A DNA stretch of 64,000 nucleotides, taken from NCBI RefSeq assembly GCF_016903815.1, contig NZ_CP069973.1; one strand, written 5' to 3'. The notes beneath the pieces were generated by a model. That model did no database searches. It saw nothing but the letters and a program-made list of their open reading frames with translations, and was not told where the DNA came from. Origin of the DNA: Escherichia coli. Lineage in GTDB: Bacteria; Pseudomonadota; Gammaproteobacteria; Enterobacterales; Enterobacteriaceae. The number at the start of each line of letters is the position of its first letter. Within the stretch, counting starts at the first letter, position 1. This document shows, one piece after another, positions 1 to 64,000 of the stretch. Both the position numbers and the translations under genes were made by a program.

Positions 1-1348
1 TGCTGGCGATGTTGCTCCATGAGCTGTCACTGGCCAGCATGTTTTGCAGGTTAACGTTGATCGCCCCCCCAAGCGGCAGCGTCAGACGGGTTTCGCCCAC
101 TGCCTGATTATCGTATCCATATCCCGTTGCCGCCCAGCTAAGCGTACTCAGTGAGCCGGAGGTCGAGGCACCTGCCAGCCAACTCTCTTTAGCTGGTCGC
201 GTCTTTTTCCCGTTTTCCGACCAGCGATCCATATGAAAGCTACCGCCCCATATCTGCCACGCCAGTGGTGCACCGACGCCGCGCCCCCGGCTAAACAGCT
301 TATTGACCCGTTGAGTGCGTTTGCTGATCACGCGACCGTTAACGATCACCTCAACTTCCACATCGTAAATACCGTACGGTAGACCTCGGGTATCCACTTC
401 ATGATTGCCCATGGTGAAGTTCTGAACGCTTAATAGCCGCCCATCACGGGTGAGATGTACTTCGCCCGCCGCCGGTAAAAAGGCGATCACTGGCGTGGCT
501 GACTGGCTGCTGTCGAAGATGGTGGAGCTGGCCTGGTTTCCCCAGGAAAGGCCGTAAATCTTCCCTGCTGAAATGGCGGTCATCGGCCCTAAGGACTGCA
601 AGTTCCAGGTGTCGAGCATTCCACCGGCAAATCGGTGACCGGCAAAATCGCGTTCATACATCGCTTTATATAATTCACTGTCCTGTTGACCGCTACCGAT
701 CCCGTACAGCGAGCCGTCGAGCACCACGTGATGTTCGCGCAGTGCAGTAACGTTATTCAGCGACAGATAGCTGGATGTGTTGCTCCCGCCGTTACGCAAC
801 TGGTTGTTATAGACGCCGAAGTTATAGCTCAGATTACTGCTGAGGGTGTTAACACTGGACTGCCCGATGTCTTCGCTACGTGAGCGTAGTACGGTGCCCA
901 GCGCTTCGCGCTTGACCACTAGCTGCAGCAGCAGTTGGCGCAAGCTGAGATCCAGCTGCGCGTTGTCAGTCAGGGGGATGGTAAGGGCCTCATTGAACGG
1001 GGCGTTCGCCAGAGCCATCAGCTGCTGTCGAGTTTGTTCGCTGACACTGGCGTTATCTTCACTCTCTTCCAGCTGTATTTTCCGGATGCGTAGCTGTCCA
1101 TCATCCAGCCAGATAAAAGCGCTGCCGATTCGCTGATCGTCCTGGCGACCCTGGCTACCGGCGAGATGAATATAAAGCGGGACGCTCATGCCGTCCTGGA
1201 GCGCCTGACTGAAGGCCTGCGGAATAATCACCCCACCTATTTGCTGCGCACTTATGTCAGCAGCGCTGGCATCGGGCTGAACGAACAAAAAGACCATGCC
1301 GAAGGCAAACTGGGCTTTCAGTCCTGGGGAGAACCGTCGTAAAGGCAT
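1..1348 (-). CDS. ecpC: E. coli common pilus usher EcpC, N-terminal part; continues beyond window start
   Basis: Reverse-strand frame open from an ATG near 1348 to the window edge; begins [29 protein letters not shown] (signal-peptide-like); sits directly downstream of ecpB in the ecpRABC order. Confidence 0.7.
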
Positions 1349-1373
1349 TGTCGTTATCCATCTGCACAGCTAT

Positions 1374-2042
1374 CTATTTCACGGGAATGAACTTATCACC
1401 CTGCCAAAGTGCAACCCGTCCTTTGTTATCCGCCGTGTCCACGCGGGTAAAACGACGCGACTTGCCCGGCATCAGGTAGTAATTCTCTTTACACTCCTTA
1501 CCATTGGCGGCTTTCAGGCAGGGGCCGTAGGCGAGGATCCGCAGCGTCGCATTTCCTGTATTTGTCAGGGAGCCGTTGGCGTACTGAAAGCGGTAGTTCG
1601 CCTGGCGGGGGGCGACGACCAGAATGGTGCCGATGCGGGCGGAAGCAGTGGCTACAGCGCTGCGGTTGGCATTATCGCGCTGCGCATCACTGAGGGCCTG
1701 ATCGAACCAGACAATGCGGTAGTAGCGCTCTTTTTCATCTGCTGGTCCCTTATAGAAGAAGCGGATCACTTCGCTGGCTTGGGCGGGTAGCAGCAAGCTA
1801 GCGGGAGTGAGTAGCAACTCATCCGGCTTGTCCATTGCGATAACCTGCCCGTCGTCAAGCGGTGAAGAGAGCCGTTCGAGACGGATATTGATGAGGCGGC
1901 CACTGTCGGTACTGTTTTGGATCGTTTTGCTCAGCGTGCTGCTGTCACTGTTCATAAACGATGATATATCGCCGACATCCAGCGCCTGGGCCGGAGATAT
2001 TCCGGAAAACAGCAGAGCGAGAGGCAGAAGGTGCTTTTTCAT
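1374..2042 (-). CDS. ecpB: Ecp pilus periplasmic chaperone
   Basis: 222-aa ORF with N-terminal signal peptide ([20 protein letters not shown]); position between ecpA and ecpC. Confidence 0.85.
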
Positions 2043-2060
2043 AACAATTCCGTCCAGGAA

Positions 2061-2086
2061 TAAAGCAGGGGGGCTACCCCTGCTGG
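2061..2086 (-). terminator. GC-rich stem-loop between ecpA and ecpB (partial terminator or attenuator)
   Basis: Reverse strand reads AGCAGGGG-loop-CCCCTGCT followed by TTTATT; an 8-bp G/C stem directly after the ecpA stop. Confidence 0.45.
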
Positions 2087-2099
2087 TACATCAGAGAGA

Positions 2100-2687
2100 T
2101 TAACTGGTCCAGGTCGCGTCGAACTGTACGCTAACGTCGCCGCTCCAGATGCCTTCCGGTAGAGTGCTGTAATCGGTTACTGCGGTGGTACCATTGGTGG
2201 TGCCGCTGATGATGGAGAAAGTGAAACCATCCTGTGCGGTGGTACGATTGCTGGCATTGTAACCGTTAGCCAGTGGGCTAAGGTTGCCGCCCAGTACGCC
2301 GTTGGCGGTATCGATCATCACGGTATCGCCAGTTTTTTCGACTGCCGCGCCGTTATAATCCACGCCCACATTCAGTGTGGAACCTGAGGTATCCAACTGG
2401 GTTAAGGTGTTGGTGATAAGACGTGAGGTCAGTTTAAAGGCGGTAGCCGTTGAGTCACCCTCGATAGCCACGTCAAATAGACCTTTCTGTGAGTTAAAAC
2501 CTTTAATGCCTTCGGCATACTGGAACGCCAGGCTACCGAGTGGCGTCACAACCAGCTTACTGGTGGTGTCTTTTTTGGCTGTTGCTGACCAGGTCGCTAC
2601 AGCCTGAGCTGTTACGTCAGCAGCCTGCGCCACACCTGTACCGGTAAACACCGTTACCAGAGCTATTGCCAGAACCTTTTTTTTCAT
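2100..2687 (-). CDS. ecpA: E. coli common pilus major subunit (MatB)
   Basis: 195-aa ORF, signal peptide [22 protein letters not shown], Ser/Thr/Gly-rich pilin-like body; matches recalled EcpA. Confidence 0.9.
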
Positions 2688-2761
2688 TGCTTTTCTTCCC
2701 GAGTTGAATTGAGGACGTGATGTCCCTGTGAGTCATTTTTTAAAACTAACTTGCCTGGAGT

Positions 2762-3373
<612 letters not shown>

Positions 3374-4387
3374 TTACAGGTACATTCAGTTTCTTTAGTA
3401 AATCGGAAGTAAATAAGATACGTAGCACATATCAATATAGGTTAAACGAGATTAAGTTTTAATTATTTCGATTAGGTTTAAATTTATGTTTTTTTCCTGA
3501 TGAGTGTCAATATGTGAACAGAAAAGGAATTCCATGGTTAAGTCAATATTTACAAAAAATGAAAATATTGCTTTTTTGATAAGAAGAAAAAGACATTCAG
3601 TTTCATAAGGTTATTGGCAATATAACGTTCAATTCTTACTTGCATTTTATATTAGCCAGGAACTTTGCCCTGAGGTGTTAGGAATAGTCTTAATGTGTTG
3701 TGTAATGGACTAGTAAAAAAACAAGTTTAAATGATAAGAAATAGAATATAAAACTATCATGAGTTATAATTAAAGATGATTTTCCAATCAGTAAGGTGTT
3801 TTAATGGATTAACATGCCGCACAAAATGGTTATGGGTGTTCATCCCAATAAGTGATGAAAAATTAAACAGGTGTAAGTACGTCATCTGTCCGGTAAGCCC
3901 CCTAAGAGCCAAATTAAGTGAAGTTAAACGAAGACTGCCAGTTGTCACAGGAACGATGGCCTCTTTGCCAGGGCACTGCATTCAGTCATCTGTGCGCGTT
4001 ACTCTAACTGGCACTCGAACGTCGGCGATGGGGTTACCGGTGGATCAGGCCGTTCCTGTGGCGTAAACGTTTTTATGTCAGTACCAACAGATTTACCACA
4101 TTTATCATCTTAACCGTTTGAGTGTAAATGCAGGCTGCGTCGCAAAGGGAGGAAACTGAGTGGCGTGTTCAGTCTAAAAGAGAGTTGATGCCAGCATACA
4201 GGGCGCACCTGGTCAACAAGTCAACATTAATATAATGGAATATTCGGAGAGAAACGTCAGGCAGTTGACCTTAAATGAACAGGAAGATACATCCCCAGGA
4301 AAATTAATGCTGGTGTAATAAATACACCAACATTAATCCGGTCTGATTATTAATCAGACAAATATCGTTAATTCGTCGAATTTTGAA

Positions 4388-4528
4388 TCAACGTTTTTTC
4401 TTACGACCCTGAACGGCCTTAAAACGTGGATTAGATTTACAAATCACATATAGCCGTCCTTTTCGCTTCACAATCTGACAGTCTGGATGGCGTTCTTTTG
4501 CGGTACGCAGAGAGTTAAGGACTTTCAT
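4388..4528 (-). CDS. rpmJ2: Zinc-independent ribosomal protein L36 paralog
   Basis: 46-aa [49 protein letters not shown] read from the reverse strand; absent from the ORF track because it is short; its ATG overlaps the rpmE2 stop (ATGA). Confidence 0.85.
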
Positions 4529-4791
4529 CATGCCCCCTTTTTCGTGCTAACAAAACGACCAAAACGTTGGGTGAATCGTGCAACATTTCCTTCTGATGCC
4601 ACTGTTCTCAGCTTCCCTGTATAGAACGGGTGCGATTTAGAAGAGACATCAATTGTCACGTACGGATACGTTACGCCATCCAGCTCAATCTCACGGTCTG
4701 TTTTGATAGTCGAGCCGATTTTAAAGTACTCATCAACACTGGTGTCGTGGAACACCACAGTACGATACTCAGGATGGATATTGGGCTTCAT
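4528..4791 (-). CDS. rpmE2: Zinc-independent ribosomal protein L31 paralog
   Basis: 87-aa product [59 protein letters not shown]...; start taken at the second Met of the track ORF. Confidence 0.9.
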
Positions 4792-4802
4792 CATTTTTAC
4801 CT

Positions 4803-4820
4803 GTTATGTTATAACATAAC
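4803..4820 (-). promoter_or_regulatory. Zur box (zinc uptake regulator operator) upstream of rpmE2-rpmJ2
   Basis: Perfect 18-bp palindrome GTTATGTTATAACATAAC about 10 bp upstream of the rpmE2 start; matches the Zur operator type known for this operon. Confidence 0.75.
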
Positions 4821-5719
4821 CATAAAGATACATGCTCATCCGGATCATTTCAACACCCAATCCCTGTGACCATTTGTGGTATGTGGAATTTCGGCAACGG
4901 GGAAGTCTGGCATTGTTAGCAGCCATTGGCGACGCTCCCATAAACGCCTTGATGAGTGATGGTTTCGCTGAGAGTATGAATTTTTCGAGAATGGAGGCTA
5001 TCTCCATTTTACTGGCCGATGATTTATCGCAGTTTGATTGCCGGACAGCGTGTATTCCTCTCCCACGGATATAATAATTACTTACAAAAAAGGGAGAGGA
5101 TGCATATTTTTTAATATCACTGAAGTGAACAGTTTATTGCCGTTATTAATAGAAATGGAGAAATAAATAGGCGTATTCTACAATTGCGACAAAAACAACG
5201 ATATTAATCAGTTTATGACTGATTTGTTGTACTTTATTCTCTTTCATTGGTACTTCCTCGCTTTAAAAAAGAGTGCACTTCGTAAGTGCCCTTATATAAA
5301 TAACGAGTTTGGTCAACCAATTTTTTGACATGTATCACAAATTTGAATAGATGTATTACATCGGCTATCTTTTATTGCCCCAACGTCATTGATATATGTC
5401 GCCTGAAGTCAGTCCGGGAATGAGTCTGATCTCAAAACTGGCCCAGCCCGGGCGTTGATTGGCGCTGAGGAGCATATCGCATCTCATCATAATGTCGTAT
5501 CTCCTGGGGTGTTATACAAGATATCGTTGTTGGTGACCTGGGAGAGGAATTGAGTTCTATTAAACCGTCAACTATGCCGGATACATACTGGATTACACAG
5601 CAGGCACGCCTTACGAGAGAACGTGCCGCAGTGACGAGTTAATTATCTGAAAGAATTTGCGAGGCTGTATCGGTTACTCATTGGTTTAATAGTTTTACTC
5701 TCGGGAGAGTAATAGATAT

Positions 5720-6862
5720 TTAATCCATTAACGGAAACCAGCCAGTTCCTTTCGATGCCTGAATTTGATCCCATAGTTTATCCGGAATGGTTAATTCAGG
5801 AACAAGTTGTGGATTAAGGGTTGTTTGAATTTCATGGCTTCTACCTGATTCAGCTAAAGTCACCCATTCTGGATTTATCACCAGCCCTTTACCGATCGCA
5901 ACAAGTGGCAGGCCAGCGGAAATTGCTTCTTGAGCCTGAGACGGTGTGCGTATTTTACCTGCAGCGATTACCGGCACTCTGCCTGCAATATGATTTAAAA
6001 TCAATTCAATAGTTCGGGGGCCATTTGGCGACTCAACAGGGTAGCTATCGTTAATACTGACCAGCGAGGTATGTATATACGAAATACCGGATGAAATGAG
6101 TCGATCAAGGAGTTTATAAGTATCCTCTATCCGCAGCCCCCCTGTTACAGATTCTTCAGGAGATATTCTGTAACCGATAGCAAAGCGCTTTGTCGCATAT
6201 TCATAGACTACATTTTTTACTTCCTGTAATACGGCCAGCGGGAAGCGCATACGTCCTTCAAGATCTCCTCCCCATCGGTCATTACGCTGGTTAAATAGAG
6301 GGGAGAAGAAATTCTGCAGAAGGAATCCGTGCGCACCATGAAGTTCAACGCCATCAAAACCTGCTTTAATCGCCCTTTTTGTGACATCTCCGAATGCTCT
6401 AATGGTTTCCTGAATTTCGTTTTCAGTCATTTCCCTGCTTTGTACCACTCTCTTCATAAAGTCACCAGATTTTACGCTTGATGCGCTGGCACTAATAACA
6501 TCGTTATTTGGCACAAGCTCCGGGATGGCTTTATTACCAGCGTGGAAAATCTGCAAAATAGCCGGAGCACCGCCACTTTTGGCTGCAGCTGCTAACTTTT
6601 CAAGGCTGTTAATGAAACGGTCGTCATACGCGGCAAATTCATGAGTAAACCCAATGCCGCTTGGCGTGACATAGGTGCATCCTGTTATTACTAAACCAAC
6701 ATTTTGTGAGCGACGTTTATAAAATTCGAGTTCTTGCTCAGAGATGGTTCCATCAGGATTAGCTGACCAGGTTGTCATAGGAGCCATAACGATACGATTA
6801 CGTAGCTTTATTTTTTCTGTCAGCATAAAAGGAGAAAACAATGATGGGTGTTTATTTGTCAT
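5720..6862 (-). CDS. Old-yellow-enzyme family NADH:flavin oxidoreductase
   Basis: 380-aa ORF; N-terminal LFSPFMLTEKIKLRNRIVMAPMTT motif typical of OYE/NemA-like FMN reductases; GAGGT 6 nt upstream of the ATG. Confidence 0.8.
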   Translation of the reverse strand: MTNKHPSLFSPFMLTEKIKLRNRIVMAPMTTWSANPDGTISEQELEFYKRRSQNVGLVITGCTYVTPSGIGFTHEFAAYDDRFINSLEKLAAAAKSGGAPAILQIFHAGNKAIPELVPNNDVISASASSVKSGDFMKRVVQSREMTENEIQETIRAFGDVTKRAIKAGFDGVELHGAHGFLLQNFFSPLFNQRNDRWGGDLEGRMRFPLAVLQEVKNVVYEYATKRFAIGYRISPEESVTGGLRIEDTYKLLDRLISSGISYIHTSLVSINDSYPVESPNGPRTIELILNHIAGRVPVIAAGKIRTPSQAQEAISAGLPLVAIGKGLVINPEWVTLAESGRSHEIQTTLNPQLVPELTIPDKLWDQIQASKGTGWFPLMD

Positions 6863-7035
6863 AACAATACCTCAAATGTTTATCTGATTTTAATGCGTAT
6901 AATCTTAATAAGTTGAGTTGCTACTTTTTGATGCTTTTTTTCCTTTAATAGAATTCTTTTTGAGTAATTTTATTATTGTTGTGTAGTCAATAAAGGATAA
7001 ATGTCAGGGAGATAAGGAATCTCCCTGTAAGATTA

Positions 7036-7956
7036 TTACAAATGTGTTTTATAAAAAGGAATTAATTTTTCGAGTGCCTGTTTCACAGGTTCTGGCTTAT
7101 CATACAGGTCGTAATGTGAATAACCTTCAACCACGACCAGCTCTTTATGTTTTGAGGCAGCGCGGCCAATAATTTCGCAGCCGTCACGGTAGGCACCAAA
7201 TGCGCCCACTCTATCGCCCACCACAACCATTATTGGTTGAGTTAACAGGACTTCTGCAAGATGAAATGCATCCCAACCCACGGCAACAGTCTGATGTGAG
7301 AATAGCGAACGATTTACCCCATTAGGTGCACAGCCTCGTGGCGAACGATAATATTCTGTGGCTTCAAAAAGGTCTATTTCTGTTAATCCCGCTTCAAGAG
7401 CTGCATCCGGAGAAGAGGGGAGTAAATCATCTACGCGAAGTTTTGCGCCGTTAGCTTCGTCTGTTCTTTGTTGCGCCATCGCTTCGAGTGCTCCGATAGG
7501 ATTAAACGCTGTAAATCCCTCACGCATAAGACGCCCGTAGTTTGCACCCGTGACAGTACCAATAGCTTTAATTCGACGTTCTGTCATTGCGGCATTAATG
7601 GCATATCCACCTCCACCACAAATACCCAGTACACCAATACGCCCGGCATCAACGTAAGGTAAGGTGGTAAGGTAATCAACGACAATGCTGAAGTCTTTTA
7701 CTCGCATTGTTGGATCTTCCAGATAACGCGGTTCTCCACCGCTGCTTCCCTGAAAACTGGCATCAAAAGCAATGACGATAAAGCCAGCTTTTGCCAGGGC
7801 GGCACCATACACACTACCCGATGTCTGTTCTTTGCAGCTTCCAATTGGATGGGCGCTGATAATGGCAGGATACTTTTTTTCACTATTAAAATCGTCAGGG
7901 AAATAGATATCAGCAGCTATATCCCAGTAAGTATGTTTTATCGAAACAGTTTTCAT
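7036..7956 (-). CDS. Alpha/beta hydrolase (dienelactone-hydrolase-like)
   Basis: 306-aa ORF; GICGGGGYA nucleophile-elbow-like motif; same strand as and upstream of the OYE gene. Confidence 0.7.
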   Translation of the reverse strand: MKTVSIKHTYWDIAADIYFPDDFNSEKKYPAIISAHPIGSCKEQTSGSVYGAALAKAGFIVIAFDASFQGSSGGEPRYLEDPTMRVKDFSIVVDYLTTLPYVDAGRIGVLGICGGGGYAINAAMTERRIKAIGTVTGANYGRLMREGFTAFNPIGALEAMAQQRTDEANGAKLRVDDLLPSSPDAALEAGLTEIDLFEATEYYRSPRGCAPNGVNRSLFSHQTVAVGWDAFHLAEVLLTQPIMVVVGDRVGAFGAYRDGCEIIGRAASKHKELVVVEGYSHYDLYDKPEPVKQALEKLIPFYKTHL

Positions 7957-8112
7957 TTCAAGCTCCGGGGATTTGCCTAAACAGATTTAAATATCATTTC
8001 TATTATCCGCAACTGGCATTCGTGTTCATATCGAGAACGGCGTAATAGTATGACTTGTATTGGTTATCATCAATGGTCTAATATCTATCACAGTGTTAAG
8101 TTAAGGTTTACA

Positions 8113-9039
8113 ATGATGAAAATAGAGCCTTCAATTTTGCCTTCTCTTGCCTGGTTTGCGCTTATTGTTCGTGCCGGCAGTTTTTCCAGAGCCGCTTCTG
8201 AAATGGGTATTACGCGGGCCGCATTGTCCCAGAATTTAAAATCTCTTGAGGAACGTCTTAACACCAAGCTGATATACCGTACGACCCGCAATATGTCGCT
8301 TACTGAGGAAGGACAGCGTCTGTATGAAGTGCTGGTGTCGGCTTTGGGGCAAATTGATGATGCTTTGAAAGATGTTGGTGATACCCAACTTGAACCTACA
8401 GGCCTGTTGAGAATAAATTCCTCCCGTGTTGCAGCACGGATGCTTGTTGAGCCTCATATTGGCGAGTTTCTTACTCGTTACCCCAAAACAAAGATAGAAC
8501 TCATTATGGATGACGGTTTATCTAACATTATTGCGGACGGCTGTGATGTGGGCATACGTCTTGAGCAAGGACTGGATGAGCATATGACTGCCGTTCCTGT
8601 TTCTCCGCTTATTAAACTGGTTACTGTGGCATCGCCAGATTATTTAAAAGAACACGGTATTCCTGAAACGCCTCAGGAACTGAGTAACCATAATTGCCTT
8701 CGGTTGCGGCATAAAAGTAGCGGTGCACTCTCTGCATGGGAGTTTTCTAATGTTGTGGGGGGTAATGAAGAGTTCGAAATAGAGGTTTCAGGTAAGTATA
8801 TTTCTAATGATGACGAAAGCATGATACGAATGGCGCTGAATGGAACGGGTATCATTCAACATCTGGATTTTGCAATCGCTGAACATATCAATGCGGGCAA
8901 GTTACAGCCGATTCTTGAGGATTGGGCCGTTTCATTTCCTGGATTTTATATATATGTTTCATCACGGGTGAGAATGCCCTCTAAAGTTCGTGCTTTTATT
9001 GATTTTATGGTGGAGAAAAGAGTAAAAATAGAAAGTTAA
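8113..9039 (+). CDS. LysR-family transcriptional regulator
   Basis: N-terminal HTH (LAWFALIVRAGSFSRAASEMGITRAALSQNLKSLEERLN); start set at the internal MMKIEP after AAGG; divergent from the hydrolase gene. Confidence 0.8.
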   Translation: MMKIEPSILPSLAWFALIVRAGSFSRAASEMGITRAALSQNLKSLEERLNTKLIYRTTRNMSLTEEGQRLYEVLVSALGQIDDALKDVGDTQLEPTGLLRINSSRVAARMLVEPHIGEFLTRYPKTKIELIMDDGLSNIIADGCDVGIRLEQGLDEHMTAVPVSPLIKLVTVASPDYLKEHGIPETPQELSNHNCLRLRHKSSGALSAWEFSNVVGGNEEFEIEVSGKYISNDDESMIRMALNGTGIIQHLDFAIAEHINAGKLQPILEDWAVSFPGFYIYVSSRVRMPSKVRAFIDFMVEKRVKIES

Positions 9040-9121
9040 TGATGTGTGTCAGAATATCGGTAAGAAGAATGGCGCAATCGTGAGGATACGTTTATTCATA
9101 ATAAATCTCCTGAAAGTTTAG

Positions 9122-12045
<2,924 letters not shown>

Positions 12046-12595
12046 TTATCGTTCATGAGAAGCATAACGTAAAGGGAAAAGCTCGATTAGACGGCAGGAT
12101 TTGTCAGGGGGTATGAACAAAATTCATAAATCTGTTTGAGGGTTGAGATTAGTCGTGCAAGTTCGATATCCCCGGAATTTACAGTCCGATGAATATAAAT
12201 GAATGTCCATAAAAAATATATTGGTTTATCCTGGCGTATATACTCACTTCGACGTACTCCCAATAGCAGTTAATTAAAGACGGGTCATTATTATTCACTC
12301 TTAATAATGAATTATTCACTGCCCGCAGAGTAAGAAATATAACTTAAGTATCTATTTAATAACTTGCACAAAAAGCTAAATTTTTACCCATAAATAAAAA
12401 TATAATCCCGCGCCCAACCACCTGATGAGTGGCTACAGACACTGGATATATTAGGTGGCGGTGTACTTTCTTACATAAAGGTATTTCCTTTTCTGCGGAA
12501 AAGGAAACCGGGAAATCCCCGGTTTTTCTGACAAGCAGACGCCATTATTTGTGTCTGCCTATGTTCGTTAATTCGTTCATCAGGAAATTATCTCA

Positions 12596-15500
12596 ATGTC
12601 ACGTTATAAAACAGGTCATAAACAACCACGATTTCGTTATTCAGTTCTGGCCCGCTGCGTGGCGTGGGCAAATATCTCTGTTCAGGTTCTTTTTCCACTC
12701 GCTGTCACCTTTACGCCAGTAATGGCAGCACGTGCGCAGCATACGGTTCAGCCACGTTTGAGCATGGAAAATACCACAGTAGCTGCTGATAATAATGTGG
12801 AGAAAAATGTCGCGTCGTTTGCCGCAAATGCCGGGACATTTTTAAGCAGTCAGCCAGATAGCGATGCGACACGTAACTTTATTACCGGAATGGCCACAGC
12901 TAAAGCTAACCAGGAAATACAGGAGTGGCTCGGGAAATATGGTACTGCGCGCGTCAAACTGAATGTCGATAAAGAATTCTCGCTGAAGGATTCTTCGCTG
13001 GAAATGCTTTATCCGATTTATGATACGCCGACAAATATGTTGTTCACTCAGGGAGCAATACATCGTACCGACGATCGTACTCAGTCAAATATTGGTTTTG
13101 GCTGGCGTCATTTTTCAGGAAATGACTGGATGGCGGGGGTGAACACCTTTATCGACCATGATTTATCCCGTAGTCATACCCGCATTGGTGTTGGTGCGGA
13201 ATACTGGCGTGATTATTTGAAATTGAGCGCCAATGGTTATATCCGGGCTTCTGGCTGGAAAAAATCGCCGGATGTTGAGGATTATCAGGAACGCCCGGCG
13301 AATGGCTGGGATATTCGTGCTGAGGGCTATTTACCCGCCTGGCCGCAGCTTGGCGCAAGCCTGATGTATGAGCAGTATTATGGCGATGAAGTCGGGCTGT
13401 TTGGCAAAGATAAACGCCAGAAAGATCCACATGCGATTACCGCTGAAGTGAATTACACGCCAGTGCCTCTTCTGACCCTGAGTGCCGGGCATAAGCAGGG
13501 CAAGAGTGGTGAGAATGACACTCGCTTTGGCTTGGAAGTTAATTATCGGATTGGCGAACCTCTGCAAAAACAACTCGATACAGACAGCATTCGCGAGCGT
13601 CGAATGCTGGCAGGCAGCCGCTATGACCTGGTTGAGCGTAATAACAACATCGTTCTTGAGTACCGCAAATCTGAAGTGATCCGTATTGCTCTGCCTGAGC
13701 GTATTGAAGGTAAGGGCGGTCAGACGGTTTCCCTGGGGCTTGTGGTCAGCAAAGCAACACACGGACTGAAAAATGTGCAGTGGGAAGCGCCGTCATTACT
13801 GGCTGAAGGTGGCAAAATTACCGGTCAGGGTAGTCAGTGGCAAGTAACGCTCCCGGCTTATCGTCCAGGCAAAGACAATTATTATGCGATTTCAGCAGTT
13901 GCCTACGATAACAAAGGCAATGCCTCGAAACGTGTGCAGACAGAAGTGGTTATTACCGGAGCTGGTATGAGCGCCGATCGCACGGCGTTAACGCTTGACG
14001 GTCAGAGCCGTATTCAAATGCTTGCTAACGGTAATGAGCAAAAGCCGCTGGTGCTGTCTCTGCGCGACGCCGAGGGTCAGCCAGTCACGGGCATGAAGGA
14101 GCAGATCAAGACTGAACTAACCTTCAAACCGGCTGGAAATATTGTGACTCGTACCCTGAAGGCCACTAAATCACAGGCACAGCCCACACTGGGTGAGTTC
14201 ACCGAAACTGAAGCAGGGGTGTACCAGTCTGTCTTTACGACCGGAACGCAGTCAGGTGAGGCAACGATTACTGTTAGCGTTGATGGCATGAGCAAAACCG
14301 TCACTGCAGAACTGCGGGCCACGATGATGGATGTGGCAAACTCCACCCTGAGCGCTAACGAGCCGTCAGGTGACGTGGTTGCTGATGGTCAGCAAGCCTA
14401 CACGCTGACGCTGACTGCGGTGGACTCCGAGGGTAATCCGGTGACGGGAGAAGCCAGCCGCCTGCGACTTGTTCCGCAAGACACTAATGGTGTTACCGTT
14501 GGTGCCATTTCGGAAATAAAACCAGGGGTTTACAGCGCCACGGTTTCTTCGACCCGTGCCGGAAACGTTGTTGTGCGCGCCTTCAGCGAGCAGTATCAGC
14601 TGGGCACATTACAACAAACGCTGAAGTTTGTTGCCGGGCCGCTTGATGCAGCACATTCGTCCATCACCCTGAATCCTGATAAACCGGTGGTCGGCGGTAC
14701 GCTTACGGCAATCTGGTCGACAAAAGATGCCAATGACAACCCTGTGACCAGCCTCACGCCGGAAGCGCCGTCATTAGCGGGTGCCGCTGCTGTTGGTTCT
14801 ACGGCATCTGGCTGGACAAATAATGGTGATGGGACGTGGACTGCGCAGATTACTCTCGGCTCTACGGCGGGTGAATTAGAAGTTATGCCGAAGCTAAATG
14901 GACAGGATGCGGCAGCAAATGCGGCAAAAGTAACCGTGGTGGCTGATGCGTTATCTTCAAACCAGTCGAAAGTCTCTGTCGCGGAAGATCACGTAAAAGC
15001 CGGCGAAAGCACAACCGTGACGTTGGTGGCGAAAGATGCACATGGCAACGCTATCAGTGGTCTTTCGTTGTCGGCAAGTTTGACGGGGACCGCCTCTGAA
15101 GGGGCGACCGTTTCCAGTTGGACCGAAAAAGGTGACGGTTCCTATGTTGCTACGTTAACTACAGGCGGAAAGACGGGCGAGCTTCGTGTCATGCCGCTCT
15201 TCAACGGCCAGCCAGCAGCCACCGAAGCCGCGCAGCTGACTGTTATTGCCGGAGAGATGTCATCAGCGAATTCTACGCTTGTTGCGGACAATAAAACTCC
15301 AACGGTTAAAACGACGACGGAACTCACCTTCACCGTGAAGGATGCGTACGGGAATCCGGTCACCGGGCTGAAGCCAGATGCACCAGTGTTTAGCGGTGCC
15401 GCCAGCACGGGGAGTGAGCGTCCTTCAGCAGGAAACTGGACAGAGAAAGGTAATGGGGTCTACGTGTCGACCTTAACGCTGGGATCTGCCGCGGGTCAGT

Positions 15501-24495: not shown

Positions 24496-25923
24496 ATGTC
24501 GATCAAAACCAGTAATACAGATTTTAAGACACGCATCCGTCAGCAAATTGAAGATCCGATCATGCGCAAAGCGGTGGCAAACGCGCAGCAGCGTATCGGG
24601 GCAAATCGGCAAAAAATGGTCGATGAATTGGGGCACTGGGAGGAGTGGCGCGATCGGGCCGCCCAGATACGTGATCATGTTCTGAGTAATCTCGACGCTT
24701 ATCTGTACCAGCTCTCAGAAAAAGTGACGCAAAACGGCGGTCACGTCTATTTTGCAAAAACTAAAGAAGACGCCACTCGCTACATTTTACAGGTTGCCCA
24801 ACGCAAAAATGCCCGGAAGGTGGTGAAATCTAAATCGATGGTGACCGAAGAGATTGGTGTCAATCATGTGTTGCAGGATGCTGGCATTCAGGTGATTGAA
24901 ACCGATCTGGGTGAATACATTCTCCAGCTGGATCAAGATCCGCCCTCTCATGTTGTGGTCCCGGCAATTCATAAAGATCGCCATCAGATCCGTCGGGTGC
25001 TACACGAACGTCTGGGCTATGAGGGGTCGGAAACGCCTGAAGCAATGACCTTATTCATCCGGCAAAAAATCCGCGAAGATTTCCTCAGTGCTGAAATAGG
25101 TATTACCGGCTGTAATTTCGCGGTGGCAGAGACCGGTTCGGTATGCCTGGTGACCAATGAAGGTAATGCGCGAATGTGTACCACGCTGCCTAAAACGCAT
25201 ATTGCAGTGATGGGAATGGAGCGTATTGCCCCCACGTTTGCCGAGGTAGATGTATTGATCACCATGCTGGCGCGCAGTGCCGTTGGTGCACGTTTGACGG
25301 GATACAACACCTGGCTGACAGGACCGCGCGAAGCGGGGCACGTTGATGGTCCTGAAGAGTTTCATCTGGTTATTGTCGATAACGGGCGTTCTGAGGTGCT
25401 GGCCTCTGAATTTCGGGATGTGCTGCGCTGTATTCGCTGCGGGGCTTGTATGAATACTTGTCCGGCATATCGCCATATTGGCGGTCATGGATATGGCTCT
25501 ATTTATCCAGGGCCAATTGGTGCGGTGATTTCTCCGCTACTTGGCGGCTATAAAGATTTTAAAGATTTACCCTACGCCTGCTCTTTATGCACCGCTTGTG
25601 ACAGCGTGTGTCCGGTGCGTATTCCGCTGTCAAAACTGATTTTGCGTCATCGTCGGGTGATGGCTGAAAAAGGGATCACCGCAAAAGCAGAGCAACGGGC
25701 GATAAAAATGTTCGCTTATGCCAATAGTCATCCAGGATTGTGGAAAGTCGGGATGATGGCTGGTGCTCATGCGGCAAGCTGGTTTATCAATGGCGGCAAA
25801 ACACCACTCAAATTTGGCGCGATTAGCGACTGGATGGAAGCACGCGATCTTCCTGAAGCTGACGGAGAGAGTTTCCGTAGTTGGTTTAAGAAACATCAGG
25901 CGCAGGAGAAAAAGAATGGATAA
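24496..25923 (+). CDS. ykgF: LutB-type 4Fe-4S iron-sulfur protein
   Basis: 475-aa ORF with two CxxCxxCxxxCP ferredoxin motifs (CIRCGACMNTCP, CSLCTACDSVCP). Confidence 0.88.
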   Translation: MSIKTSNTDFKTRIRQQIEDPIMRKAVANAQQRIGANRQKMVDELGHWEEWRDRAAQIRDHVLSNLDAYLYQLSEKVTQNGGHVYFAKTKEDATRYILQVAQRKNARKVVKSKSMVTEEIGVNHVLQDAGIQVIETDLGEYILQLDQDPPSHVVVPAIHKDRHQIRRVLHERLGYEGSETPEAMTLFIRQKIREDFLSAEIGITGCNFAVAETGSVCLVTNEGNARMCTTLPKTHIAVMGMERIAPTFAEVDVLITMLARSAVGARLTGYNTWLTGPREAGHVDGPEEFHLVIVDNGRSEVLASEFRDVLRCIRCGACMNTCPAYRHIGGHGYGSIYPGPIGAVISPLLGGYKDFKDLPYACSLCTACDSVCPVRIPLSKLILRHRRVMAEKGITAKAEQRAIKMFAYANSHPGLWKVGMMAGAHAASWFINGGKTPLKFGAISDWMEARDLPEADGESFRSWFKKHQAQEKKNG

Positions 25924-26611
25924 TCGGAGCGAATTTTTGAATAACGTTGCTCAGGCACTGGGTCGCCCGCTGCGACTTGAACCGCAAGCAGAAGATGCGC
26001 CGCTTAACAACTATGCTAACGAGCGGCTTACCCAACTTACCCAACAGCAGCGTTGTGACGCGTTTATTCAGTTTGCCAGCGATGTTATGTTGACGCGCTG
26101 TGAACTGACCAGCGAGGCGAAGGCGGCAGAAGCTGCAATACGTCTGTGTAAAGAGCTGGGAGATCAGTCGGTCGTGATTAGCGGTGACACGAGGCTGGAG
26201 GAATTGGGGATTAGCGAACGTTTGCAGCAGGAATGCAATGTCGTTGTTTGGGATCCGGCGAAAGGTGCCGAGAATATCTCACAGGCAGAGCAGGCTAAAG
26301 TGGGTGTCGTGTATGCTGAATATGGTTTAACCGAATCGGGAGGCGTGGTTCTTTTTTCCGCCGCCGAGCGCGGGCGTTCATTGAGCCTGCTCCCGGAATC
26401 TTCTCTTTTTATCCTGCGTAAAAGCACAATCCTGCCGCGTGTAGCGCAACTCGCAGAAAAATTGCATCAGAAAGCGCAGGCCGGTGAACGAATGCCGTCC
26501 TGCATTAACATCATTAGCGGCCCTAGTTCAACGGCGGATATTGAGCTTATCAAAGTCGTCGGGGTTCATGGCCCGGTGAAAGCGGTGTATCTGATTATTG
26601 AGGATTGCTGA
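25916..26611 (+). CDS. ykgG: LutC-type subunit
   Basis: 231-aa product from MDNRSEFLNNVAQ (AGGAG RBS); start overlaps the ykgF 3' end by 8 bp. Confidence 0.8.
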   Translation: MDNRSEFLNNVAQALGRPLRLEPQAEDAPLNNYANERLTQLTQQQRCDAFIQFASDVMLTRCELTSEAKAAEAAIRLCKELGDQSVVISGDTRLEELGISERLQQECNVVVWDPAKGAENISQAEQAKVGVVYAEYGLTESGGVVLFSAAERGRSLSLLPESSLFILRKSTILPRVAQLAEKLHQKAQAGERMPSCINIISGPSSTADIELIKVVGVHGPVKAVYLIIEDC

Positions 26612-26718
26612 GAGAGATATGAAGTCTGGACATAAACCTGAAGGCAGCATACGAGGTTGTGAATAGCGTTAAGGACAACCTGACTTAACCCCGTTCCGTC
26701 ATGGTTATGCTGCTCTTC

Positions 26719-26757
26719 TGTAAATATCCTGGCATTAGTAATGCCAGGATATTTACA
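26719..26757. terminator. 39-bp perfect palindrome between convergent ykgG and ykgH (candidate bidirectional terminator)
   Basis: TGTAAATATCCTGGCATTA-G-TAATGCCAGGATATTTACA, 19-bp perfect arms. Confidence 0.5.
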
Positions 26758-26853
26758 GTGAAAAAGACAGGCATCCATTCCTGAAAACGGGTTCCCTTCC
26801 CGGTCATTGTCACTTCAGCTTTATACAGGCACTCTCTATCAGAATGCTGTTTA

Positions 26854-27522
26854 TTACTGCCCAGAGTTTTGTTGGTATTCATCTACCATTTTTTTGACAA
26901 GGCAAAACATTACAGAAATCACAATGCTTAGAAAAAATCCCAGAATCAGGCAAATGGCAGCAGGATATTTACTTTTTATTTCCGGTGAGCTTATAGTTAC
27001 ACAGCCATCACCGTTCGGATACAATGACCAGTTCCTGGTCAGGTATATCATTTTTGTATAAAGCTCACTGTTAATTGCTGAAGGTGTTTGTATCTCATCG
27101 AGAACTTGCCTGCCATTATGGTATTCTGACGCATACCATTTGATAATAGACGCCTGCACGCGAGATATTTCCGCTTCAGCAGTTGGTAAATCTCTCTTAT
27201 CTCCTGACCATTCCAGCTTTATTTCTCTGTTCTTGACATCTGGGCTGGTCTGAAAAAATGTAGTAATTCGCTGAATAACATCTTCAGTCATTGTGGTCTG
27301 ACAGGCAAAGTTATTATTGCTATCACAGCTAACAAGTATGCCTGGTGTTGTCTGGTTTATTTTTAGGCTGTAACTCACTTTTATATTATCTTTATTGATA
27401 TACAGAAACAACAGCACCATTGCCATACAGATAGTTATAATAAAAAGGATAATACGAAACTTTTTCTTCAGATAAAATAAAATCTCAATCAGATCGATAT
27501 CCTGTTTGATTTGTTCACTCAT
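26854..27522 (-). CDS. ykgH: Membrane protein of unknown function
   Basis: 222-aa ORF with hydrophobic segments near both ends; symbol by synteny. Confidence 0.6.
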   Translation of the reverse strand: MSEQIKQDIDLIEILFYLKKKFRIILFIITICMAMVLLFLYINKDNIKVSYSLKINQTTPGILVSCDSNNNFACQTTMTEDVIQRITTFFQTSPDVKNREIKLEWSGDKRDLPTAEAEISRVQASIIKWYASEYHNGRQVLDEIQTPSAINSELYTKMIYLTRNWSLYPNGDGCVTISSPEIKSKYPAAICLILGFFLSIVISVMFCLVKKMVDEYQQNSGQ

Positions 27523-27732
27523 AATATATCCAGAAAATAAAATCTGCCGCAGATAAATGAATTAATAGTCTGTATCAGGAGTGTTCGGGTTAAATATCAG
27601 CAAAAAACCAGCATCATGAATACTGGATATGAAGCATGAGAGTTACCTCAGTGTTTTATATAAGGATTCGGTCCTCATAGTAGAACGGTAACTCTCAATC
27701 TAATCGGTTCCTGAGTCAGTTCACATAACGAC

Positions 27733-29403
27733 TCATTTTTTCACTCTCACCGGCATCCCATTTGCCACAAAATATCTTGCCGTGCTCCTCGGCAACGCTT
27801 CTTGCCCGCGAATCATATCCGCTATTTTCTCGCCAATCATAATCGTCGTGGCGTTCAAATTGCCGGTGATAATTTGCGGCATAATTGACGCATCCACCAC
27901 GCGCAGGCCTTCCAGCCCGTGTACGCGGCCTTCGCCGTCAACCACTGCCATCTCGTCATAACCCATTTTGCAGGTACCGCACGGGTGGAAGGCGGTTTCG
28001 GCGTGGTTACGCACGAACTCATCGAGCTGCTCATCCGTCTGGCATTCGACACCGGGGCTGATTTCGCGGCCACGATACTGATCCAGCGCCGGTTGATGCA
28101 TGATCTCGCGGGTGATGCGAATTGCGTCGCGGAACTCCTGCCAGTCCTGCTCGTGCGACATGTAGTTAAACAGAATCGCTGGATGCTGGTGCGGGTCGCG
28201 GGATTTAATCCGCACATGCCCACGGCTTGGCGAGCGCATCGATCCGACGTGGCACTGGAAGCCGTGCTCTTTCACTGCGTTCGAGCCGTTATAGTTAATC
28301 GCCACTGGCAGGAAATGGTACTGAATATTCGGCCACGCAAATTCCTCACGGCTGCGAATAAATCCGCCTGCTTCAAAGTGGTTGCTGGCACCAACGCCGG
28401 TGCCGCCAAACAGCCACTCCGCACCGATTTTCGGCTGATTCCACCACTGCAGGGCAGGGTAGAGGGAAACCGGTTCTTTGCACTCATATTGCAGATACAT
28501 CTCCAGGTGATCCTGAAGATTTTCGCCGACGCCGGGTAAATCATGCACCAGCGGAATATCAAACTCCGCCAGCAGTTCAGCGCTACCCACGCCGGAACGT
28601 TGCAGGATCTGCGGTGAGGCAATCGCGCCTGCACATAACAGCACCTCTTTATTCGCCGCCGCGCGGGTCGGAATGGTGCTGTCGCCTTCCAGCCACTCGA
28701 CGCCCACCGCGCGTTTGCCGTCAAAAATGATGTGATCGGTCATGGCGTGAGTACGAATGGTCAGGTTAGGGCGCGATTTGGCCTGATCGAGATAGCCACG
28801 CGCGGTGCTGGCGCGACGGCCATGCGGCGTGACGGTGCGATCCATCGGGCCAAAACCTTCCTGCTGATAGCCGTTGAGATCGTCCGTGCGCGGGTAGCCC
28901 GCCTGCACGCCCGCTTCAATCATCGCTTCAAACAGCGGATTGACGCCGGGTTTGGAGGTGGTGACGCTCACCGGGCCATCACCGCCGTGGTAGTCGTTCT
29001 CGCCCACGTCGCGAGTCTCGGCCTTGCGGTAGTAGGGCAGGCAGTCGAGATAACTCCAGTTCTCCAGGCCAGGTTCTTGCGCCCAGTTGTCGAGATCCAG
29101 CGCGTTGCCACGGATGTAGCACATGCCGTTGATCAGCGACGATCCACCCAGACCTTTACCGCGTCCGCACTCCATGCGGCGGTTATTCATAAACGGTTCA
29201 GGTTCCGTTTCATAGGCCCAGTTGTAGCGTTTACCCTGTAGCGGGAACGCCAGCGCTGCGGGCATCTGGGTGCGGAAGTCAAAGCGATAGTCCGGGCCGC
29301 CCGCTTCAAGCAGCAGCACGGAGGTATTCGGATCTTCAGTCAGACGGGTAGCGAGAACGTTGCCGGCTGAGCCGGCACCAATAATGATGTAGTCAAATTG
29401 CAA
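27733..29403 (-). CDS. betA: Choline dehydrogenase (GMC oxidoreductase)
   Basis: 556-aa product beginning (M)[20 protein letters not shown] from a TTG codon 7 nt after AGGAGG. Confidence 0.9.
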
Positions 29404-29416
29404 ATAAACCTCCTGG

Positions 29417-30889
29417 TTAGAATATGGACTGGAATTTAGCCATCTCAACCTGGATGGACTTCACCTGGGTGTAACTCTGGAGCGTCATCACGCCGTTCTC
29501 GCGACCAATGCCGGAGTGTTTGTAGCCGCCAACGGGCATCTCTGCCGGGGATTCGCCCCAGGTGTTGATCCAGCAAATACCCGCTTCCAGCTGATGAATG
29601 ACGCGATGCGCGCGGTTCAGGTCCGCCGTCACGATGCCCGCCGCCAGGCCGTAGTCGGTATCATTGGCGCGGCGAATCACTTCGTCCTCAGATTCATAAG
29701 TGAGAAGCGACATCACCGGACCGAAGATCTCTTCGCGCACGATGGTCATTTCGTCGCGGCAATCGGTGAACACGGTCGGTGCAACCCATGCGCCGTTATC
29801 GAAGCCATCGCCTTTCAATACATCGCCGCCGCACAGTACGCGCGCGCCTTCCTCTTTGCCTTTGGCGATGTAACGCAGCACGTTATCGCGATGCGGGAAG
29901 CTGACCAGCGGGCCGAAGTTAGTTTGCGGATCGAAAACGTCGCCCGCGCGAATGCGCTCAACGCGCGCCAGAATCTTTTGTTCAAATGCGGCTTTGCATT
30001 TCGCCGGAATAAACACGCGGGTGCCGTTGGTACACACCTGACCGGAGCTGAAGAAGTTCGCCATCATGGCGATATCAGCGGCGAGATCGAGATCCGCATC
30101 GTCGAAAACGATCAGCGGTGATTTACCGCCCAGCTCCATGGTCACTTCTTTCAGGGAGGAAGCCGCCGAGTTAGCCATCACTTTTTTGCCGCTGGCGACA
30201 CCGCCGGTAAATGACACTTTGGCAATGCCCGGATGCTCGGTCAGATACTGCCCGGTTTCCGCACCTACGCCCGGCAGCACGTTAAATACGCCGTCCGGCA
30301 GGCCCGCTTCGCTGTAAATTTCGGCCAGCTTTAACGCGGTAAGCGGGGTGACTTCGCTCGGTTTGAAAATCATCGCGTTGCCTGCCGCCAGCGCCGGTGC
30401 GGATTTCCACAAGGCAATCTGGATCGGGTAGTTCCATGCGCCAATCCCTGCCACTACGCCCAGCGGTTCGCGGCGGGTATAAACAAATGACGTCTCACGC
30501 AATGGGATCTGGCTGCCTTCCAGCGACGGGATCAGCCCGGCGTAGTACTCGAGCACGTCCGCGCCGGTAACGATATCGACGGTTGAGGTTTCCGAATACG
30601 CTTTTCCGGTGTCGAGGGTTTCCAGTTTTGCGAGTTCGTCATTGCGTTCACGCAGAATATCAACGGCCCGACGCAGAATACGCGAGCGCTCCATAGCGGT
30701 CATCGCCGCCCAGATTTTTTGCCCCTGTTGGGCACTCTTCACGGCGCGATCGACATCCTCACGCCCGGCGGCCTGCACGGTCGCCAGCACGTTACCGTTG
30801 GCCGGGTTAATGGTCTCGAAGGTGCGACCGCTGGTGGCGGAGGTATAACCACCATGTATATAAAGCTGCTGTTCTGCCATTCGGGACAT
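29417..30889 (-). CDS. betB: Betaine aldehyde dehydrogenase
   Basis: 490-aa aldehyde dehydrogenase ([15 protein letters not shown]...; EMELGGKSP catalytic region). Confidence 0.92.
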
Positions 30890-30902
30890 CACGTTTCCTC
30901 GG

Positions 30903-31490
30903 TTAATCGGTGGGTAAATGCTGAGTAATAAAGTGACGGGTCAGCGAGTGTGCGAGAGGTTTATCCAGCGGTTTGCCGCTCAGTGCCGCGCGCAGCCATA
31001 ATCCGTCAATCAGCGCGGCAAGGCCGTAGCCCGCTTCCTGTGCCTGTTGGCGCGGTAACTCGCGGTGAAATTCGCTCACCAGATTCGACAACAAGCGGCG
31101 GCTGCTCACCTGCTGCAAACGGTAAAGCATTGGCTGATGCATACTGCTGGCCCAAAACGCCAACCAGGCTTTCATCGCAGCATTACTGACCTGCGTTTCA
31201 TCGAAATTCCCGTCAACAATCGCCTGTAATCGCTGCTCTGCACTGCCCTGCGGAAGTGCATGTAATCGATTCAAAACCGCGTCACGCAGCTGACTGGTGA
31301 TATCGCGCATGGTTGCTTCCAGCAGACCATTTTTGTCCCTGAAATAGTGGCTGATGATCCCCGTAGAAACGCCTGCACGGCGGGCGATCTGCGCGATCGT
31401 TGCATCGTGCATGCCCACTTCATTTATTGCTTCCAGCGTGGCGTCGATCAGTTGTCTGCGCCGGATCGACTGCATCCCCAATTTGGGCAT
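30903..31490 (-). CDS. betI: TetR-family choline-responsive repressor
   Basis: 195-aa product from [14 protein letters not shown]; TetR HTH ([20 protein letters not shown]). Confidence 0.9.
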
Positions 31491-31534
31491 TTTCGCCACT
31501 CCATTCATCAGCGTTGTTTATCTATTAAAGCGGT

Positions 31535-31552
31535 TATTGATTGGACGTTCAA
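31535..31552. promoter_or_regulatory. Candidate BetI operator in the betI/betT divergent promoter region
   Basis: Imperfect dyad ATTGATTGGACGTTCAAT centred on ACGT within the 128-bp intergenic region. Confidence 0.3.
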
Positions 31553-31618
31553 TATAAAATGTGTCTTAATTGTTACGAATTTGATTTTAAATGGTAACAA
31601 TAACAGTGGGGATACTGG

Positions 31619-33652
31619 ATGACAGACCTTTCACACAGCAGGGAAAAGGACAAAATCAATCCGGTGGTGTTTTACACCTCCGCCGGACTGATTTTGTTGT
31701 TTTCCCTGACAACGATCCTGTTTCGCGACTTCTCGGCCCTGTGGATTGGCCGCACGCTGGACTGGGTTTCTAAAACCTTCGGTTGGTACTATCTGCTGGC
31801 GGCAACGCTCTATATTGTCTTTGTGGTCTGTATCGCTTGTTCGCGTTTTGGTTCGGTGAAGCTCGGGCCAGAACAATCCAAACCGGAATTCAGTCTGCTG
31901 AGTTGGGCGGCGATGCTGTTTGCTGCCGGGATCGGTATCGACCTGATGTTCTTCTCCGTAGCCGAACCGGTAACGCAGTATATGCAGCCGCCGGAAGGCG
32001 CGGGTCAGACGATTGAGGCTGCGCGTCAGGCGATGGTCTGGACGCTGTTTCACTACGGCTTAACCGGCTGGTCGATGTATGCGCTGATGGGCATGGCGCT
32101 CGGATACTTTAGCTATCGTTATAATTTGCCGCTCACCATCCGCTCGGCGCTGTACCCGATCTTCGGTAAACGGATTAACGGGCCGATTGGTCATTCAGTG
32201 GATATTGCAGCGGTAATCGGCACCATCTTCGGTATTGCCACTACGCTCGGTATCGGTGTGGTGCAGCTTAACTATGGCTTGAGCGTACTGTTTGATATTC
32301 CTGATTCGATGGCGGCGAAAGCGGCACTGATCGCCTTGTCGGTGATCATCGCAACAATCTCTGTCACCTCCGGTGTCGATAAGGGCATTCGCGTGTTATC
32401 GGAACTCAACGTTGCGCTGGCGCTGGGGTTGATCCTGTTCGTGCTGTTTATGGGCGACACCTCGTTCCTGCTTAATGCGCTGGTGCTGAACGTTGGCGAC
32501 TATGTGAATCGCTTTATGGGCATGACGCTCAACAGTTTTGCCTTCGACCGTCCGGTTGAGTGGATGAATAACTGGACGCTCTTCTTCTGGGCATGGTGGG
32601 TGGCATGGTCGCCGTTTGTCGGCTTGTTCCTGGCGCGTATCTCGCGTGGGCGTACCATTCGCCAGTTCGTGCTGGGCACGTTGATTATTCCGTTTACCTT
32701 CACGCTGTTATGGCTCTCGGTGTTCGGCAATAGCGCGCTGTATGAAATCATCCACGGCGGCGCGGCATTTGCCGAGGAAGCGATGGTCCATCCGGAGCGC
32801 GGCTTCTACAGCCTGCTGGCGCAGTATCCGGCGTTTACCTTTAGCGCCTCCGTCGCCACCATTACTGGCCTGCTGTTTTATGTGACCTCGGCGGACTCCG
32901 GGGCGCTGGTGCTGGGGAATTTCACCTCGCAGCTTAAAGATATCAACAGCGACGCCCCCGGCTGGCTGCGCGTCTTCTGGTCGGTGGCGATTGGCCTGCT
33001 GACGCTCGGCATGCTGATGACCAACGGGATATCCGCGCTGCAAAACACCACGGTGATTATGGGTCTGCCGTTCAGCTTTGTGATTTTCTTCGTGATGGCG
33101 GGGTTGTATAAATCTCTGAAGGTAGAAGATTACCGCCGTGAAAGTGCCAACCGTGATACCGCGCCGCGACCGCTGGGGCTTCAGGATCGCCTGAGCTGGA
33201 AAAAACGTCTCTCGCGCCTGATGAATTATCCAGGCACGCGTTACACTAAACAGATGATGGAGACGGTCTGTTACCCGGCAATGGAAGAAGTGGCGCAGGA
33301 GCTGCGGTTGCGCGGCGCGTACGTGGAGCTAAAAAACCTGCCGCCGGAAGAGGGACAACAGTTGGGGCATCTGGATTTGTTGGTGCATATGGGCGAAGAG
33401 CAAAACTTTGTCTATCAGATTTGGCCGCAGCAATACTCGGTGCCGGGCTTTACCTACCGCGCACGTAGCGGGAAATCGACCTACTACCGGCTGGAAACCT
33501 TCCTGTTAGAAGGCAGCCAGGGCAACGACCTGATGGACTACAGCAAAGAGCAGGTGATCACCGATATTCTCGATCAGTACGAGCGGCACCTTAACTTTAT
33601 CCATCTCCATCGTGAAGCGCCGGGCCATAGCGTGATGTTCCCGGACGCGTGA
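31619..33652 (+). CDS. betT: BCCT-family choline transporter
   Basis: 677-aa polytopic membrane protein with the BCCT Trp-rich signature (WTLFFWAWWVAWSPFVGLFLARISRGRTIR). Confidence 0.92.
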   Translation: MTDLSHSREKDKINPVVFYTSAGLILLFSLTTILFRDFSALWIGRTLDWVSKTFGWYYLLAATLYIVFVVCIACSRFGSVKLGPEQSKPEFSLLSWAAMLFAAGIGIDLMFFSVAEPVTQYMQPPEGAGQTIEAARQAMVWTLFHYGLTGWSMYALMGMALGYFSYRYNLPLTIRSALYPIFGKRINGPIGHSVDIAAVIGTIFGIATTLGIGVVQLNYGLSVLFDIPDSMAAKAALIALSVIIATISVTSGVDKGIRVLSELNVALALGLILFVLFMGDTSFLLNALVLNVGDYVNRFMGMTLNSFAFDRPVEWMNNWTLFFWAWWVAWSPFVGLFLARISRGRTIRQFVLGTLIIPFTFTLLWLSVFGNSALYEIIHGGAAFAEEAMVHPERGFYSLLAQYPAFTFSASVATITGLLFYVTSADSGALVLGNFTSQLKDINSDAPGWLRVFWSVAIGLLTLGMLMTNGISALQNTTVIMGLPFSFVIFFVMAGLYKSLKVEDYRRESANRDTAPRPLGLQDRLSWKKRLSRLMNYPGTRYTKQMMETVCYPAMEEVAQELRLRGAYVELKNLPPEEGQQLGHLDLLVHMGEEQNFVYQIWPQQYSVPGFTYRARSGKSTYYRLETFLLEGSQGNDLMDYSKEQVITDILDQYERHLNFIHLHREAPGHSVMFPDA

Positions 33653-33664
33653 TTGTTATTGCAT

Positions 33665-33703
33665 AAAACCGCGCCATGTCTGCATATGGCGCGGTTTCTC
33701 TTA
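33665..33703 (+). terminator. Rho-independent terminator after betT
   Basis: AAACCGCGCCAT-loop-ATGGCGCGGTTT perfect 12-bp stem followed by TCTCTT. Confidence 0.7.
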
Positions 33704-34528
33704 CCTCTTGATACGTTATATCTGTGTACAGTTAAGCCCTTAGTATCGATTGATGATTGCCAGGCAACAGATAATAAAAAAGAAAAGAACTATTGAAGCC
33801 CAAAACCTACGCTTGGACTGTTGTGAATGTTCAATAAGCTTAGTCTTATTTAATGTAAATATTGGTGCTAATTTGAAATGACGCTTTATTCATGGGAAAC
33901 GCGTAGCGCAAATCAACTAAAATCAATGTAACTGTTTGTTGTTTAAGGTTTAATTGTCTGTGTCTGATATTTTATTGATTGTTTTAAATATTGTTTTTAT
34001 TGTCATTGTTATAATGTTGGCTATCTATTGCTGAATGGATTCAGCCTTAAAAAGCAGGTTGTTAAGGGATAGGCATAGAGTAATGACGTGTATGCATAAC
34101 CAACATCTTTACTCATTATGTCATTGAATGTTGACGCTATGTGTTTATGAGGTTGAGGTATTTTCAGTTGATCTGGATTGTTAAATTCATATAATGCGCC
34201 TTTACTCATGAATGGGCGTCAATACGTAGTGGGAAATTATAAATATTGAAATAGTCCAACTACTTCTTTATTACCAAAAATGAGTATCTGAATTTTAATA
34301 TTGCATTCTTGCGTGATTATCTCCTGAGTTTGACTTGTGATTACCTTTTTAAGGTATTTAGCGTAACTGTTTTTGAGCGAGCATCAGAGGTAAAGATAAT
34401 CTTTTTGATAGTGATGTGGGATGTTATGCGTATGGCATCGCTGATGTTTATGGTTACCCCTTATGTGTGCTCAGGAATCCACAGGTAATCACTCATACTG
34501 AACAGCGATAAAAGATAAAGGTGTGTTC

Positions 34529-35617
34529 ATGAATTCATGTGATTTTCGTGTTTTTCTGCAAGAGTTCGGTACAACGGTTCATTTGTCATTGCCTGGTAGC
34601 GTATCCGAGAAAGAACGACTGCTACTCAAGCTGCTGATGCAGGGAATGTCTGTAACAGAAATATCACAGTACAGAAATCGCAGTGCAAAGACCATTTCAC
34701 ATCAAAAGAAACAGCTCTTTGAGAAACTGGGGATTCAGAGCGATATTACTTTCTGGCGGGATATTTTCTTTCAGTACAATCCGGAGATCATATCCGCCAC
34801 GGGTAATAATAGTCACAAATATATTAATGATAATCACTATCACCATATCGTCACGCCTGAAGCCATCAGTCTGGCGTTGGAAAACCACGAATTCAAACCG
34901 TGGATCCAACCGGTTTTCTGCGCGCAGACTGGGGTACTGACGGGCTGTGAGGTGCTTGTCCGCTGGGAACATCCACAAACGGGAATTATCCCACCGGATC
35001 AGTTTATTCCTCTGGCGGAGTCATCTGGTCTTATCGTCATAATGACTCGCCAGTTGATGAAACAGACTGCGGATATTCTGATGCCGGTAAAACATTTGCT
35101 GCCGGACAATTTCCATATTGGCATCAACGTCTCGGCGGGTTGTTTTTTGGCTGCGGGATTTGAAAAAGAATGCCTGAACCTGGTTAAGAAATTAGGTAAC
35201 GATAAAATCAAACTGGTTCTCGAGCTAACGGAACGTAACCCTATTCCGGTAACGCCAGAAGCCAGAGCGATATTTGACAGCCTTCATCAGCACAACATTA
35301 CCTTTGCGCTGGATGACTTTGGTACGGGTTATGCGACCTATCGTTACTTGCAGGCGTTCCCGGTCGATTTTATTAAGATCGATAAGTCATTTGTGCAAAT
35401 GGCGAGCGTGGACGAAATATCCGGTCATATTGTGGACAATATTGTCGAACTGGCGCGTAAGCCTGGTCTGAGTATCGTGGCGGAAGGGGTAGAAACCCAG
35501 GAGCAGGCGGATTTAATGATCGGCAAAGGCGTTCACTTTTTGCAGGGCTATTTGTACTCTCCGCCAGTACCGGGTAATAAATTTATCTCTGAATGGGTAA
35601 TGAAAGCAGGTGGTTGA
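34529..35617 (+). CDS. pdeL: c-di-GMP phosphodiesterase with N-terminal LuxR-type HTH and C-terminal EAL domain
   Basis: 362-aa product from MNSCDFRVF; LuxR HTH (LLMQGMSVTEISQYRNRSAKTISHQKKQLFEKL) and EAL-domain motifs (ELTE, DDFGTGYA). Confidence 0.9.
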   Translation: MNSCDFRVFLQEFGTTVHLSLPGSVSEKERLLLKLLMQGMSVTEISQYRNRSAKTISHQKKQLFEKLGIQSDITFWRDIFFQYNPEIISATGNNSHKYINDNHYHHIVTPEAISLALENHEFKPWIQPVFCAQTGVLTGCEVLVRWEHPQTGIIPPDQFIPLAESSGLIVIMTRQLMKQTADILMPVKHLLPDNFHIGINVSAGCFLAAGFEKECLNLVKKLGNDKIKLVLELTERNPIPVTPEARAIFDSLHQHNITFALDDFGTGYATYRYLQAFPVDFIKIDKSFVQMASVDEISGHIVDNIVELARKPGLSIVAEGVETQEQADLMIGKGVHFLQGYLYSPPVPGNKFISEWVMKAGG

Positions 35618-35658
35618 TGTAAACCGCTATTCACAGCGCATCGGGAGGTTGGCAGCGA

Positions 35659-36591
35659 TTAATTCTCCCGATGCAGTAAATCCTGATAGATCCCCGTTAA
35701 TATGCCATTTGGCGAAAATTGTTTTTTAATCCACTGCGTCACCTGACCCGTAGCAGAATGCTGAGTTGCGAGTAACATGCGTGAATCCTGGCGCGGATTA
35801 TGGATTTGTCGGGTAACCAGCAGGGATTGCGCCATCGCCTCACGGACCATGTAATCCGGCAAAAAACCAATCCCTTCACCTAAAATCTGGCACTGACATT
35901 TGGTGTTGAAATCTGGCACCAGAATCGACTCCTGCCCATGCAGCAACCAGCCCACTTTTTTATTAATCGTATGCGCGGTGTCCTCCACCATGATATTAGG
36001 ATAGAGACGCAGTTGGCTTTCGGCGATCGGCTCCGGCACAAAGGCTAATGGGTGATCCGGGGCGATAGCAAAAGCCCAGCGAATTGCGCCAATCTCCGTG
36101 TAATCAATGCCGCCGCCGTCCAGCAGTGTGTCGGGCGCGCCGATAGCAATATTCGCCTGATTATTAATAATCGCATCCCAGACGCCGTTATACACTTCGG
36201 TCGTCACGGTAATCTGGCAGGTTGGAAACTGCTTTTTCAGTACCTGTAATAAGCGTGCGGTGTGTTTGGGCGTATAAAGCAGTTGGTTAATACAAATGCG
36301 CACCCGTGCTTCTATACCCTGCGAAATAGTATCGATGCTGCGTTTGATGGCGTGAAAATCATTCAGCAGGTCGGTAGCTTTGCGGAAAAAATAACGCCCG
36401 GACTCCGTTAACTCAATGCTTCGGGTACTGCGAGTGAACAGCACCACATCCAGCCCTGTTTCCATTCGCTTGATGGTGTAGCTAATGGCGGAAGTGGTTA
36501 AACCCAACTCTTCTGCGGCTTTACTGAAGCTGCCAAAACGCGCAGCGGTAGTAAATGCCAACAGATTCTCTTCGGTAAAAATTGAGTTCAT
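35659..36591 (-). CDS. yahB: LysR-family transcriptional regulator
   Basis: 310-aa ORF with N-terminal LysR HTH (FTTAARFGSFSKAAEELGLTTSAISYTIKRMETGL). Confidence 0.85.
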   Translation of the reverse strand: MNSIFTEENLLAFTTAARFGSFSKAAEELGLTTSAISYTIKRMETGLDVVLFTRSTRSIELTESGRYFFRKATDLLNDFHAIKRSIDTISQGIEARVRICINQLLYTPKHTARLLQVLKKQFPTCQITVTTEVYNGVWDAIINNQANIAIGAPDTLLDGGGIDYTEIGAIRWAFAIAPDHPLAFVPEPIAESQLRLYPNIMVEDTAHTINKKVGWLLHGQESILVPDFNTKCQCQILGEGIGFLPDYMVREAMAQSLLVTRQIHNPRQDSRMLLATQHSATGQVTQWIKKQFSPNGILTGIYQDLLHREN

Positions 36592-36682
36592 TAAACCATT
36601 CCCGCCATTATCTACTATGAATTTCTCCAGCCATGACTGTAGAGGTATCGGTTAAAGATAGATAATCATTTTTGAATAACTT

Positions 36683-37180
36683 TTAATACCCGTCGCGTTT
36701 AGTCGTCGCTTCGCTTAATTTTTGTCCGCCATATTCTGAAATTATCCCCACGCAGTTACCCGCCAGAAAACCCAGTAATGTCACCGTCCAGTTCATCCCG
36801 CTGGCAAAAAATAGCGTCATGCCGAGAAAGCCTCCGGGAATAAAAGACAATAAACCGAAACGTCCTTGCCAGACCACTACCGCCGAGAAGGGTACAGTCA
36901 TAATCACGCTCGCCCAGAACGTGGACAATCCACTCACCGAGGCCAGCCAACCGGCAGCCAGCGCGGCGAAAAACGCCCACACCATCCCGGAATAATTAAC
37001 CGCCAGGCTTCTGATAAACCCCGTTTTACCGCCGCCTGCGGCATAAAAACTGCAAAAGGCGACGAAGCCAATGGTTCCTAATAATTCCCATCCCTGAGAG
37101 AGCCCGACATGTGAAGACACTAACTGCCAAAGCCCTGCACAAATACCGACGGTGACACCCGTTGCCGTGAGTCCGTTCAT
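36683..37180 (-). CDS. yahC: Small polytopic inner-membrane protein
   Basis: 165-aa strongly hydrophobic ORF; symbol by synteny. Confidence 0.7.
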   Translation of the reverse strand: MNGLTATGVTVGICAGLWQLVSSHVGLSQGWELLGTIGFVAFCSFYAAGGGKTGFIRSLAVNYSGMVWAFFAALAAGWLASVSGLSTFWASVIMTVPFSAVVVWQGRFGLLSFIPGGFLGMTLFFASGMNWTVTLLGFLAGNCVGIISEYGGQKLSEATTKRDGY

Positions 37181-37437
37181 CTTGTTCCCCTCTGGTTAGA
37201 CATGGACGAAAGCTACTCTTACATGTGCAGACTATAGAGAAATAAAACCTGATTGAGTGAAAGGGTATCGGGTCAAAGAAACAAATATTGCACTACCGCA
37301 CACTGCGAAAAGATTGTTGAACATCATTCAACAAAAAGGCGAAATACGGCGAATTAAATTTAAGCGGGTTCTTTTATCAGATTATCGTTGCTATTCTCAA
37401 TTCATCGAAAACAGCCACAAAAAACAGGGGAATGTGA

Positions 37438-38043
37438 ATGACTATAAAAAATCTACCTGCCGACTATTTATTGGCTGCGCAACAGGGTGATATCGATAAA
37501 GTAAAAACCTGCCTTGCGCTGGGTGTCGATATTAATACCTGCGATCGTCAGGGGAAAACGGCAATTACGCTGGCAAGTTTATATCAGCAATATGCTTGCG
37601 TTCAGGCATTAATTGATGCCGGAGCGGATATTAATAAGCAAGATCAGATATGTTCAAATCCTTTTTTAATTAGCTGCCTGACCGGCGATTTAACCCTGTT
37701 ACGGATTATTTTACCGGCTAAACCCGATCTTAATTGCGTAACCCGTTTTGGCGGTGTCGGCCTGACGCCTGCCTGTGAAAAAGGCCATTTAAATATTGTA
37801 AAAGAGCTTTTGGCGCATACGGAGATTAACGTTAACCAGACCAACCATGTTGGCTGGACGCCGCTACTGGAAGCAATTGTGCTTAATGATGGCGGGATTA
37901 AACAGCAGGCGATTGTCCAGTTATTGCTGGAACACGGTGCCAGCCCGCACATGACGGATAAATATGGCAAAACGCCGCTGGAACTGGCGCGAGAACGGGG
38001 CTTTGAAGAGATTGCGCAGTTACTGATTGCCGCAGGTGCATAA
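37438..38043 (+). CDS. yahD: Ankyrin-repeat protein
   Basis: 201-aa ORF with several ankyrin-type repeats (DRQGKTAITLASLYQQYACVQALIDAGADIN; GWTPLLEAIV...). Confidence 0.85.
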   Translation: MTIKNLPADYLLAAQQGDIDKVKTCLALGVDINTCDRQGKTAITLASLYQQYACVQALIDAGADINKQDQICSNPFLISCLTGDLTLLRIILPAKPDLNCVTRFGGVGLTPACEKGHLNIVKELLAHTEINVNQTNHVGWTPLLEAIVLNDGGIKQQAIVQLLLEHGASPHMTDKYGKTPLELARERGFEEIAQLLIAAGA

Positions 38044-38082
38044 ACCGGGAGGCTTGCTATCAACACACCAGAAAGACGGTGT

Positions 38083-38946
38083 GTGTGGGCGCTAACTGCG
38101 GATGCTGATTTTCTGGCGCAGCGGGGGCAAGGACAGGTTGAACAGGTCTTTGCCAGAGCGGTAAATATCGCACTTCCGGCCCGCCAGCAGTTGCTGACGC
38201 TGCTTTGTGAAGAGTACGACAATGCGCCAAACAGTTGTCGGTTGGCACTCACTCACTTTGATGGTCTGTTCCGGCATGGTGATAAGGTTCAGTTTGACGA
38301 TCAAGGCATTACGATTGGTCAACATCTTCATATAGAGATGAGTAGTTGTCGGCGTTGGCTGTCCCCAACCTTGCAAATGGCCGCTGTGAATTTTCACCTT
38401 ATCGCCTGGCAACAGTGGCATGACATTATTCATCAGCACCTGGGGGAAAATGAAACCCTGTTTAATTATCGCGGCGATAATCCGTTTTATCAGGCGTTAA
38501 ATAAAGCACTACATATTAAACGTCGGGCAGTTATTCAGGCAGTAAACGATAAACAAAATATCGCCTCAGCAGTCGCCAGTATGATGGGCTTAGGGATTGG
38601 CCTTACGCCATCAGCCGATGATTATTTAACAGGTCTGGCGCTTATTTTATTTATTTCCGGGCATCCGGCAGAAAAATACAAAGAGGAATTTTATCGCGGT
38701 CTGCAACGCGGCAGAAATAATACCACGTTATTAAGTGCCATAACGCTGGAAGCCGCATTACAACAACGCTGCCGGGAAAATATTCATCGTTTTATTCATA
38801 ACATTATTTATGACATCCCTGGGAACGCAACTCAGGCAATAGAAAAAATTAAACATATTGGCTCCAGTTCCGGCTGCGACATGCTGTATGGCATGGCCGA
38901 TGGTTGTGCGCTGAGCCAAACCTACGGAGGGAATTATGTCAGTTAA
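38083..38946 (+). CDS. yahE: DUF2877-type protein (YlbF paralog)
   Basis: 287-aa ORF with GTG start; symbol by size and synteny. Confidence 0.7.
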   Translation: MWALTADADFLAQRGQGQVEQVFARAVNIALPARQQLLTLLCEEYDNAPNSCRLALTHFDGLFRHGDKVQFDDQGITIGQHLHIEMSSCRRWLSPTLQMAAVNFHLIAWQQWHDIIHQHLGENETLFNYRGDNPFYQALNKALHIKRRAVIQAVNDKQNIASAVASMMGLGIGLTPSADDYLTGLALILFISGHPAEKYKEEFYRGLQRGRNNTTLLSAITLEAALQQRCRENIHRFIHNIIYDIPGNATQAIEKIKHIGSSSGCDMLYGMADGCALSQTYGGNYVS

Positions 38947-40483
38947 AATAGTCATTAAACCGAATACCTATTTTGATTCTGTCTCGCTGATGTCTATCTC
39001 CACGCGTGCAAATAAACTCGACGGCGTCGAGCAGGCATTTGTGGCGATGGCGACCGAAATGAACAAAGGCGTGCTGAAGAATTTAGGACTGCTGACGCCG
39101 GAGCTGGAGCAGGCGAAAAACGGCGACCTGATGATTGTCATCAATGGTAAATCGGGTGTGGACAACGAGCAGTTGCTGGTGGAGATTGAAGAACTGTTCA
39201 ACACCAAAGCGCAAAGTGGCTCGCACGAGGCGCGTTACGCCACTATTGCCAGCGCCAAAAAGCATATCCCGGAAAGTAACCTGGCGGTGATTTCGGTCAA
39301 CGGTCTGTTTGCCGCTCGCGAAGCGCGTCAGGCGCTGCAAAACGATCTTAACGTGATGCTGTTTTCCGATAACGTCTCAGTTGAAGATGAACTGGCGCTC
39401 AAACAGTTGGCCCACGAAAAAGGGCTGCTGATGATGGGGCCAGACTGCGGTACGGCGATTATCAACGGCGCGGCGCTCTGCTTTGGTAACGCCGTGCGTC
39501 GCGGCAACATCGGTATTGTTGGCGCATCCGGCACCGGTAGCCAGGAACTGAGCGTCCGTATCCATGAATTTGGCGGCGGCGTTTCGCAACTGATCGGCAC
39601 CGGCGGGCGCGACCTGAGCGAGAAAATCGGCGGCCTGATGATGCTCGACGCCATCGGGATGCTGGAAAACGATCCGCAAACTGAAATCATTGTGCTTATC
39701 TCCAAACCGCCTGCGCCTGCGGTGGCCCGCAAAGTGCTGGAACGCGCGCGTGCCTGCCGCAAGCCAGTGGTGGTTTGCTTCCTCGGTCGTGGCGAAACGC
39801 CGGTGGATGAGCAGGGGCTACAGTTTGCCCGCGGCAGTAAAGAGGCGGCGCTGAAAGCGGTAATGCTCTCCGGCGTGAAACAGGAACATCTCGACCTGCA
39901 TACCCTGAACCAGCCATTGATTGCTGACGTGCGCGCTCGCCTGCAACCGCAACAGAAATACATTCGTGGCCTGTTCTGCGGCGGCACGCTGTGCGACGAA
40001 ACGATGTTCGCGGTGATGGAAAAACACGGCGATGTCTACAGCAACATTCAGCCCGATCCGGAATTCCGCCTGCAAGATATCAGCCGCAGCATCAAACACA
40101 CCTTCCTCGACTTTGGTGATGACGACTTCACCAACGGCAAGCCGCATCCAATGATTGACCCGACCAACCGCATCAGTCGCTTGATCGAAGAAGCGCGCGA
40201 TCCAGAAGTGGCGGTGATCGTGATGGATTTTGTGCTCGGATTTGGATCGCATGAAGATCCGGTCGGCTCCACCATCGATGCGATCAAAGAAGCGAAAGCG
40301 ATCGCCGCTGCCGAAGGACGTGAGTTGATCATTCTCGCCTATGTGCTGGGTACCGATCTTGATACGCCATCATTAGAACAACAAAGCCAGATGCTGCTTG
40401 ATGCTGGGGTAATTCTGGCAAGCAGCAGCACCAATACCGGATTGCTGGCGCGTGAATTTATCTGCAAAGGGGAGGAAGCCTGA
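38936..40483 (+). CDS. yahF: FdrA-like protein with CoA-binding / succinyl-CoA-synthetase-alpha-like fold
   Basis: 515-aa ORF; Gly-rich nucleotide/CoA-binding motifs (GIVGASGTGSQE, LGTGGRD); start overlaps yahE by 11 bp. Confidence 0.8.
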   Translation: MSVKIVIKPNTYFDSVSLMSISTRANKLDGVEQAFVAMATEMNKGVLKNLGLLTPELEQAKNGDLMIVINGKSGVDNEQLLVEIEELFNTKAQSGSHEARYATIASAKKHIPESNLAVISVNGLFAAREARQALQNDLNVMLFSDNVSVEDELALKQLAHEKGLLMMGPDCGTAIINGAALCFGNAVRRGNIGIVGASGTGSQELSVRIHEFGGGVSQLIGTGGRDLSEKIGGLMMLDAIGMLENDPQTEIIVLISKPPAPAVARKVLERARACRKPVVVCFLGRGETPVDEQGLQFARGSKEAALKAVMLSGVKQEHLDLHTLNQPLIADVRARLQPQQKYIRGLFCGGTLCDETMFAVMEKHGDVYSNIQPDPEFRLQDISRSIKHTFLDFGDDDFTNGKPHPMIDPTNRISRLIEEARDPEVAVIVMDFVLGFGSHEDPVGSTIDAIKEAKAIAAAEGRELIILAYVLGTDLDTPSLEQQSQMLLDAGVILASSSTNTGLLAREFICKGEEA

Positions 40484-41901
40484 TGAGCCAGTCACTGTTT
40501 AGCCAACCGTTGAACGTTATTAACGTCGGCATCGCCATGTTTAGCGATGACCTGAAAAAGCAGCATGTAGAAGTGACTCAACTCGACTGGACGCCGCCGG
40601 GGCAGGGCAATATGCAGGTGGTGCAGGCGCTGGATAACATTGCCGATTCGCCGCTGGCAGACAAAATCGCCGCCGCTAACCAGCAGGCTTTGGAGCGCAT
40701 TATCCAGTCGCATCCGGTGCTGATTGGTTTTGATCAGGCGATTAACGTGGTGCCGGGTATGACGCCGAAAACCATTCTTCACGCCGGACCGCCGATCACC
40801 TGGGAAAAAATGTGTGGCGCGATGAAAGGCGCGGTCACCGGAGCGCTGGTGTTCGAAGGGCTGGCGAAAGATCTCGATGAGGCGGCTGAACTGGCGGCCT
40901 CCGGGGAGATCACCTTCTCGCCGTGCCACGAACATGACTGCGTGGGATCGATGGCGGGTGTTACCTCGGCCTCGATGTTTATGCACATCGTGAAAAACAA
41001 AACCTACGGCAACATCGCTTACACCAATATGAGCGAGCAGATGGCAAAGATTTTGCGTATGGGCGCTAACGACCAGAGCGTGATCGACCGACTCAACTGG
41101 ATGCGTGATGTGCAGGGGCCAATGCTGCGCGATGCGATGAAAATTATCGGCGAGATCGATCTGCGCTTAATGCTGGCGCAGGCGCTGCATATGGGCGATG
41201 AGTGCCATAACCGCAATAACGCCGGGACGACGCTGCTGATTCAGGCGCTGACGCCGGGGATTATTCAGGCGGGCTACTCCGTCGAGCAACAGCGCGAAGT
41301 GTTTGAGTTTGTCGCCAGCAGTGACTACTTCTCCGGCCCGACGTGGATGGCGATGTGTAAAGCGGCGATGGATGCGGCGCACGGCATCGAATACAGCACT
41401 GTGGTGACCACCATGGCGCGTAACGGCGTCGAGTTCGGCCTGCGGGTCAGCGGATTACCGGGGCAATGGTTTACCGGTCCGGCGCAGCAGGTCATCGGCC
41501 CGATGTTTGCCGGTTATAAGCCGGAAGATTCTGGGTTGGATATTGGCGACAGCGCCATCACCGAAACCTACGGCATTGGTGGATTTGCTATGGCGACCGC
41601 GCCTGCAATCGTCGCGCTGGTGGGCGGTACGGTGGAAGAGGCCATCGATTTCTCCCGCCAGATGCGCGAAATCACTCTCGGCGAAAATCCCAACGTCACC
41701 ATTCCGCTGCTCGGTTTTATGGGCGTGCCGTCGGCAATCGACATAACCCGCGTGGGCAGTAGCGGCATTCTGCCGGTGATCAACACCGCCATCGCCCATA
41801 AAGATGCGGGCGTCGGCATGATTGGCGCGGGCATTGTGCATCCACCATTCGCCTGCTTCGAGAAAGCCATTCTTGGCTGGTGCGAACGTTACGGCGTCTG
41901 A
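40483..41901 (+). CDS. yahG: DUF1116-type protein (YlbE paralog)
   Basis: 472-aa ORF whose ATG overlaps the yahF stop (TGATG). Confidence 0.75.
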   Translation: MSQSLFSQPLNVINVGIAMFSDDLKKQHVEVTQLDWTPPGQGNMQVVQALDNIADSPLADKIAAANQQALERIIQSHPVLIGFDQAINVVPGMTPKTILHAGPPITWEKMCGAMKGAVTGALVFEGLAKDLDEAAELAASGEITFSPCHEHDCVGSMAGVTSASMFMHIVKNKTYGNIAYTNMSEQMAKILRMGANDQSVIDRLNWMRDVQGPMLRDAMKIIGEIDLRLMLAQALHMGDECHNRNNAGTTLLIQALTPGIIQAGYSVEQQREVFEFVASSDYFSGPTWMAMCKAAMDAAHGIEYSTVVTTMARNGVEFGLRVSGLPGQWFTGPAQQVIGPMFAGYKPEDSGLDIGDSAITETYGIGGFAMATAPAIVALVGGTVEEAIDFSRQMREITLGENPNVTIPLLGFMGVPSAIDITRVGSSGILPVINTAIAHKDAGVGMIGAGIVHPPFACFEKAILGWCERYGV

Positions 41902-41996
41902 CCCTCCAACTGCACCTTACGATCCCTTCTCCCTTCTGGGGAGAGGGGCAACCTCACTCTCATAACACCATCACCCTCTGTAGCGGACATAACAAC

Positions 41997-42947
41997 ATGA
42001 AAGAGCTTGTGGTCGTTGCCATTGGTGGCAACAGCATTATCAAAGATAACGCCAGCCAGTCGATTGAGCATCAGGCGGAGGCGGTGAAAGCCGTCGCCGA
42101 TACGGTGCTGGAAATGCTGGCTTCCGATTACGACATTGTGCTGACCCACGGCAACGGGCCGCAGGTCGGTCTGGATTTACGCCGCGCGGAGATAGCCCAC
42201 GAGCGCGAAGGGCTGCCCTTAACGCCGCTGGCGAACTGTGTGGCGGATACGCAAGGCGGCATTGGCTATCTGATCCAACAGGCGCTGAACAACCGGCTGG
42301 CCCGCCACGGCGAGAAAAAAGCCGTCACCGTGGTGACTCAGGTGGAAGTGGATAAAAACGATCCGGGGTTTGCCCATCCCACCAAGCCCATCGGCGCATT
42401 CTTTAGTGAAAGCCAGCGTGACGAATTACAAAAGGCAAACCCTGACTGGCGTTTTGTTGAAGATGCCGGACGGGGCTATCGCCGCGTGGTCGCCTCGCCG
42501 GAACCGCAACGTATTGTAGAAGCACCTGCCATTAAGGCGCTGATCCAACAAGGCTTTGTGGTGATTGGCGCGGGCGGTGGCGGAATTCCGGTGGTGTGCA
42601 GTGAAGCGGGGAATTACCAAAGCGTGGACGCGGTTATCGACAAAGATCTCTCTACCGCGCTATTGGCCCGTGAAATTCACGCCGACATTCTGGTGATTAC
42701 CACTGGCGTCGAAAAAGTGTGTATTCACTTTGGCAAACCGCAGCAACAGGCGCTGGATCGGGTGGATATTGCCACCATGACCCGCTATATGCAGGAAGGG
42801 CATTTCCCACCCGGCAGCATGTTGCCAAAAATCATCGCCAGCCTGACGTTCCTGGAACAGGGCGGCAAAGAAGTGATTATCACCACGCCGGAATGCCTGC
42901 CTGCGGCGCTGCGCGGTGAAACGGGCACCCATATTATTAAAACGTAA
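41997..42947 (+). CDS. yahI: Carbamate kinase-like protein
   Basis: 316-aa product from MKELVVVAIGGNSI (amino-acid kinase family N-terminus), THGNGPQVG motif; track ORF begins upstream at a non-native start. Confidence 0.85.
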   Translation: MKELVVVAIGGNSIIKDNASQSIEHQAEAVKAVADTVLEMLASDYDIVLTHGNGPQVGLDLRRAEIAHEREGLPLTPLANCVADTQGGIGYLIQQALNNRLARHGEKKAVTVVTQVEVDKNDPGFAHPTKPIGAFFSESQRDELQKANPDWRFVEDAGRGYRRVVASPEPQRIVEAPAIKALIQQGFVVIGAGGGGIPVVCSEAGNYQSVDAVIDKDLSTALLAREIHADILVITTGVEKVCIHFGKPQQQALDRVDIATMTRYMQEGHFPPGSMLPKIIASLTFLEQGGKEVIITTPECLPAALRGETGTHIIKT

Positions 42948-42956
42948 GGACGTAAG

Positions 42957-44339
42957 ATGAAAGAAAGCAATAGCCGCCGTGAGTTTCTGAGCCAGAGCGG
43001 TAAGATGGTCACCGCCGCCGCGCTGTTTGGTACCTCTGTGCCGCTCGCCCATGCGGCAGTCTCTGGCACAACCCACTGCGACGCGAATAACACCATGAAA
43101 ATCACTGACCCGCACTACTATCTCGACAACGTGTTGCTGGAAACCGGTTTTGACTACGAAAATGGCGTGGCGGTGCAGACCCGCACGGCGCGCCAGACTG
43201 TGGAAATTCAGAACGGCAAAATTGTTGCACTGCGCGAGAACAATCAGCATCCGGACGCCACGCTGCCGCACTATGACGCTGGCGGTAAGCTGATGCTGCC
43301 CACTACCCGCGACATGCATATTCATCTCGACAAAACCTTTTACGGCGGGCCGTGGCGCTCGCTCAATCGTCCGGCAGGCACCACCATCCAGGACATGATC
43401 AAACTTGAGCAGAAAATGCTGCCGGAGTTGCAACCGTACACTCAGGAACGGGCGGAAAAACTGATCGATTTATTGCAATCGAAAGGCACCACCATTGCCC
43501 GCAGTCACTGCAATATCGAACCGGTTTCCGGCCTAAAAAATCTGCAAAATTTGCAGGCGGTACTGGCGCGACGTCAGGCGGGCTTCGAGTGTGAAATCGT
43601 CGCCTTCCCGCAGCACGGTTTGCTGCTGTCGAAATCGGAACCCTTAATGCGCGAAGCGATGCAGGCGGGGGCGCATTACGTCGGCGGGCTGGACCCGACC
43701 AGTGTCGATGGCGCGATGGAAAAATCCCTCGACACCATGTTCCAGATTGCGCTGGACTACGACAAAGGCGTCGATATTCACCTGCACGAAACCACTCCGG
43801 CAGGCGTGGCAGCCATCAATTATATGGTTGAAACGGTAGAGAAAACGCCGCAACTGAAAGGCAAGCTAACCATCAGCCACGCCTTTGCGTTGGCAACGCT
43901 CAACGAACAACAGGTAGATGAACTGGCGAACCGGATGGCGGCGCAGCAAATTTCTATCGCCTCGACGGTGCCGATTGGCACGTTGCATATGCCGCTCAAA
44001 CAGTTGCACGACAAAGGCGTAAAAGTGATGACCGGCACCGACAGCGTTATCGACCACTGGTCGCCTTACGGCCTGGGCGACATGCTGGAAAAAGCCAATC
44101 TGTACGCGCAGCTCTATATTCGTCCTAACGAACAGAACCTCTCCCGCTCGCTGTTTTTAGCCACTGGCGATGTATTGCCGCTCAACGAAAAAGGCGAGCG
44201 CGTGTGGCCCAAAGCGCAGGATGATGCCAGCTTTGTGCTGGTGGACGCCTCCTGTTCCGCCGAGGCGGTGGCGCGTATCTCGCCGAGAACGGCGACGTTC
44301 CATAAAGGGCAACTGGTGTGGGGGAGTGTGGCAGGTTGA
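42957..44339 (+). CDS. yahJ: Metal-dependent amidohydrolase/deaminase with twin-arginine signal
   Basis: 460-aa ORF; Tat-like N-terminus (SRREFLSQSGKMVTAAALFG...AHA); HIHLD metal-binding motif. Confidence 0.8.
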   Translation: MKESNSRREFLSQSGKMVTAAALFGTSVPLAHAAVSGTTHCDANNTMKITDPHYYLDNVLLETGFDYENGVAVQTRTARQTVEIQNGKIVALRENNQHPDATLPHYDAGGKLMLPTTRDMHIHLDKTFYGGPWRSLNRPAGTTIQDMIKLEQKMLPELQPYTQERAEKLIDLLQSKGTTIARSHCNIEPVSGLKNLQNLQAVLARRQAGFECEIVAFPQHGLLLSKSEPLMREAMQAGAHYVGGLDPTSVDGAMEKSLDTMFQIALDYDKGVDIHLHETTPAGVAAINYMVETVEKTPQLKGKLTISHAFALATLNEQQVDELANRMAAQQISIASTVPIGTLHMPLKQLHDKGVKVMTGTDSVIDHWSPYGLGDMLEKANLYAQLYIRPNEQNLSRSLFLATGDVLPLNEKGERVWPKAQDDASFVLVDASCSAEAVARISPRTATFHKGQLVWGSVAG

Positions 44340-44607
44340 TACGCATTTGAAACGCCTGCAACGGTGAATAGTAAGAGATTTAAGCCCCAGGGAGTGGGGC
44401 AGCAATGGTTTGCTAATGAATGATCCTGAACTTTATAATCTCCCGGCATAATTTCCAGGGGATTATTTGAGAGAAATACACAAAAGTGAGTTTTAACAAA
44501 GGTATTTATCAAGCCATAAATGTGACCTGCTTTGGATAAAAAAGATTAAGCATCGAAAAACCAATGATCTTCTTGCTGATGGTTATCAACAGTAATTAAG
44601 ATGTGAT

Positions 44608-45048
44608 TTGTTTTTCCGTAATCGCGAAAATATTCTCATGACCATAAAAGAAAAAATCTCACAAAAATATCCCCATGCTTCCTTTTGTACTTTTGGCGAT
44701 TCAGCAGTGTTGGCCGATCACCTCGCAACGTTGATTGCGACTGGTGTTAAAACAGCTTCCTGTGGTTCGCTGGCGGGATGTATTGAAGACAACGCATTTC
44801 CGCTGATTGGTGAGTATAAGATTGTAGAAAATAGCCGTGGTGAGCCTGTCTGTGTTATCAGAGTGATTGGCCTGCATTTACTGCGCTTTTCTGATGTCAC
44901 CGCAGAGCTTGCCCGTAAGGAAGGTGAAGGTGACCTCAGTCTTGAATATTGGCGTAATGAACACCGTCGTTTTTTCCAGGCAGAAGGATGCTATTCACCA
45001 GAAATGGACGTTATCTTTGAAGAATATGCCCTTATTGACGTTGTGTAG
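44608..45048 (+). CDS. Small ASCH-domain-like protein (start may be the MTIKEK Met at about 44638)
   Basis: 146-aa ORF; no close match to recalled K-12 genes; the domain call is tentative. Confidence 0.5.
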   Translation: MFFRNRENILMTIKEKISQKYPHASFCTFGDSAVLADHLATLIATGVKTASCGSLAGCIEDNAFPLIGEYKIVENSRGEPVCVIRVIGLHLLRFSDVTAELARKEGEGDLSLEYWRNEHRRFFQAEGCYSPEMDVIFEEYALIDVV

Positions 45049-45298
45049 ATAACTATTTTTCTACGCGAAATAAGCTCACAAACATAAAGCATCGCTAATT
45101 TTGTTTATTTTGCTGTTTTTTACGTGATGATTGTCACACTTATTGTTACTGCCCGTTTTGTCCATATTTATAACCAAATTTTTAATAGCTGCCTGAAATA
45201 GGGCTGTTTATTCTGCATAAAAATATTCGAAAATTCTTATTCTCTCCAGCGCGCTAATTTGGGCGAACACTTCCTGACTACCCTGCAATGAGGCTGAA

Positions 45299-46285
45299 AT
45301 GATGAATAAACGTTTTGTTATCAATATGGTGTCTTCGCTGTTATTAGGCGCTGCGCTAATTTCTGCGCCGCTCCAGGCAGCGGAAAAAGTCGTGGTGAAT
45401 ATCTCTAAAGTCGATGGTATGCCGTGGTTTAATCGCATGGGCGAAGGTGTGGTTGAGGCGGGTAAAGCCTTTGGTGTTAATGCGTCACAGGTGGGGCCTT
45501 CAAGTACTGATGCTCCGCAACAAGTTAAAATTATTGAGGATTTAATCGCCCGTAAGGTTAATGCAATTACAATTGTGCCAAACGATGCCAACGTGCTGGA
45601 ACCGGTATTCAAAAAAGCGCGAGATGCCGGAATTGTGGTTCTGACCAACGAATCCCCCGGTCAGCCAAGTGCTAACTGGGATATCGAAATCATTGATAAC
45701 GAAAAATTTGCCGCTGAATATGTTGAGCATATGGCGAAACGCATGGGTGGCAAGGGCGGTTATGTGATTTACGTGGGTAGTTTGACCGTGCCGCAGCATA
45801 ACTTATGGGCTGACTTGCTGGTGAAATACCAGAAAGAGCATTACCCGGATATGCATGAAGTTACCCGCCGCATGCCGGTTGCCGAGAGTGTGGATGACTC
45901 ACGTCGTACCACACTGGACCTCATGAAAACCTATCCTGACTTGAAAGCGGTTGTCTCCTTTGGTTCAAACGGTCCGATTGGCGCGGGACGTGCAGTGAAA
46001 GAGAAACGGGCGAAAAATAAAGTCGCAGTCTATGGCATGATGATCCCTTCACAGGCGGCATCACTGATTAAAAGTGGTGATATCACCGAAGGGATTACTT
46101 ACGATCCGGCCTCTGCAGGTTACGCACTCGCGGCCGTCGCCAGCACGTTGCTGAAGGGTGAAGAGATCAAACCTGGATTAGAAATGGAGAATCTCGGTAA
46201 GGCCGACGTAGATATGGATAAGCGAATTATCCGTTTCCATAAGGTATTACTGGTCAACAAAGACAATATCGACTCACTTTATTAA
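45299..46285 (+). CDS. Periplasmic sugar-binding protein (RbsB/YtfQ/LsrB superfamily) of an ABC transporter
   Basis: 328-aa ORF with signal peptide (MMNKRFVINMVSSLLLGAALISAPLQA); C-terminus VLLVNKDNIDSLY resembles the LsrB/YtfQ ending. Confidence 0.8.
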   Translation: MMNKRFVINMVSSLLLGAALISAPLQAAEKVVVNISKVDGMPWFNRMGEGVVEAGKAFGVNASQVGPSSTDAPQQVKIIEDLIARKVNAITIVPNDANVLEPVFKKARDAGIVVLTNESPGQPSANWDIEIIDNEKFAAEYVEHMAKRMGGKGGYVIYVGSLTVPQHNLWADLLVKYQKEHYPDMHEVTRRMPVAESVDDSRRTTLDLMKTYPDLKAVVSFGSNGPIGAGRAVKEKRAKNKVAVYGMMIPSQAASLIKSGDITEGITYDPASAGYALAAVASTLLKGEEIKPGLEMENLGKADVDMDKRIIRFHKVLLVNKDNIDSLY

Positions 46286-46333
46286 TCCATTTCTTCGGGG
46301 CGAAAGCCCCGATTCTTATTGCCAGGGGATGCT

Positions 46334-47818
46334 ATGGAAACCTTCCTTTCCCTTCGTCATATCAACAAAACGTTTCATGCCACGCGAGCGCTGCGCGATG
46401 TTTCTCTCGACTTTATGTCGGGTGAGGTGCACTGCCTTGCCGGGCAAAACGGCTGTGGTAAATCGACGTTGATTAAAATTATGTCCGGTGTTTATCGCCC
46501 GGATGAGGGGGCGGAAATTACGCTTGGTGGGAAAAACTGGTCAAAGCTGACACCCGCCGCTTCGGTGGCGCAGGGGATTCTGGTGATTTATCAGGACCTC
46601 TCTTTATTTCCTAACCTGAGTGTCTGGGAGAATATCGCCGTGAATCACTATCACCACGGTCTGTTTGTTAACCGCCGTCGTCTGCGTGAGGTGGCGCAGG
46701 CGGCAATGACCAGTATTAACGTCACATTGCCACTGGATACGCTCGTTTCTGAGCTTTCAATTGCCCGCTGTCAGCTGGTGGCAATTTGCCGTGCACTGGC
46801 GCAGGACGCACGGTTGATCGTGATGGATGAACCAACCGCTTCGCTGACCCATCAGGAAGTGCAAGGGTTATTACAGGTGGTGCATCAATTGCGGGAACGC
46901 GGGATCTGCGTGGTCTTCGTCAGTCATCGTCTGGAAGAAGTGATGGAAGTTTCCGACCGTATTTCAGTGCTGAAAGATGGTGAGCTGGTCGGGACCTTTC
47001 CGGCTGCAGAGATGACCACAAAACAACTCGGTTTCCTGATGACCGGCCAGGAGTTTGAATATCAGGTGCGAGAGTTGTGGCAGGGAAAATCCAGCATCCC
47101 AGTGCTGGAGGTGCGTAATTTAAGTCGTCATGGGGAATATCAAAATATTAACTTGCGGGTGGAAGCGGGCGAAGTGGTGTCGATTGTTGGCCTGCTTGGT
47201 GCGGGGCGCACGGAATTATGTCTGAGTCTGTTTGGTATGACCCGACCGGATGCTGGCGAGATCCTCATCAACGGCCAGCTGGTTACACTGCATAGTAACC
47301 AGGACGCCATCCGCCACGGTATTGGTTATGTTTCGGAAGATCGCATGTCGCGCGGTTTGGTGATGGCGCAATCTATTGAAGACAACATCATTAGCACTGT
47401 TTTTCACAAGGTAAAAGATCGCTTCGGCTTTCTGAGTGAAGCTAAAGTGCGTGACCTGGTGGACAGGCTAATCAAGGCATTGACCATCAAAGTCTCTGAC
47501 CCACATCTCCCGGTGAATACGCTTTCTGGGGGTAACGCGCAGCGAGTATCGATCGCCAAATGGCTGGCGATTGGGCCACGACTGTTGATTCTCGATAGCC
47601 CGACTGTCGGTGTTGATATCGCCAACAAAGCAGGAATATACGGCATTATCAGCGATCTGGCGGCTCATGGCATTGCGGTATTGATGATCTGCGATGAAAT
47701 TGAAGAAGCGTGGTATCAAAGCCACCGGATTTTGGTAATGCAAAAAGGTCAGATCACCCATAGCTTCCTGCCTGACAGCAGTTCTCAGGCCAGGATTGCG
47801 GAGGTGGTAAATGGCTGA
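46334..47818 (+). CDS. ABC transporter ATPase with duplicated nucleotide-binding domains
   Basis: Walker A GQNGCGKST, LSGGNAQR signature, second NBD; start set at METFLSL after AGGGGA. Confidence 0.85.
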   Translation: METFLSLRHINKTFHATRALRDVSLDFMSGEVHCLAGQNGCGKSTLIKIMSGVYRPDEGAEITLGGKNWSKLTPAASVAQGILVIYQDLSLFPNLSVWENIAVNHYHHGLFVNRRRLREVAQAAMTSINVTLPLDTLVSELSIARCQLVAICRALAQDARLIVMDEPTASLTHQEVQGLLQVVHQLRERGICVVFVSHRLEEVMEVSDRISVLKDGELVGTFPAAEMTTKQLGFLMTGQEFEYQVRELWQGKSSIPVLEVRNLSRHGEYQNINLRVEAGEVVSIVGLLGAGRTELCLSLFGMTRPDAGEILINGQLVTLHSNQDAIRHGIGYVSEDRMSRGLVMAQSIEDNIISTVFHKVKDRFGFLSEAKVRDLVDRLIKALTIKVSDPHLPVNTLSGGNAQRVSIAKWLAIGPRLLILDSPTVGVDIANKAGIYGIISDLAAHGIAVLMICDEIEEAWYQSHRILVMQKGQITHSFLPDSSSQARIAEVVNG

Positions 47819-48782
47819 ACTGAAAAAACGCCATGAATTCTGGCTGGCATTACTGATTGTGGTGCTGTTTGTTGGCCTTGCCTGGCGCAGCGACGAGTTT
47901 CTGACATTCGGTAATTTGTACGATCTCGCCAATAACTATGCCATGTTGACTATTCTCGCCTGTGGTTTGTTTGTGGTGTTAATTTCCGGTGGGATTGATA
48001 TTTCGTTTCCGGCAATGACCATCATTGCGCAATACGGCATGGTGCTGCTGCTGCAAAAAATTGGTGGCAACTTTGCTGTTGCGTTTGCCCTGGCGGGCGG
48101 CATCGGCATTTTACTTGGCTTAATTAACGCCTTACTGGTTAATCGCCTACGGGTGCCGTCTATCATCATCACCATTTCGACGCTGAATATTTTCTATGGC
48201 CTGCTGTTATGGTTGAGTAAAGGTGTGTGGCTGTACGACTTTCCGCCGTGGTTTGAGCAGGGGGTAATGTTGTTCAAGTACACCGATGCTGACGGCTATG
48301 ACTATGGCCTTGGTCTGCCGCTGATCGCCATGATTACGGTGGTGCTGCTGACAGCGTTTATCATGAATTTCACCAGTGTAGGGCGCAAAATTTATGCCCT
48401 TGGCGGGAACCGTGAATCCGCCAGTCGCATCGGCTTTAGCGTGCTGAAACTGCAACTTTTCGTCTACGGCTATATGGGATTGATGTCTGGCGCTGCGGGT
48501 GTAGTGCAGTCGTGGACGGTGATGACTGTCGCCCCCGATTCTCTTCTGGGTTATGAGCTGACAGTACTGGCTGCGGTGGTGCTTGGCGGCACTAGTTTGC
48601 TCGGCGGGCGCGGCACGTTAACCGGTACTTTGCTCGGCGTGGTGTTGTTGGCAGTGATGCAAAACGGGCTAAATTTATTGGGAGTCTCGTCTTACTGGCA
48701 AACATTGATCACCGGCATCATCATCGTTGCCAGCATTAGCGCCACGGCGTGGAGTCAGCATCAGAACCGGAGTCTGCTATGA
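47811..48782 (+). CDS. ABC transporter permease
   Basis: 323-aa polytopic ORF; start overlaps the ATPase stop by 8 bp. Confidence 0.85.
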   Translation: MAELKKRHEFWLALLIVVLFVGLAWRSDEFLTFGNLYDLANNYAMLTILACGLFVVLISGGIDISFPAMTIIAQYGMVLLLQKIGGNFAVAFALAGGIGILLGLINALLVNRLRVPSIIITISTLNIFYGLLLWLSKGVWLYDFPPWFEQGVMLFKYTDADGYDYGLGLPLIAMITVVLLTAFIMNFTSVGRKIYALGGNRESASRIGFSVLKLQLFVYGYMGLMSGAAGVVQSWTVMTVAPDSLLGYELTVLAAVVLGGTSLLGGRGTLTGTLLGVVLLAVMQNGLNLLGVSSYWQTLITGIIIVASISATAWSQHQNRSLL

Positions 48783-49735
48783 AAAAATCGTGGCGTAATA
48801 ACGTTGAGTTTTACTTGATCGGCCTGCTGGTGCTAACTGTTGCCGCGTTCAGCATTACTATGCCGGAGATTTTCTGGTCGATAAGTAATTTCCAGTCCGT
48901 CGCTTCGCAAATGCCCGTGCTGGGCATTCTGGCGTTGGCTATGGCGGTGACCATGCTTTGCGGTGGCATTAACTTGTCAATTATAGCCACTGCTAACGCC
49001 TGTTCACTGGTGATGGCGTGGGTGGCGACTCAGTATCCACCGGGTATTGCTACGGTTGTCGCTACGCTGCTGGCGGGCGCTGGCGCGGCGGTGATAATCG
49101 GTTTATGTAACGGCGTATTGATTGCTGGTATTCGAGTGTCGCCAATTCTTGCAACACTCGGGATGATGACGTTGCTCAAAGGGGTAAATATTCTGGTGAC
49201 AGGCGGTAGCGCCATTGCCAATTATCCCTCATGGGTGCTGTGGTTGAATCATGCACAGTGGTTCGGTATTCCGCTACCGATGTGGTTGTTTGCCGCAGTG
49301 GCGCTGGGGCTGTGGATATTGCTGGAGAAAACGCCGCTCGGTAAATCCATTTATCTGATTGGTTCTAACGAACGAGCAACACTTTACTCCGGCATTAACA
49401 CTCGTCGGGTGCTGATTTGGGTTTATGTCATTTCCGCCTTGCTTTGTGCGGTAGCGGCATTTTTGATGATGTCGAAACTCAACTCGGCTAAGGCCTCTTA
49501 TGGCGAATCGTACTTGCTGGTGTCAATCCTCGCGGCAGTACTCGGCGGGGTTAATCCGGACGGCGGCAGCGGGCGGATAATTGGTATGGTGCTGGCGCTG
49601 TTTCTTCTGCAAATTATTGAAAGCGGCTTCAATATTCTCGGTATAAGCCCCTACCTGACGATGGCCTTATGGGGAACGTTGCTGCTCTGTTTCATTCAGG
49701 CTCGCGGCATGTTGGGGCTGGATCGGGTGGTTTAA
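48779..49735 (+). CDS. ABC transporter permease
   Basis: Polytopic ORF; start taken at MKKSWRNN, overlapping the upstream stop (ATGA). Confidence 0.8.
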   Translation: MKKSWRNNVEFYLIGLLVLTVAAFSITMPEIFWSISNFQSVASQMPVLGILALAMAVTMLCGGINLSIIATANACSLVMAWVATQYPPGIATVVATLLAGAGAAVIIGLCNGVLIAGIRVSPILATLGMMTLLKGVNILVTGGSAIANYPSWVLWLNHAQWFGIPLPMWLFAAVALGLWILLEKTPLGKSIYLIGSNERATLYSGINTRRVLIWVYVISALLCAVAAFLMMSKLNSAKASYGESYLLVSILAAVLGGVNPDGGSGRIIGMVLALFLLQIIESGFNILGISPYLTMALWGTLLLCFIQARGMLGLDRVV

Positions 49736-49821
49736 ATATTGGCTATATTCAATGGACGCGTTTTGCCGCGATGACATATCAGGCATCGCCAAATACACAT
49801 AGCTAATCAGGAGTAAACACA

Positions 49822-50871
49822 ATGAAGATCAAAGCTGTTGGTGCATATTCCGCTAAACAACCACTTGAACCGATGGATATCACCCGGCGTGAACCGGGAC
49901 CGCATGATGTCAAAATTGAAATCGCTTACTGTGGCGTCTGCCATTCCGATCTCCACCAGGTCCGTTCCGAGTGGGCGGGGACGGTTTATCCCTGCGTGCC
50001 GGGCCATGAAATTGTAGGGCGCGTGGTAGCCGTTGGTGATCAGGTAGAAAAATATGCGCCGGGCGATCTGGTCGGTGTCGGCTGTATTGTCGACAGTTGT
50101 AAACATTGCGAAGAGTGTGAAGACGGGCTGGAAAACTACTGTGATCACATGACCGGCACCTATAACTCGCCGACGCCGGACGAACCGGGCCATACTCTGG
50201 GCGGCTACTCACAACAGATCGTCGTTCATGAGCGATATGTTCTGCGTATTCGTCACCCGCAAGAGCAGCTGGCGGCGGTGGCACCTTTGTTGTGTGCAGG
50301 GATCACCACGTATTCGCCGCTACGTCACTGGCAGGTCGGTCCGGGTAAAAAAGTGGGCGTGGTCGGCATCGGCGGTCTGGGACATATGGGGATTAAGCTG
50401 GCCCACGCGATGGGGGCGCATGTGGTGGCATTTACCACTTCTGAGTCAAAACGCGAAGCGGCAAAAGCCCTGGGGGCCGATGAAGTTGTTAACTCACGCA
50501 ATGCCGATGAGATGGCGGCTCATGTGAAGAGTTTCGATTTCATTTTGAATACAGTAGCTGCGCCACATAATCTCGACGATTTTACCACCTTGCTGAAGCG
50601 TGATGGCACCATGACGCTGGTTGGTGCGCCTGCGACACCGCATAAATCGCCGGAAGTTTTCAACCTGATCATGAAACGCCGTGCGATAGCCGGTTCTATG
50701 ATTGGCGGCATTCCAGAAACTCAGGAGATGCTCGATTTTTGCGCCGAACATGGCATCGTGGCTGATATAGAGATGATTCGGGCCGATCAAATTAATGAAG
50801 CCTATGAGCGAATGCTGCGAGGAGATGTGAAATATCGTTTTGTTATCGATAATCGCACACTAACAGACTGA
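49822..50871 (+). CDS. yahK: Zn-dependent NADPH aldehyde reductase (cinnamyl-alcohol-dehydrogenase family)
   Basis: 349-aa ORF with GHE..G and CGVCHSD zinc-ADH motifs and GxGxxG (GVVGIGGLGHMG); AGGAG RBS. Confidence 0.9.
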   Translation: MKIKAVGAYSAKQPLEPMDITRREPGPHDVKIEIAYCGVCHSDLHQVRSEWAGTVYPCVPGHEIVGRVVAVGDQVEKYAPGDLVGVGCIVDSCKHCEECEDGLENYCDHMTGTYNSPTPDEPGHTLGGYSQQIVVHERYVLRIRHPQEQLAAVAPLLCAGITTYSPLRHWQVGPGKKVGVVGIGGLGHMGIKLAHAMGAHVVAFTTSESKREAAKALGADEVVNSRNADEMAAHVKSFDFILNTVAAPHNLDDFTTLLKRDGTMTLVGAPATPHKSPEVFNLIMKRRAIAGSMIGGIPETQEMLDFCAEHGIVADIEMIRADQINEAYERMLRGDVKYRFVIDNRTLTD

Positions 50872-50908
50872 AAAAATTAATAAATACCCTGTGGTTTAAC
50901 ATATTAAC

Positions 50909-50946
50909 TTCGCTCTCCACTTAACTTTTTAGTTAAGGAGAGCGAA
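50909..50946 (+). terminator. Stem-loop terminator after yahK
   Basis: TTCGCTCTCC...GGAGAGCGAA 10-bp stem enclosing an inner TTAACT/AGTTAA stem, about 40 bp after the yahK stop. Confidence 0.55.
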
Positions 50947-51113
50947 ATAATATCAAAGTAGCAGTAAAACCTATAACGTAAATTCAAATTGTTAAATTAA
51001 CTCCCTCCAGTACACAATACTTCACACGTTAGTTATGAGCGATTTCTGATAGTGCCTGGTTTAATCAGGGCTTTATTATCTGCGACGTTTATTTTTATTT
51101 AAGAGAGATCGCG

Positions 51114-51929
51114 ATGATATCATTAAAAGCTCCGCACAATAATTTGATGCCATATACGCAACAAAGCATACTTAATACAGTAAAAAACAATCAGTTACCA
51201 GAGGATATCAAAAGCTCCCTGGTCTCCTGTGTCGATATATTCAAGGTTTTGATTAAACAATATTATGATTATCCCTATGATTGTCGTGATGATTTAGTCG
51301 ATGACGACAAACTCATTCATCTCATGGCTGCCGTACGAGACTGTGAGTGGTCAGACGATAACGCACTCACCATAAATGTGCAGTTTAATGATTTCCCTGG
51401 ATTTTATGACTGGATGGATTACCCTGATCACCCGGTTAAGTTTGTTTTTCGCATACTTGAAAATCAAAAAGGGACAGTTTGGGTATATGACCAGGACGAT
51501 GCGTTTCTTGATATTAAAGCAAACGTGCAGGCTGGACGCTTTACCGGGCTTAAGAAATTAGTGCAGTTTATCGATTCAGTGCGAACAGATTGCAAATGTA
51601 TTCTTCTTGAACACCATATGCCTTTGCTGAGACTTTTCCCTAAAGGGAAAGAGTGTATGCATGTGGAAAAATGGCTTCGCGAAATGTCGTCTATTCCGGA
51701 GACCGACGCACCCATTAAGCAGGCGCTTGCGCATGGATTATTATTACACTTAAAAAATATCTACCCTGTTTTTCCTGAATCACTGGTGATGTTATTGCTC
51801 TCTGTTCTGGACGTAAAAACATACAGAGATGATGCGCGATTAAATCAATGGATATCTAATAGAGTGCAGGAATTAGGTGACAGATATTATCCTGTAAATA
51901 AGCACGTTAAAATCCGCTACACTCTTTAG
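51114..51929 (+). CDS. yahL: Hypothetical protein
   Basis: 271-aa ORF in AT-rich context; symbol by size and synteny only. Confidence 0.6.
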   Translation: MISLKAPHNNLMPYTQQSILNTVKNNQLPEDIKSSLVSCVDIFKVLIKQYYDYPYDCRDDLVDDDKLIHLMAAVRDCEWSDDNALTINVQFNDFPGFYDWMDYPDHPVKFVFRILENQKGTVWVYDQDDAFLDIKANVQAGRFTGLKKLVQFIDSVRTDCKCILLEHHMPLLRLFPKGKECMHVEKWLREMSSIPETDAPIKQALAHGLLLHLKNIYPVFPESLVMLLLSVLDVKTYRDDARLNQWISNRVQELGDRYYPVNKHVKIRYTL

Positions 51930-52155
51930 TTCAGAAAGGGTTCCACCTGCGAGTTGTTATTCCACCAGAGAGTGAATCGCAAAGCAGGTGATCATTTCAT
52001 CTGTATATCCGTATGCCAAATGGCATTCCACCGCCTTTTTCGCCGATATTTTGTTGTGATCGGCGACACTTCGCTTAAAAAAGCATCAGCAGTGGTTTCG
52101 CAGCTATACGGTGTATAAAAAATGATCTCATGCAGATGTTTTGTGAATGTGTGGG

Positions 52156-52184
52156 TTGACATTCATATTAAAAAAATCATAATT
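52156..52184 (+). promoter_or_regulatory. Candidate sigma-70 promoter upstream of yahM
   Basis: TTGACA-16/17 nt-CATAAT/ATAATT about 160 bp upstream of the yahM start. Confidence 0.4.
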
Positions 52185-52341
52185 CCATCATGTTTGTGTG
52201 GGGTCTTTTCTGTATCTTACGCATCGCACTCAAGCCTGACAGAAAATATGCTGTAAGGCTCATATCAAAAACCGCCATTAGCTCATCAGGAAGAGCAGAC
52301 GACAACCAGGATTGTTGTATGGTACGGGGTTCGAGGCCTCG

Positions 52342-52587
52342 ATGGCGGTCCAACTTTTCATAACTCTTCTGAATCAGCTCCCCTTATTATCATCCCTGCA
52401 AAGTGGAACATTACCATTGTTTGGCTATTCAGGACGGGTCAGAGCAATGAAAAAAGCCCACACAGGGGAGAGTGGGCTGAAATGGGAAGCTAAAGACTCA
52501 AGTAAACTTATCGGAAATAAGGACCACGCATTACGGGGGCTATCATCGCCGATGGTCGGGATTCGGCAAATCAGGTTGATTACGTAG
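52342..52587 (+). CDS. yahM: Small hypothetical protein
   Basis: 81-aa product from MAVQLFITLLNQ within a 91-aa track ORF; symbol by size and synteny. Confidence 0.45.
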   Translation: MAVQLFITLLNQLPLLSSLQSGTLPLFGYSGRVRAMKKAHTGESGLKWEAKDSSKLIGNKDHALRGLSSPMVGIRQIRLIT

Positions 52588-52603
52588 AGAGTAAATTATC
52601 TGC

Positions 52604-53275
52604 TCACCGCTGCGTCACCCCTTCGTAAATCAGGCGTAGCGCGAATACACCAATAATTGCACCAATAACCCGACTGGCAACGCGTTGCATACGCCCATAA
52701 GCACGACGCACTGCGGGCAAAGAAAACGCCTGACTAAGAAAAACGCGCCAGATAACTGATGCGAGCACAATCCCCGCCCAGGCCATTAAACGTGCCCATG
52801 TTGGTGTTTCGGCATTTAATGTTACTGAGAAAATACTGATAAAAAATAAAACGGTTTGCGGGTTAGAGAGATCGGTAATTAATCCGCGGCGAAAAAAGAC
52901 ATACCAGGGGGCGTTAATCGGTTGTTGTAGTGTGCTCATTTGCGGTGTTGACTGGCGGCGCATGCTGCACCACGCAAACCATAAGAGATAAGCGCCGCCG
53001 ACGATTCTGATAAGCGAAAAAATCTCCTCACACTGCGTAATTAGCGTTGCAAGACCAAACAAACCCAACCCGGAATAAAATGCATCGCCCAGCGCCACGC
53101 CCAGCCCGGTCAGCACCCCTGCGCGTCGACCGGAAGCCAGGCTGGTTTGTACTACCACAAAGAGATTGGCTCCCGGATTAAAAAAAGTAATCACGAACAG
53201 TCCTACGGTCAGGTAAACGGCATGCAAAGGATCCATAGTGATTTCATCCATAAATAAGTGAACTAACTGCATCAT
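52604..53275 (-). CDS. yahN: LysE/RhtB-family amino-acid exporter
   Basis: 223-aa polytopic ORF typical of the LysE family. Confidence 0.8.
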   Translation of the reverse strand: MMQLVHLFMDEITMDPLHAVYLTVGLFVITFFNPGANLFVVVQTSLASGRRAGVLTGLGVALGDAFYSGLGLFGLATLITQCEEIFSLIRIVGGAYLLWFAWCSMRRQSTPQMSTLQQPINAPWYVFFRRGLITDLSNPQTVLFFISIFSVTLNAETPTWARLMAWAGIVLASVIWRVFLSQAFSLPAVRRAYGRMQRVASRVIGAIIGVFALRLIYEGVTQR

Positions 53276-53421
53276 ATTTCTACCAAAAATAATCGGGTGC
53301 GAGAGAGATCACAAAGTGTCTTATTTCCGGTTACTGGCGTTTATGCCCTGACTGAACTAATTATTAATCAACCCAATAATGTCGGTGGGTGATAGTGTGA
53401 TAACAACTCTGGAGCCGTAAT

Positions 53422-53697
53422 ATGAAAATAATCTCTAAAATGTTAGTCGGTGCGTTAGCGTTTGCCGTTACCAATGTCTATGCCGCTGAATTGATGACCA
53501 AAGCGGAATTTGAAAAAGTTGAATCGCAATATGAAAAAATAGGTGATATTTCAACCAGTAATGAAATGTCGACTGCAGATGCAAAAGAAGATTTAATCAA
53601 AAAAGCCGATGAAAAAGGGGCTGATGTGTTGGTGCTGACCTCTGGTCAAACTGACAATAAGATTCACGGCACGGCAAATATTTATAAGAAGAAGTAA
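53422..53697 (+). CDS. yahO: Small periplasmic DUF1471 (YhcN-family) protein
   Basis: 91-aa ORF with signal peptide ([21 protein letters not shown]). Confidence 0.8.
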
Positions 53698-53762
53698 TTC
53701 TGAAACCTATGTAAACATCCCCGATGCGTAAGTTTATCGGTGATCATCATCTATTGAAATTT

Positions 53763-53797
53763 ATGCCGGATAAAGCGTTCGCGCTGCATTCGGCAGT
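53763..53797. repeat. REP (repetitive extragenic palindromic) element
   Basis: TGCCGGATAAAGCGTTCGCGCTGCATTCGGCA matches the REP consensus; ends at the prpR stop. Confidence 0.6.
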
Positions 53798-55384
53798 TCA
53801 GTTTTTCAGCCGCCGCCAGAACGTCGTCCGGCTTATGCCTAAATAATTCGCCGCTGCTGTTTTATCGCCTTTAAATTTCTCCAGTGCCTGTTGTGGTGTC
53901 AGTAAGCGTGGAGCGGGAATTTTCGCCGACTCGCGCGCCAGCTCCGGCAGTAGCAGCTGCAAAAACTGCGGCGTTAAATCCGGCGTCGGTTCCACACTTA
54001 AAAACAGCGCCAGTCGCTCCATCATATTGCGCAGTTCTCGAATATTGCCCGGCCAGTCGTAGTGCACCAGCACGGTTTCGCTTGCCTGTAATCCCTGGCG
54101 TAATGCGGAAGAAAACGGGGCAGCAAGTGCAGCCAGAGACACTTTCAAAAAGCTTTCCGCCAGCGGCAGAATATCTGCCACCCGCTCACGCAGTGGTGGC
54201 AGTTGCAGGCGTAAAATGCTCAGCCGATAAAACAGGTCACGGCGAAACTGCCCTTGCCGCATATCTTCTTCCAGATTGCAGTGAGTGGCGCTAATGACTC
54301 GCACATCCACCGGAACAGGCTGATGCCCGCCGACGCGGGTGACCTCTTTTTCTTCCAGCACCCGTAACAGGCGAGTCTGCAAAGGTAGCGGCATTTCGCC
54401 AATCTCATCCAGAAACAGCGTACCGCCGTGGGCAATTTCGAACAGCCCGGCGCGACCTCCGCGTCGCGAGCCGGTGAACGCCCCTTCCTCATAGCCAAAC
54501 AGCTCTGCTTCCAGCAACGATTCGGCAATCGCCCCGCAGTTGACGGCAACAAACGGATGCGACTTTTGGCCCTGTCGCGCATCGTGGCGGGCAAAATATT
54601 CCCGATGAATCGCCTGGGCCGCCAGCTCTTTGCCCGTCCCCGTTTCCCCTTCAATCAACACCGCTGCACTGGAGCGGGCATACAGCAAAATAGTCTGCCG
54701 TACCTGTTCCATCTGTGGTGATTGACCGAGCATATCGCCCAGCACGTAACGAGTACGCAGGGCGTTGCGGGTGGCATCGTGAGTGTTATGGCGTAACGAC
54801 ATGCGCGTCATATCCAGCGCATCGCTGAACGCCTGGCGCACGGTGGCGGCGGAATAGATAAAAATTCCGGTCATTCCGGCTTCTTCTGCCAGATCGGTAA
54901 TCAGCCCCGCGCCGACCACCGCTTCGGTGCCGTTAGCTTTTAGCTCGTTAATCTGCCCGCGTGCGTCTTCCTCGGTAATGTAGCTACGTTGGTCGAGGCG
55001 CAAATTAAAGGTTTTTTGAAACGCCACCAGCGCTGGAATGGTTTCCTGATAAGTGACAACGCCGATAGAAGAGGTGAGTTTTCCGGCTTTTGCCAGTGCC
55101 TGTAACACATCGTAGCCGCTCGGTTTAATCAAAATAACTGGCACTGACAGGCGGCTTTTCAGGTACGCGCCGTTAGAGCCAGCAGCGATGATGGCGTCAC
55201 AGCGTTCGTTTGCCAGTTTTTTGCGGATGTAGGTCACCGCTTTTTCAAAGCCAAGCTGGATAGGGGTAATGTTCGCCAGATGATCAAACTCGAGGCTGAT
55301 ATCGCGAAACAGCTCGAACAGGCGCGTTACAGATACCGTCCAGATAACCGGTTTGTCGTCATTCAGCCGTGGTGGATGTGCCAT
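53798..55384 (-). CDS. prpR: Sigma-54-dependent activator of propionate catabolism
   Basis: 528-aa product from [18 protein letters not shown]+ sigma-54 activator motifs ([13 protein letters not shown]) and C-terminal HTH. Confidence 0.92.
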
Positions 55385-55427
55385 AGCGCACCGCAAAGTT
55401 AAGAAACCGAATATTGGGTTTAGTCTT

Positions 55428-55451
55428 GTTTCATAATTGTTGCAATGAAAC
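55428..55451. promoter_or_regulatory. Dyad GTTTCAT-N10-ATGAAAC upstream of the prpB promoter (candidate PrpR enhancer site)
   Basis: Inverted repeat followed by four more TGAAAC(G) direct repeats at roughly 11-12-bp spacing (55445-55490). Confidence 0.4.
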
Positions 55452-55559
55452 GCGGTGAAACATTGACTGAAACGTTAACTGAAACGCATATTTGCGGATT
55501 ACTTCATGACTTTATTTATAACAAATTGAAATTAAACATTTAATTTTATTCGATCAATT

Positions 55560-55577
55560 GTGGCACACCCCTTGCTT
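55560..55577 (+). promoter_or_regulatory. Sigma-54 (-24/-12) promoter of prpBCDE
   Basis: TGGCAC-N5-TTGCT about 45 bp upstream of the prpB ATG. Confidence 0.75.
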
Positions 55578-55622
55578 TGTCTTTATCAACGCAAATAACA
55601 AGTTGATAACAAAGGATGGGCT

Positions 55623-56513
55623 ATGTCTCTACACTCTCCAGGTAAAGCGTTTCGCGCTGCACTGTCTAAAGAAAATCCATTGCAGATTGTTGGCACCATC
55701 AACGCTAACCATGCGCTGTTGGCGCAGCGTGCCGGATATCAGGCAATTTATCTTTCCGGCGGTGGCGTGGCGGCAGGGTCGCTGGGGCTGCCCGATCTCG
55801 GTATTTCTACCCTTGATGATGTGCTGACCGACATTCGTCGTATCACCGACGTTTGTTCGCTGCCGCTGCTGGTGGATGCGGATATCGGTTTTGGTTCTTC
55901 TGCTTTTAACGTGGCGCGCACCGTGAAATCGATGATTAAAGCCGGTGCGGCAGGACTGCATATTGAAGATCAGGTTGGTGCGAAACGCTGCGGTCATCGT
56001 CCGAACAAAGCGATCGTCTCGAAAGAGGAGATGGTGGATCGGATCCGCGCGGCGGTGGATGCGAAAACCGATCCTGATTTTGTGATCATGGCGCGCACCG
56101 ATGCGCTGGCGGTAGAGGGGCTGGATGCGGCGATTGAGCGTGCGCAGGCCTATGTTGAAGCGGGTGCCGAGATGTTGTTCCCGGAGGCGATTACCGAACT
56201 CGCCATGTACCGCCAGTTTGCCGATGCGGTGCAGGTGCCGATCCTCGCCAACATCACCGAATTTGGCGCAACACCGCTGTTTACCACCGACGAATTACGC
56301 AGCGCCCATGTCGCAATGGCGCTGTACCCACTTTCAGCGTTCCGCGCCATGAACCGCGCCGCTGAGCATGTCTACAACGTCCTGCGTCAGGAAGGGACGC
56401 AGAAAAGCGTCATCGACACCATGCAGACCCGCAACGAGCTGTACGAAAGCATCAACTACTACCAGTACGAAGAGAAGCTCGACGAGCTGTTTGCCCGTAG
56501 CCAGGTGAAATAA
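55623..56513 (+). CDS. prpB: 2-methylisocitrate lyase
   Basis: 296-aa ORF of the PEP-mutase/isocitrate-lyase superfamily (KRCGH motif). Confidence 0.93.
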
Positions 56514-56557
56514 AACACAACGAAAAATATCTCGACCCTACAAATGACGAGGACATC

Positions 56558-57727
56558 ATGAGCGACACAACGATCCTGCAAAACAGTACCCATGTCATTA
56601 AACCGAAAAAATCGGTAGCACTTTCTGGCGTTCCGGCGGGCAATACGGCGCTCTGCACCGTGGGTAAAAGCGGCAATGATTTGCATTACCGCGGCTACGA
56701 CATTCTTGATCTGGCGGAACATTGCGAATTTGAAGAAGTGGCGCATCTGCTGATCCACGGCAAACTGCCGACCCGTGACGAACTCGCCGCTTACAAAACG
56801 AAACTGAAAGCCCTGCGTGGTTTACCAGCTAATGTGCGTACCGTGCTGGAAGCCTTACCGGCGGCGTCGCACCCGATGGATGTTATGCGCACCGGCGTTT
56901 CCGCGCTCGGCTGCACGCTGCCAGAAAAAGAGGGGCATACCGTCTCTGGCGCGCGGGATATTGCCGACAAACTGCTGGCGTCACTTAGCTCGATTCTTCT
57001 CTACTGGTATCACTACAGCCACAACGGCGAACGCATCCAGCCGGAAACCGATGACGACTCCATCGGTGGTCACTTCCTGCATCTGCTGCACGGCGAAAAG
57101 CCATCGCAAAGCTGGGAAAAGGCGATGCATATTTCGCTGGTGCTGTACGCCGAACACGAGTTTAACGCCTCCACCTTTACCAGCCGGGTGATTGCGGGCA
57201 CCGGCTCTGATATGTATTCCGCGATTATTGGCGCGATTGGTGCACTGCGCGGGCCGAAGCACGGCGGGGCGAATGAAGTGTCGCTGGAGATCCAGCAACG
57301 CTACGAAACGCCGGACGAAGCCGAAGCCGATATCCGCAAGCGGGTGGAAAACAAAGAAGTGGTCATTGGTTTTGGTCATCCGGTTTATACCATCGCCGAC
57401 CCGCGTCATCAGGTGATCAAACGTGTGGCGAAGCAGCTCTCGCAGGAAGGCGGCTCGCTGAAGATGTACAACATCGCCGATCGCCTGGAAACGGTGATGT
57501 GGGAGAGCAAAAAGATGTTCCCCAATCTCGACTGGTTCTCCGCTGTTTCCTACAACATGATGGGCGTTCCCACCGAGATGTTCACACCACTGTTTGTTAT
57601 CGCCCGTGTCACTGGCTGGGCGGCGCACATTATCGAACAACGTCAGGACAACAAAATTATCCGTCCTTCCGCCAATTATGTTGGACCGGAAGACCGCCAG
57701 TTTGTCGCGCTGGATAAGCGCCAGTAA
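56558..57727 (+). CDS. prpC: 2-methylcitrate synthase
   Basis: 389-aa citrate-synthase-family ORF (GFGHPVY motif). Confidence 0.93.
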
Positions 57728-57760
57728 ACCTCTACGAATAACAATAAGGAAACGTACCCA

Positions 57761-59212
57761 ATGTCAGCTCAAATCAACAACATCCGCCCGGAATTTGATC
57801 GTGAAATCGTTGATATCGTCGATTACGTGATGAACTACGAAATTAGCTCTAAAGTGGCCTACGACACCGCACATTACTGCCTGCTCGACACGCTCGGCTG
57901 CGGTCTGGAAGCTCTCGAATACCCGGCCTGTAAAAAACTGCTGGGGCCAATTGTTCCTGGCACTGTCGTCCCTAACGGCGTGCGCGTCCCCGGAACTCAG
58001 TTCCAGCTCGACCCCGTCCAGGCGGCATTTAACATTGGCGCGATGATCCGCTGGCTTGATTTCAACGATACCTGGCTGGCGGCGGAGTGGGGCCATCCTT
58101 CCGACAACCTCGGCGGCATTCTGGCAACGGCGGACTGGCTTTCGCGCAACGCGGTCGCCAGCGGCAAAGCGCCGTTGACCATGAAACAGGTGCTGACCGC
58201 AATGATCAAAGCCCATGAAATTCAGGGCTGCATCGCGCTGGAAAACTCCTTTAACCGCGTCGGCCTCGACCACGTTCTGTTAGTGAAAGTGGCTTCCACC
58301 GCCGTGGTCGCCGAAATGCTCGGCCTGACCCGCGAGGAAATCCTCAACGCTGTTTCGCTGGCGTGGGTGGACGGTCAGTCGCTGCGCACCTATCGCCATG
58401 CGCCGAACACCGGCACGCGTAAATCCTGGGCGGCGGGCGATGCCACTTCCCGCGCGGTACGTCTGGCACTGATGGCGAAAACGGGCGAAATGGGTTACCC
58501 GTCAGCCCTGACTGCGCCTGTGTGGGGCTTCTACGACGTCTCCTTCAAAGGTGAATCGTTCCGCTTCCAGCGCCCGTACGGTTCTTACGTCATGGAAAAT
58601 GTGCTGTTCAAAATCTCCTTCCCGGCGGAGTTCCACTCCCAGACGGCAGTTGAAGCAGCGATGACGCTCTATGAACAGATGCAGGCAGCAGGCAAAACGG
58701 CGGCAGATATCGAAAAAGTGACCATTCGCACCCACGAAGCCTGTATTCGCATCATCGACAAAAAAGGGCCGCTCAATAACCCGGCAGACCGCGATCACTG
58801 CATTCAGTACATGGTGGCGATCCCGCTGCTATTCGGGCGCTTAACGGCGGCAGATTACGAGGACAACGTTGCGCAAGATAAACGCATTGACGCCCTGCGC
58901 GAGAAGATCAATTGCTTTGAAGATCCGGCATTTACTGCTGACTACCACGACCCGGAAAAACGCGCCATCGCCAATGCCATAACCCTTGAGTTCACCGACG
59001 GCACGCGATTTGAAGAAGTGGTGGTGGAGTACCCAATTGGTCATGCTCGCCGCCGTCAGGATGGCATTCCGAAGCTGGTCGATAAATTCAAAATCAATCT
59101 CGCGCGCCAGTTCCCGACTCGCCAACAGCAGCGCATTCTGGACGTTTCTCTCGACAGAGCTCGCCTGGAACAGATGCCGGTCAATGAGTATCTCGACCTG
59201 TACGTCATTTAA
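57761..59212 (+). CDS. prpD: 2-methylcitrate dehydratase
   Basis: 483-aa MmgE/PrpD-family ORF. Confidence 0.93.
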
Positions 59213-59251
59213 GCAAACAGCGGTAAGGCGTAAGTTCAACAGGAGAGCATT

Positions 59252-61138
59252 ATGTCTTTTAGCGAATTTTATCAGCGTTCGATTAACGAACCGGAGCAGT
59301 TCTGGGCCGAGCAGGCCCGGCGTATTGACTGGCAGACGCCCTTTACGCAAACGCTCGATCACAGCAATCCGCCGTTTGCCCGTTGGTTTTGTGAAGGCCG
59401 AACCAACTTGTGTCACAACGCTATCGACCGCTGGCTGGAGAAACAGCCAGAGGCGCTGGCGCTGATTGCCGTCTCTTCGGAAACAGAAGAAGAGCGCACC
59501 TTTACCTTTCGTCAGCTGCATGACGAAGTGAACGCGGTGGCCTCAATGTTGCGTTCATTGGGCGTGCAGCGTGGCGATCGGGTGCTGGTGTATATGCCGA
59601 TGATTGCCGAAGCGCATATTACTCTGCTGGCCTGCGCGCGCATTGGCGCTATTCACTCGGTGGTGTTTGGTGGATTTGCCTCGCACAGCGTGGCGGCGCG
59701 AATTGATGATGCTAAACCGGTGCTGATTGTCTCGGCTGATGCCGGAGCGCGCGGTGGCAAAATCATTCCCTATAAAAAATTACTCGACGATGCGATAAGT
59801 CAGGCGCAGCACCAGCCACGCCATGTTTTGCTGGTGGATCGCGGGCTGGCGAAAATGGCACGCGTCAGCGGGCGGGATGTCGATTTCGCGTCGTTGCGCC
59901 ATCAACACATCGGCGCGCGGGTACCGGTGGCGTGGCTGGAATCCAACGAAACCTCCTGCATTCTCTACACCTCCGGCACGACCGGCAAACCTAAAGGCGT
60001 GCAGCGTGACGTTGGCGGATATGCGGTGGCGCTGGCGACCTCGATGGAAACCATTTTTGGCGGCAAAGCGGGCGGTGTGTTCTTTTGTGCTTCGGATATT
60101 GGCTGGGTGGTGGGGCATTCGTATATCGTCTACGCGCCGCTGCTGGCGGGGATGGCGACTATCGTTTACGAAGGATTGCCGACCTGGCCGGACTGCGGTG
60201 TGTGGTGGAAAATCGTCGAGAAATATCAGGTTAGCCGGATGTTCTCAGCGCCGACCGCCATTCGCGTGCTGAAAAAATTCCCTACCGCTGAAATTCGCAA
60301 ACACGATCTCTCGTCGCTGGAAGTGCTCTATCTGGCGGGGGAGCCGCTGGACGAGCCGACCGCCAGTTGGGTGAGCAATACGCTGGATGTGCCGGTCATC
60401 GACAACTACTGGCAGACCGAATCCGGCTGGCCGATTATGGCGATTGCTCGCGGTCTGGACGACAGGCCGACGCGTCTGGGTAGCCCCGGCGTGCCGATGT
60501 ATGGCTATAACGTGCAGTTGCTCAATGAAGTCACCGGCGAACCGTGCGGCGTCAACGAGAAAGGGATGCTGGTGGTGGAAGGGCCGCTGCCGCCGGGGTG
60601 TATTCAGACCATTTGGGGCGACGACGACCGCTTTGTGAAGACGTACTGGTCGCTGTTTTCCCGTCCGGTGTACGCCACTTTTGACTGGGGGATCCGCGAT
60701 GCTGACGGTTATCACTTTATTCTCGGGCGCACTGACGATGTGATTAACGTTGCCGGGCATCGGCTGGGGACGCGCGAGATTGAAGAGAGTATCTCCAGTC
60801 ATCCGGGCGTTGCCGAAGTGGCAGTGGTTGGGGTGAAAGATGCGCTGAAAGGGCAGGTGGCGGTGGCGTTTGTCATTCCGAAAGAGAGCGACAGCCTGGA
60901 AGATCGCGAGGTGGCGCACTCGCAAGAGAAGGCGATTATGGCGCTGGTGGACAGCCAGATTGGCAACTTTGGTCGCCCGGCGCACGTCTGGTTTGTCTCG
61001 CAATTACCGAAAACGCGATCCGGAAAAATGCTGCGCCGCACGATCCAGGCGATTTGCGAAGGACGCGATCCAGGGGATCTGACGACCATTGATGATCCTG
61101 CGTCGTTGGATCAGATCCGCCAGGCGATGGAAGAGTAG
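59252..61138 (+). CDS. prpE: Propionyl-CoA synthetase
   Basis: 628-aa acyl-CoA synthetase (YTSGTTGKPKG AMP-binding motif). Confidence 0.93.
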   Translation: MSFSEFYQRSINEPEQFWAEQARRIDWQTPFTQTLDHSNPPFARWFCEGRTNLCHNAIDRWLEKQPEALALIAVSSETEEERTFTFRQLHDEVNAVASMLRSLGVQRGDRVLVYMPMIAEAHITLLACARIGAIHSVVFGGFASHSVAARIDDAKPVLIVSADAGARGGKIIPYKKLLDDAISQAQHQPRHVLLVDRGLAKMARVSGRDVDFASLRHQHIGARVPVAWLESNETSCILYTSGTTGKPKGVQRDVGGYAVALATSMETIFGGKAGGVFFCASDIGWVVGHSYIVYAPLLAGMATIVYEGLPTWPDCGVWWKIVEKYQVSRMFSAPTAIRVLKKFPTAEIRKHDLSSLEVLYLAGEPLDEPTASWVSNTLDVPVIDNYWQTESGWPIMAIARGLDDRPTRLGSPGVPMYGYNVQLLNEVTGEPCGVNEKGMLVVEGPLPPGCIQTIWGDDDRFVKTYWSLFSRPVYATFDWGIRDADGYHFILGRTDDVINVAGHRLGTREIEESISSHPGVAEVAVVGVKDALKGQVAVAFVIPKESDSLEDREVAHSQEKAIMALVDSQIGNFGRPAHVWFVSQLPKTRSGKMLRRTIQAICEGRDPGDLTTIDDPASLDQIRQAMEE

Positions 61139-61140
61139 GT

Positions 61141-61220
61141 TATTGTCGGATGCGTCGCCTGGCGCATCCGACACCATGCGCCGATGCCTGATGCGACGCT
61201 TACCGCGTCTTATTATGGCT
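61141..61220. repeat. Pair of REP elements (BIME-like) between prpE and codB
   Basis: TGTCGGATGCG-TCGCCTG-GCGCATCCGACA perfect 11-bp hairpin, then GCCTGATGCGACGCTTACCGCGTCTTAT matching the REP consensus. Confidence 0.7.
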
Positions 61221-61374
61221 ACCCACTGTTTTTACACCGATAATTTTTCCCCCACCTTTTTGCATTCATTCATATAAAAAATATATTTCCCCACGAAAAC
61301 GATTGCTTTTTATCTTCAGATGAATAGAATGCGGCGGATTTTTTGGGTTTCAAACAGCAAAAAGGGGGAATTTC

Positions 61375-62634
61375 GTGTCGCAAGATAACAACTTTAGCCA
61401 GGGGCCAGTCCCGCAGTCGGCGCGGAAAGGGGTATTGGCATTGACGTTCGTCATGCTGGGATTAACCTTCTTTTCCGCCAGTATGTGGACCGGCGGCACT
61501 CTCGGAACCGGTCTTAGCTATCATGATTTCTTCCTCGCAGTTCTCATCGGTAATCTTCTCCTCGGTATTTACACTTCATTTCTTGGTTACATTGGCGCAA
61601 AAACCGGCCTGACCACTCATCTTCTTGCTCGCTTCTCGTTTGGTGTTAAAGGCTCATGGCTGCCTTCACTGCTGCTGGGCGGCACTCAGGTCGGCTGGTT
61701 TGGCGTTGGCGTGGCGATGTTTGCTATTCCGGTGGGCAAGGCAACCGGGCTGGATATTAATTTGCTGATTGCCGTCTCCGGTTTACTGATGACCGTCACC
61801 GTCTTCTTTGGCATTTCGGCGCTGACGGTTCTTTCGGTGATTGCAGTTCCGGCTATCGCCTGTCTTGGCGGTTATTCCGTGTGGTTGGCCGTTAACGGCA
61901 TGGGCGGCCTGGACGCATTAAAAGCGGTCGTTCCCGCACAACCGTTAGATTTCAATGTCGCGCTGGCGCTGGTTGTGGGGTCATTTATCAGTGCGGGCAC
62001 GCTCACCGCTGACTTTGTCCGGTTTGGTCGTAATGCCAAACTGGCGGTGCTGGTGGCGATGGTGGCCTTTTTCCTCGGCAACTCGTTGATGTTTATTTTC
62101 GGTGCAGCGGGCGCGGCGGCACTGGGGATGGCGGATATCTCTGATGTGATGATTGCTCAGGGTCTGCTGCTGCCTGCGATTGTGGTGCTGGGGCTGAATA
62201 TCTGGACCACCAACGATAACGCGCTCTATGCGTCGGGCTTAGGTTTCGCCAACATTACCGGGATGTCGAGCAAAACCCTTTCGGTAATCAACGGTATTAT
62301 CGGTACGGTCTGCGCACTATGGCTGTATAACAATTTTGTCGGCTGGCTGACCTTCCTTTCGGCAGCTATTCCTCCGGTAGGGGGCGTGATCATCGCTGAC
62401 TATCTGATGAACCGTCGCCGCTATGAGCACTTTGCGACCACGCGTATGATGAGTGTCAATTGGGTGGCGATTCTGGCGGTCGCCTTGGGGATTGCCGCAG
62501 GCCACTGGTTACCGGGTATTGTTCCGGTCAACGCGGTATTAGGTGGCGCGCTGAGCTATCTGATCCTTAACCCGATTTTGAATCGCAAAACGACGGCTGC
62601 AATGACGCATGTGGAGGCTAACAGTGTCGAATAA
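61375..62634 (+). CDS. codB: Cytosine permease
   Basis: 419-aa polytopic ORF, GTG start after AAGGGGGAA. Confidence 0.93.
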
Positions 62635-63907
62635 CGCTTTACAGACAATTATTAACGCCCGGTTACCCGGCAAAGAGGGGCTGTGGCAGATTCATCTGCT
62701 GGACGGAAAAATCAGCGCCATTGATGCGCAATCCGGGGTGATGCCCGTAACTGAAAACAGCCTGGATGCCGAACAAGGTTTAGTTATACCGCCGTTTGTG
62801 GAGCCACATATTCACCTGGACACCACGCAAACCGCCGGACAACCGAACTGGAATCAGTCCGGCACGCTGTTTGAAGGCATTGAACGCTGGGCCGAGCGCA
62901 AAGCGTTATTAACCCATGACGATGTGAAACAACGCGCCTAGCAAACGCTGAAATGGCAGATTGCCAACGGCATTCAGCATGTGCGTACCCATGTCGATGT
63001 TTCGGATGCAACGCTGACTGCGCTGAAAGCAATGCTGGAAGTGAAGCAGGAAGTCGCGCCGTGGATTGATCTGCAAATCGTCGCCTTCCCGCAGGAAGGG
63101 ATTTTGTCGTATCCCAACGGTGAAGCGTTGCTGGAAGAGGCGTTACGCTTAGGGGCAGATGTAGTGGGGGCGATTCCGCATTTTGAATTTACCCGTGAAT
63201 ACGGCGTGGAGTCGCTGCATAAAACCTTCGCCCTGGCGCAAAAATACGACCGTCTCATCGACGTTCACTGTGATGAGATTGATGACGAACAGTCGCGCTT
63301 TGTCGAAACCGTTGCAGCCCTGGCGCACCGTGAAGGCATGGGCGCGCGAGTCACCGCCAGCCACACCACGGCAATGCACTCCTATAACGGGGCGTATACC
63401 TCACGCCTGTTCCGCTTGCTGAAAATGTCCGGTATTAACTTTGTCGCCAACCCGTTGGTCAATATTCATCTACAAGGACGTTTCGATACGTACCCAAAAC
63501 GTCGCGGCATCACGCGCGTTAAAGAGATGCTGGAGTCCGGCATTAACGTCTGCTTTGGTCACGATGATGTCTTCGATCCGTGGTATCCGCTGGGAACGGC
63601 GAATATGCTGCAAGTGCTGCATATGGGGCTGCATGTTTGCCAGCTGATGGGCTACGGGCAGATTAACGATGGCCTGAATTTAATCACCCACCATAGCGCC
63701 AGGACGTTGAATTTGCAGGATTACGGCATTGCCGCCGGAAACAGCGCCAACCTGATTATCCTGCCGGCTGAAAATGGGTTTGACGCGCTGCGCCGTCAGG
63801 TTCCGGTGCGCTATTCGGTACGTGGCGGTAAGGTGATTGCCAGCACCCAACCAGCACAAACCACCGTATATCTGGAGCAGCCAGAAGCCATCGATTACAA
63901 ACGGTAA
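62624..63907 (+). pseudogene. codA: Cytosine deaminase reading frame interrupted by an in-frame TAG at 62939-62941
   Basis: GTG start overlapping the codB 3' end; frame reads ...[38 protein letters not shown] and then continues to the stop at 63907 (427 codons if read through); [10 protein letters not shown] metal-binding motif lies upstream of the stop. Confidence 0.8.
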
Positions 63908-63924
63908 TTTCCTCTGCGTTGAAG

Positions 63925-63948
63925 AGCCACTGACCTGTGTCAGTGGCT
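63925..63948. terminator. Stem-loop between convergent codA and cynR
   Basis: AGCCACTGAC-CTGT-GTCAGTGGCT perfect 10-bp stem. Confidence 0.5.
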
Positions 63949-64000
63949 ACCGTGATTCATGCCCGCCAACATCCGCACATTCTTCCAACGCCATGTGTAA
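63947..64000 (-). CDS. cynR: 3' end of a LysR-family regulator gene (cynR) entering from the right edge
   Basis: Reverse-strand frame ...LHMALEECADVGGHESR-stop; placement by recalled synteny only. Confidence 0.35.
   Translation of the reverse strand, partial: LHMALEECADVGGHESR

Follow-up and report, generated by a model that had tools for sequence, protein, structure and literature searches.

The known Zur-repressed ykgM-ykgO (rpmE2-rpmJ2) operon of Escherichia coli: palindromic operator, gene junction and flanking sequence

The ykgM-ykgO operon of Escherichia coli K-12 and its Zur operator were reportedly described by Panina in 2003. The structure, thermodynamics and genetics of this operon and of its Zur box have already been characterised, and Zur binding, derepression and ribosome incorporation have been shown experimentally by others on a sequence identical to the one analyzed here. 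In gel shift experiments, the L31p operator had the highest Zur affinity of the regulon (Kd-app 0.025e-18 M^2); Zur protected ~30 bp at this operator and repressed 560-fold in vivo (PMC4219657). A chromosomal ykgM-lacZ fusion was silent; either the zur::kan mutation or the zinc chelator TPEN raised its expression almost 1000-fold, and the amount of YkgO protein increased with EDTA (PMC7297116). L31p was also found to repress L31 synthesis (PMC9825181). When E. coli Nissle was exposed to calprotectin, ykgM was induced ~2500-fold and ykgO ~1000-fold, and engineered probiotics already make use of the ykgMO promoter as a calprotectin/zinc biosensor (PMC10410751). Inclusion of the whole intergenic region in the ykgMO reporter reportedly cut the background by 68% (PMC10410751).

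We analyzed a 64,000-nt stretch of the E. coli contig NZ_CP069973.1 (the window). The locus studied here is almost certainly the E. coli ykgM-ykgO (rpmE2-rpmJ2) operon, a Zur-repressed transcription unit of two genes on the minus strand. The operon with its Zur box is already known, textbook biology, and nothing biologically new is claimed for it. A first-pass annotation had proposed this unit from the letters alone, and the results on ykgMO confirm that a real regulatory unit can be recognized from sequence by a reader without tools. The features of the locus, in the order of transcription, are:

4848..4853, minus strand: -35-like hexamer TTGAAA of the candidate ykgM promoter, predicted by consensus scan
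4825..4830, minus strand: -10-like hexamer TATCTT, 4 nt upstream of the palindrome, predicted by consensus scan
4802..4821, no strand assigned: Zur operator, a perfect 18-bp palindrome GTTATGTTATAACATAAC (4803-4820) within a 20-bp two-dimer site, assigned by pattern match, conservation and K-12 identity
4799..4802, minus strand: Shine-Dalgarno sequence AGGT of ykgM, abutting the palindrome, 7 nt from the ATG at 4791, read from the sequence
4528..4791, minus strand: ykgM / rpmE2, type B (zinc-free) 50S ribosomal protein L31, 87 aa, without Cys, assigned by profiles, RefSeq and structure 6i7v
4533..4539, minus strand: Shine-Dalgarno-like AAGGGGG in the last ykgM codons, which may serve ykgO, read from the sequence
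4388..4528, minus strand: ykgO / rpmJ2, type B 50S ribosomal protein L36, 46 aa, assigned by profiles, RefSeq and structure 6i7v
4301..4359, minus strand: two strong hairpins downstream of ykgO, obtained by RNA folding

The coordinates of ykgM (4528-4791) and ykgO (4388-4528) are those of the RefSeq annotation. A 601-nt stretch of the locus had matches of 100% identity in several E. coli chromosomes, and RefSeq labels the genes there ykgM, ykgO and ykgL. The ykgMO locus was found in 5061 of 5426 complete E. coli genomes, and the remaining 365/5426 gave no match. The 481-nt ykgMO locus shared 99.2% identity with K-12-derived episomes, and the 65-nt promoter/operator region (4792-4856) was 100% identical to that of a K-12 MG1655 derivative. 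Therefore, the published K-12 experiments hold for the promoter/operator sequence of the window. We also considered ykgMO as a plasmid-borne, mobile zinc-sparing module. This was rejected because the 16 'plasmid' matches were either K-12 F-prime-sized episomes (~230 kb) or records of chromosome size that had been deposited as plasmids. Neither rpmE and rpmJ, the primary copies, nor further L31 and L36 copies were found in the 64-kb window.

The ykgM reading frame, which runs to 4528, encodes 87 aa from the second of two in-frame ATG codons and 88 aa from the first. YkgM scored 87.1 bits against the Pfam family Ribosomal_L31 (PF01197) and 122.8 bits against the NCBIfam family NF002462 'type B L31' (cut-off 86), while its scores against the type A equivalogs NF000612 and NF001809 stayed under their cut-offs of 70. 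In the E. coli ribosome structure 6i7v it corresponds to chain D7 ('L31 type B'), to which it is identical over residues 1-68. YkgO scored 68.5 bits against Ribosomal_L36 (PF00444) and 90.9 bits against NF002021 'type B L36' (cut-off 70), and its sequence is that of chain C5 in 6i7v ('L36 2'). The type B profile scores over the cut-offs, the RefSeq names and the 6i7v chains bear out the rpmE2 and rpmJ2 identities given in the first-pass annotation. The same annotation had pointed out that rpmJ2 was absent from the list of open reading frames; the gene was missed because its 46-aa product falls under the 60-aa cut-off of that list.

The zinc ligands were compared by alignment to the E. coli L31 and L36 sequences, each of which was a 100% PDB match. 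YkgM has other residues at each of the four Cys ligand positions of L31 (C16T, C18V, C37S, and C40S). When YkgO was compared with the ligands of E. coli L36, C11 was found to be replaced by H14 and H33 by F36, with C14 and C27 kept as C17 and C30, and with an insertion of three residues. Because YkgO retains C17 and C30 and has a His at the first ligand position, the term 'zinc-free' suits it less well than YkgM; judged from this alignment, its CCCH zinc-ligand set is incomplete but not absent. Both proteins can thus be regarded as paralogs of zinc-ribbon ribosomal proteins, as had been claimed, YkgM being without all four Cys ligands and YkgO having two of the four.

The central claim of the first-pass annotation was that a perfect palindrome immediately upstream of rpmE2 is a Zur box. 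The palindrome is present: GTTATGTTATAACATAAC forms a perfect 9+9 inverted repeat at 4803-4820 and is the sole copy within the window. Its end lies 11 nt from the annotated ykgM ATG (4791-4789) and 8 nt from the upstream in-frame ATG (4794-4792). Direct reading of 4803-4820 (G-TTA-T-G-TT-A*T-AA-C-A-TAA-C) against the published operator skeleton RxxxYRxxR*YxxYRxxxY (PMC4219657) gave agreement at 8/8 specified positions. The motif scan that had been suggested as a check was performed with the structure-based two-dimer Zur pattern TGWNAYRWTATAWYRTNWCA, which agreed with the sequence at 4802-4821 in 19 of 20 positions. When up to two mismatches were allowed, a scan of the 64 kb with TGWNAYRWTATAWYRTNWCA returned this one site only, compared to 0.17 sites expected. 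For GTTATGTTATAACATAAC within three mismatches, 0.01 occurrences are expected by chance. Neither the motif scan nor the palindrome scan detected a second Zur box within the 64-kb window. A second palindrome, GATTATTAATAATC at 36159-36172, was rejected because it lies inside yahB and is at chance level. The 23-bp 11-N-11 consensus of Panina was also tried; aligned by eye, it agreed at only ~15/22 positions in either register, and the pattern of Gilston was the better one. The even, 9+9 symmetry of the ykgM box accounts for this imperfect fit to the 11-N-11 consensus.

The symmetry of the box has to be weighed with care. Perfect 18-bp palindromes of any sequence are expected at 0.32 per dinucleotide-shuffled 64-kb window, so that palindromy by itself is weak evidence. 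We therefore rejected it as evidence for Zur when taken alone and placed the weight on the sequence match, the position and the conservation. The same expectation of 0.32 would allow the palindrome to be a product of chance, and the boxes of the Fur family are alike among themselves, which would allow it to be the operator of Fur or of another protein that binds AT-rich palindromes, with Zur control being indirect. The probability of either is negligible. The sequence agrees with the Zur pattern at 19/20 positions in the only such site of the window, and, of all operators in the regulon, purified Zur has its highest affinity for the L31p operator of K-12, which is identical to this one. A chance origin is further contradicted by the sharp island of conservation that the box forms across 81 species. 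Control by another regulator is in effect refuted by the gel shifts and the results from zur mutants in the literature, which were obtained on identical sequence. Derepression at zinc starvation or in a zur mutant, on which the first-pass annotation had made its reading depend, is thus already on record for the identical K-12 sequence and amounts to almost 1000-fold (PMC7297116).

The conservation of the locus was determined by a scan of species-representative genomes, which yielded 80 loci from ~30 genera, ranging from Escherichia to Serratia, Photorhabdus, Vibrio, and Pseudoalteromonas. The box-anchored comparison and the counts at the gene junction cover 81 species/loci. In most of the 81 species, a box with 0-3 mismatches to the E. 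coli palindrome was found 11-14 nt upstream of the L31B start. The mean information content over the 18-bp box was 1.59 bits per column, compared to 0.31 upstream and 0.35 downstream (81 species). Secondary peaks of conservation were observed on the upstream side, at a TTG ~40 nt from the box centre and at a partly conserved TA...T directly before the box. The ~300-nt intergenic region upstream of the ykgM promoter (4830-5145) showed no cross-genus conservation. One of the loci (L057, CACSKA010000001.1) is titled 'Chryseobacterium sp. 18061' and carries an Enterobacteriaceae-type L31B-L36B locus. Its box variant GTTATGTTATACTATAAC is shared with the locus L051 ('Citrobacter sp. 18056') from the same study, and L057 is probably a mislabelled or contaminated assembly.

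A promoter for ykgM was predicted by a consensus scan as TTGAAA-17-TATCTT at 4853-4825 on the minus strand, with 9/12 consensus positions. The TTG of the -35-like hexamer has the spacing from the box that is conserved in the 81-species comparison, where no other upstream feature was fully conserved, and the TA...T pattern of the -10-like hexamer recurs in part. The -10 hexamer ends 4 nt before the palindrome, so that the expected transcription start (~7 nt downstream) would be located inside the Zur box. Direct reading of the sequence revealed an alternative, extended -10-like element TGTTATAAC at 4816-4808, within the Zur box, and there are thus two -10 candidates. The published Zur footprint spans ~30 bp, and bound Zur may overlap the core promoter or the transcription start, depending on where transcription begins. 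On the minus strand, the palindrome is followed by AGGT (4802-4799), AAAA, and ATGATG (4794-4789).

The transcribed half of the palindrome could have a second role besides that of an operator, namely as a 5'-leader hairpin that controls the translation or the stability of the mRNA, for instance as the site of autoregulation by L31B. A 7-bp hairpin is possible beside the Shine-Dalgarno sequence, and L31 is known to autoregulate via a hairpin in its own leader (PMC7297116, PMC9825181). However, the fold was no better than those of shuffled sequences (z = -1.54; 13/200 shuffles as good) and left the Shine-Dalgarno sequence free. Moreover, L31 provided in trans was without effect on ykgM-lacZ (PMC7297116), and if transcription starts within the box, the palindrome is transcribed only in part. 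We consider such a leader element very unlikely, and the hairpin was rejected because it is not significant and leaves the Shine-Dalgarno sequence unmasked. No Rfam family reached its gathering score in a scan of the whole window; therefore, the window contains no known leader or sRNA.

At the junction of the two genes, the sequence reads GCATGATGAAA. The ykgM stop codon TGA occupies 4530-4528 and the annotated ykgO ATG 4528-4526; one base (4528) is common to both, and the motif formed is TGATG. The first-pass annotation had placed the start of rpmJ2, a gene of 46 codons, on the last base of the rpmE2 stop, which agrees with the annotated start at 4528. It had further described the overlap as 'ATGA'. 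The stop/start overlap is real, but the annotated start gives TGATG, and ATGA belongs to the other in-frame ATG at 4531-4529, which results in a four-base overlap and a 47-aa ORF ending at 4388. With the sequence ATGATGA, both overlaps are present. The tandem ATGATGAA(G/A) is present at both gene starts (4789-4794 and 4526-4531, minus strand). In each ATGATG pair, the second ATG is the more likely start according to RefSeq and to the L31 and L36 profiles, which begin at the second Met.

The L36B gene was found downstream of the L31B gene in 81/81 loci. The gap between the L31B stop and the L36B start, measured from the family-consistent Met, was -4 nt in one species, -1 in 17, 0 to +5 in 55, and at least 9 in 8 of the 81 species. 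An overlap of stop and start thus occurs in only 18/81 species, whereas the gap lies between -4 and +5 nt in 73/81. The conserved feature is therefore the tight juxtaposition of the genes and not their overlap. Terminating ribosomes commonly re-initiate over distances of -4 to +5 nt. In 79/81 species, the 16 nt preceding the L36B start contained a Shine-Dalgarno-like 4-mer. In Brenneria sp. 4F2, the spacer between the L31B and L36B genes is 197 nt long, compared to 14-17 nt in its relatives, and looks like the result of an insertion that splits the pair.

From these features, we infer that translational coupling from ykgM to ykgO, which the first-pass annotation had deduced from the overlap, is plausible. 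RNA folding of the junction detected no significant structure (z = +1.44), so that coupling by unmasking is unlikely, and RNA structure at the junction was dismissed as a coupling mechanism. The unstructured junction and the Shine-Dalgarno-like AAGGGGG at 4539-4533 mean that independent initiation at ykgO is also possible. The one-base overlap would then be incidental tight packing of the genes rather than a device for coupling. This reading has to be taken seriously, although we lean against it. It agrees with the occurrence of similar Shine-Dalgarno-like motifs in nearly all species compared, with a junction that has no significant structure for upstream ribosomes to open, and with the gap of 2-3 nt that replaces the overlap in most species. 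Furthermore, no experiment on translational coupling between ykgM and ykgO was found in the literature searched. It is less easily reconciled with a gap that is kept at a common re-initiation distance in 73/81 species. In addition, L31B and L36B are required in equal amounts per ribosome, and the ykgM and ykgO transcripts are induced together (PMC10410751). Coupled translation remains our preferred reading, and ykgO could possibly be started by re-initiation of terminating ribosomes, by initiation directed by the Shine-Dalgarno-like element, or by both. A more far-reaching proposal is that the tandem ATGATG, the one-base overlap and the internal Shine-Dalgarno-like element together set the L31B:L36B ratio by termination-reinitiation. 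Another is that the transcribed operator half acts as an RNA element on the leader. We regard both proposals as improbable. If the coupling at the junction or the leader RNA element were true, a post-transcriptional layer would be placed on top of a system that has so far been described only as Zur-controlled transcription.

RNA folding of the sequence after ykgO gave -37.5 kcal/mol (z = -8.18; 0/200 shuffles as good), with three hairpins in 4301-4393 on the minus strand, directly past the ykgO stop. The last of these hairpins, at 4339-4301, ends in AUUAAUUUU. According to this fold, it is likely an intrinsic terminator, located between the convergent genes ykgO and ykgL, and the hairpins at 4301-4393 probably act as a bidirectional terminator for both genes. 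A simple consensus terminator scan found nothing downstream of ykgO; it missed the hairpins because of its rules on G+C content and on the position of the T-run. A terminator is drawn after ykgO in Fig. 2A of PMC7297116.

In the identical RefSeq record, ykgL (4128-4353, plus strand), whose orientation is convergent to that of ykgO, carries a frameshift annotation (pseudogene), and the ykgL region of the window contains only a 35-aa ORF at 4128-4235. On the same strand as ykgM and ~350 nt upstream of it, a 33-aa ORF, MKENKVQQISHKLINIVVFVAIVEYAYLFLHFY at 5146-5247 (minus strand), corresponds to the annotated small membrane protein YkgR. When the window was compared with the best-matching record, that of strain 7/2 (NZ_CP023820.1), the coordinate offset at yahB differed by ~777 bp from that at ykgM. 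The window and NZ_CP023820.1 are therefore not collinear throughout, and an indel or an IS is expected within ~5700-36600.

Taken together, the operon works as follows. In the presence of zinc, two Zn-loaded Zur dimers bind cooperatively to the palindromic operator at 4802-4821. This operator is situated between the predicted -10 element and the Shine-Dalgarno sequence, over the expected transcription start, a position from which Zur silences the ykgM promoter almost completely. When free zinc drops, Zur leaves the DNA and transcription of the operon increases several hundred- to thousand-fold. L31B, which is without the cysteine ligands, and L36B, with its incomplete ligand set, then take the places of the zinc-binding L31 and L36 in the ribosome. 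A ribosome with L31B and L36B keeps translating without that zinc, and L31B additionally represses L31 synthesis. ykgO is read from the ATG that overlaps the ykgM stop by one base, preceded by the Shine-Dalgarno-like element inside ykgM. Its translation is probably tied to that of ykgM, through re-initiation, local loading of ribosomes, or both.

Compared with the described systems, the locus is the same as K-12 ykgM-ykgO (L31p-L36p; Gilston 2014, PMC4219657; Aseev 2020, PMC7297116), with the same RefSeq gene names. It differs from K-12 only by strain-level substitutions and by its neighbourhood, as in the window strain a flavin oxidoreductase and an alpha/beta hydrolase are encoded upstream of ykgR, and ykgL is frameshifted. 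B. subtilis ytiA/rpmEB, Mycobacterium altRP and Neisseria rpmE2 share the logic of the operon, that is, a zinc-free L31 paralog, often together with an L36 paralog, which is repressed by Zur and swapped into ribosomes at low zinc. To our knowledge, there is no L36 paralog partner in the unit of ytiA/rpmEB in B. subtilis. The Zur operators of Firmicutes are 9-1-9 boxes, which are unlike the ykgM box in sequence and spacing (PMC4219657), and the gene content also differs. Within E. coli, the operators of znuA/znuCB, zinT and pliG share the RNNNY-based two-dimer architecture with the ykgM box (PMC4219657). With its perfect 18-bp palindrome, the ykgM box surpasses these other E. coli Zur operators in symmetry. 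The affinity of Zur for this box exceeds that for the operators of znuC or pliG by 2 to 4 orders of magnitude, and the repression is 560-fold, compared to 7- to 8-fold (PMC4219657).

Follow-up and report, generated by a model that had tools for sequence, protein, structure and literature searches.

A conserved two-box block as the probable LysR operator in the divergent hydrolase/LysR spacer of Escherichia coli, with a nearby GTTC dyad as a probable chance repeat

The window analysed here, a 64-kb stretch of Escherichia coli DNA, carries a divergent pair of genes encoding a YcjY-like hydrolase and a LysR-type regulator (Table 1). The 2.1 kb around an inverted repeat flagged in the spacer between them is 100% identical to many E. 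coli chromosomes and was found in 2219 of 5426 complete E. coli genomes (~41%), with O157:H7 strains among the carriers of the cassette. RefSeq annotation places the locus in an accessory island between ykgR and fdeC, which is absent as a whole from K-12, and a literature search returned no paper on the hydrolase/LysR locus. The original prediction had described the spacer as lying between divergently transcribed hydrolase and LysR genes, and this context is confirmed by the opposite strands of the two genes and by the Pfam domains HTH_1 and LysR_substrate in the regulator. The hydrolase is presumed to be the direct target of the divergent regulator. The gene for an old-yellow-enzyme (OYE) type flavin oxidoreductase, which follows the hydrolase in several orthologous loci too, probably shares the same LysR regulon. 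Further to the right, the second LysR gene, a local and lineage-specific neighbour, is convergent with two aldo/keto reductase genes.

Table 1. Genes and predicted elements of the locus, in window positions
Feature	Positions	Strand	Remarks
NADH-dependent flavin oxidoreductase, OYE type	5720-6862	-	Pfam Oxidored_FMN 5.7e-78; downstream of hydrolase
Alpha/beta hydrolase, YcjY-like	7036-7956	-	Pfam alpha/beta-hydrolase families; divergent from LysR gene
Hydrolase/LysR spacer	7957-8112		156 bp, 36% GC; between divergent genes
Hydrolase -10, predicted	8045-8050	-	TACTAT; TAnnnT at fixed offset in 16/16 orthologs
Box 2	8059-8074		ATTG-GTTATCAT-CAAT; perfect dyad (ATTG-N8-CAAT) in enteric clade
Hydrolase -35, predicted	8068-8073	-	TTGATG; 17-bp spacer; inside Box 2
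lysR -10, tentative	8079-8084	+	TAATAT; -35 TTGTAT at 8055-8060
AAT block	8080-8082	+	near-invariant, 14/16; AGT and AAA in the other two
Box 1	8092-8114		AGTGTTAAG-TTAAG-GTTTACAAT; imperfect palindrome; identical internal spacing in 16/16 loci
lysR Shine-Dalgarno, probable	8103-8106	+	AAGG; within variable spacer of Box 1
LysR-type regulator	8113/8116-9039	+	PGAP start 8113; 8116 likelier
Second LysR regulator	9236-10132	+	RefSeq annotation
Two aldo/keto reductases	10163-11152, 11179-12030	-	RefSeq annotation

The LysR protein of 307-308 aa combines an N-terminal wHTH (PF00126 HTH_1, 3.4e-19, 69 bits, cutoff 26.6) with a C-terminal substrate-binding domain (PF03466 LysR_substrate, 2.6e-29, 102.6 bits, cutoff 28), the architecture of a LysR-type regulator. 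None of the NCBIfam equivalogs was reached, the best hit being YafC NF040888 with 192.6 bits (cutoff 470). Among solved structures, CrgA (PDB 3HHG, E = 2.5e-37) is closest in sequence. PGAP starts the gene at ATG 8113 (MMKIEPS). A 1-nt insertion in E. albertii throws the first ATG out of frame and leaves only the second in frame, and other orthologs have a single ATG at this place, which together point to ATG 8116 as the probable true start and suggest a correction of the annotated start codon. Within the protein, the wHTH is far better conserved than the whole (...SFxKAAxEMGvxRAALSQNLKxLE...YRTTRxMSLTEEG), and the recognition helix RAALSQNL is the same in 14 of 16 orthologous loci.

These loci were gathered by a scan of species-representative genomes, by a protein search with contig look-ups, by plasmid tblastn and from E. 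coli variants. The resulting 16 non-redundant loci each have a LysR ortholog (53-99% identity) beside the same cassette and span gamma- and beta-proteobacteria. The Escherichia and enteric loci come from E. albertii, Escherichia sp. E1V33, a Klebsiella variicola IncF plasmid and four metagenomic enteric-like contigs; the distant ones come from Shewanella, Alcanivorax, Vibrio parahaemolyticus, Photobacterium, Chromobacterium, Chitinibacter, Variovorax, Cupriavidus and Burkholderia. Sequences of the enteric clade are not independent of one another, so the 16 loci amount to about 7-8 independent lineages. The LysR gene is divergent from a YcjY-like hydrolase gene in 15 of the 16; in the remaining locus (LysR 73% identity) the gene facing LysR is NmrA-like, with no hydrolase called. 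Downstream of the hydrolase there is often an NmrA-like SDR gene, an OYE gene or both. One 4.4-kb contig labelled 'MAG: Collinsella sp.' (JAIJJM010000245.1), and thus assigned to an actinobacterium, carries a LysR gene whose product shares 99% identity with that of E. coli; it is almost certainly a mis-binned E. coli contig.

The spacers were aligned ungapped on the anchor ACAG (window position 8090), which was first recognised from the E. coli sequence. The high-information columns keep the same offsets in every one of the 16 loci, between neighbours of almost no information, and give the consensus T.aAt.gTAGa......ATTG........AA.....AAT.......ACAGTGtTAAG......TTtACAAT. A conserved block beginning at ACAG contains Box 1, whose best centre of inverted symmetry is 8103. 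In E. coli the core of Box 1 is GTTAA (8095-8099)-N7-TTTAC (8107-8111), symmetric at 9 of 10 positions. The family consensus is AnTGtTAAG-N5-cTTaACAAT, and the ideal form, AnTGTTAAG-N5-CTTAACAnT, corresponds to GTTAA-N7-TTAAC with the canonical T-N11-A pair. Perfect versions occur in Vibrio (GTTAAG-AAATT-CTTAAC) and Photobacterium (TTAAG-N5-CTTAA). At the symmetric T-N11-A pair, 9 of the 16 orthologs, among them E. coli, have T...T, and just 3 have T...A. The end of the Box 1 spacer reads GG or AG in most enteric-clade orthologs.

Two controls against circularity were applied to this alignment: a weight matrix built without Escherichia, and an alignment-free profile recording the best match of each E. 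coli 12-mer, on either strand, anywhere in ten other spacers. With the matrix, 8090-8114 is the unique best site in the 64-kb window on both strands (34.1 vs 15.8 bits; background -30.2 +/- 9.4 bits), and its reverse-strand reading comes fourth, which is what a dyad should give. Elsewhere in the 64 kb no further Box 1 site rose above background, the surroundings of the second LysR gene and of the aldo-keto reductase genes included. The alignment-free profile peaks at 8086-8101 (0.76-0.83), 8103-8115 (0.75-0.76) and 8056-8069 (0.73), the last of these in the region of Box 2. In distant orthologs Box 2 consists of a near-invariant ATTG (13/16) and a weaker AA signal at fixed offsets, its right arm being kept in the enteric clade only. 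Its own matrix ranks 8059-8074 first in the window, narrowly (18.7 vs 16.8).

Two further arrangements were considered. A single large palindrome over 8059-8114 matches at only about half of its positions. Towards the hydrolase end of the spacer, ACAGATTTAA (7981-7990) looks like the left arm of Box 1, ACAGTGTTAA (8090-8099), which lies 109 bp away. As a second half-site, this ACAG-NN-TTAA look-alike has no fixed offset among orthologs, and the Vibrionaceae counterpart coincides with the -10 block; the resemblance is probably a coincidence, with a distal half-site as what it could otherwise be.

Conservation of Box 1 follows that of the regulator in one respect. The helix RANLSQNV occurs only in Cupriavidus and Burkholderia FXe9, and the same two have GTAT(T/C) in place of TAAG as the inner box. 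This co-change points to a cognate relationship between protein and site, and is supportive, not conclusive, because it probably reflects a single evolutionary event. The blocks at 8045-8114 could instead be kept for core promoters, for the 5'-UTR and translation signals of lysR, or for another factor, and would then not mark the LysR operator. TAnnnT and AAT resemble -10 elements, TTTACA/TTGACA in the right arm of Box 1 resembles a -35 hexamer, and in the enteric clade Box 1 adjoins the start codon and contains the Shine-Dalgarno sequence. The most conserved bases of Box 1, ACAGT (8090-8094) and ACAAT (8110-8114), are 20 bp apart, which exceeds the usual contact of one LTTR dimer, so that part of its conservation may come from promoter or early-transcript functions. 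This explanation nevertheless appears unlikely for the block as a whole. A dyad-symmetric block of 25 bp with fixed spacing recurs from gamma- to beta-proteobacteria only in spacers with this LysR ortholog, and two Burkholderia relatives lacking the divergent hydrolase hold just a partial copy. The box co-varies with the recognition helix, no covariation of a Box 1 RNA hairpin was seen and its stems are broken in E. coli and Burkholderia, and TTTACA used as a -35 would place the transcription start within the gene.

The promoters suggested by the conserved blocks fit around the two boxes. The -35 assigned to the hydrolase is kept in the enteric clade, distant orthologs retaining TT alone, and its weakness would be typical of activator-dependent promoters. 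For lysR, TTGTAT-N18-TAATAT (8055-8084) suits the enteric clade, its -35 not being conserved in distant orthologs, and would tentatively start transcription near 8090, with Box 1 at +2 to +24 of the transcript. TACAAT (8109-8114), called as the lysR -10 by a promoter scan, was rejected: it overlaps the start codon, distant orthologs have a Shine-Dalgarno sequence downstream of it, and it is part of Box 1.

The spacer very probably contains a LysR operator. In the reading that we consider likely, 7957-8115 is a canonical bidirectional LTTR control region with its operator at 8059-8114, and the GTTC dyad is only a chance repeat. The promoter positions, the recognition and activation roles of the boxes, the sign of regulation and binding itself are here inferred from the sequence comparison. 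The LysR protein would bind the conserved stretch of ~56 bp, with Box 1 as the high-affinity recognition site (RBS/RS) and Box 2 as a lower-affinity, promoter-proximal activation site that takes in the hydrolase -35. Transcription of the hydrolase(-flavin oxidoreductase) operon would run leftwards from the TACTAT/TTGATG promoter with a start near 8038, placing the centres of Box 1 and Box 2 at about -65 and -29 relative to the start predicted from the conserved -10. When no inducer is present, a bound tetramer or higher oligomer would occlude the -35/-10 and the lysR promoter or early transcribed region, the latter resulting in negative autoregulation. A small-molecule inducer would cause the promoter-proximal dimer to move and bring in RNA polymerase.

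The original prediction had proposed a different element, the inverted repeat GTTC-ATATCGA-GAAC, as the candidate LysR operator. The repeat, GTTCATATCGAGAAC, is indeed present in the spacer, with arms at 8024-8027 and 8035-8038, and is formally of the T-N11-A type (T8025...A8037) inside 7957-8112. Its location had been given as about 8006-8020, and the repeat lies 18 bases further right, at 8024-8038. The expectation of a LysR operator in this spacer holds up very probably, and the assignment of that role to the dyad does not: it occurs at chance frequency, lacks conservation, lies in the left half of the spacer and has half-sites out of register with the conserved box.

The frequency of the dyad was assessed in the window and in the spacer. 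The window of 64 kb has two copies of GTTC-N7-GAAC where 0.93 are expected, and at least two arose in 25 of 100 shuffles. The spacer contains 6 perfect dyads with 4-bp arms (spacers 3-11) against 5.97 +/- 2.89 in 2000 dinucleotide shuffles, and at least one dyad with a spacer of 7 appeared in 46% of 2000 dinucleotide-preserving shuffles of the 156-bp sequence. T-N11-A pairs number 8 against 14.9 +/- 2.7 expected, which makes the T-N11-A criterion uninformative in this spacer.

Conservation at the dyad was examined in a MAFFT alignment of the eight closest spacers. In Escherichia sp. E1V33 the columns read GTTC-ATATTGC-GAAC, with changes in the spacer and intact arms. In E. albertii they read GCTT-ATATCGC-GAAC, with a broken arm. 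The Klebsiella variicola plasmid has GGCT-ACGCTGC-GGAG, and metagenomic relatives of 77-84% protein identity, again with broken arms, have GGCT-GCACTGC-GGAT, GGCT-TCGCTTC-AGGT and G-CT-GAATCAA-GAAT. Among the orthologs beyond E. coli and its closest clade, none keeps the dyad. An alignment-free search for GTTC-N7-GAAC in 14 non-E. coli orthologous spacers gave best matches with 2-4 mismatches in 8 positions at scattered offsets. Within Escherichia, 19 of 97 positions vary in the left half of the spacer (7957-8053) versus 1 of 62 in the right half (8054-8115; Fisher p = 4.5e-4), and 5 of the 15 dyad positions are variable, including two arm positions in E. albertii. Alignment-free 12-mer conservation is 0.60-0.68 over the dyad and averages 0.675 across the spacer. 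Every E. coli variant sampled has intact arms, which carries little weight because these samples are 98.7-100% identical. The dyad thus lacks the conservation expected of an LTTR operator whose regulator has the same recognition helix in 14 of 16 loci.

On these data it is very improbable that the adjacent LysR regulator uses the GTTC dyad as its operator or as one of its operators. Its 4-N7-4 format with T8025-N11-A8037 is correct and resembles the ATAC-N7-GTAT of BenM (PMC11495319), it sits in the right spacer with arms intact in the sampled E. coli and in E1V33, and its outer GTT...AAC is common to the family box. The spacing of this outer GTT...AAC is, however, 2 bp short of that in the conserved box, leaving the half-sites out of register. 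The arms are broken in E. albertii, although its LysR is 91% identical with an unchanged recognition helix, and every other ortholog lacks the dyad. If the hydrolase -10 were GATAAT (8007-8002, minus strand), the dyad would be centred near -36, but this hexamer is not conserved even in the enteric clade. Counted from the start predicted by the conserved TAnnnT -10, the dyad would instead occupy about +1 to +15. Its distance from the Box 1 centre, 72 bp, exceeds an LTTR footprint of 50-60 bp.

We give hardly any credence to the view that the dyad is an Escherichia-specific site for another factor, such as the LysR regulator encoded at 9236-10132, or a hairpin at the 5' end of the hydrolase mRNA. 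The second LysR gene is a lineage-specific neighbour, the arms are intact across the sampled E. coli, and the MFE fold of the predicted hydrolase 5' UTR includes a 4-bp hairpin. Against this, the hairpin has only 4 bp with a 7-nt loop, the near identity of the E. coli samples limits what intact arms can say, and no factor has a positive link to the GTTC sequence. The fold of the predicted 5' UTR is no better than that of shuffles (z = 0.56; 142/200 as good), and no Rfam family was found in the dyad/5'-UTR region, where the only match was a sub-threshold snoRNA (E = 0.59). GTTC-N7-GAAC is judged a putative chance inverted repeat in poorly constrained DNA of the predicted hydrolase 5' UTR. The lesson is that a 4-bp T-N11-A dyad in an AT-rich spacer predicts nothing when conservation is lacking.

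The preferred reading, with the operator at 8059-8114, would agree in layout with known LTTR systems. Published LTTRs have a recognition site at about -65, a less symmetric activation site over the -35/-10 and a footprint of 50-60 bp, and autorepression comes from an overlap between the recognition site and the regulator's own promoter (PMC11495319; PMC2724274). The regulator is divergent from its target in BenM/CatM-benA, CbnR-cbnA and DntR (PMC11495319), as it is here. In sliding-dimer LTTRs a high-symmetry dyad stands ~65 bp upstream of the target start, as Box 1 would relative to the start predicted here, and a weaker site covers the -35/-10. Box 2 and Box 1 together extend over ~56 bp, and overlap of the recognition site with the lysR promoter or early transcribed DNA would predict autorepression. 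BenM (ATAC-N7-GTAT) and the ideal Box 1 (GTTAA-N7-TTAAC) share a 4/5-N7-4/5 format with different half-site sequences. Unlike BenM-type systems, Box 1 of E. coli lacks the symmetric T...A, and its conservation extends outward to ACAGT/ACAAT.

CrgA of Neisseria meningitidis offers a second comparison, as an autorepressor that also activates the divergent quinone reductase gene mdaB, a redox/detoxification gene (PMC2724274). It occupies two adjacent T-N11-A sites within a 63-bp footprint (PMC2724274), comparable to the Box 2-Box 1 stretch. The CrgA sites are 30 bp each, 3 bp apart and unlike those here in sequence, and the match of E = 2.5e-37 makes CrgA a distant relative and not an ortholog. 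ACAGT and ACAAT are two helical turns apart and can be taken for either a direct repeat or a dyad. This 20-bp spacing, together with the octameric state of CrgA as the closest solved relative, would allow Box 1 to be read by a non-canonical assembly (two DBD pairs or higher oligomers on one DNA face) and not by a sliding tetramer, an arrangement that we regard as quite improbable.

A paralogous cassette exists in E. coli K-12, where PgrR (YcjZ) is divergent from a YcjY-type hydrolase of 306 aa in the ycjY-ymjDC-mpaA region. There a gene for an NmrA/SDR-like protein comes after the hydrolase, and the downstream gene is mpaA in K-12 versus the OYE flavin oxidoreductase here. The hydrolase of the window is 41% identical to K-12 YcjY, and its LysR protein is 31% identical to PgrR over 292 aa, which is not at the level of orthology. 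The ycjY/ycjZ spacer is among the listed PgrR targets from genomic SELEX (PMC5934670). Box 1 is not present in the K-12 ycjY-pgrR spacer (locus L038, 5855-5991), which holds the direct repeat TGATTAGACC twice, 18 bp apart from start to start, and the palindrome TCATTTAAATGA; these are possible PgrR sites, unrelated to Box 1.

Since the likely LysR site is the conserved block 20-90 bases to the right of the dyad, the hydrolase/LysR spacer is an ordinary, routine LysR control region and matters little beyond annotation. For annotation, the analysis moves the predicted operator of the cassette to 8059-8114 and offers the consensus AnTGTTAAG-N5-CTTAACAAT, which, given an inducer, could seed regulon prediction or biosensor design for this LysR clade. 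The cassette adjoins a Tn3-family transposase and a resolvase on the K. variicola IncFIA/IncFII plasmid, and phage-type integrase genes in Shewanella, Chitinibacter and Variovorax. These neighbours suggest that the LysR/hydrolase(/SDR/OYE) cassette is a horizontally mobile module of the detoxification type.

In most orthologous loci an NmrA-like SDR gene lies between the hydrolase and OYE genes. This gene is missing in E. coli, and tblastn detected no remnant of it in the hydrolase-OYE gap (6863-7035). The gap is 173 bp long and AT-rich, with a GC-rich hairpin, CAGGGAGATAAGGAATCTCCCTG (7005-7027), just past the hydrolase stop. Given this arrangement, the OYE gene may be transcribed from a separate promoter, or the hairpin may work as an attenuator.

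Follow-up and report, generated by a model that had tools for sequence, protein, structure and literature searches.

Within the 64,000-nt stretch of Escherichia coli DNA analysed here (the window; RefSeq assembly GCF_016903815.1, contig NZ_CP069973.1), betA, the last gene of the betIBA operon, and ykgH (27522 to 26854) are both encoded on the minus strand, so a transcript runs from betA through an inverted repeat in the intergenic region to ykgH. The outer arms of the repeat (TGAGAGTTACC and GGTAACTCTCA) are 11 nt each and 100% complementary, with 39 nt between them (Table 1). An earlier note on this DNA had listed perfect inverted repeats of 10 bp at this place; they are present, and perfect pairing extends one base further on either side. 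Read in the RNA, the repeat begins 35 nt after the betA stop codon and lies on the sense strand.

Perfect 11-nt inverted repeats with spacers of 3 to 60 nt are expected 0.77 times per shuffled 64-kb window and occur six times in the real one, so the bare pattern proves nothing on its own; this is the only one of the six with a long spacer. The repeat is marked as non-random by other evidence, namely its fold, its identity to the leaders of insertion sequences (ISs), and its match to a covariance model. The longer relic of which it is a part is absent from the RefSeq annotation.

Table 1. Coordinates of the features between betA and ykgH in the window, in minus-strand order
Feature	Position	Strand	Basis and remarks
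Whole relic, left end of the IS, about 111 nt (IS nt 1-111)	27629..27739	-	blastn and alignments; outermost 3-4 nt approximate
Decayed left terminal inverted repeat	27714..27739	-	alignment; matches TGTATTAGTCGCGACTTGATCTGACA at 16 of 26 positions; extends over the betA stop codon
betA stop codon TGA	27733..27735	-	aligned with IS nt 5-7 (TTA in live copies)
Decayed subterminal segment	27698..27713	-	conserved CTTGAAA of live copies; CGATTAG in the window
Leader hairpin	27636..27698	-	covariance model and fold; outer stem intact, inner stems partly decayed
5' arm of the outer stem	27687..27697	-	minus-strand sequence UGAGAGUUACC
Nested inner stems and apical loop between the arms, 39 nt	27648..27686	-	three E. 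coli haplotypes in the 5' half
3' arm of the outer stem	27637..27647	-	reads GGUAACUCUCA; first GG ends GAGG, last A starts AUG
Relic Shine-Dalgarno sequence GAGG, 8 nt before AUG	27646..27649	-	live copies have GAGG or AAGG there
First three transposase codons ATG CTT CAT	27629..27637	-	identical to ATGCTTCAT of many live copies
Deletion joint, 2-nt microhomology AT	27629..27630	.	BLAST split at query 107/108; junction sequences
Terminator-like hairpin (8 bp, 3 G-C pairs, 3-nt loop), then U6	27602..27626	-	scan and minimum-energy fold

Identity of the feature

Of 5426 E. coli genomes searched with a 75-nt segment, 5341 have the locus. The segment also matched, at 83.6 to 84.9%, the regions directly upstream of an IS481-family transposase gene in ET245 and of a decayed copy on plasmid M11. 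When the 1201-bp IS of ET245 was compared with the window by blastn, the only match was at 27628-27701 (84% over 75 nt); tblastn of the transposase against the window returned nothing significant. Along the minus strand come the terminal repeat, the subterminal stretch, the hairpin, GAGG, and ATG CTT CAT, after which homology ends. Order and spacing are those of intact copies, with homology to the terminal repeat, the leader, and the start codon in the right order for a relic of an IS481 element. Since only three transposase codons are left and the rest of the gene and the right end are absent from the window, the feature is classed as a relic and not as an element; no target duplication of the relic was recoverable.

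The IS would once have inserted at the very 3' end of betA, its transposase gene pointing away from betA. BetA ends in ...PVRVKK here, in ...PVRAKK in the closest database cluster, and in ...PVRR or longer C-termini in other relatives, which is natural length variation across genera.

The best explanation, to which we give a probability of about 0.9, is that 27629-27739 represents the left end of an IS481-family element in fossil form, with the repeat as the outer stem of the hairpin in its transposase-mRNA leader, a structure that would damp translation in live copies and is probably a passenger here, the island-free state of the site having arisen by deletion. Within this explanation, four points are shown directly: the homology, the anatomy, the covariation of the structure among live copies, and the deletion polarity.

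The ET245 element (1201 bp) is bounded by 26-bp terminal inverted repeats (TGTATTAGCTCAGACTTGATCTGACA and its partner) and encodes a 346-aa transposase that scores 282.8 bits against NF033577, "IS481 family transposase" (cut-off, 224). Live copies measure 1195 to 1209 bp, have TGT...ACA tips, and are flanked by 7-bp target duplications at more than 15 loci. The marks of an IS481 reference element (DDE transposase, terminal inverted repeats, and target duplications) were all found, and copies of IS length with such tips and duplications indicate that the group is, or recently was, mobile. A scan for relatives (one genome per species) confirmed at least 558 relatives among the at least 600 pattern matches listed, and 80 were kept; these are 70 to 93% identical at the protein level, come from Gamma- and Betaproteobacteria, and in several cases lie on contigs of exactly IS length. 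The group (TGTATTAGT... termini, about 1.2 kb) was found in Enterobacterales, Alteromonadales, Acinetobacter, Nitrosomonas, and Pasteurellaceae. The relic in the window shares with it the left terminal repeat (decayed), the leader (84%), the Shine-Dalgarno (SD) sequence, and three codons, but is about 111 nt long and lacks the transposase, the right end, and the target duplication.

The earlier note suggested looking for further copies of the repeat, and many exist: a relic at ylbG in most E. coli, intact copies in approximately 77 to 118 E. coli genomes, and hundreds in other genera. Another relic of this IS group is the K-12 pseudogene ylbG, which is located downstream of mnmH, at a different locus outside the window, and occurs in 3367 of 5426 genomes. 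Its arms are the same (TTGAGAGTTACC and GGTAACTCTCAT), its terminal repeat is intact, and its hairpin scores 77.4 bits; compared with the betA-side relic it is much better preserved, retaining about 120 N-terminal transposase codons.

One of the two origins proposed in the earlier note, a small repeat-flanked element remnant, is borne out as far as a mobile-element remnant is concerned. Its anatomy is not, as the arms form an internal leader hairpin and the true terminal repeat (TGTATTAGTC...) lies decayed further out. A MITE in the strict sense, a 61-bp unit with the arms as its terminal repeats, would be in keeping with the short AT-rich core and the perfect 11-bp inverted repeats that enclose it. 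This is hardly credible, however: no target duplication flanks the unit (GCA on one side, ATC on the other), it never occurs alone, every copy found having an IS481-type terminal repeat on one side and a transposase start on the other (intact or relic), and the true termini are TGT...ACA with 7-bp duplications, the arms being internal. A reading as a REP/ERIC-type repeat was rejected.

Fold of the hairpin and the terminator question

All 63 nt form one long nested hairpin on the minus strand, which is the betA-sense strand, and a 71-nt segment folds at -26.1 kcal/mol (z = -6.1 versus shuffles). The 39-bp segment between the arms is not a loop, because it contains nested inner stems and a 5-nt apical loop. 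Live IS copies retain GUUUUGAU/AUCAAAAC in this inter-arm region, together with an apical stem that shows compensatory changes. Little of the inner stems survives in the K-12 version, of which a 161-nt region folds like shuffles (z -0.68).

A covariance model (R1) was built from 38 distinct live-element leaders, with the E. coli relics left out. Its sole site in the 64-kb window was 27698..27636 on the minus strand (39.7 bits, E = 3e-7), with a plus-strand echo of 26.7 bits. Live copies score 51 to 89 bits, and the K-12 and O157 versions of the betA-side relic score 32 to 33 bits. Rfam scans of the window region gave chance-level eukaryotic matches only.

The other origin proposed in the earlier note, a long-loop terminator for betIBA, is not supported. 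The repeat does stand downstream of the operon's last gene and has a strong stem, but no U-tract follows its 3' arm (AUGCUUCAUAUCC), which argues that it is not a terminator, and its structure is inherited from the IS. Intrinsic terminators have a G+C-rich stem and a loop of about 3 to 8 nt, whereas here an 11-bp stem contains 5 G-C pairs and its arms are 39 nt apart, or else the hairpin is a 63-nt composite. A simple consensus terminator scan passed over the repeat and called the neighbouring hairpin at 27626-27608 with its UUUUUU. That the repeat itself is the intrinsic terminator of betIBA is thus very unlikely.

The neighbouring hairpin is unrelated to the 63-nt hairpin region, which lies 10 nt upstream of it on the minus strand. 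It is not IS-derived but part of the ykgH-side flank, is found outside the island in O157 and A33, and carries a stem-breaking T>G change in K-12. With its U6 it is the likelier betIBA terminator in this strain. Term-seq tables (Adams et al. 2021, PMC7815308), from conditions in which bet was poorly expressed, list no 3' end between betA and ykgH, their only entries here being Rho regions located within betA and downstream from ykgH.

The leader hairpin in live copies

All of the IS leaders folded (48/48) gave the same three-tier nested hairpin, mostly at -20 to -37 kcal/mol, with -15 kcal/mol for the most divergent (L085). Their arms show compensatory variants (GAGAGTTACC/GGTAACTCTC, GAAAGTTACC/GGTAACTTTC, GAGCGTTACC/GGTAACGCTC, GAGGGTTACC/GGTAACCCTC, and GAGAGTTTCC/GGAAACTCTC): GAGAG/CTCTC is found in most copies, GAAAG/CTTTC in Acinetobacter, GAGCG/CGCTC in Nitrosomonas and Methylotenera, GAGGG/CCCTC in three lineages, and GTTTCC/GGAAAC in Pasteurellaceae. 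In an alignment anchored only by the motifs GTT[AT]CC and GG[AT]AAC, 92% of the outer-stem cells are paired and 7 of 12 pairs show double changes; covariation is 0.251, compared with 0.093 in shuffles (0 of 500 reach 0.251) and 0.02 to 0.07 in slid controls. For the whole structure (41 distinct leaders, 25 pairs), 89.7% of cells are paired and double changes occur in 14 of 25 pairs, in an alignment (A8) fitted to the covariance model and hence leaning towards structure. RNAalifold found no structure in a raw MAFFT alignment of the leaders, in which Acinetobacter-type 3' arms were misaligned by 2 nt; this alignment was replaced by the anchor-based arm alignment and the covariance-model alignment.

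The 3' arm runs from the GG of GAGG/AAGG to the A of AUG, in the window as well as in 47 distinct IS leaders (live and E. coli). In live copies TG follows directly, completing the ATG of the 346-aa IS481 transposase. Both marks of an SD-sequestering hairpin, an arm that pairs the ribosome-binding site (RBS) and start codon and a pairing conserved by compensatory change, were found. By pairing the GG of the SD sequence and the A of AUG with their upstream complement, the 3' arm would hide the translation start. Because the pairing falls on these bases, we infer, as in comparable ISs, that the hairpin keeps transposase translation low in live elements. It may also block translation of transcripts reading in from outside; in IS10 and IS50, fold-back pairing inhibits read-through transcripts specifically. 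A promoter scan of the live leader found no sigma-70 consensus. The conserved TTGAAA-N17-TTTGAT (9/12 match, without the -11 A) is, as a promoter, a weak candidate at best, and native transcripts starting inside the hairpin are speculation.

Antisense RNAs are known from other ISs (RNA-OUT of IS10, art200 of IS200), and in live elements the hairpin might chiefly belong to a small antisense RNA whose transcription runs outward over the end of the IS; the window would then hold its fossil. Rfam holds no cis-regulatory entry for the IS481-group leader hairpin; it gave just a below-threshold antisense match to psRNA2 (RF02349, "Proteobacterial sRNA"). This family aligns full-length to the antisense of the live hairpin plus terminal repeat at 43.0 and 42.3 bits (E ~1e-7) and to ylbG at 31 bits, and its consensus contains the reverse complement of the IS group's arms and terminal repeat. 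The outer stem, being almost all Watson-Crick, folds on either strand, with an R1 antisense echo of 28 to 35 bits. Given the full-length match in live copies, an antisense RNA is possible, as in IS10 and IS200, and the conserved structure could belong to it, wholly or also, the latter being compatible with an mRNA leader, as in IS200. As the chief identity of the hairpin, however, we rate it rather unlikely. The matches (31 to 43 bits) all fall below the gathering score of 65, so that the IS group, which has its hairpin on the opposite strand, is not a member of psRNA2 by the Rfam criterion. The window relic gives no psRNA2 match (E<=10, even in a 281-nt scan), and the origin and experimental status of psRNA2 were not traced in the literature. 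Cells with G.U outnumber those with A.C by 64 to 17 on the sense strand, a count that weakly favours that strand, the structure having been chosen on it. Rfam psRNA2 itself looks like an IS end and is likely of IS origin.

The island and the deletion joint

About a third of E. coli genomes carry a hyxB (upaB)-hyxA-hyxR-ipbA (fimX) block, the island, between ykgH and betA at the cut point of the relic, and in approximately 1900 of 5100 matching E. coli genomes the intergenic region is split at the joint given in Table 1. In A33, the flanks of the joint are separated by 6,163 bp comprising hyxB, hyxA, hyxR, ipbA, and more of the decayed transposase; here blastn with the ET245 IS gave 76% over 163 nt, reaching IS nt 1198 of 1201. 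Recognisable decayed transposase codons follow ATGCTTCAT in A33, O157, and AMSHJX01, all island bearing, where the DNA match runs through the joint unbroken at 76% and residues 44 to 89 are 45% identical. In the window, in K-12, and in two other empty-site strains, ATGCTTCAT is followed by the ykgH-side flank, and the flanks share AT alone.

An insertion could not recreate an in-register continuation of the transposase, so the island-free allele must be a deletion derivative. On this sequence argument, the empty ykgH-betA site must represent a deletion scar, and the "island borders" must represent deletion end-points. The deletion would have removed the decayed transposase from codon 4 onwards, and with it hyxB-hyxA-hyxR-ipbA, up to the ykgH-side flank, and would have brought the relic hairpin to its place upstream of the unrelated hairpin with U6.

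With 7 nt between the repeat and the joint, and with a tyrosine-type invertase (IpbA/FimX) among the products of the island, the repeat might be a recombination or attachment site for that enzyme in inserting or excising the island. There is virtually no chance of this: the joint falls outside the repeat, at a 2-nt microhomology and without direct repeats, the 39-nt spacing is unsuited to recombinase core sites, hundreds of IS copies carry the same repeat in genomes that have nothing to do with the island, and the sequence across the joint is transposase-derived.

Present-day role and significance

In the betA 3' UTR, the relic hairpin is most likely a passenger with no function of its own. 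This rating follows from the equal invariance of the unpaired ATGCTTCAT, the loss of inner pairing in K-12, and the perfect arms kept by ylbG. The hairpin could have been co-opted and kept by selection as a 3'-UTR element of betIBA, acting as a 3' exonuclease barrier, a pause site, or one half of a composite terminator with the downstream hairpin and U-run. Its position close behind betA on the sense strand and its stable fold are in keeping with such a role, and in the lineage of the window the inner stem has been re-formed as a well-paired helix (UAUGAGGA/UCCUUAUA). None of the 22 arm positions differs among seven E. coli haplotypes, whereas 21 of the 87 other relic columns vary (24%; Fisher p = 0.006), which leaves co-option a small chance. 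Yet IS inheritance fully explains the structure, and no U-tract follows the hairpin. The invariance extends beyond the arms to the adjacent unpaired codons, the ylbG relic has the same perfect arms in another context, and the K-12 version has little inner pairing left, its region being no more stably folded than shuffles. Nor is there a Term-seq 3' end here, though bet was poorly expressed in those conditions. If co-option were true, an IS leader structure would have been domesticated by an osmoprotection operon.

With the passenger reading, a puzzling repeat beside a well-studied operon is resolved as an unannotated IS fossil, and its truncation point gives direction to a polymorphism, the island-free site of K-12 and of this strain being derived and not a pristine target. 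A widespread IS481-family group is found to have a covariation-supported leader hairpin over its RBS, and, as a by-product, the K-12 pseudogene ylbG is linked to the same element.

The ykgH-betA intergenic region appears in several strain-engineering and chromosomal-integration papers. If it serves as an integration site, telling a terminator from a fossil has some practical value.

Comparison with known systems

PAI-X (the UpaB cluster, GI-4) was described as inserted between the core genes betA and ykgH (PMC4844996). The relic is its betA-side border, and the window carries the island-free allele. In contrast to the published insertion view, the truncated relic indicates that the island-free allele derives from the island-bearing one by deletion.

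The element behind this unannotated fossil is of a known kind, and the logic of its leader structure is known from other ISs. In IS200, a stem-loop in the 5' UTR sequesters the SD sequence and lowers 30S binding and transposition, as established by toeprinting, stem mutations, and transposition assays (PMC4513863); in ISPpu9, the RBS is blocked by a 5'-UTR structure (PMC8450116). The tnpA 5' UTR of IS200 (Ellis, Trussler & Haniford 2015, PMC4513863) likewise forms a transposase-leader hairpin of about 65 to 70 nt whose 3' side pairs with the SD region, and by analogy low transposase translation would be the expected effect here too. The two differ in IS family, transposase type, and sequence, and in the IS481 group the pairing additionally takes in the A (often AU) of the start codon.

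ylbG, a K-12 pseudogene, is a second relic of the IS481-family element whose fossil left end overlaps the betA stop, and is better preserved than the betA-side copy. It lies downstream of mnmH in an E. coli K-12-type chromosome, outside the window. Its terminal repeat is intact, the arms of its leader hairpin (77.4 bits) are identical to those of the betA-side relic, and about 120 transposase codons remain (DNA identity, 82%); 3367 of the 5426 E. coli genomes carry it.

Between the arms of the betA-side leader hairpin, the 5′ half of the inner part occurs in three sharply different E. coli versions, CTA-CTATGAGGACCG, CCAGAGAGGGGGACCG, and CCAGGTATGGGGACAG (window versus the K-12-like locus L001 and two other ykgH-betA loci, L087 and L088). 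The differences fall in a cluster of ~14 nt in otherwise similar sequence. A well-paired inner stem is restored in the window's version, which could be the product of hairpin-templated (quasipalindrome) mutation.

The A-run directly 5′ of the betA stop (window 27736-27741) also differs in length between E. coli strains (window, L087, and the further ykgH-betA locus L089). Six A's in the window and K-12 give a BetA C-terminus of ...PVRVKK*; O157:H7 betA, as read from sequence, has seven, so the frame shifts at the last codon and BetA is six residues longer (MSRDLN), with the added codons lying in the IS relic. A coding sequence of the same extended length is annotated in strain 1428 (1689 versus 1671 nt).

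G+C content is 31-40% in ykgH and the ykgH-betA spacer (window 26650-27735), compared with 54-62% in betA and 48-55% in ykgEFG, on which basis ykgH and the PAI-X/UpaB island (hyxB-hyxA-hyxR-ipbA, absent from the window) may be one low-GC acquired block; if so, the IS relic is the block's true betA-side border.

Upstream of ykgH, a T>G substitution breaks the stem of a terminator-like hairpin in K-12-type sequence (L001; GCTGG to GCGGG), and the following U-run is shorter there (CUUUUU) than in the window; betIBA termination at this site may therefore be less efficient in K-12 than in the window strain. Between the convergent ykgG and ykgH lies a perfect 41-nt palindrome (20-bp stem, CTGTAAATATCCTGGCATTA-G-TAATGCCAGGATATTTACAG) with no U-run, where microRNA-type Rfam matches were rejected as spurious. 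It falls within the ykgH 3′ UTR, proposed as a putative sRNA by RIL-seq studies (PMC5145812, PMC8175672). Four more perfect inverted repeats in the window (arms of at least 11 nt, spacers of 6-10 nt) are probably ordinary terminators.

Coordinates of features in the window and at related loci
Feature	Location	Strand	Source
Inner part of leader hairpin	27648-27686		
Terminator-like hairpin	27608-27626		
ykgG/ykgH palindrome	26718-26758		
Perfect inverted repeat	19709-19740		
Perfect inverted repeat	20795-20822		
Perfect inverted repeat	33666-33697		
Perfect inverted repeat	61144-61173		
ylbG relic	L092 572-1038		
RF02349 match	L005 2511-2705	+	Rfam model
RF02349 match	L008 1298-1498	-	Rfam model
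RF02349 match (ylbG locus)	L092 499-670	-	Rfam model

The full model of RF02349 ("psRNA2"), for which a literature search found no source publication, aligns to the antisense strand of the left end of the relic's IS group, covering hairpin, terminal repeat, and flank at 31-43 bits, all below the gathering score of 65. Its seed resembles the reverse of an IS end, which hints at an antisense RNA or else a mis-filed repeat.

Follow-up and report, generated by a model that had tools for sequence, protein, structure and literature searches.

At which codon does translation of betA, the last cistron of betI-betB-betA, begin, and does the identity of that codon carry a function of its own? We considered these questions in a 64,000-nucleotide stretch of Escherichia coli DNA (GCF_016903815.1 NZ_CP069973.1; hereafter the window), which matches E. 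coli chromosomes, for example that of strain E2865, at 100% identity. The longest betA open reading frame (ORF) runs over 27733..29448 on the minus strand and would encode 571 aa; it opens at a TTG codon, and the in-frame stop above it is the TGA at 29463..29461. Fifteen codons below the first TTG lies a second, at 29403..29401, followed by CAA TTT GAC TAC ATC ATT ATT GGT GCC GGC (QFDYIII...). UUG is a canonical minor start codon. The first-pass annotation, made from the sequence alone, had taken the second TTG as the betA start and the beginning of the conserved N-terminus, and had judged the short form to be the likelier product than the form with 15 further codons. The longer ORF is indeed present, and annotation, public proteins, orthologues, and substitutions in the region of overlap with betB all favor the short form. 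Sequence comparison thus supports a TTG-initiated, 556-aa BetA, and we put the probability that betA is translated from UUG 29403..29401 (-) as a 556-aa protein at roughly 0.93.

The betB-betA junction and its candidate start codons

The minus strand of the window carries betI, betB, betA, and ykgH in this order, with betT divergent on the plus strand, and RefSeq features from four E. coli genomes, placed on the window, give the same bet operon context (betI-betB-betA and divergent betT). The betB-betA junction segment is present in 5179 of 5426 complete E. coli genomes; the other 247 gave no match to it, and 10 of the matches in the genome collection are plasmid-borne. Read across the junction, the minus strand is TAA CC AGGAGG TTTAT TTG, with AGGAGG beginning 2 nt past the betB stop codon and an intercistronic gap of 13 nt, and the range 29398..29420 spans the Q codon, the TTG, the spacer, AGGAGG, and the betB stop (Table 1). 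The junction between betI and betB (30890..30905, -) is equally short and has the same 13-nt layout, TAA CC GAGGA AACGTG ATG.

Table 1. Features of the betA start region and its neighbors, with positions counted from the first nucleotide of the window
Feature	Position	Strand	Basis
betA CDS, short form, 556 aa plus TGA stop; choline dehydrogenase, GMC flavoprotein	27733..29403	-	RefSeq CDS, TIGR01810, Pfam
betB CDS, betaine-aldehyde dehydrogenase, 490 aa, upstream cistron	29417..30889	-	RefSeq CDS; NCBIfam PRK13252, 917 bits
betB stop codon TAA, 13 nt upstream of betA start	29417..29419	-	sequence and RefSeq
betA Shine-Dalgarno AGGAGG	29409..29414	-	predicted 16S rRNA duplex, -11.5 kcal/mol; GGAGG core in TTG clade
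5-nt spacer TTTAT, ribosome-binding site to start codon	29404..29408	-	sequence
betA initiation codon TTG	29401..29403	-	RefSeq in four E. coli genomes; cross-species codon comparison
Upstream in-frame TTG opening the longest ORF (571 aa); judged a non-start	29446..29448	-	inside betB, spans GTT/GAG codons
Predicted RNA hairpin, betB 3' codons (CC.UCC.GGU...) with betA Shine-Dalgarno; hypothetical	29409..29457	-	RNA folding

The second TTG has a Shine-Dalgarno sequence at a functional distance, although the spacing between AGGAGG and TTG measures 5 nt and not the 7 nt that had been reported. The predicted duplex with the 16S rRNA tail reaches -11.5 kcal/mol at this site and -8.4 kcal/mol at the upstream TTG. 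The latter codon had been described as lacking a ribosome-binding site, which holds only in part: the sequence in front of it is weaker and lies at a long distance, but it does exist, as an AGGTGA 12 nt upstream. Combinations of AGGAGG with A/G/T-TG after 4-9 nt are not enriched in the window, where the two strands together hold 4 and 5.3 are expected; the informative point is that one copy of the motif marks precisely the codon at which homology to the family sets in.

The 15 upstream codons are open because they overlap sequences with other roles. The first 10 coincide with the end of betB, read in another frame, and the remainder with the betB stop codon, AGGAGG, and the spacer. The mechanically derived ORF list also exceeds RefSeq at the other two bet cistrons, by one GTG codon for betB and by six codons for betI.

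Family models place the beginning of conserved sequence directly at the second TTG, as had been claimed. The TIGR01810 betA equivalog scores 1030 bits against a curated cut-off of 732.1, with model positions 1-532 corresponding to residues 4-537 of the short form, while the Pfam domains GMC_oxred_N (PF00732) and GMC_oxred_C (PF05199) cover residues 3-300 and 393-524. The FAD-binding GxGxxG motif is GAGSAG, at residues 9-14. Judged by its membership in the equivalog, the protein would oxidize choline to betaine aldehyde.

The TTG start of betA is already recorded in public annotation, and the finding is in this respect ordinary. In four RefSeq genomes picked to span the identity range (E2865, BW25113, AST85, and an O157:H7 strain), the betA CDS starts at the TTG corresponding to window position 29403 in every case. 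The exact 556-aa protein occurs in at least 1000 contigs of a public collection of about 15 billion proteins, under the name 'MULTISPECIES: choline dehydrogenase [Enterobacteriaceae]', and no 571-aa form was found among these sequences. E. coli K-12 betA (RefSeq, UniRef; 556 aa) shares with the window the position of the start and the 13-nt gap after betB, and the BW25113 junction is identical to that of the window across the 111 nt aligned. The window allele differs from that of K-12 at a few residues, none relevant to the start.

At the other end of the gene, the window encodes the 556-aa and not the 562-aa C-terminal variant of BetA; the protein cluster has many members of either length. 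An A-run before the stop codon (27733..27745, -) is polymorphic in E. coli. With six As, as in the window, E2865, and BW25113, the protein ends in ...KK* at 556 aa, and with seven, as in the O157:H7 record, a frameshift adds MSRDLN* to give 562 aa. AST85 BetA is also 562 aa long, via a different sequence (GAAAAAACTGAATCGC...).

Comparison of the start region across species

We read the homologous codon and the region upstream of it in 80 betA loci obtained from one scan of species-representative genomes. The homologous start codon is TTG in 33 of the 80 and ATG in 19. The TTG loci belong to Pseudocitrobacter, Enterobacter, Huaxiibacter, Lelliottia, Leclercia, the Klebsiella oxytoca group, Raoultella, Citrobacter amalonaticus, and C. 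sedlakii, and the ATG loci to Trabulsiella, Pluralibacter, Cedecea, Pantoea, Kosakonia, Rosenbergiella, Tatumella, and four Pseudomonas. Most Pseudomonas, and Moraxella, have an ATG one or two codons upstream of the homologous codon. An in-frame stop lies 0-8 codons upstream in all but one of the 16 enterobacterial ATG loci, the exception being a metagenome-assembled genome with 22 open codons. Within the TTG group, Klebsiella and Raoultella have a 6-nt spacer (TCATTT), which shifts the reading frame with respect to betB so that no upstream start remains, and three Citrobacter genomes (C. amalonaticus/sedlakii) have TCG in place of the upstream TTG, a change that is synonymous in a betB valine codon. 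With no upstream start in these genomes, the extension is therefore impossible there.

Substitutions in the stretch shared with betB can be read in both frames. In the 25 loci whose frames are arranged as in E. coli, we compared the codons of the 30-nt overlap with those of E. coli. Eight of the 14 variable columns fall at third positions of betB, and thus at second positions in the frame of the putative extension. Synonymous and non-synonymous codon differences number 13 and 21 in the betB frame, and 4 and 33 in the frame of the extension. The extension therefore evolves as betB coding sequence and ribosome-binding site, not as part of BetA.

Two further observations concern the loci themselves. 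The state of the start codon tracks the betA lineage and not the genus label (loci L043, L048, and L051 against L007-L018): 'Enterobacter' sp. Ag1, sp. Cy-643, and E. cancerogenus M004 have the ATG-GAA form, as do Cedecea, Pantoea, and Kosakonia, and the remaining Enterobacter have the TTG-CAA form. Horizontal transfer of the bet cluster might account for this pattern, as might mislabelled genomes. The betB-betA interval of many Pseudomonas loci (L054-L083) contains a G+C-rich inverted repeat, which lies about 15-45 nt in front of the ATG and just before the ribosome-binding site (for example, CCCGGGTTACCCGGG and CCGGATCGCAACCGG). The repeat sequences suggest an intercistronic stem-loop, absent from the 13-nt enterobacterial junction.

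These comparisons bear most directly on the possibility that translation starts inside betB, at the upstream TTG (29448), and yields a 571-aa BetA as product or co-product. That codon opens the ORF and is shared by E. coli, Pseudocitrobacter, Enterobacter, and Lelliottia, and its AGGTGA makes low-level initiation in E. coli conceivable, yet 12 nt is a long spacing for a working ribosome-binding site, and ribosomes elongating betB cover the codon. Its loss in the three Citrobacter and its displacement out of frame in Klebsiella and Raoultella, the stops that close the frame in the ATG lineages, the non-coding-like substitutions of the extension in its own frame, and the absence of the extended sequence from public proteins all weigh against it, and we regard this alternative as very improbable. 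Initiation downstream of the second TTG is more improbable still. The near-cognate ATC and ATT codons (codons 5-7) and the first in-frame ATG (29265, codon 47) are available in frame, but they lack Shine-Dalgarno-like sequences (predicted duplexes of -0.7 to -1.2 kcal/mol), and use of them would truncate or remove the FAD-binding segment that the family models cover and that is invariant across 80 species. Downstream starts were rejected for these two reasons, the missing ribosome-binding site and the loss of the FAD-binding motif.

For the favored start at the second TTG, we suggest that the strong AGGAGG places the 30S subunit at the UUG, which would be read as fMet by the initiator tRNA to give the 556-aa choline dehydrogenase. 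The FAD-binding beta-strand and GxGxxG motif would then start almost at the N-terminus of BetA, and the 15 upstream codons would fall outside the protein.

Conservation of the TTG codon and possible coupling to betB

The 65-nt betB-betA junction is identical in 5097 of 5183 E. coli records. With the start codon replaced by ATG or GTG and the rest of a 42-nt context left unchanged, megablast queries matched none of 20,395 records, and no such variant was seen in about 5180 E. coli genomes; since megablast needs an exact 28-base word, a variant with a second nearby mismatch would escape the search. Synonymous fourfold sites in the 34 sequences of the TTG clade have diverged from E. coli by 24-51%. 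The initial T of the start codon is invariant (34/34), as compared with 8 of 197 fourfold sites (4%); of the 26 fourfold sites with T in E. coli, none is invariant, and only four are never A or G. Since the first T could become A or G without the loss of a canonical start and never does, the alignments suggest a constraint on the TTG state of betA, in what is a test of a single site. The GGAGG core is likewise present in all 34 sequences, with predicted ribosome-binding site duplexes of -11.5 to -12.5 kcal/mol in the TTG clade and -5.2 to -13.7 kcal/mol in the ATG lineages. We also considered a trade-off between the strength of the start codon and that of the ribosome-binding site, and rejected it, given that several ATG lineages are also strong (-13.7 kcal/mol).

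Translational coupling of adjacent cistrons is a general mechanism in bacterial operons. A UUG start, a near-consensus ribosome-binding site 2 nt past the betB stop, and a 13-nt gap together form an arrangement that favors such coupling, and we infer that betA may be coupled to betB, with moderate BetA synthesis. A short gap and a ribosome-binding site directly after the upstream stop are features of translationally coupled cistrons that the betB-betA junction shares; it differs from classic coupled junctions, which overlap as ATGA or TAATG, as the betB and betA cistrons do not. A weak start and a strong ribosome-binding site right behind betB would make BetA synthesis moderate and dependent on betB translation.

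RNA folding predicts a stem in which the ribosome-binding site pairs with upstream coding sequence (29457..29409), with a minimum free energy of -33.5 kcal/mol for a 120-nt segment and a marginal z of -1.87. Coupling may act in part through this hairpin, which would mask the ribosome-binding site until the ribosome finishing betB opens it. Across 18 species, its pairing is kept in 97.8% of cells and there is one compensatory change; covariation is not significant among these species, the observed value being reached in 50 of 500 shuffles. Both arms are otherwise constrained, by betB coding sequence and by the ribosome-binding site. Rfam gave no family at threshold anywhere in the window. Elsewhere in the window, ARAGORN called an 81-nt tRNA-Ser (anticodon gga) at 52272..52352 (+), where Rfam has no tRNA at the gathering threshold and RefSeq has only yahL, yahM, and yahN; the call is probably a false positive.

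Is the TTG, then, a start codon whose identity has no function? The odds seem to us a little short of even that a neutral or slightly deleterious ATG-to-TTG change was fixed in the ancestor of the Escherichia-Enterobacter-Klebsiella-Citrobacter betA and has been tolerated via the strong ribosome-binding site, with no dedicated coupling structure. Sister lineages thrive with ATG at the same codon, and the hairpin does not covary significantly; moreover, UUG is a normal start codon, used by about 3% of E. coli genes, and reporters that carry it reach 10-100% of the AUG level (bioRxiv 10.1101/063800). An accident of this kind fits less well with the invariant T, set against 4% of fourfold sites and against only four of 26 T-sites that are never A or G, with the want of any ATG or GTG variant in the E. 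coli genomes searched, and with ribosome-binding sites whose strength is uniformly high in the TTG clade but varies among the ATG lineages. We think it unlikely, though worth stating, that the UUG is instead a selected tuning of expression, kept through the divergence of the Escherichia-Enterobacter-Klebsiella-Citrobacter betA. In that model, with a strong ribosome-binding site masked by the last betB codons, BetA synthesis would strictly follow that of BetB and stay below it, and betaine aldehyde, a toxic intermediate, would never outrun its dehydrogenase.

Implications for annotation and use of betA

Other E. coli genes resemble betA in joining a minor start codon to a Shine-Dalgarno sequence, with a longer ORF or an alternative start that misleads naive ORF calling. 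A tetracycline ribosome-profiling paper (PMC4909307) puts the UUG starts annotated in K-12 until then at only 81 and describes confirmation of some UUG starts by tetracycline ribosome profiling and lacZ fusions; the UUG start of ftsH is another example. Unlike these genes, betA needs no correction, as public annotation already has the UUG. The text-form supplements of that paper do not mention betA, b0311, or betB. In the literature searched we found no N-terminal peptide or initiation-profiling data for betA. Full-text searches gave nothing relevant on a TTG start in betA or betIBA ('betA' also matches the Greek letter beta), no paper on a BetA N-terminal peptide, and none that joined choline dehydrogenase with translational coupling.

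The main value of the analysis is as an annotation check: a track of longest ORFs makes betA 15 codons too long, reaching into betB, and curated annotation and comparative data concur on the TTG start. Transgenic production of glycine betaine makes wide use of betA. When the gene is cloned or re-coded, the 556-aa form is advisable, and replacement of TTG by ATG may alter the BetA:BetB ratio. More broadly, a weak start conserved across several genera provides one small, well-controlled data point on whether selection maintains non-AUG starts.

Follow-up and report, generated by a model that had tools for sequence, protein, structure and literature searches.

The 876-bp AT-rich gap between betT and pdeL in Escherichia coli is very probably a non-K-12 allele of the pdeL control region

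Introduction

What occupies a gap of almost nine hundred base pairs between betT and pdeL, in a neighbourhood where genes otherwise lie close together? The window, i.e. the whole stretch of 64,000 nucleotides of E. coli DNA that was analysed, contains such a gap at 33653–34528, between the end of betT (33652) and the ATG of pdeL (34529). The bistable expression of PdeL, a c-di-GMP “trigger” phosphodiesterase, determines whether E. coli cells are motile or sessile and how sensitive they are to phage. The mechanistic work so far has been done on the K-12 allele only, and the window carries the other major allele. The original prediction, made from the letters of the sequence, described the gap as an AT-rich loading zone for nucleoid proteins that might encode a small RNA or a long pdeL leader. 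It missed the known small open reading frame (sORF) yahV and the Cra and PdeL sites, for which the region is known.

Results and discussion

The gap and its boundaries

The gap was indeed long and AT-rich, as had been noted: 876 bp, with a GC content of 34.8% against a window mean of 49.7%. Of all 876-bp segments in the 64 kb, 0.65% were equally AT-rich, and the majority of these belonged to the betT-pdeL gap itself, in which the TpA frequency was doubled. With yahV left out, the counterpart gap in K-12 (874 bp) ranked first among the 48 gaps between coding sequences annotated in the same 50-kb neighbourhood, whose median length was 86 bp. The window was ~97% identical to K-12 over colinear stretches and is E. 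coli.

A terminator of betT had also been proposed at the start of the gap, where we observed a strong hairpin:

33666–33697, plus strand: betT intrinsic-terminator hairpin, arms AAACCGCGCCAT / ATGGCGCGGTTT

The repeat finder reported a 12-nt inverted repeat with 100% complementary arms and an 8-nt loop, to which the RNA fold added two pairs (-22.5 kcal/mol, z = -5.2). The tail after the hairpin was T-poor. Homology to genomes that carry ehaA at this locus, and to genomes that lack the bet genes, stopped just past this terminator.

Elements of the pdeL control region

The gap lies directly upstream of pdeL and downstream of the betT terminator, which is the K-12-type placement; the K-12 order betT-yahV-pdeL matched the window in both synteny and sequence identity. 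The K-12 region contains a Cra site, an adjoining Cra-dependent PdeL box (CDB), a distal Cra-independent box (CIB) and several predicted H-NS sites (bioRxiv 10.1101/2021.10.01.462762). We projected the primer table of the same report onto the window through the K-12/window alignment, and the published oligonucleotides for the CIB, for the Cra box with the CDB, and for the promoter all mapped onto it. The elements listed below, with where they lie and how far they are conserved or have diverged, were observed directly in the sequence of this allele.

33833–33850, no strand assigned: distal PdeL box (CIB), AATAAG-N6-CTTATT, placed by EMSA primers and alignment
34030–34045, no strand assigned: predicted Cra (FruR) box GCTGAATGGATTCAGC, overlapping the yahV stop codon TGA at 34032–34034
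34046–34058, no strand assigned: position of the proximal PdeL box (CDB), placed by the K-12 scrambled-site primers and alignment
34107–34137, no strand assigned: conserved block CTTTACTCATTATGTCATTGAATGTTGACGC, downstream of the Cra box and upstream of the promoter
34168–34195, plus strand: pdeL core sigma-70 promoter, TTGATC-16-TATAAT, 10/12 consensus matches, placed by primers
34202–34528, plus strand: putative pdeL 5′ leader of ~327 nt, placed by the promoter position

The K-12 EMSA fragment for the CIB corresponded to 33820–33885, and the CIB motif occurred once in the 64 kb, where 0.03 occurrences were expected. The Cra box matched the Cra consensus, RSTGAAWCSNTHHW, on the minus strand. 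Its first 15 bases, GCTGAATGGATTCAG, were invariant in all alleles sampled, those of the ehaA type included, and the 16th base was C or T. The K-12 Cra-box oligonucleotide in the primer table (bioRxiv 10.1101/2021.10.01.462762) begins TGCTGAATGGATTCAGT. The adjoining CDB was less well kept: it reads CTTAAAAAGCAGG in the window vs CTTAATGAGTGGG in K-12, with 9/13 bases retained and 4/13 different.

Two published primers assign the promoter to 34168–34195. The reverse primer of the fragment that binds RNA polymerase ends at CATATAATGCGCCTTTGCTC, just past TATAATGCGCC, and mutant primer 5032 retains TTGATC and TATAAT while replacing the surrounding bases. The core promoter was the most conserved block of the gap and lies ~335 bp before the pdeL ATG, a position that would put the start site near 34202 and give a leader of ~327 nt. 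The suggested long pdeL 5′ UTR thus gains indirect support from the place of the promoter and from its being the best-conserved block across alleles with an overall identity of ~73%. An H-NS-motif-like site was present at 34178, within the promoter spacer.

The suggestion of H-NS and Fis loading finds its support in the K-12 literature, and the window, which keeps the AT-richness and the mapped boxes, may be expected to behave alike. In K-12, H-NS competes with PdeL for the CIB in vitro, and the DNA between the CIB and the CDB carries sites for IHF and Fis (bioRxiv 10.1101/2021.10.01.462762; 10.1101/2022.01.19.477023). Strong derepression of pdeL was reported in an hns mutant (bioRxiv 10.1101/2021.10.01.462762). 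According to the literature, Cra and PdeL co-activate pdeL, and in the uropathogenic (UPEC) strain CFT073 pdeL is induced at 37 °C.

We are therefore confident that the betT-pdeL gap is the orthologue of the studied K-12 pdeL (yahA) regulatory region, in a non-K-12 allele with K-12-like organisation. The region is already known, and the result is a correct description of a known control region, mostly ordinary. Its length is the sum of the spacings between its elements (~180 + 200 + 165 + 327 bp), with no hidden conventional gene.

Alleles across Escherichia

A gap of the yahV type was present in 3729/5426 complete E. coli genomes, of which ~1720 resembled the window, 354 E. coli C and 1658 K-12. 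The window-type allele is thus carried by roughly one in three complete E. coli genomes, ST131-like strains included. For the comparison of more distant forms we assembled 21 distinct ehaA-less alleles from annotated genomes, from a PdeL scan of species-representative genomes, and from a metagenome scan that used the Cra-box-to-promoter pattern. One metagenome contig, L066, seemed to place a third cassette behind the promoter. It was rejected as a chimera of 2x coverage with a Firmicute-like penicillin-binding-protein gene.

The most informative alleles were those of Escherichia sp. E1V33 and E. coli SCPM-O-B-8794 (SCPM8794 below), whose gaps were ~72–77% identical to the window and whose pdeL DNA was 92–97% identical. 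In both, the bet genes are absent and ykgEFG (lutABC-like) lies upstream, and ~820 bp are still found with pdeL; on this comparison, the region belongs to pdeL and not to betT. Conservation was concentrated in islands, namely the CIB, ~50 bp surrounding the start of yahV, the Cra box, 34107–34137, the core promoter and the final ~100 nt of the leader. The block at 34107–34137 had 5 polymorphic columns per 25 among the 21 distinct alleles, and was kept in alleles that are 73% identical overall. The CDB was not kept in the E1V33 and SCPM8794 alleles.

A promoter module shared with ehaA

A different arrangement was observed in 1403/5426 complete E. coli genomes (26%), in which ehaA, a 4-kb autotransporter gene, stands between the two genes, 573 bp after betT and 141 bp before pdeL. 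The O157:H7 strain has this arrangement. Between its betT and ehaA lie the same Cra box and a homologous promoter, TTGATT-17-TATAATGCGC (nhmmer E = 9e-6, with exact pattern matches), and the module from the Cra box to the promoter measures 166 nt in the ehaA type vs 169 nt in the window. A PdeL-box-like palindrome, AATAAG-N6-CTTAT, is located 22 bp after the Cra box, where 0.01 occurrences were expected. Homology between the ehaA-type loci and the window ended at ~34236 and resumed at 34515, and the intervening 280 nt were unlike anything in the ehaA locus. Beyond E. coli, ehaA fragments separate the promoter block from pdeL in E. albertii, and in E. whittamii ehaA is followed by ~140 bp and pdeL. 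Read most simply, these sequences suggest that the “pdeL promoter” module is common to the ehaA and pdeL loci and was perhaps originally that of ehaA.

One could then read the length of the gap as the scar of a lost gene. The ancestral module would have driven ehaA, with pdeL 141 bp behind it, and the loss or replacement of the 4-kb ehaA would have joined the promoter to pdeL through 280–310 nt of unrelated filler. The gene order and module of O157:H7, the two outgroup species and the break in homology all favour this history. However, no remnant of ehaA, as protein or DNA, was found in the window gap by tblastn, blastn (word size 7) or nhmmer. Moreover, the ehaA-less form is itself old, as shown by the ~72–77% identical alleles of E1V33 and SCPM8794, so that the direction of change (loss of ehaA or its insertion) rests on the two outgroup species only. 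We consider this history possible, while leaning somewhat against it. It would account for the past of the region rather than for its present function, and is compatible with the gap being the pdeL control region.

A broader proposal, which we hold with still more reserve, is that a promoter controlled by Cra, PdeL and H-NS belonged ancestrally to an ehaA-pdeL unit. The K-12/UPEC form, with bistable pdeL autoregulation, a 327-nt leader and an unconstrained yahV, would date from the loss or replacement of ehaA. Were this tentative view correct, the EhaA adhesin in 26% of E. coli would be under the control of Cra and of the c-di-GMP-sensing PdeL through the Cra box and the palindrome. It would also mean that yahV matters, if at all, by transcription or translation across the H-NS platform and not via its peptide. 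We found no description of a promoter shared by ehaA and pdeL in the searchable literature, which is weak evidence of novelty.

The small open reading frame yahV

The original prediction saw no convincing ORF in the gap, which is wrong: the zone described there as A/T tracts is yahV, which is annotated in the K-12 RefSeq record and whose tagged protein has been detected (PMC6001520).

33960–34034, plus strand: yahV sORF, 24 codons and a stop, GTG start, placed by the homologous position of the K-12 annotation

The predicted product, MSDILLIVLNIVFIVIVIMLAIYC, should span the membrane with a single helix, by prediction. A TTG at 33954 is an alternative start, and a Shine-Dalgarno-like AAGG is located at 33945–33948, 11 nt upstream of the GTG. 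K-12 RefSeq lists “protein YahV” (b4730) at the homologous position, and RefSeq annotates no ORF there in genomes with the window-type allele. The K-12 peptide, VCDILLNVLNIVFIGIAIILVIIC, was detected by immunoblot via a chromosomal SPA tag (VanOrsdel et al. 2018, PMC6001520). By analogy, the YahV peptide is probably made in the window allele, too.

It is less clear that the peptide itself serves a purpose. YahV might be a functional single-pass membrane peptide, for instance a modulator of BetT or of signalling by osmotic stimuli or c-di-GMP, and some of the gap might then be there for its expression; an osmotic or motility role has been speculated upon (PMC9976479). The window ORF is intact, and agrees with that of K-12 in position, frame, GTG start, length and a stop codon inside the Cra box. 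Its product is identical to the K-12 peptide at 17/24 residues and differs at 7/24, and every replacement keeps the peptide hydrophobic throughout. The ORF start and the upstream AAGG also fall within a conserved island of ~50 bp.

The pattern of substitution argues against selection on the peptide. Between the window and K-12, yahV showed 8 nonsynonymous and 0 synonymous changes, whereas the codon differences between the same two strains were 3 nonsynonymous to 18 synonymous in pdeL and 1 to 37 in betT. An omega ≤ 0.2 was rejected at ~1e-3, and neutrality was not rejected (P = 0.14). The ORF diverged like its non-coding flanks (10.7% vs 10%). Start-codon changes, stops or frameshifts break it in the E1V33, L077, SCPM8794, L073 and L074 alleles, it is absent from the ehaA-type alleles, and YahV matched no Pfam or NCBIfam model. 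Because of the 8:0 ratio and the broken alleles, we read the YahV peptide sequence as not being under purifying selection, and conservation of the 5′ part of the ORF more likely concerns the DNA than the coding sequence. A functional YahV is an unlikely explanation of the gap. The sORF calls for caution, being a detectable small protein encoded in regulatory DNA with no sign of selection on its sequence.

The pdeL leader

The putative leader was best conserved over its last ~100 nt (34433–34528), which include the Shine-Dalgarno motif AAGGTG at 34518–34523. By a manual count on the alignment, these were ~93% identical in an allele whose distal gap was ~64% identical. As judged from the aligned distant alleles, this conservation is real. 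Compared with K-12, the proximal 300 bp of the gap contained 3 differences, and the low divergence extended into the 5′ coding sequence of pdeL. Because the likeness does not stop at the pdeL ATG, we rejected it as sufficient evidence of constraint; a recombination tract common to both strains may account for it.

A long leader with a conserved end could act as a structured cis-regulatory RNA (a thermosensor, a site of Rho attenuation or an sRNA target) and control pdeL after initiation. A predicted long hairpin at ~34373–34474 and a GAACA/UGUUC pairing beside the Shine-Dalgarno motif were kept in five alleles, and pdeL is thermoregulated in UPEC. However, the folding energy was unexceptional (z = -1.7 for the whole leader and +0.9 for the last 120 nt). 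In the consensus structure of the five alleles, which represent ~3 lineages, the covariation term amounted to -1 kcal/mol, with most pairs invariant. Thermoregulation is predicted equally by H-NS, and the recombination tract discussed above may explain the low divergence from K-12. We also considered a 10-bp perfect inverted repeat (34337–34346 / 34483–34492) as a functional element and rejected it, since divergent alleles do not retain it; in one allele a deletion of 24 nt removes one arm of the repeat, a further point against a structured leader. Taken together, the evidence makes such an RNA rather improbable.

Nature has split the leader at least in one strain, the urinary isolate Ec-U14-1, whose gap, the insertion aside, shares 100% identity with the window:

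34374–34382, no strand assigned: site of a natural IS1 insertion splitting the leader, with a 9-bp duplication

DNA curvature, other reading frames and small RNA

The original prediction had emphasised phased A/T tracts at 33950–34030, and intrinsically curved DNA built from helically phased tracts in that stretch would be another explanation of the region. The AT content is high, and the gap as a whole showed a weak 10.5–11 bp AA/TT signal (z = 2.3–2.6). In 33950–34034, however, periodicity at 10–11.5 bp, assessed for T, for AA/TT and for tract centres against shuffles, did not exceed z = 1.5, so that the phasing did not hold up. Instead, the stretch 33950–34030 showed a weak 3-nt T periodicity in the yahV frame (z = 2.3), and T occupied codon position 2 in 18/25 yahV codons; the T-richness tracks the coding frame. 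We regard curvature from phased tracts as very unlikely.

Further reading frames in the gap gave no gene.

34021–34209, minus strand: 62-aa reverse ORF, judged a non-gene

The earlier dismissal of this ORF was sound. It matched nothing in Pfam or NCBIfam and contains stops in the E1V33, SCPM8794, L077 and O157-type alleles. A 59-aa ORF at 34309–34488 likewise had no Pfam or NCBIfam match. Two candidate upstream ORFs in the leader, one of 13 codons (34208–34249) and one of 31 aa (34416–34511), were rejected, since in an alignment read by eye they lost the start or gained stops in E1V33 and SCPM8794.

The small RNA suggested for the gap fared worst. On the K-12 gap, a run-off microarray in vitro showed that E-sigma70 preferentially transcribed the forward strand (PMC3141248) and that E-sigmaS preferentially transcribed the reverse strand, with a ratio of 2.07 (PMC3141248, Table 1). 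The latter is the sole hint of extra transcripts, and can be set beside one site:

33978–34006, minus strand: antisense promoter-like site ATGACA-17-AACAAT inside yahV, 9/12 matches, a weak candidate for the reverse-strand transcription seen in vitro

Against an independent small RNA, sense or antisense, stand an Rfam scan of 33000–35200 on both strands that gave no match at E ≤ 1, a terminator scan that found no site inside the gap, promoter-like sites no commoner than in shuffles (3 found vs 3.9 expected), and no conserved block shaped as a stand-alone promoter-to-terminator unit, all of which make it highly improbable.

Proposed working of the region

Occupancy, start site and switching in the window allele would follow the K-12 work. 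Read from left to right, the betT terminator would be followed by an AT-rich H-NS silencing platform of ~500 bp. Within the platform would lie the CIB, the sORF yahV, translated but under no constraint, and the Cra box with its adjacent PdeL site. The sigma-70 promoter would lie ~120 bp beyond the Cra box, followed by the ~327-nt leader up to the pdeL Shine-Dalgarno motif. According to the K-12 model, Cra bound to its box would aid the binding of PdeL, and PdeL tetramers spanning both boxes would drive H-NS off the DNA and bring in RNA polymerase. C-di-GMP would turn PdeL off, so that the promoter becomes bistable. We must also note that the centre of the Cra box is located ~165 bp upstream of the putative start, unusually distant for a direct activator, which counts against the scheme.

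Since the CDB differs from that of K-12 at 4/13 positions, autoregulation may be quantitatively different in the window allele, and because the window allele has this diverged CDB, the parameters of the switch may differ between phylogroups. In ehaA-positive strains, the shared module would tie the expression of an adhesin in EHEC to central metabolism and to c-di-GMP, a link that can be tested directly. The evolution of yahV and the module shared by ehaA and pdeL go beyond the searchable literature and are testable, and in that sense modestly new.

Comparison with known systems

The closest known system is the K-12 pdeL (yahA) region studied by the Jenal and Schnetz laboratories, with the same flanking genes and the same order of elements. 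The CIB palindrome is shared, with one base different in its 6-nt spacer. The Cra box also differs by one base, and that of the window is the more perfect palindrome (GCTGAAT..ATTCAGC). The two alleles have the same -35 and -10 hexamers at the same distance from the ATG. The last 300 bp of the gap are 99% identical to the window, whereas the distal 576 bp have diverged by 10%.

The betT-ehaA region of the O157:H7 type shares the 15-base Cra-box core GCTGAATGGATTCAG and a homologous promoter at near-equal spacing. It differs in that it precedes ehaA, its palindrome follows the Cra box at 22 bp, whereas that of the window lies ~180 bp upstream of the box, it lacks yahV, and its leader is unrelated to that of the window.

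The H-NS-silenced bgl and proU promoters have silencing regions both upstream and downstream, and are relieved by specific anti-silencers. The pdeL promoter is likewise AT-rich on both sides and has a long transcribed leader, in which, by analogy, a downstream H-NS element may lie. It is also activated by site-specific competitors of H-NS and induced at 37 °C. Unlike in the bgl/proU type, the anti-silencer of pdeL is the product of the regulated gene, itself controlled by c-di-GMP.

ehaA between the promoter module and pdeL

In approximately 26% of complete E. coli genomes, ehaA, a 4-kb gene for an autotransporter adhesin, is located between pdeL and the promoter module composed of the Cra box and the sigma-70 core promoter. 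The loci compared were as follows.

Comparison loci (coordinates of each locus)
L003, 4269-4470: betT-ehaA gap of O157:H7
L049, 7725-12938: ehaA-type locus
L007, 99-1185: E. albertii NBRC 107761, promoter block to pdeL (conserved promoter block 99-165; pdeL from 1186)
L005, 146-2997: pdeL locus of Escherichia sp. E1V33
L006, 20-2871: pdeL locus of E. coli SCPM-O-B-8794

In the O157:H7 gap (L003 4269-4470), the 15-base core of the Cra box upstream of ehaA is identical to that of the window, a palindrome resembling the PdeL box lies at 4307-4323, and the promoter is homologous to the pdeL promoter of the window. These features suggest that the EhaA adhesin may be controlled by Cra and PdeL.

In E. 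albertii NBRC 107761, pieces of ehaA encoding EhaA residues 351-399, 1039-1116 and 1214-1327 sit between the promoter block and pdeL. These fragments are a decayed ehaA pseudogene, with an intact terminator hairpin on its 3′ side.

Sequence variation at the pdeL locus

The E1V33 and SCPM-O-B-8794 loci lack betTIBA and ykgH, and their pdeL regulatory region is directly preceded by ykgE/F/G-like genes, which encode CCG-domain, LutB-like and LUD-domain proteins. Identity to the window is ≈ 92-97% in pdeL and only 64-82% in the regulatory region.

Two haplotypes are common in E. coli, differing by 13.5% over 211 bp (window 33900-34110), and a third, the E. coli C type, is recombinant. The 24-codon yahV sORF is labelled ‘protein YahV’ in RefSeq only in the K-12 type; the C type has it as a ‘hypothetical protein’, and the window type carries no annotation for it.

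Two copies of the 10-mer CTTTACTCAT, at window 34107-34116 and 34200-34209, lie 93 bp apart and flank the core promoter. The second copy spans the inferred pdeL start site, and divergent alleles keep only the first. In the urinary isolate Ec-U14-1, whose gap is otherwise 100% identical, IS1 has entered the pdeL leader at window 34374-34382 with a 9-bp duplication and comes between pdeL and its regulated promoter.

Public records and the remainder of the window

Two contigs, one of 385 bp recorded as ‘Stappia sp.’ and one from a ‘Collinsella sp.’ MAG (L009, L014), also contain Escherichia pdeL or ehaA sequence, probably as contamination. In metagenome contig L066, the pdeL promoter is fused, exactly at the start site, to a Firmicute-like penicillin-binding-protein gene; this contig is probably a low-coverage chimera.

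Within the 64 kb, the sole other stretch matching the AT-richness of the betT-pdeL gap (GC ≤ ~36% over 876 bp) is 2727-4148. Four segments (5812-12044, 13472-17167, 18093-19634 and 44402-49663) had no counterpart in the K-12 neighbourhood by blastn and, as judged from this comparison, represent DNA that this strain has gained, by insertion or replacement, with respect to K-12.

Follow-up and report, generated by a model that had tools for sequence, protein, structure and literature searches.

The closest described counterpart of the locus analyzed here is the "Accessory L-arabinose uptake" (Aau) system of EHEC O157:H7. In EHEC, aau expression depends on AraC and L-arabinose (Cottam et al., Nat Commun 2024; PMC11127945). 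The binding protein, AauA, binds D-ribulose (as the α-furanose) with a Kd of 1.98 µM and L-arabinose with a Kd of 598 µM, and its crystal structure (PDB 9I1M) holds α-D-ribulofuranose in the pocket (Cottam et al., Nat Commun 2025; PMC12307932). Imported D-ribulose is phosphorylated by AraB (PMC12307932), and Aau improves fitness in the mouse gut (PMC11127945, PMC12307932); that the system matters for EHEC gut colonization is thus already published and opens no new question here. The Rbl system (RblABCD-RblK-RblI) of Citrobacter rodentium (PMC12307932) contains a homologous four-gene transporter in the same gene order, but its transporter genes are directly followed by those for its own FGGY pentulose kinase (TIGR01315) and for a SIS isomerase, neither of which is encoded beside the aau genes analyzed here, and it is induced by D-ribulose metabolism rather than by L-arabinose. 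Two further transporters, YtfQRT-YjfF and RhaSTPQ, share with Aau the CUT2 family and the order of substrate-binding protein (SBP), ATPase, permease, and permease, although their ligands differ. LsrACDB is also a CUT2 ABC system, and its binding protein, LsrB, aligns with AauA over ~280 residues and likewise takes a furanose-type ligand; however, its gene order is different, and it is accompanied by lsrK, lsrR, lsrF, and lsrG, none of which lies beside Aau.

In the current study, we analyzed a 64-kb stretch of Escherichia coli DNA (here called the window) and found between yahJ and yahK a block that we take, with a probability of roughly 90%, to be the chromosomal Aau locus aauABCD (Z0415-Z0419, O-island 17) together with an ASCH-domain gene. 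The Aau system itself was known before, and its function in the window strain would be carried over from proteins that are ~99% identical. Our additions to the published work are the apparent loss of the locus from K-12 by deletion and the conservation of an arabinose-type operator across many genera; neither the K-12 scar nor the operator sequence is described in the examined text of the Aau papers (PMC11127945, PMC12307932).

Gene content of the block

The block occupies positions 44340-49800 of the window on the + strand. According to the ORF list, it comprises the ASCH-domain gene and the four genes of a CUT2-type ABC importer, which encode a binding protein, a tandem-NBD ATPase, and two permeases, with overlaps between stop and start codons. 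The features of the region are as follows.

42957-44339, + strand: yahJ-like amidohydrolase gene (ORF)
44384..44400, + strand: GC-rich hairpin directly 3' of the yahJ stop, GCCCCAGGGAGTGGGGC
44638-45048, + strand: ASCH gene, 136 aa (Pfam PF04266, E 1.2e-21)
45299-46285, + strand: aauA, periplasmic D-ribulose/L-arabinose binding protein, 328 aa, with a Sec-type signal peptide
46295..46312, + strand: GC-rich hairpin, then a T-rich tail, in the aauA-aauB spacer (terminator-like scan and sequence)
46334-47818, + strand: aauB, tandem-NBD ABC ATPase, 494 aa
47811-48782, + strand: aauC, permease 1, 323 aa, its start overlapping the aauB stop by 8 nt
48779-49735, + strand: aauD, permease 2, 318 aa, its start overlapping the aauC stop by 4 nt (ATGA)
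49822-50871, + strand: yahK (ORF)

For aauB, we used the ATG at 46334, in agreement with the RefSeq annotation (the mechanical ORF begins earlier, at a TTG at 46319), and for aauD, the ATG at 48779, which is used by homologues and RefSeq (the mechanical ORF begins at a GTG at 48749). The gene content and order given in an earlier note on this DNA were borne out, all ORFs being found on the + strand, as was its proposal of translational coupling, in that the overlaps at 47811-47818 (ATGGCTGA) and 48779-48782 are real. The same note had claimed that genes for a regulator or a catabolic enzyme are lacking in cis, and indeed the block from 44340 to 49800 contains no regulator, kinase, or isomerase gene, nor any integrase, IS, tRNA, or flanking repeat. 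Presumably, regulatory and catabolic genes are missing beside the transporter because AraC and AraB are supplied in trans by the core genome. The hairpin between aauA and aauB is possibly a partial terminator or mRNA stabilizer, which would raise the ratio of SBP to transporter.

All four proteins fall in monosaccharide CUT2 ABC families (NCBIfam), with every equivalog score below its cut-off, and the system has the CUT2 hallmarks of one ~500-aa two-NBD ATPase, two ~320-aa permeases, and a periplasmic SBP related to RbsB, LsrB, and RhaS. The aauB product matches AraG, XylG, YtfR, and RbsA over its full length (AraG/XylG/YtfR-like, 410 to 422 bits, below the cut-offs), the permeases match AraH, RbsC, and LsrC/D, and the SBP matches RhaS, LsrB, AlsB, and RbsB, with RhaS and LsrB scoring highest. 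The likeness to YtfQRT/YjfF that had been proposed for this block therefore extends to gene order and CUT2 family but not to closer kinship: no YtfQ-type NCBIfam model matched the SBP, and the other components fell far below the cut-offs (YtfR, 410 versus 850; YtfT, 63-97 versus 535; YjfF, 75-123 versus 363). The galactofuranose transporter was rejected as a candidate on these scores, as was the rhamnose transporter RhaSTPQ (RhaS, 136.9 bits versus a cut-off of 342).

Identity as Aau and the ligand pocket

AauA of the window is ~99% identical to the protein in 9I1M (711.9 bits over 328/328 residues), and the 2 substitutions are both at non-contact residues; it is also ~93% identical to PDB 3d02. 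The residues that contact D-ribulose (K37, W43, E118, H167, E196, and S223) are all present (6/6) and are invariant across 81 relatives. In O157:H7 strain F7349, the order yahJ-ASCH-SBP-ATPase(stop)-permease-permease-yahK recurs at 97.5% nucleotide identity to the window. The position between yahJ and yahK and the four transporter genes are thus common to the window and the published Aau of EHEC O157:H7 (PMC11127945, PMC12307932; 9I1M), and the promoter region is essentially alike, the 38-nt AraC-type motif differing at one position. Besides the two substitutions in AauA, there are two differences. First, aauB is intact in the window, with no internal stop, whereas that of F7349 stops at codon 87 (nt 259), which agrees with the published statement for TUV93-0 (PMC11127945); in the EDL933/TUV93-0 lineage, the gene is a Q87* pseudogene. 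Second, the Aau papers (PMC11127945, PMC12307932) leave the ASCH gene out of the locus, whereas the window block includes it.

By analogy with the published experiments, AraC with bound L-arabinose, encoded elsewhere in the core genome, would switch on the aauA promoter; AauA would then take up α-D-ribulofuranose at micromolar affinity and L-arabinose weakly, with AauBCD carrying the sugar in; and the core L-ribulokinase, AraB, would convert D-ribulose to D-ribulose-5-phosphate for the pentose phosphate pathway. The statement in the earlier note that the ligand is unknown has been overtaken by these reports of D-ribulose (Kd, ~2 µM), L-arabinose (~600 µM), the regulator AraC, and the in-trans kinase AraB; its guess of a furanose sugar is in keeping with the α-D-ribulofuranose in the 9I1M pocket (PMC12307932).

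One could instead view Aau as mainly a second, high-capacity L-arabinose importer, with D-ribulose binding being incidental. The candidate AraC operator described below, induction by L-arabinose, the embedding of the cassette in ara clusters of several taxa, and the partial rescue of an araE mutant by Aau overexpression (PMC11127945) would all fit this. We nevertheless regard it as unlikely, given that affinity for L-arabinose is >200-fold lower (598 versus 1.98 µM), that an aau deletion mutant grows on L-arabinose without a defect, and that the 81 relatives with invariant D-ribulose contacts include the D-ribulose-dedicated Rbl systems (PMC12307932).

In RefSeq, AauA bears the product name "autoinducer 2 ABC transporter substrate-binding protein," and on the strength of this name and the earlier note, the block might be an Lsr-type AI-2 (autoinducer-2) uptake system. 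LsrB is among the closest characterized SBP families (NCBIfam LsrB, 111 bits; PDB LsrB, E ~1e-21 to 1e-24). R-THMF (AI-2) and α-D-ribulofuranose are chemically similar furanoses, indeed near-isosteres, which also speaks for AI-2. The residues of LsrB that contact AI-2 are reportedly K35, D116, D166, Q167, P220, and A222; at these positions (5gta alignment), AauA has K37, E118, Q166, H167, F221, and S223, only K37 being identical (1/6). The LsrB equivalog score of 111.1 bits compares with a cut-off of 384, the gene order is SBP first rather than lsrACDB, lsrK, lsrR, lsrF, and lsrG are all missing nearby, and the promoter, which is L-arabinose-inducible, has a candidate AraC-type operator. AI-2 is not among the ligands of the 2025 Aau paper (PMC12307932), in which the word "autoinducer" is found 0 times, a point that we count in favor of AI-2; the crystal structure and ITC in that paper give D-ribulose at 2 µM. 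Taken together, we consider an Lsr-type system extremely improbable. The pocket comparison proposed in the earlier note accordingly went against LsrB (1/6 signature residues) and in favor of the 9I1M contacts (6/6), and its AI-2-like ligand did not survive; the supposed likeness of the C-terminal NKDNIDSLY to LsrB is unsupported, since the HMMER alignments to LsrB end near residue 306. The RefSeq name is unsupported and misleading and should be replaced. A weaker variant, in which AauA-family proteins also accept AI-2 (R-THMF) and Aau is an arabinose-controlled second AI-2 scavenging route, is very unlikely; if true, many Enterobacterales and Pasteurellaceae would have such a route, as would ~41% of complete E. 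coli genomes. Against it, AauA departs from the LsrB signature at five of six positions.

A candidate CRP-AraC operator and the wider cassette family

Returning to Aau as a D-ribulose importer under arabinose control, the region upstream of aauA contains the following predicted sites.

45120..45141, + strand: candidate CRP site cGTGAtgattgTCACA, predicted from sequence and separated by 11 nt from the AraC-type half-site downstream
45150..45187, + strand: candidate AraC operator (I1-like half-site, 4-nt spacer, I2-like half-site)
45150-45166, + strand: candidate I1-like half-site TGCCCGTTTTGTCCATA
45171-45187, + strand: candidate I2-like half-site TAACCAAATTTTTAATA

The site order and direct-repeat geometry are those of the E. 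coli araBAD promoter (CRP-araI1-araI2), with which the candidate operator also shares the TCCATA core and the 4-nt spacer; the gap between CRP and I1 is 11 nt at aauA versus 12 nt in the true araBAD promoter. We aligned 10 upstream regions (E. coli, the related Escherichia locus L031, Klebsiella, two each from Franconibacter, Mangrovibacter, and Symbiopectobacterium, and Aeromonas). TCAC of the candidate CRP site is invariant among them, and GTGA-N6-TCAC is found in 9 of the 10, Aeromonas having GTGC. The operator consensus of the relatives reads TAGCnTTTTTATCCATA-TTTA-TAGCAG..., compared with TAGCATTTTTATCCATA-AGAT-TAGCGG... for araI. A regular expression for this motif has one match in the whole window and also matches the true araI of K-12. 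The motif lies upstream of the SBP gene at 41 of the 58 loci whose SBP identity is ≥73% and at 0 of the 23 loci at ≤70%, the latter being Rbl-type or Vibrio loci; the absence of an AraC-type operator is thus a further difference between Rbl and Aau. These data suggest that AraC would act directly, via an araBAD-type CRP-I1-I2 operator at 45120-45187. However, degeneracy is seen in the aau half-sites of E. coli, which have TGCC and TAAC where araBAD has TAGC, and 18 of 38 positions agree with araI; therefore, regulation of aau by AraC could be partly indirect.

In several taxa, the cassette sits with arabinose genes, the order being araDAB-araFGH-araC-aauABCD in Limnobaculum and aauABCD-araC-araBAD in Providencia; in Pasteurellaceae, it is araC-aauABCD-FGGY kinase. 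Because an araI-like operator is found in most Aau-type loci and the cassette lies inside an ara cluster in some genera, we read AraC dependence as a conserved design of the cassette family and not as an EHEC-specific hijack, and we infer that the operator and ligand pocket date back to the ancestor of the whole family. The Rbl SBP is ~60-64% identical to AauA, with 6/6 D-ribulose contact residues identical; since the binding proteins have the same ligand pocket, the Aau and Rbl transporters are homologues that have diverged, as opposed to products of convergence.

The K-12 scar and the history of the locus

In K-12-like genomes, the block is absent as such, but ~5% of it is kept in three pieces. 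The left breakpoint of the K-12-type deletion is at 44401/44402, just after the hairpin 3' of yahJ, the K-12 alignment stopping at 44401. The other two pieces are as follows.

44999..45070, + strand: middle scar piece that K-12-type genomes keep, with ~50 nt of the ASCH 3' end and the 22 nt that follow
49664..49821, + strand: right scar piece that K-12-type genomes keep, with the final 72 nt of aauD and the spacer up to yahK

The middle piece shows 94% identity to L001 3082-3153 (K-12 translation, EMDIIFEEYALIDVV*), and the right piece shows 99% identity to L001 3217-3374 and translates as ALWGTLLLCFIQARGMLGLDRVV*; RefSeq marks the latter in K-12 as a partial CDS "missing N-terminus." The K-12 remnants of the ASCH gene and aauD are in frame and have the order and orientation of the full block. 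We found the scar in 2,803 genomes and the full block in 2,211, the block being present in ~41% of all complete E. coli genomes, beyond EHEC. Because the 3' ends of ASCH and aauD persist in the K-12-type "empty" sites, we infer that these sites are deletion scars and that E. coli has two states, the full ASCH-aau block or the scar derived from it. The earlier note had called the block an insert, which has the polarity wrong with respect to K-12. A site without the block does exist, as its synteny proposal implied, but it carries ASCH and aauD remnants and so is not cleanly empty; likewise, the block is not in K-12 at this position, yet K-12 appears once to have had it and to have deleted it.

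The alternative, along the lines of the description in the Aau papers, is a recently acquired, EHEC-associated island (O-island 17) in an originally empty yahJ-yahK spacer. The locus has been called "horizontally acquired" and is enriched in phylogroups B1 and E (PMC11127945), K-12 lacks the block, the ASCH part is lower in GC, rare plasmid-borne copies exist, and AauA was not found in representatives of other Escherichia species (among the 80 loci retained from 151 relatives). For the K-12 comparison, this is already contradicted by the scar, with its truncated 3' ends of two block genes; moreover, integrase, IS, tRNA, and flanking repeat are all absent, and the block is far from confined to EHEC. 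In an Escherichia lineage ~10% diverged (L031), aauABCD-yahK comes after a remnant of the ASCH 3' end, with the right junction as in the window, and its aau genes (91-93% identical) have diverged like the flanking genes (83-93%). A recent island is thus decidedly unlikely, and a mobile genomic island was rejected for want of an integrase or transposase, a tRNA target, direct repeats, or a clean empty site. An older horizontal acquisition, into the ancestor of E. coli and L031, may have occurred, since the 80 retained loci include no representative of another Escherichia species. O-island 17 would be better viewed as a long-established locus of Escherichia that was lost from K-12 and from about half of E. 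coli, probably through one shared two-part deletion.

The ASCH gene

The ASCH-specific part is found in 2,213 genomes, compared with 2,211 for the full block, and in E. coli the gene is co-inherited with the transporter. In other genera it is unlinked to the transporter, since in the neighborhoods of the cassette relatives it does not adjoin the cassette, and it is unrelated to aauABCD. The nearest solved structures of its product (1t62 and 3s9x) are both uncharacterized. The ASCH segment is AT-rich (40-42% GC versus 52-57% in its neighbors), and a promoter-like site lies upstream of the gene at 44410-44439.

Identity and published function of the block

By its sequence, ligand residues, locus and promoter, the block between yahJ and yahK (window 44340-49800) belongs to the "Accessory L-arabinose uptake" (Aau) system and to the CUT2 family. 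Its binding protein matches PDB 9I1M over the full length with two substitutions and is ca. 93% identical to 3d02, a Klebsiella structural-genomics entry; 9I1M is AauA, the substrate-binding protein of the transporter AauABCD (Z0415-Z0419), encoded on EHEC O-island 17 (PMC11127945, PMC12307932). All of the ORFs described in an earlier note on this DNA were found, on the + strand:

42957-44339, +, yahJ-like amidohydrolase (ORF)
44638-45048, +, ASCH-domain gene (Pfam PF04266, E 1e-21)
45299-46285, +, aauA, periplasmic binding protein (ORF)
46334-47818, +, aauB, tandem-NBD ATPase (ORF)
47811-48782 and 48779-49735, +, permeases aauC and aauD (ORFs)
49822-50871, +, yahK (ORF)

The stop/start overlaps are likewise genuine (8 nt at ATGGCTGA and 4 nt at ATGA), and no regulator, kinase or isomerase is encoded within the block or at its edges.

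The earlier note regarded the ligand as unknown, a view that is outdated, given that this transporter is already known and characterized. AauA binds D-ribulose with a Kd of 1.98 uM and L-arabinose with a Kd of 598 uM, and the guess of a furanose sugar proves correct, as alpha-D-ribulofuranose occupies the pocket in the crystal structure, where it is contacted by K37, W43, E118, H167, E196 and S223 (PMC11127945, PMC12307932); all six contact residues are kept in the AauA of the window. L-Arabinose is the sole inducer of the aau promoter, and induction is lost in an araC mutant; D-ribulose is used by EHEC solely in the presence of L-arabinose, since aau has to be switched on by AraC and D-ribulose is phosphorylated by AraB; and in streptomycin-treated mice the aau mutant was out-competed 10- to 100-fold (PMC11127945, PMC12307932). 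The block thus has no regulator or catabolic enzyme in cis because the core ara regulon supplies both in trans, as AraC and AraB. Whereas aauB is intact in the window, it is a pseudogene in E. coli O157:H7 F7349 (Q87*, CAG->TAG at codon 87, nt 259; locus L002, 4993-6477, corresponding to window 46334-47818), and the same stop has been reported for TUV93-0/EDL933 (PMC11127945). It follows that the best-known EHEC reference lineage lacks a functional Aau system, while the window strain has one. To this system we add, modestly, the polarity of a deletion scar, a mapped candidate operator and its conservation, orthologues embedded in ara clusters, and a correction of annotation.

All four block proteins fall into NCBIfam monosaccharide (CUT2) ABC families, with every equivalog score below its cut-off. 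The likeness to YtfQRT/YjfF seen in the earlier note therefore stands for gene order but not at the equivalog level; on these scores we rejected membership in both YtfQRT-YjfF and RhaSTPQ, which share only gene order with the block. The idea of an AI-2/LsrB-like system had to be abandoned: the LsrB model gave 111 bits where its cut-off is 384, only one of six LsrB signature residues is identical in aligned AauA (residue list reportedly that of Pereira et al. 2009), and the Lsr system differs in both gene order and neighbor genes. As the block is not Lsr, the RefSeq name "autoinducer 2 ABC transporter substrate-binding protein" is misleading.

Insertion or deletion at yahJ-yahK

At least 80% of the block is present in 2211 of 5426 complete E. 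coli genomes (its ASCH-specific part in 2213 of the same set), and the same 376-bp K-12-type spacer is found in 2803, so that there are essentially two locus states. The block had been described as an insert, but the spacer argues for the opposite polarity. It keeps the 3′ ends of two block genes, ca. 50 nt from ASCH (…EMDIIFEEYALIDVV*; 94% identity) and 72 nt from aauD (…ALWGTLLLCFIQARGMLGLDRVV*; 99% identity), in the order and orientation of the full block; the aauD remnant is annotated in K-12 by RefSeq as a partial CDS without its N terminus. K-12-type genomes therefore derive from a complete ASCH-aau block, by two deletions within it (ca. 44402-44998 and ca. 45071-49663). A 63-nt filler in the scar (3154-3216 of the K-12-type locus, L001), examined as a possible diverged remnant of the aauA promoter, gives a collinear local alignment with that promoter, including ATCACACTTA, whose score is only ca. 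3.3 SD above shuffles, one shuffle scoring higher; the 21-nt filler at the first scar junction gave no meaningful match. In a rare third state (NZ_AP027754.1, 4288-5044 of its locus, L083), IS1 adjoins yahK, and part of yahE through yahJ is gone together with the scar. As this IS1-mediated variant shows, the region readily undergoes independent deletions.

A mobile-element origin of the block was dropped, as neither the block nor its edges contain an integrase, IS ORFs, a tRNA or flanking direct or inverted repeats. Plasmid carriage was likewise rejected as evidence of mobility: the cassette occurs on one E. coli plasmid (NZ_AP023209.1; 68.5 kb; PLSDB) and three Klebsiella quasipneumoniae megaplasmids (NZ_CP029442.1, NZ_CP029436.1 and NZ_CP029431.1; 412 to 447 kb), and these four are too rare to account for its distribution. 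Most PLSDB "plasmid" matches are mislabeled chromosomes or F-prime-like records, several of them multimegabase and evidently chromosomes or chromosome fragments.

A diverged lineage (L031; NZ_JAATUR010000022.1, "E. coli" SCPM-O-B-8794, 7684-16633) bears on how the block was inherited. Its DNA is only ca. 90% identical to the window and its YahL shows 80% protein identity; apparently it represents an Escherichia species of its own that was labeled E. coli. Here yahB-yahJ is absent from the locus, and pdeL is joined, with 'ATTTGGCG' microhomology at the junction, straight to the 100 nt that remain from the 3′ end of the ASCH gene; aauABCD-yahK come next. The aau genes (91 to 93% identity) show no lower divergence than the genes on either side (83 to 93%), in keeping with ASCH-aau-yahK having been inherited vertically from a shared ancestor. 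Since no representative of any other Escherichia species appears among the best 80 loci of 151 relatives, the block may be an older acquisition by the ancestor of E. coli and this lineage.

Candidate promoter and operator signals

GC content is 40 to 42% across the ASCH part and ca. 50% across the transporter. A sigma-70-like promoter match (TTGCTA-18-TATAAT, 10/12) lies at 44410-44439 (+), within the segment deleted in K-12 and some 200 nt ahead of the ASCH gene; that gene is probably transcribed on its own, apart from aau. Between aauA and aauB, a GC-rich hairpin with a T-rich tail (46295-46312) may adjust the ratio of binding protein to transporter. A gathering scan of 43500-50500 found no Rfam family of structured RNA or riboswitch. 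Further downstream, ARAGORN called a tRNA-Ser (anticodon GGA) at 52272-52352 (+), between yahL and yahN and overlapping the yahM ORF; with no Rfam match there at E <= 1 and no RefSeq annotation in K-12 or O157, it is probably a false positive.

Alignment of aauA upstream regions from E. coli, L031, Klebsiella, Franconibacter, Mangrovibacter, Symbiopectobacterium and Aeromonas revealed a conserved CRP-type GTGA-N6-TCACA followed by TAGCnTTTTTATCCATA-TTTA-TAGCAG…; in the true araBAD region of a K-12 genome the corresponding stretch is TAGCATTTTTATCCATA-AGAT-TAGCGG…, and the CRP site lies 12 nt upstream. The candidate sites in the window, placed by this alignment, are as follows:

45120-45141, CRP-like site
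45150-45166, I1-like half-site
45171-45187, I2-like half-site

The gap between the CRP-like site and the I1-like half-site is 11 nt. A regular expression built from the I1 core and the start of I2 matches once in the 64-kb window (both strands) and also matches true araI. Among loci whose binding protein is at least 73% identical, 41 of 58 have the motif within 400 nt upstream of the binding-protein gene; at 70% identity or below (Vibrio and loci of the Rbl type, after the D-ribulose utilization locus of Citrobacter rodentium), 0 of 23 do. The E. coli aau half-sites are degenerate, with TGCC and TAAC instead of TAGC. From the sequence we infer that AraC may bind the candidate aau operator directly, in line with the published araC dependence.

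The cassette in other genera

The four-gene cassette is conserved across many Enterobacterales, Pasteurellaceae, Aeromonas and Vibrio, and is linked to the ASCH gene, yahJ and yahK in Escherichia only. It comes after araDAB, araFGH and araC in Limnobaculum and adjoins araC-araBAD in Providencia. The cassette of Pasteurellaceae has an AraC equivalog upstream and, directly downstream, an FGGY kinase (14350-15945 in locus L050 and at the same position in 13 other Pasteurellaceae loci) that scores only weakly with the models for xylulokinase (103 bits) and ribulokinase (37 bits). This kinase, mentioned in neither PMC11127945 nor PMC12307932, is a candidate for a dedicated D-ribulokinase under AraC control. 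In a group of ca. 60% identity, a pentulose kinase and an SIS isomerase lie downstream of the cassette, an arrangement that matches the Rbl locus as published. Across 81 relatives, among them the Rbl type, none of the six D-ribulose contacts varies; the Aau and Rbl transporters are therefore homologues with a common pocket, although they differ in the regulator and kinase on which they rely. Finally, a 4748-bp contig from a "Bacteroidales bacterium" MAG (SFEK01000152.1) encodes AauABCD proteins 99 to 100% identical to those of the window and almost certainly comes from E. coli, having been misbinned into that MAG.

Follow-up and report, generated by a model that had tools for sequence, protein, structure and literature searches.

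What are the hairpins at the two 3' ends of the prp locus of Escherichia coli, and what might they do for the transcripts that end there? The locus was analysed in a stretch of 64,000 nucleotides from a non-K-12 strain, hereafter the window, in which yahO and prpR converge from opposite strands, prpBCDE reads away from prpR, and codB follows prpE on the same strand. A preliminary description had placed REP elements immediately 3' of prpR and as a pair 3' of prpE, at the ends of convergent and tandem transcription units. The gene layout agrees with this, and the positions given for both sites were within 3 nt of those listed in Table 1. The stem of the element here called REP A starts 2 nt past the prpR stop codon on the prpR mRNA, and the pair, REP B and REP C, starts at the prpE stop. 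All are extragenic, REP A lying between the stop codons of yahO and prpR, and REP B and REP C between prpE and codB in a spacer of 236 nt with two PUs. The sole overlap with a gene is that of the REP B GTAG with the prpE stop codon TAG (61136-61138). REP palindromic repeats are dispersed through the E. coli genome in hundreds of copies; this window contains three, and a covariance model scan of its 64 kb detected none beyond REP A, REP B and REP C.

Table 1. Genes, REP elements and related features of the yahO-codB region, in window coordinates.
Feature	Position	Strand	Remarks
yahO	53422-53697	+	
Putative remnant of a Z1-type REP paired with REP A	53720-53738	-	Weakly supported; local alignment to a Z1 sequence present in L036
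REP A, single Y-type REP	53761-53795	+	TTATGCCGGATAAAGCGTTCGCGCTGCATTCGGCA; hairpin 53764-53795, AA/GC bulge kept
prpR stop codon TGA	53798-53800	-	From the open reading frame table, the sequence and the RefSeq annotation of an identical strain
prpR	53798-55384	-	
Position orthologous to K-12 346858	53799	+	Where the yahO transcript would end, 4 nt beyond the stem of REP A
prpB, prpC, prpD, prpE		+	prpE, 59252-61138
prpB-prpC spacer	56514-56557	.	44 nt, no REP; empty state of the K-12 REP25 site, from sequences, REP counts and a population sample
REP B, atypical Y-derived REP	61135-61173	+	GTAG 61135-61138, 6-nt insertion, palindrome 61144-61173
Tail-to-tail linker, REP B to REP C	61174-61184	.	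11 nt; Y-to-Z2 spacing likewise 11 nt in K-12 and other arrays
REP C, Z2-type REP, inverted	61185-61222	-	GTAGCCATAATAAGACGCGGTAAGCGTCGCATCAGGCA; GTAG kept at 61219-61222 (- strand)
codB	61375-62634	+	

The identity of the hairpins was assessed by full-length alignment against the E. coli consensus for Y REPs that was published in Table 1 of Nunvar 2010, a check already proposed in the preliminary description, with the maximum score per window in 100 dinucleotide shuffles taken as the chance level. REP A scored 21; the next best site in the window scored 12, and the shuffle maxima averaged 11.3 and peaked at 18. REP C scored 27 against the Z2 consensus, for which the shuffle maximum was 15. 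The alignment therefore placed REP A and REP C above all shuffles, but REP B, with a score of 11, was no better than chance. The covariance model, which was trained solely on REPs from other loci and is thus independent of the tested sites, gave 30.4 bits for REP A (E 1.3e-8) and 24.3 bits for REP C (E 2.4e-6). REP B was marginal at 13.8 bits on the - strand and 12.5 bits on the + strand (E 0.018 and 0.053), and was still the third-best site in the window. The AA/GC bulge is present in both REP A and REP C, in the predicted folds and in the covariance model alignment columns. The conserved 5' GTAG abuts the palindrome in REP C only. REP C folds at -15.7 kcal/mol (z -4.7), and the RNA of REP A, whichever strand is read, at roughly -14 to -18 kcal/mol. 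An exact-seed repeat finder (seed 6) returned no inverted repeat at REP A, as exact seeds are interrupted there by the bulge and by wobble pairs.

The palindrome of REP B, TGTCGGATGCG/CGCATCCGACA, has perfect 11-bp arms (stem 11-13 bp) and folds at -24.5 kcal/mol (z -5.0). The usual bulge has been replaced by paired bases (GATAAG to GATGCG), and the GTAG is displaced from the palindrome by the insertion. In strain 536 a canonical Y REP, GTAGGTCGGATAAGGCGCTCGCGCCGCATCCGACA, occupies exactly the REP B position, and the annotation of REP26 in K-12 begins at the REP B orthologue. REP B is counted as a REP because of this positional homology. It is conserved across Escherichia, E. albertii included, and together with REP C it forms one BIME-2-type (Y/Z2) unit.

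The opposing reading, that the hairpins are chance palindromes or ordinary intrinsic terminators and not REPs, draws on the failure of REP B alone to beat chance against the full-length consensus and on a simple terminator scan, the weak hits of which include sites in both REP A and REP C. That scan was at chance overall (12 sites against 11.2 expected), the full stems lack an abutting U-tract, and the orthologues in K-12 are annotated as REPs. For REP A and REP C the reading is refuted by the consensus and covariance model scores, and taken over all the hairpins it has next to no probability. A role as Rho-independent terminators was dropped on the same grounds, the sites found by the scan being confined to weak sub-stems. 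The analysis shows that the hairpins are ordinary chromosomal REP elements, one of Y type between yahO and prpR and one Y/Z2 pair between prpE and codB. In K-12 their orthologues, REP24 and REP26, were already catalogued (coordinates of REP24, REP25 and REP26 were taken from a preprint supplement), so that the finding is correct but ordinary.

In all 10 E. coli genomes sampled, REP A has the same or almost the same sequence. Its head tetranucleotide has decayed from GTAG to TTAT, GTAG being present at the orthologous REP in E. whittamii and in L013. Because GTAG, essential for the E. coli TnpA-REP, has been lost, REP A would be an immobile relic fixed in E. coli. One stem pair has changed from G-C to A-T by way of a G-T intermediate that is still found in Escherichia sp. 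MOD1-EC7003. Among five single-sided stem changes, four give G·U on the + strand, too few events to carry meaning. Read as prpR-sense RNA the hairpin is weak (-13.9 kcal/mol, z -2.4); at two positions it has A·C mismatches in place of the G·U pairs of the + strand. Two REPs are present in the yahO/prpR gap of relatives in the Citrobacter amalonaticus group. The possible partner of REP A listed in Table 1 matches the Z1 sequence at 16 of 20 positions with a score of 11; 21 of 2000 shuffles reached that score, as did 90 among some 2000 stretches taken at random from the window, and the covariance model detected no partner REP there.

The preliminary description also had the REPs flank the prp locus. 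Their positions are right, but the flanking is incidental, as most strains also have REPs inside the operon, between prpB and prpC. At that site K-12 carries REP25, with eight REPs in 439 nt, which is absent from the window. Across strains the number of REPs there is 0, 2, 4, 6, 8 or 10, and about 40% of sampled genomes have none. Between prpE and codB, strains have anywhere from 1 to 8 units, or 2 to 16 REPs; the orthologous unit of about 94 bp has been tandemly amplified up to eight times in other strains. Strain LH09-a has an IS621 insertion in this array, where the final Z2 REP ends in GGCCT|AC. IS621 reportedly transposes to a specific site in REP sequences. Given such presence/absence and copy-number variation, many REP copies at prp are dispensable. 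The strains form a clean natural series of REP numbers in one operon, in which the tuning of operon polarity by REP dosage could be measured. The REPs at one end of the locus differ in type from those at the other, and the two ends do not make up a unit. A view of the REPs as boundaries of a mobile prp island was rejected, as the ends differ in type, their orientations are unrelated, most strains have REPs within the operon, and yahO-prpR-prpBCDE synteny is kept across three genera.

The role suggested in the preliminary description was that of mRNA 3'-end stabiliser, to be checked by 3'-end mapping. Published Term-seq data exist for K-12, a strain other than the one analysed here (Adams 2021, supplementary file 1). 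On the + strand these place a 3' end at 346858, only 4 nt beyond the stem of REP24, with 1,552 reads in LB at OD 0.4 and 64,659 at OD 2.0, in stationary phase. Another REP-associated 3' end in the same table likewise lies a few nt past its stem. The end at REP24 is strong, but because it is on the + strand it belongs to the yahO transcript and not to prpR. Neither prpR nor prpE was expressed in the media used, and no ends were mapped for either gene (Adams 2021). REP24 is a documented instance of a mapped RNA 3' end whose gene is on the other strand from the one that a first assignment would name. A bicyclomycin-sensitive Rho termination region has been reported at 347398 on the + strand, about 540 nt downstream (Adams 2021, supplementary file 2). 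In the prpR sense, a rut site lies on the - strand of K-12 52 bp downstream of REP24. The 118 nt past REP C are C-rich and G-poor (C/G 1.93) and thus rut-like.

Taken together, these data make it probable, with appreciable room for doubt, that the REPs at prp define steady-state mRNA 3' ends by trim-back after Rho termination. The REPs would not be efficient intrinsic terminators, because no U-tract directly follows the stem, and transcription would run through them. Rho would then stop transcription downstream, and 3'-to-5' exonucleases would shorten the RNA as far as the stable hairpin of the REP, and this hairpin would set the steady-state 3' end. This trim-back model has been published (Dar & Sorek 2018), and a dual role as terminator and stabiliser has been shown for REP325. 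A trim-back 3' end is documented in K-12 for yahO mRNA at REP24 on the + strand. Similar trimming may apply to prpR mRNA at the REP A palindrome, read on the other strand, and to prpBCDE mRNA at REP B and REP C, whose hairpins would probably also attenuate read-through into codB. Certain observations count against this mechanism. REPs in 3' intergenic spacers could simply mark where insertions are tolerated; the REP A hairpin is weak on the prpR-sense RNA, and many of the prp REP copies can be dispensed with.

The proximity of the REPs to stop codons raises the further possibility that they act as translational attenuators, such that a terminating ribosome must melt the hairpin, stalls and is rescued by tmRNA, with a lower output of PrpR and PrpE. 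Liang, Rudd & Deutscher (2015) reportedly found that REPs less than 16 nt from a stop codon down-regulate translation and stall ribosomes. By that account both sites qualify, lying within 15 nt of the stop; the distances read from the sequence are the 2 nt noted above for prpR and 5 nt from the prpE stop to the REP B stem, a perfect stem of great stability. The placement of REPs at most about 15 nt from the prpE stop is a recurrent one, seen in Escherichia, Citrobacter and Salmonella, and a GTAGG REP head extends across the stop codon of prpB at 12 of 35 species loci. The close spacing may, on the other hand, merely follow from REPs inserting at, or supplying, TAG stops, and the stability of REP A on the prpR-sense RNA is only moderate. 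Such attenuation, which could coexist with a 3'-end role, is a real possibility but on balance somewhat unlikely. It is unlikely, too, that the REPs are neutral passengers, remnants of selfish elements mobilised by RAYT that persist in 3' spacers where they are harmless and whose effects on RNA are incidental. The strong variation in REP number between strains fits such an origin, as do the loss of GTAG from REP A and of the bulge from REP B, and the use of these sites by REP-specific IS elements. Against it stand the precise mapping of the yahO 3' end to REP24 with very high read counts, the fixation of REP A across Escherichia with its stem maintained by one compensatory change, and the occurrence of a different hairpin at the same sites in lineages that lack the REPs, which suggests that a 3' hairpin is needed.

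A role at the level of DNA would have the Y/Z2 pair serve as a BIME-2 binding and cleavage site for DNA gyrase, or form a topological barrier that separates the prp transcription unit from that of cod. The architecture of the pair, with Y and Z2 opposed and 11-nt linkers, is that of a BIME-2 unit, and gyrase binding to BIME-2 was reportedly established by Espeli & Boccard in 1997. A single unit is nevertheless a minimal array, and recent work on REP325, with its 12 PUs, found no chromosome-organising role, so that a function of this kind would be highly improbable at prp. Apart from their proper annotation the prp REPs matter little; the elements are catalogued, and their behaviour agrees with published models. 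A broader reading, speculative and quite doubtful, is that in Escherichia, Citrobacter and Salmonella REPs may have taken over the function of intrinsic terminators at the two 3' ends of the prp regulon and may be selected for placement close to the stop. Translation termination, Rho access and 3'-end formation might then be coupled, and BIME copy number in a strain might act as a heritable dial on the ratios of the propionate-catabolism genes. In E. coli the TAG stop of prpE, and in 12 of 35 related species that of prpB, is provided or overlapped by a GTAGG REP head, which makes the prp REPs an example of stop codons contributed by REP heads.

Comparison with relatives, which speaks for the 3'-end role, shows that REPs are present at the 3' ends of prpR and prpE in Escherichia, Citrobacter and Salmonella, each genus with types of its own, and that lineages without a REP at these ends have terminator-type hairpins there instead. 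Like the REPs described here, these hairpins lie directly past the prpR or prpE stop and are of similar size. Unlike them, they have no REP sequence, and this includes the hairpin at the prpR stop in the C. freundii complex. A bidirectional intrinsic terminator lies in the yahO/prpR gap of Salmonella, and in Kluyvera, Pseudocitrobacter and Pluralibacter prpE is followed by a classical intrinsic terminator, in each case with flanking A and U tracts; in contrast to the REPs, these would terminate transcription on their own.

Within E. coli, K-12 REP24 (346825-346854) is identical to REP A over the whole element and lies at the orthologous position. The first PU of K-12 REP26 and a Z2 PU correspond to REP B and REP C, although REP26 has four PUs (two Y/Z2 units) in a 329-nt spacer, compared with two in 236 nt in the window. 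The BIME-2 family (Gilson, Bachellier, Hofnung) shares the opposed Y-derived and Z2 REPs, set tail to tail with an 11-nt linker; the window differs in having one unit and an atypical Y member, with a 6-nt insertion after GTAG and a paired bulge. In the REPIN/RAYT system, GTAG-tagged palindromes of the same class are recognised by the E. coli RAYT; here the recognition features are found only in REP C, as REP A is without GTAG and that of REP B is displaced. A further parallel is the experimentally studied array REP325/naRNA4 (Rfam RF02564), between yjdM and yjdN, which contains the same Y/Z2 hairpin pair as REP B and REP C. The Rfam model matched at 61144-61220 on the + strand with 35.2 bits (E 0.002), below the gathering threshold of 59.5 bits, so the pair is not a member of that family, and REP325 is a far longer array. 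The dual role proposed for REP325, partly Rho-dependent attenuation combined with protection of the upstream mRNA, is the same as that suggested here for the REPs at prp.

Each of the two E. coli K-12 REP consensus sequences that Nunvar et al. 2010 give in their Table 1 was aligned full-length, with gaps, at every position on both strands of the window. REP A, between the yahO and prpR stops, scored 21 against the Y consensus and REP C, downstream of prpE, scored 27 against the Z2 consensus; apart from three standout sites, the top background score was 12. In 100 dinucleotide-preserving whole-window shuffles the maximum score averaged 11.3 for Y (highest 18) and 11.6 for Z2 (highest 15). Consensus alignment, the check suggested in the preliminary description, thus places REP A and REP C above the shuffle maxima and leaves REP B, directly after prpE, at chance level with a full-length score of 11. 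A second test, independent of consensus alignment, was a search, run with filters off, using a covariance model of 13 distinct REPs, all taken from other loci, namely the spacers codA-cynR and lacA-lacY and the prpB-prpC arrays that other strains carry. REP A was recovered at 30.4 bits (E 1.3e-8), REP C at 24.3 bits (E 2.4e-6) and REP B, in its two orientations, at 13.8 and 12.5 bits (E 0.018 and 0.053), with the top background match at 10.7 bits; this search found no further REPs in the 64-kb window. The only REP-derived Rfam family, naRNA4, models a Y/Z2 pair; it matched REP A with 27 bits and 61144-61220 with 35.2 bits (E 0.002), short of the gathering score. RNA folds, with z relative to shuffles, gave -24.5 kcal/mol (z -5.0) for REP B, -15.7 kcal/mol (z -4.7) for REP C and -13.9 kcal/mol (z -2.4) for REP A on the prpR-sense strand; REP A folds more strongly on the + strand, with two G·U pairs where the prpR sense has A·C mismatches. 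Consensus and covariance model together confirm the observation of REP hairpins 3' of prpR and, paired, 3' of prpE. The accompanying gene assignments were also right, but that the elements "flank the prp locus" is without structural meaning.

Genes and REP elements of the prp region in the window
Feature	Position	Strand
yahO	53422-53697	+
REP A	53761-53795	+
prpR	53798-55384	-
prpB	55623-56513	+
prpC	56558-57727	+
prpD	57761-59212	+
prpE	59252-61138	+
REP B (stem)	61144-61173	+
REP C	61185-61222	-
codB	61375-62634	+

Strain 7/2 and others match the yahO-prpR stretch at 100% identity, and 5,224 of 5,426 complete genomes contain it. Further along, codA (62609-63907) is apparently disrupted, the ORF table giving two pieces (62609-62941 and 62981-63907) against one 427-codon gene; codA of the identical strain 7/2 is a RefSeq pseudogene with an internal stop.

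REP B is a perfect 11-bp palindrome (TGTCGGATGCG/CGCATCCGACA) without the AA/GC bulge; nine further E. coli genomes, set beside the window, settled its origin. Directly after prpE, strain 536 carries gaG TAG GTCGGATAAGGCGCTCGCGCCGCATCCGACA, a canonical Y REP with a GTAG that overlaps the stop codon of this gene. The window and K-12 share GTAGG with strain 536 but differ from it in a 6-nt insertion, GTAGGTTATTGTCGG, after this GTAGG and in having GATGCG for GATAAG. The atypical form is old, occurring also in E. whittamii and E. albertii. An 11-nt linker joins REP B (+) and REP C (-) tail to tail; longer arrays in other strains have this same Y-to-Z2 spacing, and the pair is one BIME-2-type unit. 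The head GTAGG spans the TAG stop of prpE in E. coli (window 61135-61139) and, at 12 of 35 species loci (L017, L022-L028, L030, L032, L033 and L040), that of prpB. In the Z-type head GTAGGCCTGATAAG a single frame holds TAG, TGA and TAA, and it is at this TGA that prpB of Citrobacter sp. NCU1 (L019) ends after running into the REP.

The elements had been assigned the usual REP role of stabilising mRNA 3' ends, which is plausible, with direct support for the yahO strand of REP24, the K-12 orthologue of REP A, only. Among the K-12 ends mapped by Adams et al. 2021 (eLife), in media without prp induction, is a + strand 3' end at 346858, classed as antisense to prpR, with 1,552 reads in LB at OD 0.4 and 64,659 at OD 2.0 and the flanking sequence ...GCCGGATAAAGCGTTCGCGCTGCATTCGGCAGTTC|AGC. 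This strong end lies 4 nt past the REP24 stem (window position 53799), and a second REP-associated end of that table likewise lies a few nucleotides beyond its stem. The transcript that ends here is yahO, not prpR, so that 3'-end mapping, also proposed as a check, bears on the opposite strand. The same study places a bicyclomycin-sensitive + strand Rho termination region at 347398, about 540 nt beyond this end; on the - strand, 52 bp separate REP24 from a rut site (346558-346773) that is downstream of it for prpR transcription. Rho would thus stop yahO transcription beyond REP24, and exonucleases would then trim the mRNA to the protective REP24 hairpin. The end and the Rho data fit the model of Dar & Sorek 2018, in which Rho termination downstream is followed by trimming back to a protective hairpin, and the dual terminator/stabiliser behaviour shown for REP325. 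The 118 nt of + strand past REP C are rich in C and poor in G (C/G 1.93), from which we infer only compatibility with a rut site. By analogy with other REPs, those near the prpR and prpE stops may also act as translational attenuators, possibly alongside the 3'-end role: REP A starts 2 nt past the prpR stop and the REP B stem 5 nt past that of prpE, and REPs less than 16 nt from a stop are described in Liang et al. 2015 as stalling terminating ribosomes and lowering translation.

The REPs could instead be neutral passengers, as the strong variation of neighbouring arrays between strains would suggest. The prpB-prpC spacer is 44 nt without REPs in the window (56514-56557) and 439 nt (L001 4574-5012) with eight REPs, the REP25 array, inside the operon in K-12. 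In an even-step sample of 60 from about 5,200 genomes, 24 had no REP here, as in the window, 14 about two, one four, five six, 13 eight (the K-12 state) and two ten. Citrobacter and Salmonella carry REPs in this spacer too, so the empty E. coli allele may be a secondary loss. The prpE-codB array grows in steps of about 94 bp (L003-L010), from one unit (236 nt, window 61139-61374) to eight (893-900 nt, in O157:H7 and S1-SRB-02-B); 17 of the 60 had the single-unit length, 27 had two units, and the rest had three to eight or an interrupted match. Insertion sequences also occur in this region. In LH09-a (L009 8041-9656) the last Z2 REP of this array carries IS621 (IS110 family) in its head, at GGCCT|AC; this element is described as transposing to one specific site within REPs. 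At the equivalent site 7_33_80A (L010 8600-8842) reads ...cttatcagtatctacccactacccactg, which matches the right IS621 junction and resembles a scar left by a deletion associated with IS621. In strain 536 (L007 11536-12884) a transposase gene of IS1397, described as a REP/BIME-specific element, lies between codA and lacA, an interval in which cynRTSX are not annotated.

Against neutrality, REP A is kept, nearly invariant, in 10 of 10 E. coli genomes examined. It is immobile, since the roughly 10 nt that it has lost include the GTAG, indispensable to the E. coli REP transposase. Relatives were compared through one PrpE scan of species-representative genomes (Escherichia, Citrobacter, Salmonella, Kluyvera, Pseudocitrobacter, Pluralibacter, Photorhabdus and other loci), the yahO-prpR-prpBCDE order being kept in the first three. 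Every Escherichia has a REP ending 2 nt from the prpR stop, with the canonical GTAGGCCGGATA... head kept in E. whittamii and comparison locus L013 and a nearly canonical one (GTCG) in E. albertii. At this stop the C. amalonaticus group has Citrobacter-type REPs, two in the yahO-prpR gap, and the C. freundii complex a different short hairpin overlapping the stop; in Salmonella (L026, L033; enterica arizonae, diarizonae) a bidirectional intrinsic terminator, AAAAATACCCG...CGGGTATTTTTTT, with A-run, GC stem and T-run, stands where Escherichia has REP24. After prpE, an own-type REP lies within about 15 nt of the stop in 6/6 Escherichia, 2/2 Salmonella and nearly all Citrobacter loci, Citrobacter-type REPs being called by eye and only some scored by the covariance model; classical intrinsic terminators take this place in Kluyvera, Pseudocitrobacter and Pluralibacter. 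Both 3' ends thus always carry a hairpin, be it a REP or a terminator. This constancy favours a 3'-end role over pure neutrality, but could instead reflect where insertions are tolerated. At one inner stem pair of REP A (window 53774/53785) most Escherichia have G-C and E. coli has A-T, and Escherichia sp. MOD1-EC7003 has the wobble pair G-T; this reads as one compensatory change that passed through the wobble state. Of five single-sided stem changes in REP A, four yield G·U on the + (yahO-sense) strand, too few events to weigh.

A small hairpin, CCGAT...ATCGG (window 53720-53744), 23 nt past the yahO stop, is kept across Escherichia. It is weakly Z1-like (16/20 positions, matched by 21 of 2000 shuffles) and may be a decayed partner of REP A. 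A 12-kb contig (L011, DXKH01000124.1) of the "Citrobacter sp." MAG HRGM_Genome_0066 is E. coli-like: it shares the REP B/C arrangement of the window, and its PrpE has about 99.5-100% identity to the window's. Another prp locus in this MAG is genuinely Citrobacter (L024, 91% identity), and the contig is probably mis-binned.

The window's elements are already annotated in K-12 and are not new. Harris et al. 2026 give, in a supplement table, REP25 (tandem, 349606-349970, prpB to prpC), REP26 (tandem, 354600-354770, prpE to codB), which starts at the REP B orthologue, and REP24 (convergent, 346825-346854, prpR/yahO), which is identical to the window's REP A.
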